This document shows positions 1-11,793 of a stretch of DNA of 11,793 nucleotides, piece after piece. The translations under genes were made by a program, and so were the position numbers. A model generated the notes under the pieces. That model did no database searches and was not told the origin of the DNA. It saw nothing but the letters and a program-made list of their open reading frames with translations. The number at the start of each line of letters is the position of its first letter. The first letter of the stretch is position 1. This DNA is from Candidatus Odinarchaeota archaeon (lineage in GTDB: Archaea; Asgardarchaeota; Odinarchaeia; Odinarchaeales; Odinarchaeaceae). Location of the stretch: assembly GCA_038826135.1 (NCBI GenBank), contig JAWBON010000035.1, positions 1 to 11,793 on the forward strand, read 5' to 3'.

Positions 1-93
1 TTTTAACTTTTCTATTATTTTTAAAAATCGGTTCAAAAAATATTTCCGCTTAAATTACTCTAAAATCTAATTGCTAGATTTTTTCAACTGGTG

Positions 94-167
94 TTTGAGC
101 GCTGATGATGCTGTTAATAAGCCTCGGTTTAATTTTTCTGTAATCTTTAATCGAATCTGAGTTTAGA
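94..167 (+). ncRNA. Candidate box C/D (kink-turn) small RNA
   Basis: C-box-like CTGATGA at 102-108 and D box CTGA at 157-160, 48 nt apart. The terminal stem TTTGAGC (94-100) / GTTTAGA (161-167) pairs over 7 bp including 3 G-U, in K-turn register (3-nt bulge GCT 101-103); A108-T156 and T109-A155 extend the non-canonical stem. Internal C'/D' boxes are not recognisable and no target was identified. Lies in apparently non-coding DNA. Confidence 0.4.
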
Positions 168-248
168 ACTGGAAATAGGAACCTTGAATACAGTAAAATA
201 CTTTAAGATGTCTGATTAAGGTTAAAGATGAGGTTTGGAGCTTTCTTT

Positions 249-986
249 TCATGACGGCCGGTTAATCGGTTTAATAGCTTCAGATGCGCGTCTTAATATC
301 CCTATCAACGTATGCGCTTCTCTTCCAGTGATTAGAGCTCTGCCGATGATGTTTCTAATTATTCGATGCGCTATATGGAGTTTAGTCACCGGATAGTTGA
401 TTTTACCCAGAATCTCGTTGAAATATTTTAAAATAATCTCTTTCTCGTCTTTACTAGCCAGTCTGTTTTTTTGGAAGCCTCTTTTAGCTTTAACCTTATG
501 TAATTCGTAGAATATTATCGAAGCTGCGTGGGAGACGTTTAAAGTCATGTAAGCCGGTTCCGCTGGTATTGTGACTGTGAAATCGCAGCGGTTTAACTCT
601 CTATTTGATAATCCTTTGCTTTCTCTCCCGAAAATTATAGCCGTTCTCCCTTTTTTCGCTAAATCCAGTTTATCCAGTTCATGCGATGAAATACAGTTTC
701 TTACAGGATTATAGTCGGATGCCGCTATAGCGGTTGTACCTATTACTAAATCTATGTTTTTCAGCGCGTCTTCTAAAGAATCCACTATTTTAATACTGTT
801 TACAATATCTACTCCATGACCGGCAAAGTTTATTGTTTCACTGTTAACCTCCGCTATAGGTTTAACGAGTATTAATTCTTTAAGACCGAAGTTCTTCATC
901 AACCTGGCTATGGCGCCTATGTTACCGCTGCTTTCAGGTTCCATAAGCACAATCCTAAAATTCTCCAGCGGGTAAGTGTAAAACAT
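249..986 (-). CDS. trmJ: tRNA (cytidine/uridine-32-2'-O)-methyltransferase, TrmJ/LasT SPOUT family (245 aa)
   Basis: Motifs RIVLMEPESSGNIGAIARLMKNFG, AIIFGRESKGLSNREL and IPAEPAYMTLNVSHAASIIFYEL, plus a C-terminal helical extension. Start moved from the track's GTG at 1019 to ATG at 986, which follows the SD GGTGA (996-992) at a 5-nt spacing. Confidence 0.9.
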   Translation of the reverse strand: MFYTYPLENFRIVLMEPESSGNIGAIARLMKNFGLKELILVKPIAEVNSETINFAGHGVDIVNSIKIVDSLEDALKNIDLVIGTTAIAASDYNPVRNCISSHELDKLDLAKKGRTAIIFGRESKGLSNRELNRCDFTVTIPAEPAYMTLNVSHAASIIFYELHKVKAKRGFQKNRLASKDEKEIILKYFNEILGKINYPVTKLHIAHRIIRNIIGRALITGREAHTLIGILRRASEAIKPINRPS

Positions 987-994
987 ATTTTTCA

Positions 995-1041
995 CCAGCT
1001 CTGTGGCAGAAAACCCCACGGATAGATCGTGGGTTGCTGAC
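995..1041. other. GC-rich structured intercistronic element upstream of trmJ (predicted three-way junction)
   Basis: 27 of 47 nt are G+C in an AT-rich context. Stems: CCCACG 1015-1020 / CGTGGG 1028-1033, TCTG 1000-1003 / CAGA 1007-1010, and outer CAGC 996-999 / GCTG 1036-1039. Function unknown. Confidence 0.35.
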
Positions 1042-1081
1042 TCTAAATATTCTAATTTTTTATTACTAAGCTAAGAATCTA

Positions 1082-2239
1082 TCAGGTGAATATTTGAATT
1101 ATATCCTTATCCGCTAGTTTATGGTCTAATCCAACTTTTTCACCTGGAAATTTTGCTGAGGATCCGTAAATCTTAGCGTATTTGAATCCTTTTAAGAATT
1201 TCACACTTAATCTTTTAGCAACATCTCTTACTGTGGCACCGTTTTTTAAAACTAAAGGTTTAGGTGAAACACCCTCATCCGAGTCTTTAGTGTAAACTCT
1301 TATTATATTCAGCATTGTGAAAATCTTGTTTTTTAATAGTTCGAGCCCTATGTTTTTACTAGCTGAGACTGCTATAACCTCAATCCTCCCCTCGACCAGC
1401 GGTTTTAAAATCTCATAATTTGCCGCTGACCCCTCTAAATCACCTTTATTAGCAACTATTATAGCAGGCTTGTAAACAATTCTTTCATCTAAAGCATCTG
1501 TTAAATCTGTTAATGTTACATAATCGTTGAAATGAATGGTTGCGTTAAATATACCCGACTCTTTAAGCAGCTCCATCAGATCTTCTCTACTACCTTTAAA
1601 ATACTGTAAGCCTGTGATATTAAGGCCGCCGCTCCCGGTTTTTCTGATTTTAACAGCAGGCGGGGTTTTATTAATTTTTATACTGTTTCTATCCAGCTCA
1701 TCCATTATAGTATTATACTGTTCAACCGGGTTTTTAGATAAATCTATCAAAATTAATATCGCATCAGAGTTTCTGATTATGCTAAATATGGAGGGGCCTG
1801 TGACACTGTTTGTTAATCCGTCAAATATAGCCGGTGTTTCAATTAACTGTATTAGAGCACCGTCGCAGTTGAGCATTCCAAGCTCAGGCTCCTTAGTGGT
1901 AAAAGGATAATCCGCTATCTTCACGTCAGCGCCTGTTAAAGCGGCTAGCAGTGAACTTTTACCCGTGTTAGTTAATCCTATTAAAACAATCTGGGCAGCG
2001 CCCTCTTTAGGTATATTGGTCTTTTTACCTCCACCTCGCTTAATTTTCTTAGAGGTTTCAAACTCGTTTTTAAGCTTAGCAAGCCTGGTTTTAAGCACAC
2101 TTAAAAGCTTCTCAGTACCTTTATGTTTAGGTATCTTACTGATAAAATCTTGGAGAGTTCTAATTTTATCTGGTAAAGTAGTCGCTTCATTATATTTTTC
2201 CTCCGCCACCTGCGCTTCCGGCGGTAGATTAGTAGGCAC
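1082..2239 (-). CDS. DRG/OBG-family GTP-binding protein with C-terminal TGS domain (archaeal MPTNLPPE-type paralogue, 385 aa)
   Basis: G1 GLTNTGKS, switch I ADYPFTT, G3 variant ETPA, G4 NKGD, G5 VSA, N-terminal KIPKHKGTEKL, TGS tail KVGLDHKLADKDII. GTG start with AGGTGA SD inside the 3' end of the upstream gene. Confidence 0.9.
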   Translation of the reverse strand: MPTNLPPEAQVAEEKYNEATTLPDKIRTLQDFISKIPKHKGTEKLLSVLKTRLAKLKNEFETSKKIKRGGGKKTNIPKEGAAQIVLIGLTNTGKSSLLAALTGADVKIADYPFTTKEPELGMLNCDGALIQLIETPAIFDGLTNSVTGPSIFSIIRNSDAILILIDLSKNPVEQYNTIMDELDRNSIKINKTPPAVKIRKTGSGGLNITGLQYFKGSREDLMELLKESGIFNATIHFNDYVTLTDLTDALDERIVYKPAIIVANKGDLEGSAANYEILKPLVEGRIEVIAVSASKNIGLELLKNKIFTMLNIIRVYTKDSDEGVSPKPLVLKNGATVRDVAKRLSVKFLKGFKYAKIYGSSAKFPGEKVGLDHKLADKDIIQIFT

Positions 2240-2242
2240 TCT

Positions 2243-2848
2243 TCATTCACCTAGTTTTTCGCCTTCTATAACAATTAACTCTTCGAAAAAATATTTTTTC
2301 CGCGCGATTATTCTATTTTTAAAACCTTGTGACTGTAACTTATCTAAGGTGTCTTCTATTCCAGTTAAATCTGACTGGATTAAGTACAGTCGCCCAGATT
2401 CATCTAAGAAATTTTTAACTGAGAATATGAATCTATCGATTAACACTCTCCCATTCCAACCCCCATCCCATGTGTTCTCTAATCGGTCTTTTACTCTATC
2501 GTCTTCGCTCGTAGGCAGATAAGGCGGGTTGAAGATGATTACAGTGAATTTTTCATCCTTCTTTATTGGAGTGAATAAATCTCCTAAACGGAAATCTATG
2601 TTATAAACACTGTTTATTATAGAGTTTTCAACCGCTGTTTTTAAAGCTTCAGGGGAAATATCTGTTGCAACAATCTTTCTAGCAATTTTAGCTAGCTGAA
2701 TAGATATAAATCCTGAGCCTACGCCTATTTCTAATACACTGTCAGCGGGTTTTACATTAATGTTTTCTAGAAGGAGAAATGTGTCCTCTGAGGGAGGGTA
2801 AACATTATCCGGTATGTTAAAAATATAACCGTTATATGAGAGTCTTAT
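2243..2848 (-). CDS. HemK2/PrmC-related class I SAM-dependent methyltransferase (putative aRF1 Gln methyltransferase, about 201 aa), probable ATA start
   Basis: Translated by hand: the frame is open from 2887 to 2243 and reads RLSYNGYIFNIPDNVYPPSEDTFLL...VLEIGVGSG...ATDIS...GDLF...IIFNPPYLP...WDGGWNGR. The track ORF 2243..2446 is only the C-terminal third. No ATG/GTG/TTG occurs upstream of 2446 in frame. ATA at 2848-2846 overlaps the ksgA stop (ATAA) and follows GAGGGA (2860-2855). Confidence 0.85.
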   Translation of the reverse strand: MRLSYNGYIFNIPDNVYPPSEDTFLLLENINVKPADSVLEIGVGSGFISIQLAKIARKIVATDISPEALKTAVENSIINSVYNIDFRLGDLFTPIKKDEKFTVIIFNPPYLPTSEDDRVKDRLENTWDGGWNGRVLIDRFIFSVKNFLDESGRLYLIQSDLTGIEDTLDKLQSQGFKNRIIARKKYFFEELIVIEGEKLGE

Positions 2849-3687
2849 AGAAGATCCCTCATCTTGTTTGAAAGATAAGTTACTAGTTCATCTATCATAT
2901 TTATATCCAGCTCTCTGACTCTTAAATCACTATAAGGGGCTTCATATAATACTTGTTTTTGAACATCTTTTATTATATTTAACCTATCCATATAGTGTTT
3001 AATAGCGGAATGAAGTTTTTTATTTTTATAAAGAAATAGTTCGTTAACTATTTTAGTGAACGCTTCAAGATTGCTTTTTATTTTAATTTCTTTTTTAGGT
3101 AGAAGTTTAACTATAGCCGAGTCAACTTTAGGTCTCGGATAGAATGCGGTTCTGGGAACTATTTCAAGTATTTGTACATCTGTTCTCAAAGCCGCATTTA
3201 CACTCAGCCTGCAATAGTTTGCACTACCAGGTTTGGCTATAAGTCTTTTAGCGAATTCTAATTGATACATTAAAACCCCTATCTCGAATTTATATGATAG
3301 TATTTTAAACGTTAAAGGTGAAGCGATATTGTATGGTATGTTCGCTACAATTTTATTAAAATGCGGGTACTCGCATTTCAACGCGTCGCATTCGAGAATT
3401 TCAATGTTGTCATATTCTGCTGAGCGTTTTCTTAATATTTCGACAAGAGATTCATCAAGTTCTATAGCGTATATTTTTTTTACTAATGGTGATATTTTAA
3501 TTGTTAAATTACCTATACCAGCCCCTATCTCTAAGACTGTGTCCTCCTTATCTAATTCACCTGCTTGTAACTGTTTTGAAATATACTTAGAATCTGTTAT
3601 AAAGGATTGGCCTAGTCTTTTACGCAATCTTATACTATTTTCACGCAGTATTCTCTTCGTCTCATCTAAAAGATTGTAATTATACAT
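2845..3687 (-). CDS. rsmA: 16S rRNA m6,2A dimethyltransferase KsgA/RsmA/Dim1 (280 aa)
   Basis: Motifs KRLGQSF, VLEIGAGIGNLT, AIELD, DAL, VANIPYNIASP, LMYQLEFAKRL, RLSV, AFYPRPKVDSAIV. Confidence 0.95.
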   Translation of the reverse strand: MYNYNLLDETKRILRENSIRLRKRLGQSFITDSKYISKQLQAGELDKEDTVLEIGAGIGNLTIKISPLVKKIYAIELDESLVEILRKRSAEYDNIEILECDALKCEYPHFNKIVANIPYNIASPLTFKILSYKFEIGVLMYQLEFAKRLIAKPGSANYCRLSVNAALRTDVQILEIVPRTAFYPRPKVDSAIVKLLPKKEIKIKSNLEAFTKIVNELFLYKNKKLHSAIKHYMDRLNIIKDVQKQVLYEAPYSDLRVRELDINMIDELVTYLSNKMRDLL

Positions 3688-3698
3688 CGTGAAACTCT

Positions 3699-4265
3699 TT
3701 AGAATCTGGTAAATATCTGGTATTTATCCTGTTTTTCAAGCTCGTTAAGTATTCTTTTAACTATCATTTTTTTAGGGTCGGATATTCTAACCCTGGCCAC
3801 TAAATCGTTAAAACTGTCGAATTGTTTTCTCTTCCGCTCCTCTATTATCTCCCACATGAGTTTTTTCCCTATACCCGGTAAAAGCTCAAGCTGGTGCATT
3901 CTATTTGTTAAAGGTCTGGCTTCATTAAAGAAATTTATAAAATCTAACTCTCTCTTATCAACGATTTTTTCAACAGCTACAGGCAGCTCCATTTTAGCTG
4001 TTGTAGTTAACTCCTCGTAGTCTATTCTCTTTTTAACATGGTCTATTTTATCCCGGTTTCCAACCCCGATAAACACTCTTTCATGCGTGTTAACTGTAAC
4101 ATCCTTTTTAGGTGTAAGCTCGAGTAATGTGAAAAATTCTTCACCAACAGCTTGAATAACAGGTTCATGTGTGTAAGCCTGCCTTTTCACGTCTAGCTTA
4201 CCGTTTCTTAAGAAGTCTAGTACATAGGCGTACTCCTCGTATTTCTTCGAGCTTTGAAAACTCAT
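3699..4265 (-). CDS. DUF655 family predicted RNA-binding protein (HhH-containing, 188 aa)
   Basis: Motifs YEEYAYVLDFL, QAVGEEFFTLLEL, FFNEARPLTNRMHQLELLPGIGKKLMWEIIEER; conserved position between rpo4 and ksgA in archaea. Confidence 0.9.
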   Translation of the reverse strand: MSFQSSKKYEEYAYVLDFLRNGKLDVKRQAYTHEPVIQAVGEEFFTLLELTPKKDVTVNTHERVFIGVGNRDKIDHVKKRIDYEELTTTAKMELPVAVEKIVDKRELDFINFFNEARPLTNRMHQLELLPGIGKKLMWEIIEERKRKQFDSFNDLVARVRISDPKKMIVKRILNELEKQDKYQIFTRF

Positions 4266-4320
4266 TTAAAACCACTTCTTTAAATAAAATATTTTATTAA
4301 TATTAAATAATAAAAATAGA

Positions 4321-4650
4321 TTATTGCTTATATTCTTTTATTTTTTTAAGTATCTCCTCCACCTCTTCAGGGGTAAAATCCCTCTCACCTGTTAAGAAAA
4401 CCGTCAGCTCCTCTTTATACTCAGGTAAAGCGTTAACTATCTGGACGGCTGTATTTTCACTGACACCCATTTTAACCAGCTCCTTAGATAGGTTTCTAGC
4501 TTGCTGAACAGTTAGAGGGGTCATCTTACCTACATAGTCTAATGTTACTCGTTGAACATAGCTAAGCTCCCCCTCTTTCTCTCTTTTCTGGAGAATGCTC
4601 TTAACCTCTGCTAGAGTTAGAGTGTTTTCCTTGATCTTCTCTTTAACCAT
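4321..4650 (-). CDS. rpo4: DNA-directed RNA polymerase subunit Rpo4 (RpoF, 109 aa)
   Basis: Motifs LTLAEVKSIL, ELSYVQRVTLDY, AVQIVNALPEYKEEL; size and synteny with rpl21e and DUF655. Confidence 0.9.
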   Translation of the reverse strand: MVKEKIKENTLTLAEVKSILQKREKEGELSYVQRVTLDYVGKMTPLTVQQARNLSKELVKMGVSENTAVQIVNALPEYKEELTVFLTGERDFTPEEVEEILKKIKEYKQ

Positions 4651-4668
4651 TTTTAAATGCCCCCCGGT

Positions 4669-4959
4669 TTAAGCGCTTTTAATATGCTCTGGCCTGGATA
4701 TAACTATTTTCTCGCTTCCACCAATATTGAAAGATATAAGGTACGCGCGCCCTCTTCTACCTATTATAGTCCCTGTTTTCCCATGGTATCTTTTATGAGG
4801 CTGCCCCTTGTGAATCGTTGAATTTATAAATAAGCTTACTTTTTCACCAGGCTCATACTCTCTTAAAAGATAGCTTAGAGAGGGCATTCCCTTATCCCTT
4901 TGCTTCTTCGAGAATAATTTTCTCGTTCTACTCCTGTAACCTTTAGTTTTTCTAACCAT
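4669..4959 (-). CDS. rpl21e: 50S ribosomal protein L21e (96 aa)
   Basis: Motifs KGYRSRTRK, GQPHKRYHGKTG, GRAY, RPEHI. ATG at 4959 preferred over the track's GTG at 4968, because AGGTG (4970-4966) is a better-placed SD for it. Confidence 0.95.
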   Translation of the reverse strand: MVRKTKGYRSRTRKLFSKKQRDKGMPSLSYLLREYEPGEKVSLFINSTIHKGQPHKRYHGKTGTIIGRRGRAYLISFNIGGSEKIVISRPEHIKSA

Positions 4960-5064
4960 ATTCGGCACCTGCCTAGATAAACGTGAAATTACATCTCCAA
5001 GTGTTAACTAACTGAATAATTAATTAAAATAAAAACTCTTTGGTATCTGTAGAAGACTCGCTTA

Positions 5065-6450
5065 TTAAATATTATTTTTAACATCCTGTTTTTCAGATAC
5101 AGCAGCTTCATCCGGGAAGTCAACGTTTAAAACATCTAATTGTATACATTTAGCTTCAACGCCCAGAATCTCGGATAGGCTGGGTTTAGTCCTACCGTCA
5201 TCTCCGCTTACAAGCTCCTTTACATAAAGTCCACCTTGACAATCAACCACTAATTCGAGTTTATTATCTGATAGCCGTTTTATTTTCACACTGTAGACCT
5301 GCTTCTCTCGCAGCTTATCACTTCTCCTGTGGGCTACTCGCTTAGGTGTCCTCTGTTGAATAATCGTGTTTAAAAGACGATTTTCCGCCTCACTTATTTT
5401 ATCATCTATTATATTATTATTTAACTCGACGATCGCCCTGTATTTTTTCTTAGTTATCTTTGATAATGCTTTAATCCTTCGGATTATATTTCTTGAAGTC
5501 CATTTTAAATCAGATACTTCAACTTTTCCATTCGCGTGTTGATTTATTAATTTCGTTATTGTTTCTAACTCTACAAATCTTTTCTTAACACCTTTAACCT
5601 CTAATACGAAAGGTCTCCCAACACCCGTCATTATAGCGTCTATATCCTCCCTGCCAGCGCCGTGAAATTTAGCTGACACACCGTTGAGTTTTTCTATCAC
5701 AGGCTCAGAGATAAGCTCTTCAACGGAGGTTTCATACATTTTCCCTTTGAAACCACATTTTTCACACCCGGCTCCTTTACAGGCTTTACAAAGCCACTTT
5801 GTCTGAGGTATTCCCCTAACTAGCTTCTTATATCTACCGTAGATAAACACAGGGTTAACGTTTACCCTGATTTGGAAGCCGGGAATCGAGTATTCAACGA
5901 TTATATGGGGGTTTTCAAAACTGGTTTCACAGTCTCTAAAATACTGTTTAATTTTTTTACCTATCTCCCTGTTTAATTCACTTTTAATAGATTCCCCCCA
6001 TATTACTCCGAATCTGGCTCTAAGATTATCCTCTCTCTCAATTATCCGCTCATCCACATTAGTTCCGACTAGGAATGTTTTAAACTCGTATTTTTCTAAC
6101 TCTCTCAGACTGTTACTTAACAGCTCGTCAAGTTTATTGAAAACACCATCGCATATATAGCAAACCCCCTCCACAGCTGTGTTTAAACCTCTTTCTTCAG
6201 ATAAAAATTTCTCAACTGGCTTAAACCCTATAATATTTTTCACAGCCTCTATTATTTTATCAGCTTTCGCGTTTTCACTTTTTTTCAGCATTTCATCAGC
6301 GTTCATAACCAACATTGTTATTATCGCTTCCCCCCTCTCCTTATTCGTTAACCCTGTTGCTAACATTCCAAACATGCGGCCTAAACAATTGCAGCAAAGT
6401 TTATGTTCTCTTAAAATAGTTGTTGTTTTATCCAAAATATCATAGGCCAT
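5065..6450 (-). CDS. pus10: tRNA pseudouridine(54/55) synthase Pus10 (461 aa)
   Basis: N-terminal CxxC/CxxC and THUMP region (KSELNREIGK); YGRYKKLVRGIPQTKW; catalytic FHGAGREDIDA; GRPFVLE; thumb loop QRTPKRVAHRR; GGLYVKELVSGDDGRTKPS. Confidence 0.95.
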   Translation of the reverse strand: MAYDILDKTTTILREHKLCCNCLGRMFGMLATGLTNKERGEAIITMLVMNADEMLKKSENAKADKIIEAVKNIIGFKPVEKFLSEERGLNTAVEGVCYICDGVFNKLDELLSNSLRELEKYEFKTFLVGTNVDERIIEREDNLRARFGVIWGESIKSELNREIGKKIKQYFRDCETSFENPHIIVEYSIPGFQIRVNVNPVFIYGRYKKLVRGIPQTKWLCKACKGAGCEKCGFKGKMYETSVEELISEPVIEKLNGVSAKFHGAGREDIDAIMTGVGRPFVLEVKGVKKRFVELETITKLINQHANGKVEVSDLKWTSRNIIRRIKALSKITKKKYRAIVELNNNIIDDKISEAENRLLNTIIQQRTPKRVAHRRSDKLREKQVYSVKIKRLSDNKLELVVDCQGGLYVKELVSGDDGRTKPSLSEILGVEAKCIQLDVLNVDFPDEAAVSEKQDVKNNI

Positions 6451-7042
6451 TTAACATCATATCCAAATAGTTTTGATATATAGTGATCAGCTCATAGGGG
6501 TTAATGTTAACTCCGCTCTTAAATTTGAACGTTTTCAGATTAAATTCTTCTAGTAATTTGAGAGAATCATCGATTATTGACGGTTTAAGAAATACAAGAA
6601 GAAACTGATCCTTCGCGCTTATATATGGTTCAATATTCGGGGAATCTTCTCTATAATAGTATATGATATCCTCACTATTTACTAAGGGTCTAAGGTAGTC
6701 TGAAACACATTCTCTAATAACAGTTATCCCTGGAGTTGAATTAACGGTTTGCTTTTTCACTCCAGCTCTCAGTAGATTAAACGCTTTAACTAATAGTAAA
6801 CTAATAGATCTTAGATCCGGCCCCATATATTTTACTTTAGAACCATCCACAGTTACGACACTGTTAAACCAAGGGTTGAAAAACACTGTTTTAACGTTTA
6901 ATCTAATTCCATCACTTATTAATAACGCTGACCTAGTGCAATTACATAGTAGATTAAGATGAGATGTTATTAATCCATTATCGATATCTTGTTTATCATC
7001 AGTCAGCTCTCTGAAATCAACCCCTATCAGTATATATCTCAC
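6440..7042 (-). CDS. trmY: TrmY-like SPOUT protein (tRNA pseudouridine-54 N1-methyltransferase homologue), divergent (200 aa)
   Basis: Similarity to remembered TrmY motifs: LNLLCNC..ALLISDGIRLNV, GSKVKYMGPDLRSI, STPGITV, ITIYQNYLD. Overlaps pus10 by 11 nt, the known pus10-trmY linkage. SAM-knot motifs look degenerate. Confidence 0.7.
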   Translation of the reverse strand: MRYILIGVDFRELTDDKQDIDNGLITSHLNLLCNCTRSALLISDGIRLNVKTVFFNPWFNSVVTVDGSKVKYMGPDLRSISLLLVKAFNLLRAGVKKQTVNSTPGITVIRECVSDYLRPLVNSEDIIYYYREDSPNIEPYISAKDQFLLVFLKPSIIDDSLKLLEEFNLKTFKFKSGVNINPYELITIYQNYLDMMLNGL

Positions 7043-7052
7043 TCAACCACCG

Positions 7053-8390
7053 TCAGCTTAATCCTTTAGGAAGCATTTTCCCTAGTTTGCCCCTTCCCCT
7101 AGTTTTACCAACACTCTTAGCGAATTTCCTCATCATGTTATACTGGTCTAGCAGCTCCCTAACATCTTTAGAACTTGCCCCGGATCCTTTAGCTATCCTA
7201 TTTATCCTCGCTCTATCTATTATCTTGGGTTCTTCAAGCTCTTTTTTATTCATCGACTGCATTATAATTCTCCACTTATCCAGTCTATCAGAGGCCTCTG
7301 ACTCCCATCCTTCAGGTAATTTGCCTCCTAGACCGAAATAACTGAGTATTTTACTGAATGTACCAACTTTTTTAAATTTCTCCATCTGTTCTAACATATC
7401 TTTTAAAGTGAACTGGCCTTTAAGGAAGGCCTTAGCCTCCTCTCTGTCAGGAGCAGCTTCAGCCTCTTTTATCTTCTCGATTAATGTTTTCAAATCCCCC
7501 ATGCCCAGTAATCTGCTCAGAAAAGACGGCGGGTCGAAAGACTCTAAATCATCTATTTTCTCCCCAGTCCCGATAAATTTAATAGGGGCTCCTGTGGCTG
7601 CGACAGCGGATAGCGCTCCGCCCCCGCGTCCAGAGCCGTCTAGTTTAGTCACTATTATAGATCCTATGCTTGTCGCTTCAGCGAAGGCTTTAGCTTGAAC
7701 ATAAGCTTGTTGACCGAGTGAACCGTCTATCACCAGGATAATCTCCTGCGGGTTAATCTCATCAGCCAGGCTAACCATTTCCTTGAATAAGCTTTTCTCT
7801 TCTTTATGTCTTCCAGCTGTGTCTATTATTATAACCTCGAATTTTTCTTCTTTAAACTTACTTATACCGTTTTTAGCTATCTTAACAGCGTTCTTGGAAG
7901 ACGCTTCACCGTAAAATGGTACTTCTATTTGCTGAGTTAACTGTTTAAGCTGCTCGTAAGCTCCAAGTCTGAAAGTGTCAGTGCATATGACCGCTGTTTT
8001 AACCCCTCTTTTCTTAAAGTAATTCGCTAGTTTACCGGCTGTGGTTGTTTTACCGGATCCTTGAATACCAACAAGCATAATCACGTTACTCTGACCGGGT
8101 TTTATCTTAATCGGCTCACTTTTCTTACCTAAAATGTTTGTTAACTCTTCATATATCATTTTTAAAACATATTCTCTTCTTGTTATACCAGGGGGTAATT
8201 CAACCTCCATCGCTCGTTTTTCAATTCTCTTAGATAAATCTAGAACAAGCTCCACGTTAGTATCTGACTCCAGGAGTGCTCTCTGAAGCTCTATTATAAA
8301 TTCTTTAACCGCTTTCTCATCAACCAGGGGTGCTCTTACAAGTTTTCGCACGGCTTCACTTAATTTCTTACCCAGTGATTCTAAAACCAT
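7053..8390 (-). CDS. srp54: Signal recognition particle 54 kDa protein
   Basis: Motifs GIQGSGKTTT, DTFR, DTAGR, TKLDG, GTGEKIDDLE, RLLGMGD and M-domain RINRIAKGSG. ATG at 8390 (MVLESLG) preferred over TTG at 8396; GTGA SD at 8400-8397. Confidence 0.97.
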   Translation of the reverse strand: MVLESLGKKLSEAVRKLVRAPLVDEKAVKEFIIELQRALLESDTNVELVLDLSKRIEKRAMEVELPPGITRREYVLKMIYEELTNILGKKSEPIKIKPGQSNVIMLVGIQGSGKTTTAGKLANYFKKRGVKTAVICTDTFRLGAYEQLKQLTQQIEVPFYGEASSKNAVKIAKNGISKFKEEKFEVIIIDTAGRHKEEKSLFKEMVSLADEINPQEIILVIDGSLGQQAYVQAKAFAEATSIGSIIVTKLDGSGRGGGALSAVAATGAPIKFIGTGEKIDDLESFDPPSFLSRLLGMGDLKTLIEKIKEAEAAPDREEAKAFLKGQFTLKDMLEQMEKFKKVGTFSKILSYFGLGGKLPEGWESEASDRLDKWRIIMQSMNKKELEEPKIIDRARINRIAKGSGASSKDVRELLDQYNMMRKFAKSVGKTRGRGKLGKMLPKGLS

Positions 8391-8396
8391 ATTCAA

Positions 8397-8625
8397 TCAC
8401 TTTATTTAACGGTTAACTGGCTTATAACATATTAAGCTTAAACACTAAATTCTATAGCATGCTGCGTTAAATACTAAACTTTATATTATATAATCCTACT
8501 CGCACCATGCATTATTTTATTATTTTACGCTTGGTATAAGTTAATTAACCCTATTACTTAACTATACTTAGACCGGATATTTTTAAAATAGTGGATAATA
8601 TTAATGAAATTTCTAGGTGTAGAAT
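8397..8625. promoter_or_regulatory. Divergent promoter region for srp54 (-) and gatCAB (+)
   Basis: Very AT-rich non-coding gap between divergent starts. TATA-like TTTTTAAAA at 8580-8588 (about 40 nt before the gatC ATG), TTATAA at 8422-8427 (about 30 nt before srp54), CTTTATATTATATAA near 8479-8493; SD AGGTG at 8615-8619. Individual boxes are tentative. Confidence 0.55.
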
Positions 8626-8916
8626 ATGAGTGAGCTGATATCTAAAAATGTTGTCCTCCATATGGCTTGGTTATCCAGGATTTTTTTAACAGAGGAGCAG
8701 GTTGAAGCGATGACTAAACAGTTAAATGAGATTTTAGCATATTTTAGAAAACTTGACATTGTAGATACCAGTAATGTGCCCTTAGAATTATACGTGACGC
8801 CTCTCAAAAACGTTGTTAGAGATGACGTGGTGGGAGAGTCCTTAGACCCGGAGGACGCGTTGAAAAACGCGCCTAATAGAGAAGGTAAATTCTTTAAAGC
8901 ACCTAAAATGATGTGA
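8626..8916 (+). CDS. gatC: Asp-tRNA(Asn)/Glu-tRNA(Gln) amidotransferase subunit C (96 aa)
   Basis: Motifs [48 protein letters not shown]; SD AGGTG; directly upstream of gatA and gatB. Confidence 0.93.
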
Positions 8917-10429
8917 TTGAAATGAAGCGCTTATATGAGAAGCCTTTATACGAGTTAATGGACCTTATAAGAAGCCGAGCGATATCGGTTGAAGAGTTAA
9001 ACTATCAATTATTAGAGAATATTAAACACGTTGAACCTCAAATCCATGCTTTTATAAACCTGTTTGAAGGGGAAGCTCTATCTTTAAGCAGGTCTGTTGA
9101 CAGACATTTACTCGAGAAAGAGAATTCACCTGCTTTAGCAGGTGTCAACGTCGCTGTGAAGGATAACATCTCATATAAGGGGCATCCGACAACATGCGGC
9201 TCTAAGATTTTAGAATCTTATATTCCACCATATAACGCCACAGTTGTGAATAAAATTCTCTCCCAGAAAGCTATTATAATCGGTAAAACAAACATGGATG
9301 AGTTTGCAATGGGCTCTTCAACAGAGCACAGTCATTTCGGACCTACTAAAAATCCCTTCGACACATCTAGGGTTCCAGGCGGCTCATCCGGTGGTAGTGC
9401 CGCGGCTGTTGCAGCAAACGAGGCTGTCATCGCTCTGGGCAGCGACACAGGCGGTATCTATATACTTTAATGTATATAGCCGTAGGTGTGCGGCAGCCTG
9501 CATGTTTCTGCGGCGTAGTAGGGTTTAAACCATCATACGGTCTTGTAAGCCGTTACGGTCTAATAGCGTACGCTTGTAGTTTAGATCAGATAGGGCCTAT
9601 CGGTAAGAATGTCAGAGACGTAGCCATACTATTCGACTTCATAAAAGGGTATGATAACTATGATTCTACAAGTTTAAACCATGATATTGGAAGCGCTTCA
9701 CTATTCTTAGACAGTGATCTTAAAAATCTGCGTTTAGGTGTTGTTAAAGAGTTTTTCGGGGAGGGAACTGATAAGCGTGTTGAATCAGCTGTATGGGAGG
9801 CTGTTAATAGATTAGAATCTATAGGTTGCATGTACGATGTAATATCTTTACCGTACGTGGAACACGCTATCCCCGCTTACTATATTATCGCCATGTCTGA
9901 GGCTAGTTCAAATCTTGCAAGGTACGATGGAGTAAGATACGGTTACAGGGCGGATATAGACTCGGATTGGAACGATGTCTTTTCAAAAACCAGGCAGGAT
10001 GGATTCGGCTTAGAGGTTAAACGGCGAATTATGCTCGGAACATTTGCATTAACGGCAGGATACTTTGACCAATATTATTTAAAGGCTCTACAGGTTAGGA
10101 AACTAATTCAAGACGACTTTAAGCGGGCGTTCAAAAAATACGATATACTTGTAGGGCCAACATCCCCTATCCTACCGTTTAAACTGGGAGAAAAAATCTC
10201 AGACCCATTAGAAATGTATAGAATAGACGTGGACACCGTGCCTGTCAATCTCGCCGGGCTGCCTGCTATATCAATCCCCTGCGGGTTAAGTAACGGTCTG
10301 CCTATAGGAGTGCAGCTTATAGCTGATTTCCTAGAGGACTTGAAACTGTTAAATTTATCCTATAAACTAGAATGCGAGCTGAATCTTAAACTAAAACCTA
10401 AGCATATTATCGGTGGTGAATTTGACTGA
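8913..10429 (+). CDS. gatA: Amidotransferase subunit A, intron-containing: join(8913..9456, 9486..10429), 495 aa (492 aa if started at ATG 8922)
   Basis: The two track ORFs are the N- and C-terminal parts of one amidase-signature protein ([38 protein letters not shown] | [26 protein letters not shown]). Removing 9457-9485 gives GAC ACA GGC GGT A/GT GTG CGG CAG CCT = DTGGSVRQP, and 544+944 = 1488 nt = 496 codons. Confidence 0.92.
9457..9485 (+). other. Predicted 29-nt bulge-helix-bulge-type (EndA-spliced) intron in gatA mRNA: TCTATATACTTTAATGTATATAGCCGTAG
   Basis: Central 4-bp helix GCGG (9451-54) / CCGT (9480-83). 3-nt bulges TA^T (9455-57) and AG^G (9484-86). Perfect 8-bp intron stem CTATATAC (9458-65) / GTATATAG (9472-79) with a 6-nt loop. 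Exon-exon helix CACA (9446-49) / TGTG (9487-90) with G9450 unpaired. Canonical cuts after the second bulge nucleotide coincide with the junction required by protein conservation. Confidence 0.88.
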
Positions 10430-11793
10430 AGGTGAACTTATTATAGGTCTAGAATGCCATGTTCAGCTAACAGCGTTGAAAACCAAACTGTTCTGTTCCT
10501 GTAATGCAGACTATAGAAGTCTTGAACCTAACACTGTGCTCTGCCCTACATGTTTAGGCCTACCGGGGGCGCTGCCGGTGGTTAATAAGGAGGCTATCAC
10601 TTTAGGTTTAAAAGTGGCTAAAGTTTTAAACTGTCAGCTATCTGATAGAATCGTATTTTTCCGTAAGAATTATTATTATCCGGATATGCCTAAAAACTTT
10701 CAAATCAGTCAATATGATAGAGTCGGCGGAATCCCCCTGGGCAGAGACGGTTATATAATGGTAAAAACTGATTCAAGTGAAAGAAAAATCAGAATAAGAA
10801 GAATACACTTAGAGGAGGACCCTGCTAGAATAGTATACGTCGGCTCCATATCCACTTCACCTTATAGTTTAATCGATTATAATCGGGCTGGTGTAGCGTT
10901 ATTAGAGATAGTTACCGAGCCTGATCTCACCTCGGATGAAGAGGCTCATATATTTTTGAAGAAGCTTAGATCAATAGTGGAGCATTTAGGTGTCTCGGAT
11001 GGTAGTCAGCAGGGTACTATGCGCTGCGATGTGAATATCTCGCTTCGAGGTGGAAAAAGAGTTGAGATAAAGAACGTGTCCTCTTTCAAAGAGGTTAAAA
11101 AAGCTATTAAATACGAGTTCTTAAGACAAAAACAGCTTATTAAACGTGGAAGTGTTGTCGAACAGGAGACCCGTCACTGGGATGAGGTTAGGAAAATCAC
11201 AGTCTCCATGAGAAGCAAAGAAACCGAGCAAGACTATAGATATTTTCCCGAGCCTGATATTGTTCCTATTTACATAACAGGTGAATGGTTAAGTAAAGCT
11301 TTAACAGATTTACCTGAACTTCCGGATGCGCGTAAAATCCGTTTATCAACACAATATGGGCTGCCCTCCCATGACGCGGAGGTCCTCACCAACAGTAAGG
11401 CGCTAGCCGACTTCTTCGAGGAGGCTGCCCGTCTTTATAAAAATTATAAGAATATAAGTAATTGGATTATGGGTGATCTGCTAAGGAATTTAAACGAACT
11501 AGATATAGAGATTTCAGAGTCGAAGATAACCCCTGATAAACTAGTCTTAATGTTAAAGTTGATTGATGAAGGCGTGATAAGCGGGAAGCTGGGTAAGATT
11601 ATTATAAGTGAAATAGTTCAAACCGGTAAGGATCCTAGAATCCTAGTTGAGGAGAAAAAACTTAAAAAAATCTCCAGTGAAGAAACTCTTAATTTATTTA
11701 TAAACCAGGTGTTTCAAGAATATCCTGGCGCTGTTAAAGACGCTTTAAAAGATGAAAGAGCGGTTCACTATTTGATAGGTCAGGTTATGAAGA
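10422..11793 (+). CDS. gatB: Amidotransferase subunit B, 3'-truncated by the window edge
   Basis: Absent from the ORF track because there is no stop in the window. Hand translation from TTG 10422 (SD GGTGGTGA 10412-19) is open to the end: IIGLECHVQL, TKLFC, CLGLPGALP, RKNYYYPDMPKNFQISQY, IHLEEDP, DYNRAGVALLEIVTEPD, MRCDVNIS, VEIKN, QETRHWD, RSKE..DYRYFPEPD, IGQVMK. Confidence 0.96.
   Translation, partial: MTEGELIIGLECHVQLTALKTKLFCSCNADYRSLEPNTVLCPTCLGLPGALPVVNKEAITLGLKVAKVLNCQLSDRIVFFRKNYYYPDMPKNFQISQYDRVGGIPLGRDGYIMVKTDSSERKIRIRRIHLEEDPARIVYVGSISTSPYSLIDYNRAGVALLEIVTEPDLTSDEEAHIFLKKLRSIVEHLGVSDGSQQGTMRCDVNISLRGGKRVEIKNVSSFKEVKKAIKYEFLRQKQLIKRGSVVEQETRHWDEVRKITVSMRSKETEQDYRYFPEPDIVPIYITGEWLSKALTDLPELPDARKIRLSTQYGLPSHDAEVLTNSKALADFFEEAARLYKNYKNISNWIMGDLLRNLNELDIEISESKITPDKLVLMLKLIDEGVISGKLGKIIISEIVQTGKDPRILVEEKKLKKISSEETLNLFINQVFQEYPGAVKDALKDERAVHYLIGQVMK

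Follow-up and report, generated by a model that had tools for sequence, protein, structure and literature searches.

A predicted bulge–helix–bulge intron splits the catalytic serine codon of gatA in Odinarchaeia

Can an archaeon make a functional GatA from a gene whose frame is broken inside one of its most conserved motifs, and if so, by which means? The question is raised by the 11,793-nt stretch of Odinarchaeia DNA analysed here (hereafter the window), which comes from an assembly of 1.26 Mb in 105 contigs (93% complete, 38% G+C). The genes gatC, gatA, and gatB lie on its plus strand with overlapping gene ends and form a gatCAB operon, in which the start of gatB overlaps the end of gatA and gatB itself runs beyond the window edge (Table 1). 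An earlier account made from the letters of the window (the sequence-only reading) had described a stop and a frame change in gatA, caused by 29 extra nucleotides within the motif GSDTGGS(I/V)RQP, and positions 9440–9500 are as it described them: a 29-nt insert at 9457–9485 interrupts the frame within GSDTGG-S-VRQP. The upstream part, starting at GTG 8913 or ATG 8922, reads through into the insert and ends in IYIL at a TAA (9468–9470), and the downstream part lies in a different frame and continues as VRQPACF... to its stop at 10427–10429.

Table 1. Coordinates of the gatCAB locus (positions in the window), of the splicing enzymes, and of candidate introns in other coding genes
Feature	Position	Strand	Evidence
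gatC	8626..8916	+	TIGR00135, 76.4 bits vs cut-off 47.1
gatA exon 1	8913..9456	+	Pfam Amidase profile 5-153; S. aureus GatA residues 8-177
Relaxed bulge–helix–bulge motif	9446..9490	+	RNA fold and nine orthologues
Predicted gatA intron, 29 nt	9457..9485	+	Sole 29-nt excision regenerating Ser; stem conserved
gatA exon 2	9486..10429	+	Pfam Amidase profile 155-445; S. aureus GatA residues 179-478
gatB	10413..11792	+	NF004012/TIGR00133, 589.5 and 543.1 bits
Catalytic EndA subunit, part on C48	C48:1-420	-	
Catalytic EndA subunit, part on C72	C72:2-247	+	
RtcB	C16:2586-5357	+	
Predicted kae1 intron, 26 nt	G000:C27:11638-11663	-	Exon halves match adjacent Pfam profile positions
Predicted gcvPA intron, 30 nt	G000:C60:2456-2485	-	Exon halves match adjacent Pfam profile positions
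Radical-SAM gene insert, 29 nt, inside CxxxCxxC	G000:C33:9419-9447	-	BHB-type
citG-like gene insert, 25 nt	G000:C79:1196-1220	+	Sensible ORF after BHB-rule excision
UPF0147 gene insert, 27 nt	G000:C5:10077-10103	-	Sensible ORF after BHB-rule excision

The position of the junction can be read from the motif. Removing 9457–9485 joins A9456, the first base of a Ser codon, to the GT that opens exon 2 and gives GSDTGGSVRQP, whereas the neighbouring 29-nt excisions give Gly (9455–9483 and 9456–9484) or Ile (9458–9486 and 9459–9487); the single Ser-forming excision named in the sequence-only reading came out unchanged on recomputation. Joined in this way, gatA has an ORF of 495 aa with zero internal stops. 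Exon 1 stops at position 153 of the Pfam Amidase profile and exon 2 resumes at 155, and in the alignment with S. aureus GatA (2DF4_A), exon 1 extends to residue 177 and exon 2 continues from 179, with precisely one residue, the junction codon, absent between the exons. Only after the excision does the locus combine what characterises GatA, a contiguous Amidase domain and a Ser nucleophile in the gatCAB context. Amidase-signature enzymes have a Ser-cisSer-Lys triad, and the junction Ser aligns with Ser178, the nucleophile of the S. aureus enzyme. As judged from the alignments, the putative intron falls within the codon for the catalytic nucleophile of GatA.

We folded the 57-nt RNA spanning 9440–9496 and obtained a structure with an MFE of -20.4 kcal/mol (z = -3.3), with 2 of 200 shuffled sequences as stable. 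It contains a 4-bp central helix GCGG/CCGU (9451–9454/9480–9483) with one G–U pair, a perfect 8-bp intron stem CUAUAUAC/GUAUAUAG (9458–9465/9472–9479) closed by a 6-nt loop (9466–9471), and a 4-bp exon helix (9446–9449/9487–9490). The 5' bulge UAU (9455–9457), flanked by the central helix and the 8-bp stem, is unpaired, and it is 3 nt long in all nine sequences that we compared (see below). From 5' to 3', the predicted intron thereby opens with one bulge base, continues through the 8-bp stem with its loop and the CCGU strand of the central helix, and closes with two bulge bases. On the 3' side, AGG (9484–9486) lies opposite the unpaired G9450 and forms a 3x1 internal loop in the register of the sequence-only reading, or a 2x2 loop in the MFE register. 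The 3' cleavage site is relaxed and has no clean canonical 3-nt bulge. Folding reproduced the two 4-bp helices, the 3-nt 5' bulge, and the perfect 8-bp stem proposed earlier, and the label of a relaxed bulge–helix–loop given to the 3' site is a fair one. A group I or group II self-splicing intron was considered and rejected, as the inserts measure 28–30 nt against a ribozyme core of hundreds of nucleotides and a search of the whole window against Rfam gave no family match.

The insert is present at the same gatA site and in the same phase in nine distinct Odinarchaeia sequences, and is 28, 29, or 30 nt long. Four of the nine are genomes of the genus, the source among them; three are metagenome lineages, whose proteins are 96, 76, and 68% identical, and the remaining two are sister-family genomes at approximately 57% identity. 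The 30-nt form keeps the frame, yet contains TAA. In all nine, cutting each unpaired triplet between its second and third bases yields A/GY (AGU or AGC, both Ser; the slash marks the cut) and restores the frame. The intron stem is 98.6% paired across the nine sequences and five of its eight pairs show compensatory changes on both sides, one of them running through U–A, U–G, and C–G across the orthologues; as the nine sequences represent few independent lineages, these counts of covariation, and that of the central helix, exceed the number of underlying events. Pairing in the central helix is 91.7%, with one compensatory pair; L048 and the sister family have a G.A mismatch there. Pairing in the exon helix is only 69%, and the sister family lacks this helix in this register. 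As a control, we slid the 3' partners by 1–3 columns, and the pairing of the stem fell to 12–55%. RNAalifold also proposed an exon–exon complement, CAGGC/GCCUG (9449–9453/9497–9501), which shows one A–U to U–A switch in the nine sequences. We dropped this helix: although 97.8% paired across the nine, it consists of almost invariant coding sequence, is disrupted in L048, and would have to compete with the central helix.

Outside the order, the gene reads straight through. We surveyed 400 Asgard genomes and found a gatA match in 157 of them, the break being confined to Odinarchaeia; in the rest of the Asgard gatA genes, about 150, the frame runs unbroken for about 490–520 aa, and in these intron-less alleles GGC or GGT is directly followed by TCN or AGT at the junction. 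The two short gatA frames from Asgard genomes outside Odinarchaeia that we inspected (G302 and G273) were rejected as introns, since both end at contig ends and are truncations. The relatives agree with what the sequence-only reading had expected of them, sharing the codon phase and the stem covariation where the insert is present and being contiguous where it is absent. The four genomes of the genus do not differ at all in the five codons immediately 5' of the intron, which make up the exon share of the motif, in comparison with identity at only 34% of comparable codons gene-wide, although the sample is small. The recurrence of the insert also bears on the possibility of an assembly or sequencing artefact. 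Nothing speaks for an artefact except the short length of the insert, and we find it scarcely credible given that the insert is seen in independent assemblies (NCBI MAGs, ENA, JGI, and Logan), some of which are single-contig genomes.

The sister family has a second interruption of gatA, located approximately 150 nt upstream of the Ser-codon intron and splitting the Met codon AU/G of MDEFA-M-GSS. It is 29 nt long in G004 and 32 nt in G005 and in Logan contigs (L051–L053), has a 6-bp exon helix, a 9–10-bp stem, and cuts of the same 2/1 phase, and is missing from the source's genus and from L048 and L050. By its sequence and geometry, this appears to be another BHB intron, described here for the first time.

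All nine Ser-codon introns contain a stop of the exon-1 frame (UAA or UAG) in or beside the hairpin loop, and translation of unspliced RNA terminates within six codons. The loop stop may be selected to abort the translation of unspliced RNA, or it may just reflect A+T-rich loops. One alternative to an intron is a split gene, in which GatA is made without RNA splicing as a 185-aa N part ending in IYIL and a 319-aa C part from ATG 9470. An ATG of the exon-2 frame is indeed found inside the insert across the genus (at 9470 in the window and as TATGG in relatives), and public gene callers give two ORFs of 182 and 319 aa. We nevertheless consider a split gene very unlikely. Without splicing, the nucleophile codon reads Gly in G000, G003, L046, and G005 and Cys in L050, which costs five of the nine their Ser, and in the sister family the approximately 20 exon-2-frame codons upstream of the junction (...LYVAKRAAKS) include neither ATG nor GTG nor TTG. 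Moreover, the compensatory changes in the hairpin and the constant phase of the cuts are left unexplained. A programmed translational bypass, in which the ribosome would skip the hairpin in the manner of phage T4 gene 60, seems to us just as improbable. The combination of a stable hairpin and a stop a few codons past a Gly codon does resemble the take-off site of gene 60, but the sole matching landing codon in the window, GGU at 9485–9487, would produce GSDTGG-VRQP and lose the catalytic Ser. In addition, G001 and the sister family offer no landing codon that matches, and the constant 2/1 phase within the bulges suits cleavage by EndA, not hopping.

Whether the gene needs to be functional can be judged from the rest of the genome. 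Searches of the 93%-complete genome found gatA as its only Amidase-family gene (Pfam) and no AsnRS reaching the cut-off (profile search). Its one AspRS, of class IIb, scores 554.6 bits as aspartate--tRNA(Asn) ligase, that is, as the non-discriminating type; GatE is present, and GlnRS had no match at the cut-off. On the established archaeal scheme, this set of enzymes leaves GatCAB as the sole way of making Asn-tRNA(Asn). The pairwise dN/dS of the spliced gatA is 0.05–0.10 within the genus, at dS values of 0.9–2.3 that are saturated, and we found no other stops or frameshifts in the gene in six genomes. On these sequence comparisons, gatA is under strong purifying selection. The sequence-only reading had listed relaxed selection on gatA, an AsnRS, and another intact gatA as findings that would speak against an intron, and we observed none of the three in this genome. 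The same results make us give even less credence to a conserved pseudogene, a decaying gatA that is inactive throughout the order, than to a split gene or a bypass. A standard annotation would indeed report a frameshifted gene, but the low dN/dS, the otherwise undamaged frame, the lack of a substitute enzyme, the intact and overlapping gatC and gatB, and the retention of the insert across two families with structure-preserving changes all argue against decay.

An intron of the BHB type calls for the enzymes of tRNA splicing, and the genome encodes two EndA paralogues. In the catalytic subunit the Tyr/His/Lys pattern is present, and its alignment with the corresponding subunit of A. pernix EndA (3P1Z_B) has no gaps, the Crenarchaea-specific loop included; the gene is divided by an assembly gap, the two parts overlapping at their ends by approximately 40 codons (Table 1). 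The second paralogue, on C45, lacks the catalytic His. Asgard archaea have been assigned an (alpha-beta)2 EndA with an L1 loop, which is linked to the cleavage of relaxed motifs (Kaneta et al., PMC5829648), and the sequences of the EndA pair fit this type. The sequence-only reading had asked for the EndA architecture of this genome: it is the two-paralogue type, with the loop tied to relaxed-motif cleavage in the literature (PMC5829648) in the catalytic subunit. RtcB is present as a single frame of 995 aa. Its Pfam match comes in two parts (profile positions 1–50 and 49–426) that lie about 1.4 kb apart, the size of an intein insertion.

The exact restoration of the motif, the covariation, the purifying selection, and the presence of the enzymes support the genuine spliced mRNA intron put forward in the sequence-only reading. 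We consider it highly probable that 9457–9485 is a BHB (tRNA-type) intron of the gatA pre-mRNA spliced by EndA and RtcB. Its excision from the mRNA is almost certain on this evidence, and sequence, fold, conservation, and enzymes indicate that cleavage and ligation most likely take place at 9456/9457 and 9485/9486. In the transcript, the exon GCGG would pair with the intron CCGU and stack on the 8-bp intron hairpin. The heteromeric EndA would cut at the two sites, each time past the second base of the unpaired triplet, and ligation of the exons by RtcB would restore the reading frame and form the AGU codon for the catalytic serine. The predicted junction of the ligated mRNA is GGCGGUA/GUGUGCGG, and that of the circularised 29-nt intron is CCGUAG/UCUAUAUAC. 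Because the stop codon lies in the hairpin loop, unspliced transcripts would yield just the 185-aa fragment.

The sequence-only reading had suspected that the lineage hides more such micro-introns, to be found by a genome-wide scan for the same geometry. Our scan, a vectorised search for BHB geometry combined with ORF merging, gave 1769 ORF-merging hits, 52 of them with compact hairpins. With decoys based on shifted cut rules we obtained 96–119 hits in comparison with 98 with the true rule, that is, no excess. As the decoy counts equal those of the true rule, geometry and ORF merging are unable to count introns, and homology alone separates true cases from false ones. Likewise, because the geometry alone is ordinary in this genome, the significance of the gatA case rests on the exact restoration of the motif and on its conservation.

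Five further candidates from the scan were tested against Pfam. Homology identifies the predicted introns of kae1 and gcvPA (Table 1). The radical-SAM candidate is only plausible, its exon 2 having a sub-threshold Radical_SAM match and its exon 1 none. Excision also gives sensible frames for two genes outside these five, the citG-like and UPF0147 genes, the latter overlooked by the strict scan due to one mismatch in its stem. The candidates C8:7735-7759 and C23:14012-14037 were rejected, as Pfam shows ordinary gene boundaries at both places. The suspicion of further micro-introns is borne out by the second gatA intron of the sister family and by the inserts in the kae1, gcvPA, radical-SAM, citG-like, and UPF0147 genes.

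When four of the coding-gene introns were searched against the genome for signs of mobility (blastn-short), only chance-level matches were obtained; the introns share no sequence among themselves or with other parts of the genome. The remaining coding-gene introns of the genome also keep an exon-1-frame stop in or near the loop. The intron sites fall in the most conserved motifs, namely the catalytic Ser codon and MDEFAMGSS of GatA, the CxxxCxxC motif, GPGLGPCL of Kae1, and YTPYQ of GcvP. Such siting, like that of inteins, may reflect survival at places where imprecise loss is lethal, or the BHB motif may need invariant exon bases. We regard it as a real possibility, if one falling a little short of probable, that the gatA intron belongs to a set spread over the genome (at least 6 in 1.26 Mb), dependent on EndA and RtcB and placed in catalytic-motif codons of essential genes, whose mRNA splicing would be obligatory and possibly rate-setting and whose loop stops would abort unspliced translation.

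The closest known counterpart is the cbf5 pre-mRNA intron (Watanabe 2002; Yoshinari 2006; Yokobori 2009, the last being PMC2738675). We checked cbf5 in the source genome and found it uninterrupted. In Crenarchaeota (Desulfurococcales and Sulfolobales), the cbf5 intron has a mostly unconventional or relaxed BHB with predicted cuts between bulge bases 2 and 3, contains no ORF, and shows a lineage-restricted distribution among hosts with a hetero-oligomeric EndA (PMC2738675). The gatA insert resembles it in all these respects, being short, ORF-less, and lineage-restricted, located within a protein-coding sequence, with a relaxed BHB, predicted cuts between the second and third bulge bases, and a host with a hetero-oligomeric EndA. 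It differs in the gene and in the phylum (Asgard), and in splitting the codon of a catalytic nucleophile; furthermore, cDNA and in vitro cleavage have demonstrated the splicing of cbf5, while that of gatA is predicted from sequence.

In motif, size range, and presumed enzymes, the gatA intron is also similar to the non-canonical and multiple tRNA introns of Thermoproteales and Asgard archaea (PMC5829648; PMC11291895; bioRxiv 10.64898/2026.10.13.758758). The source genome resembles those tRNA-intron-rich archaea: of the 31 tRNA genes that ARAGORN detected in it, 23 contain an intron, and tRNAs for Asn, Gln, Lys, Met, and Cys are all missing from the set. Their absence would fit genes so heavily interrupted that standard finders overlook them. 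The spliced product is similar to the GatA of bacteria and other archaea (for instance S. aureus 2DF4 and A. aeolicus 3H0L) in being full-length with 495 aa and having GSDTGGS(V/I)RQP; unlike in those, the coding sequence here is interrupted, in the sister family twice.

The papers on Asgard introns that we found concern tRNA genes, and our full-text literature search found no report of a gatA intron, nor of a BHB intron in a coding gene, in Odinarchaeia or other Asgard archaea. As far as we found, published BHB introns in archaeal coding sequences that are spliced by proteins are limited to crenarchaeal cbf5, in line with the earlier view that such introns centre on cbf5 and that one in gatA was unreported. 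The gatA intron appears to be a further case alongside cbf5, in an Asgard lineage that apparently uses mRNA splicing repeatedly. If so, an essential Asgard translation gene can specify its catalytic serine only with the help of the tRNA-splicing machinery. Standard annotation calls such genes fragments or pseudogenes and distorts the metabolic reconstructions of Odinarchaeia: the public gatA calls are the two ORFs mentioned above in L048, or 138 and 301 aa with the middle exon uncalled in L051 of the sister family, and the fragments in the public protein collection have no product name. More broadly, a prokaryote closely related to eukaryotes would splice mRNA routinely, which raises the question of how transcription, splicing, and translation are ordered in a cell without a nucleus.

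Follow-up and report, generated by a model that had tools for sequence, protein, structure and literature searches.

The closest described counterpart of the intron considered here lies in cbf5 of Crenarchaeota (Watanabe 2002, Yoshinari 2006, Yokobori 2009, PMC2738675), where a BHB intron within protein-coding sequence splits the codon of the catalytic Asp between letters 1 and 2 (G/AY; PMC2738675). Its splicing has been demonstrated by RT-PCR and by cleavage in vitro, and within the literature searched it is both the only archaeal coding-gene intron and the only documented case of tRNA-machinery mRNA splicing inside a coding sequence. In tRNA and rRNA, BHB introns are cut by EndA and the exons joined by RtcB. 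HAC1 and XBP1 carry a short non-spliceosomal coding intron, which is cut by IRE1 at hairpin-borne sites and, in metazoa, ligated by RtcB. Splicing of XBP1 shifts the downstream frame, and XBP1 acts as a switch because its nuclease, IRE1, is a dedicated stress sensor and because both mRNA forms give meaningful proteins. Inteins and group I introns, finally, occur preferentially at the best-conserved sites of essential proteins, which are often catalytic, and the slowness of their loss has been attributed to the need for exact removal (Swithers et al. 2009, PMC2814812).

In a hot-spring Asgard archaeon, a 29-nt insert is confirmed by our reading of the DNA to interrupt gatA within the codon of the catalytic Ser182, between letters 1 and 2 (A/GT). 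The initial annotation had drawn a parallel with cbf5, which proved closer than claimed. In both cases a BHB intron lies within protein-coding sequence and separates letters 1 and 2 of a catalytic codon, the host gene acts on tRNA or rRNA, the intron has been gained and kept in a limited clade, and the host has a hetero-oligomeric splicing endonuclease. Gene, residue and phylum differ (Thermoproteota versus Asgard); splicing of cbf5 has been shown experimentally, that of gatA is predicted; and gatA is one of several interrupted mRNAs in its genome. Our literature search found no mention of an intron in gatA or in any Odinarchaeal mRNA. A second essential gene split at letters 1 and 2 of a catalytic codon, and in the archaeal group nearest eukaryotes, suggests that cbf5 is no one-off.

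The gatCAB locus and the interrupted Ser codon

The window, i.e. the whole stretch of DNA that was analysed, comprises 11,793 nucleotides of one contig (JAWBON010000035.1) from a metagenome-assembled genome (MAG) in 105 contigs, 93% complete. It contains gatC, gatA and gatB as overlapping genes, which we read as one set:

8626 to 8916, forward strand: gatC, 96 aa; Pfam GatC, 74 bits; shares 4 nt with the start of gatA
8913 to 9456, forward strand: gatA exon 1, residues 1-181 and letter 1 of Ser182 (A9456); positions 5-153 of the Pfam Amidase profile
9457 to 9485, forward strand: putative BHB intron, 29 nt, at a change of ORF frame; its excision would give a 495-aa GatA; covariation in 8 lineages
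9486 to 10429, forward strand: gatA exon 2, letters 2-3 of Ser182 and residues 183-495; positions 155-445 of the Amidase profile
10413 to 11792, forward strand: gatB; Pfam GatB_N and GatB_Yqey; overlaps the end of gatA and is cut off by the contig edge

Residue numbers of GatA are counted from GTG 8913; with the alternative start ATG 8922 all of them fall by 3. Removal of the 29 nt in silico yields a product of 495 aa, in which the Amidase domain spans the full length across both exons with one profile position lost at the break, and whose best solved-structure matches are GatA chains. Residues 12-181 align with residues 8-177 of the S. aureus GatA chain 2df4_A at a constant offset of 4, and the alignment to solved GatA chains stops at G181. 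The catalytic triad is accordingly K83 (9159-9161), cis-Ser158 (9384-9386) and S182 (A9456 + G9486 T9487, AGT), equivalent to K79, S154 and S178 of S. aureus GatA, of which Ser178 forms the covalent intermediate (PMC2330236). All three residues are invariant in 105 full-length homologues, and the window of five residues on either side of S182 ranks 11th of 495 in conservation (about the top 2%). Both the triad assignment and the Lys-to-nucleophile spacing of 99 residues, identical to that of S. aureus GatA, had been proposed in the initial annotation and are borne out by this alignment.

As also proposed there, the intron falls between nucleotides 1 and 2 of the nucleophile codon: only the junction 9456/9457 ... 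9485/9486 encodes Ser, and the adjacent registers read Gly or Ile. In the unspliced frame an in-frame TAA (9468-9470) lies inside the intron and leaves a truncated product of 185 aa that lacks the nucleophile, and the unspliced downstream frame of this genome has Gly at position 182. The claim that only precise splicing gives active GatA is in line with this stop codon and with the presence of genes for EndA and RtcB, and holds as a prediction.

Distribution and predicted fold of the insert

An insert at the same codon was found in 8 distinct lineages belonging to two families (genus g1 and family f2), the GatA of family f2 having 57-58% protein identity. Insert lengths are 28, 29 or 30 nt, and the reading-frame relation between the two halves therefore varies among lineages, while an in-frame stop occurs 4-5 codons inside the insert in all eight. 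In twelve further Asgard genomes gatA is uninterrupted, with ORFs of 488-519 aa that contain the GxDTGGS motif in one piece. Gene callers annotate gatA as two ORFs in all relatives, which is an annotation hazard, as such genomes could seem to be without an intact GatA.

A MAG of 105 contigs in which the two halves of the gene lie in different frames may raise the suspicion of a frameshifted pseudogene or of a fault in assembly or sequencing. However, the same insert recurs in independent assemblies, closed or near-closed chromosomes among them, and in DNA contigs from two separate samples. Both halves are strongly constrained (77-86% identity within the genus, with every invariant residue kept), pairing within the insert region is compensated between lineages (see below), and no other gatA or asnS was found in the genome. 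We regard artefact or decay as hardly credible. The contig check covered two libraries labelled metatranscriptomic, which are probably DNA, and two DNA runs; none of their contigs showed a joint over 9457-9485. One 250-nt contig, from X9, begins within the intron, at 9465. Neither observation has any bearing on splicing.

A BHB model of the insert and its flanks was drawn by hand and then checked on the alignment of the eight lineages (A2). It comprises the following elements:

9445 to 9448, forward strand: outer (exon-exon) helix, 5' strand; pairs with 9486-9489 in the local MFE fold
9451 to 9454, forward strand: central helix, 5' strand, 4 bp; exon, codons of Gly180/Gly181; pairs with 9480-9483
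9455 to 9457, forward strand: 5' bulge, 3 nt (U A / U); predicted cut 9456/9457, after the second nucleotide; the sole Ser-yielding cut
9458 to 9479, forward strand: inner hairpin; 8-bp helix 9458-9465/9472-9479 and 6-nt loop 9466-9471
9480 to 9483, forward strand: central helix, 3' strand, on the intron side; pairing kept in the alignment
9484 to 9486, forward strand: 3' bulge (A G / G); predicted cut 9485/9486

The inner helix is 100% paired in the eight lineages, with two-sided changes at 5 of its 8 pairs; in family f2 its sequence is largely different and the pairing is retained. In the central helix 90.6% of cells are paired, and an exon third-codon base covaries with an intron base (C-G to U-A). 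Three outer-helix pairs (alignment positions 11/56, 12/55 and 14/53) are kept in all eight sequences, 12/55 changing from C-G to U-A. Altogether 6-7 pairs show two-sided changes, and at most 5 of 500 shuffles match the observed values on those measures, with the reservation that the eight aligned sequences are related and the covariation counts represent few independent events. In slid controls pairing fell to 12-46%. The first base (A) and the last base (G) of the 3' bulge are invariant in 8/8 sequences, and the rest of the intron is variable outside the paired positions, these two bases and the stop-containing loop.

Two drawings of the 3' site can be made. In the first, a 3-nt bulge (9484-9486) is closed by G9450 paired with U or C, a pair present in 8/8 sequences. 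The second is the lowest-energy fold, in which A9449 and G9450 face A9484 and G9485 in a 2x2 internal loop, followed by a G9486-C9448 pair and a 4-bp outer helix. In either drawing the 3' splice site, as modelled, is a relaxed form of the BHB. For this genome the strict BHB drawing has a predicted energy of -7.9 kcal/mol versus -18.0 kcal/mol for the lowest-energy fold (both at 37 C); at 75 C hardly any folding is predicted for the 50-nt RNA in isolation, and a plain MFE fold of 86 nt draws no BHB. The canonical cut rule (after the second bulge nucleotide) joins A to GY and restores Ser182 in the right frame in 8/8 lineages.

The predicted geometry is that of the canonical 37/38 tRNA intron: the exon provides the 5' strand of the 4-bp helix, the 5' bulge consists of two exon nucleotides and one intron nucleotide, and both cuts follow the second bulge nucleotide. 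The length of 28-30 nt is likewise typical of archaeal tRNA and rRNA BHB introns. In contrast to these, the gatA intron sits in an mRNA that is also read by ribosomes and offers no tRNA body to aid recognition, and the lowest-energy fold gives it a relaxed 3' site. A search for relatives of the intron sequence elsewhere in the genome gave no clear one, just short AT-rich matches, and so no sign of an origin by transposition.

Two further readings of the locus have to be weighed against this fold. In a true split gene the two ORFs would be translated apart, their polypeptides would assemble into GatA, and the hairpin would merely be intercistronic. The annotation of two ORFs in all relatives fits such an arrangement, as do ATG 9470, which is in frame with exon 2 in this genome, and the unspliced downstream frame, which reads Ser ahead of VRQPA/IRQPA in 5/8 lineages. 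In the other three (this genome, L007 and L025), however, that frame has Gly at the nucleophile position and would encode a protein without catalytic activity. The lineages share no conserved start codon (the called starts differ, and the ATG is missing in L005), and a break between G181 and S182 would probably not be tolerated, as it falls amid the invariant GSDTGGS loop. Also, covarying exon-intron pairs would be superfluous for an intercistronic hairpin. We hold the split gene to be very improbable. Translational bypass, as in phage T4 gene 60, could draw on matching GGT codons on either side (take-off 9453-9455, landing 9485-9487), a hairpin and a nearby stop codon. Its product would by no means contain Ser182, the landing codon is missing in 6/8 lineages (AAG/AGC or AGT contexts), and the features that are conserved, namely the paired exon-intron helix and the two invariant bulge bases, are those of a BHB; we give bypass practically no weight.

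The anatomy, covariation and distribution of the 29-nt insert make it very likely that it is an intron and that it is spliced. In the scenario we favor, folding of the gatCAB pre-mRNA would pair the two adjacent Gly codons of the exon with the 3' portion of the intron, giving the 4-bp central helix, which adjoins the 8-bp intron hairpin. The splicing endonuclease would then cut behind A9456 and behind G9485, and RtcB would ligate the exons to create the AGT codon of the nucleophile Ser182, so that active GatA would be encoded solely by the precisely spliced mRNA.

Splicing machinery and the supply of Asn-tRNA

The genome encodes the components that such a scenario would need. Three tRNA_int_endo matches represent the EndA family (contigs C45, C72 and C48), and RtcB is encoded on contig C16. 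Asgard EndA has been described as an (alpha-beta)2 type with an L1 loop (PMC5829648), and because two or more EndA paralogues are present, the enzyme of this genome is probably of the broad-specificity alpha-beta type. This housekeeping EndA is the only candidate nuclease found for the gatA intron. ARAGORN predicts introns in 23 of 31 tRNA genes, and BHB-type introns also interrupt protein genes besides gatA, at least four in number: kae1, gcvPA, one radical-SAM gene and one CitG-like gene.

Where AsnRS is absent, GatCAB serves as Asp-AdT (PMC2330236). In the 93% complete genome no AsnRS was found. The only aspS-type gene does not reach the cut-off of the asnS model; it passes the aspS_nondisc model and is of the non-discriminating AspRS type. 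GatDE is present (GatE match), and no second amidase gene was found in the genome, gatA being the sole one. Given the lack of AsnRS, the non-discriminating AspRS and the lack of a second amidase, the supply of Asn-tRNA(Asn) very probably depends on tRNA-type splicing, in agreement with the earlier proposal that GatCAB is needed here: non-discriminating AspRS and GatCAB would make Asn-tRNA(Asn) and would rely on gatA splicing to do so.

The initial annotation went further and saw in this dependence a switch. In that hypothesis gatA splicing would be rate-limiting and vary with the availability of EndA and RtcB, and the supply of Asn-tRNA(Asn) would be adjusted to how much pre-tRNA has to be spliced or to the conditions of growth; in a broader form, core enzymes would be gated jointly by splicing capacity. 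Several observations are in its favor. Active GatA strictly requires splicing, since the unspliced mRNA runs into a stop 5 codons into the intron; gatA is the only route to Asn-tRNA(Asn); the intron is retained at the same codon through two families; a negative-regulator role has been proposed for the cbf5 intron by its authors (PMC2738675); and two of the intron-bearing genes, gatA and kae1, act on tRNA. A gatA splicing efficiency that did vary would add a new layer of archaeal gene control.

Our data nevertheless speak against the coupling. The same machinery is required by 23 of the 31 tRNA genes and by unrelated mRNAs; limiting it would halt translation generally and could by no means convey an Asn-specific signal. 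The same intron type, with the same positional bias, is found in gcvPA, the radical-SAM gene and the CitG-like gene, which are unrelated to tRNA. Apart from the pairing, the two bulge bases and the stop loop, the intron sequence is free, as expected of a plain splice signal. That micro-introns might be enriched in tRNA-metabolism genes is not supported either: 2 of about 8 intron-bearing genes are tRNA-related, which is not significant (estimated binomial P about 0.06 with a 5% background). The suggested resemblance to XBP1 stands for the mechanism only, i.e. a short coding intron, hairpin cut sites, an RtcB-type ligase and a change of the downstream frame. The arrangement of a switch is not shared, as housekeeping EndA takes the place of the stress sensor IRE1 and the unspliced gatA product is a dead fragment.

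We therefore consider the Asn-tRNA switch quite unlikely. A global gate, in which EndA and RtcB would control core enzymes of Odinarchaeia (GatA, Kae1, GcvPA, radical-SAM, CitG-like and others) as a splicing-dependent regulon, is unlikely as well; if it existed, the supply of Asn-tRNA(Asn) would be linked through GatA to the capacity for RNA processing. With such introns in the majority of the tRNA genes detected and in four or more further protein genes, gatA splicing has the appearance of housekeeping. It would most likely be constitutive, and the absence of any dedicated switch is a conclusion we draw with good confidence. The explanation as a whole, which combines a BHB intron, constitutive splicing and biased survival at an invariant codon, appears probable to us.

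Intron positions and other interrupted mRNAs

If the intron is not a switch, its position in a catalytic codon calls for another explanation. Windows whose conservation equals or exceeds that of the window at the intron make up a fraction of 0.025 in gatA, 0.10 in gcvPA, 0.025 in the radical-SAM gene and 0.007 in the CitG-like gene; the position in kae1 alone is unremarkable (0.28). Fisher's combined P for the five introns is about 4e-4, a value that is optimistic because the introns were partly found via their conserved flanks. Run in a cruder form, on pairwise identities to a single distant genome (G011), the test gave only P = 0.057, and its kae1 value is invalid as the G011 kae1 ORF begins at the junction. 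The other micro-introns, too, fall in conserved windows, weakly so for kae1.

The alternative already named in the initial annotation, that such introns simply persist at invariant codons, fits these data better than a switch does, subject to the same ascertainment caveat. An intron would persist there because only its exact removal is tolerated and because selection holds the exonic half of the splice signal fixed. That such a persistence bias accounts for where the intron lies is, in our view, somewhat more probable than not. The reasoning is the one applied to inteins and group I introns; these usually carry homing endonucleases aimed at conserved DNA, whereas BHB micro-introns encode nothing. 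The five introns point to a rule by which such introns, like inteins, are found at invariant sites, and a rule of this kind bears on intron gain and retention in prokaryote-like genomes.

A genome scan by BHB geometry and joined ORFs was tried as a census of interrupted genes and dropped: 507,756 motif matches were reduced to 4,283 and then to 107 clusters, which were mostly ordinary gene boundaries, and one filter lost gatA itself. A junction-spanning blastp search against the intron-poor distant Asgard genome G011 returned gatA alone with strict scores and 47 clusters with loose scores, four of which we trust as credible: gatA, the radical-SAM gene, the CitG-like gene and a gene for a 165-aa protein on contig C3.

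The split gatA gene and its catalytic serine

The genome (1.26 Mb in 105 contigs, 93% complete) carries gatA on an 11.8-kb contig, C35, which in its entirety forms the window; the DNA runs containing the window sequence are hot-spring metagenomes. The amidotransferase genes are arranged as follows:

8626-8916, + strand: gatC
8913-9470, + strand: amidase ORF 1
9470-10429, + strand: amidase ORF 2, in a frame different from that of ORF 1
10413 to contig end, + strand: gatB

Genes for SRP54, an RNA methyltransferase, Pus10, L21e, Rpb4, DUF655, KsgA, a small methyltransferase, a GTPase and a SpoU methylase lie upstream on the opposite strand. The small methyltransferase (MTS/PrmA-like, 2243-2860, - strand) directly follows ksgA; the ORF listing there holds a 67-aa ORF only (2243-2446), so the full domain comes without a canonical start.

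Unspliced, exon 1 reads ...ALGSDTGG and continues as IYIL into a stop. The Pfam Amidase profile is matched from position 5 to 153 by the first piece and from 155 to 445 by the second, i.e. exactly one position is missing at the break. In silico deletion of 29 nt (9457-9485) joins A9456 to G9486-T9487 as AGT and restores a 495-aa protein with K83, S158 and S182; shifting the deletion by one base in either direction reads as Gly or Ile, not Ser. Residues 12-181 align to residues 8-177 of S. aureus GatA (2df4_A) with an offset of 4, so that the triad corresponds to K79/S154/S178, and the Lys-to-nucleophile distance is 99 residues in both proteins. In S. aureus GatA, Ser178 is the residue that becomes covalently linked to Gln in the reaction intermediate (PMC2330236). 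None of the three residues varies among 105 full-length homologues, and the window of ±5 residues around S182 ranks 11th of 495 in conservation. The triad, its spacing and the intron inside the Ser182 codon, as described in the initial annotation, all hold. The gatA start is ambiguous (8913-8924): GTG 8913 shares 4 nt with the gatC stop, ATG 8922 lies three codons further on, and start calls vary among relatives. With ATG 8922 every residue number would drop by 3.

A predicted bulge-helix-bulge intron

Judged by its sequence, the gatA insert represents an intron of the bulge-helix-bulge (BHB) type with the geometry of a canonical tRNA intron. The structure, drawn by hand, consists of (+ strand):

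G9451-G9454 (Gly180/Gly181 codons) with C9480-U9483: central helix, 4 bp
U9455, A9456, U9457: 5' bulge, predicted cut after A9456
9458-9465 with 9472-9479: inner hairpin, 8 bp, 6-nt loop
A9484, G9485, G9486: 3' bulge, predicted cut after G9485

Cutting in the canonical way, after the second nucleotide of each bulge, would break precisely the two bonds required for the Ser codon. The structure is weakest at the 3' site, where a 3-nt bulge is clean only with a G9450-U9487 pair (the equivalent pair is G-C or G-U in 8/8 sequences); the lowest-energy fold has a 4-bp outer helix (9445-9448/9486-9489) and a 2x2 loop instead, which makes the gatA intron a relaxed BHB. Asgard archaea reportedly possess an (alpha-beta)2 endonuclease with an L1 loop, an insert type linked to broad substrate specificity (PMC5829648), and the present genome contains three matches to the EndA splicing endonuclease family plus the ligase RtcB. 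The RtcB profile is matched in two pieces (positions 1-50 and 49-426) about 1.4 kb apart within a single 995-aa open frame (contig C16, 2586-5357; loci L012/L013); the arrangement resembles an intein, here within the ligase expected to join the gatA exons.

The gatA gene is split in all close relatives, comprising three further species of the genus, several metagenome contigs and two sister-family genomes at 57-58% protein identity. Eight distinct intron versions align in register. In the inner helix all positions pair (100%) and five pairs are altered on both sides; in the sister family all eight pairs are retained in a largely different sequence. The central helix is 90.6% paired and shows covariation between position 3 of the Gly180 codon (C or U) and the facing intron base (G or A). 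As a control, pairing falls to 12-46% when the partners are shifted by 1-3 columns. Intron length is 28, 29 or 30 nt among lineages, so how the frames of the two ORFs relate varies, and a single protein results in every lineage only if the whole element is removed. Each of the eight versions runs into an in-frame stop within the intron, 4-5 codons in, and in all eight the BHB cut rule yields A+GY, i.e. Ser.

A split protein was rejected, since the unspliced downstream frame places Gly at position 182 in three lineages (the window, L007 and L025) and has no conserved start codon. Ribosomal bypass between two GGT codons would lose the serine, and the codon it would land on is not kept among lineages. 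Against a pseudogene or an assembly error stand covariation, the lack of a substitute gene and independent assemblies. DNA contigs of two samples read through the insert. One 250-nt contig (9465-9714) starts inside the intron and carries its 3' part joined to exon 2; the source library is labelled metatranscriptomic and flagged as probably DNA.

In twelve further Asgard genomes from this phylum the motif GxDTGGS(I/V)R is uninterrupted and lies within single ORFs of 488-519 aa, and the next-best database homologues (<=60% identity), fragments aside, are full-length. Among the genomes searched the intron is limited to the order holding families f1 and f2, within which it has outlasted >40% protein divergence. 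In the respects testable from DNA the element agrees with a cbf5-type BHB pre-mRNA intron, and its position in the catalytic codon is an exact parallel to that of the cbf5 intron, which divides the codon of the catalytic Asp between letters 1 and 2 (PMC2738675). A literature search found no report of a gatA intron, nor of mRNA introns in Odinarchaeia.

Positions of other mRNA introns

Further protein genes of the genome with introns of this kind are listed below; for tested introns, including that of gatA (0.025), the value given is the share of 11-residue windows whose conservation equals or exceeds that of the junction window, taken from profiles of 26-123 homologues per gene:

kae1 (C27:11636-11661, - strand, locus L163): 26 nt, phase 1, in the Gly of GPGL/GP; 0.28
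gcvPA: 30 nt, in frame with a TAG, between YTP and YQAE; 0.10
radical-SAM gene: 29 nt, immediately preceding Cys 3 of CxxxCxxC; 0.025
CitG-like gene: 25 nt, interrupting the PKPGN Lys codon; 0.007 (rank 2/302)
gene of a 165-aa protein on contig C3: 27 nt

Combined over five introns the Fisher P is ~4e-4, an optimistic value because the detection routes favour conserved surroundings (three of the five were found by homology to a distant genome); a positional test by pairwise identity to one distant genome gave P = 0.057. All five testable introns lie in conserved blocks, which is the reverse of the random placement that would count against the switch according to the initial annotation, but the bias is general rather than special to gatA, and only gatA and kae1 are tRNA-related hosts. 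Inteins and group I introns share this bias, which is attributed to slow loss, since excision has to be precise (PMC2814812). In BHB introns the exon would moreover supply half of the splice signal (the Gly-Gly codons in gatA), so that a codon context that is invariant and rich in G+C, within a genome of 38% G+C, may keep this signal stable. Beyond the cbf5 parallel, the gatA case points to a wider positional rule for such introns.

The kae1 intron seems far more widespread than the gatA intron. In the distant genome G011 (contig C1) the kae1 ORF starts exactly at the junction, as do many public Kae1 ORFs of 243-253 aa; the closest named full-length homologues of the present Kae1 are from Asgard archaea. 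Several radical-SAM homologues (L199, L201-L204, L206; families f19 and f7) have open frames of 226-237 aa starting near CxxxCxxC, compared with 370-380 aa in most others, and may be interrupted there as well or simply be shorter. Reading-frame switches with a net offset of 1-2 nt relative to single G011 proteins occur at C13(-) ~3375-3877 and C62(+) ~2936 (oriented-strand coordinates) and at C22(+) ~17961-17967; possible causes are frameshifts, either programmed or from sequencing, and wrongly placed alignment ends. Signals of this sort in the ribosomal-protein cluster on C25 look like overlapping-frame artefacts.

Asn-tRNA supply and the proposed splicing switch

The genome profile search revealed one gene of the AsnRS/AspRS class and no other; it scores 300 bits with the asnS model, below the cut-off of 342.6, and passes aspS_nondisc, the model for a non-discriminating AspRS, at 556 bits. 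In archaea that lack AsnRS, GatCAB is encoded and serves as the Asp-tRNA(Asn) amidotransferase (PMC2330236). GatE is present for Gln, and the split gatA is the sole amidase-family gene. An Asn-synthase-family ORF exists, but without AsnRS free Asn cannot be charged. We infer that the Asn-tRNA(Asn) of the organism requires spliced gatA mRNA. ARAGORN listed 31 tRNAs; a gene for tRNA-Asn is missing from this list and three calls have a 'stop' anticodon (tta), both probably artefacts arising where a tRNA gene has several interruptions.

The switch proposed in the initial annotation, coupling splicing load to Asn-tRNA synthesis, is not supported by our data; a search of sequencing runs for the locus turned up no RNA run. 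Introns interrupt 23/31 of the tRNA genes (others were clearly missed by ARAGORN), so endonuclease and ligase are needed constantly for translation as a whole and limiting them would carry no Asn-specific signal; unrelated mRNAs are interrupted too, and the positional bias is general. Nor is gatA a demonstrated switch of the XBP1/HAC1 type, as the unspliced mRNA would yield a dead fragment and the only candidate nuclease found is the housekeeping EndA, not a sensor nuclease.
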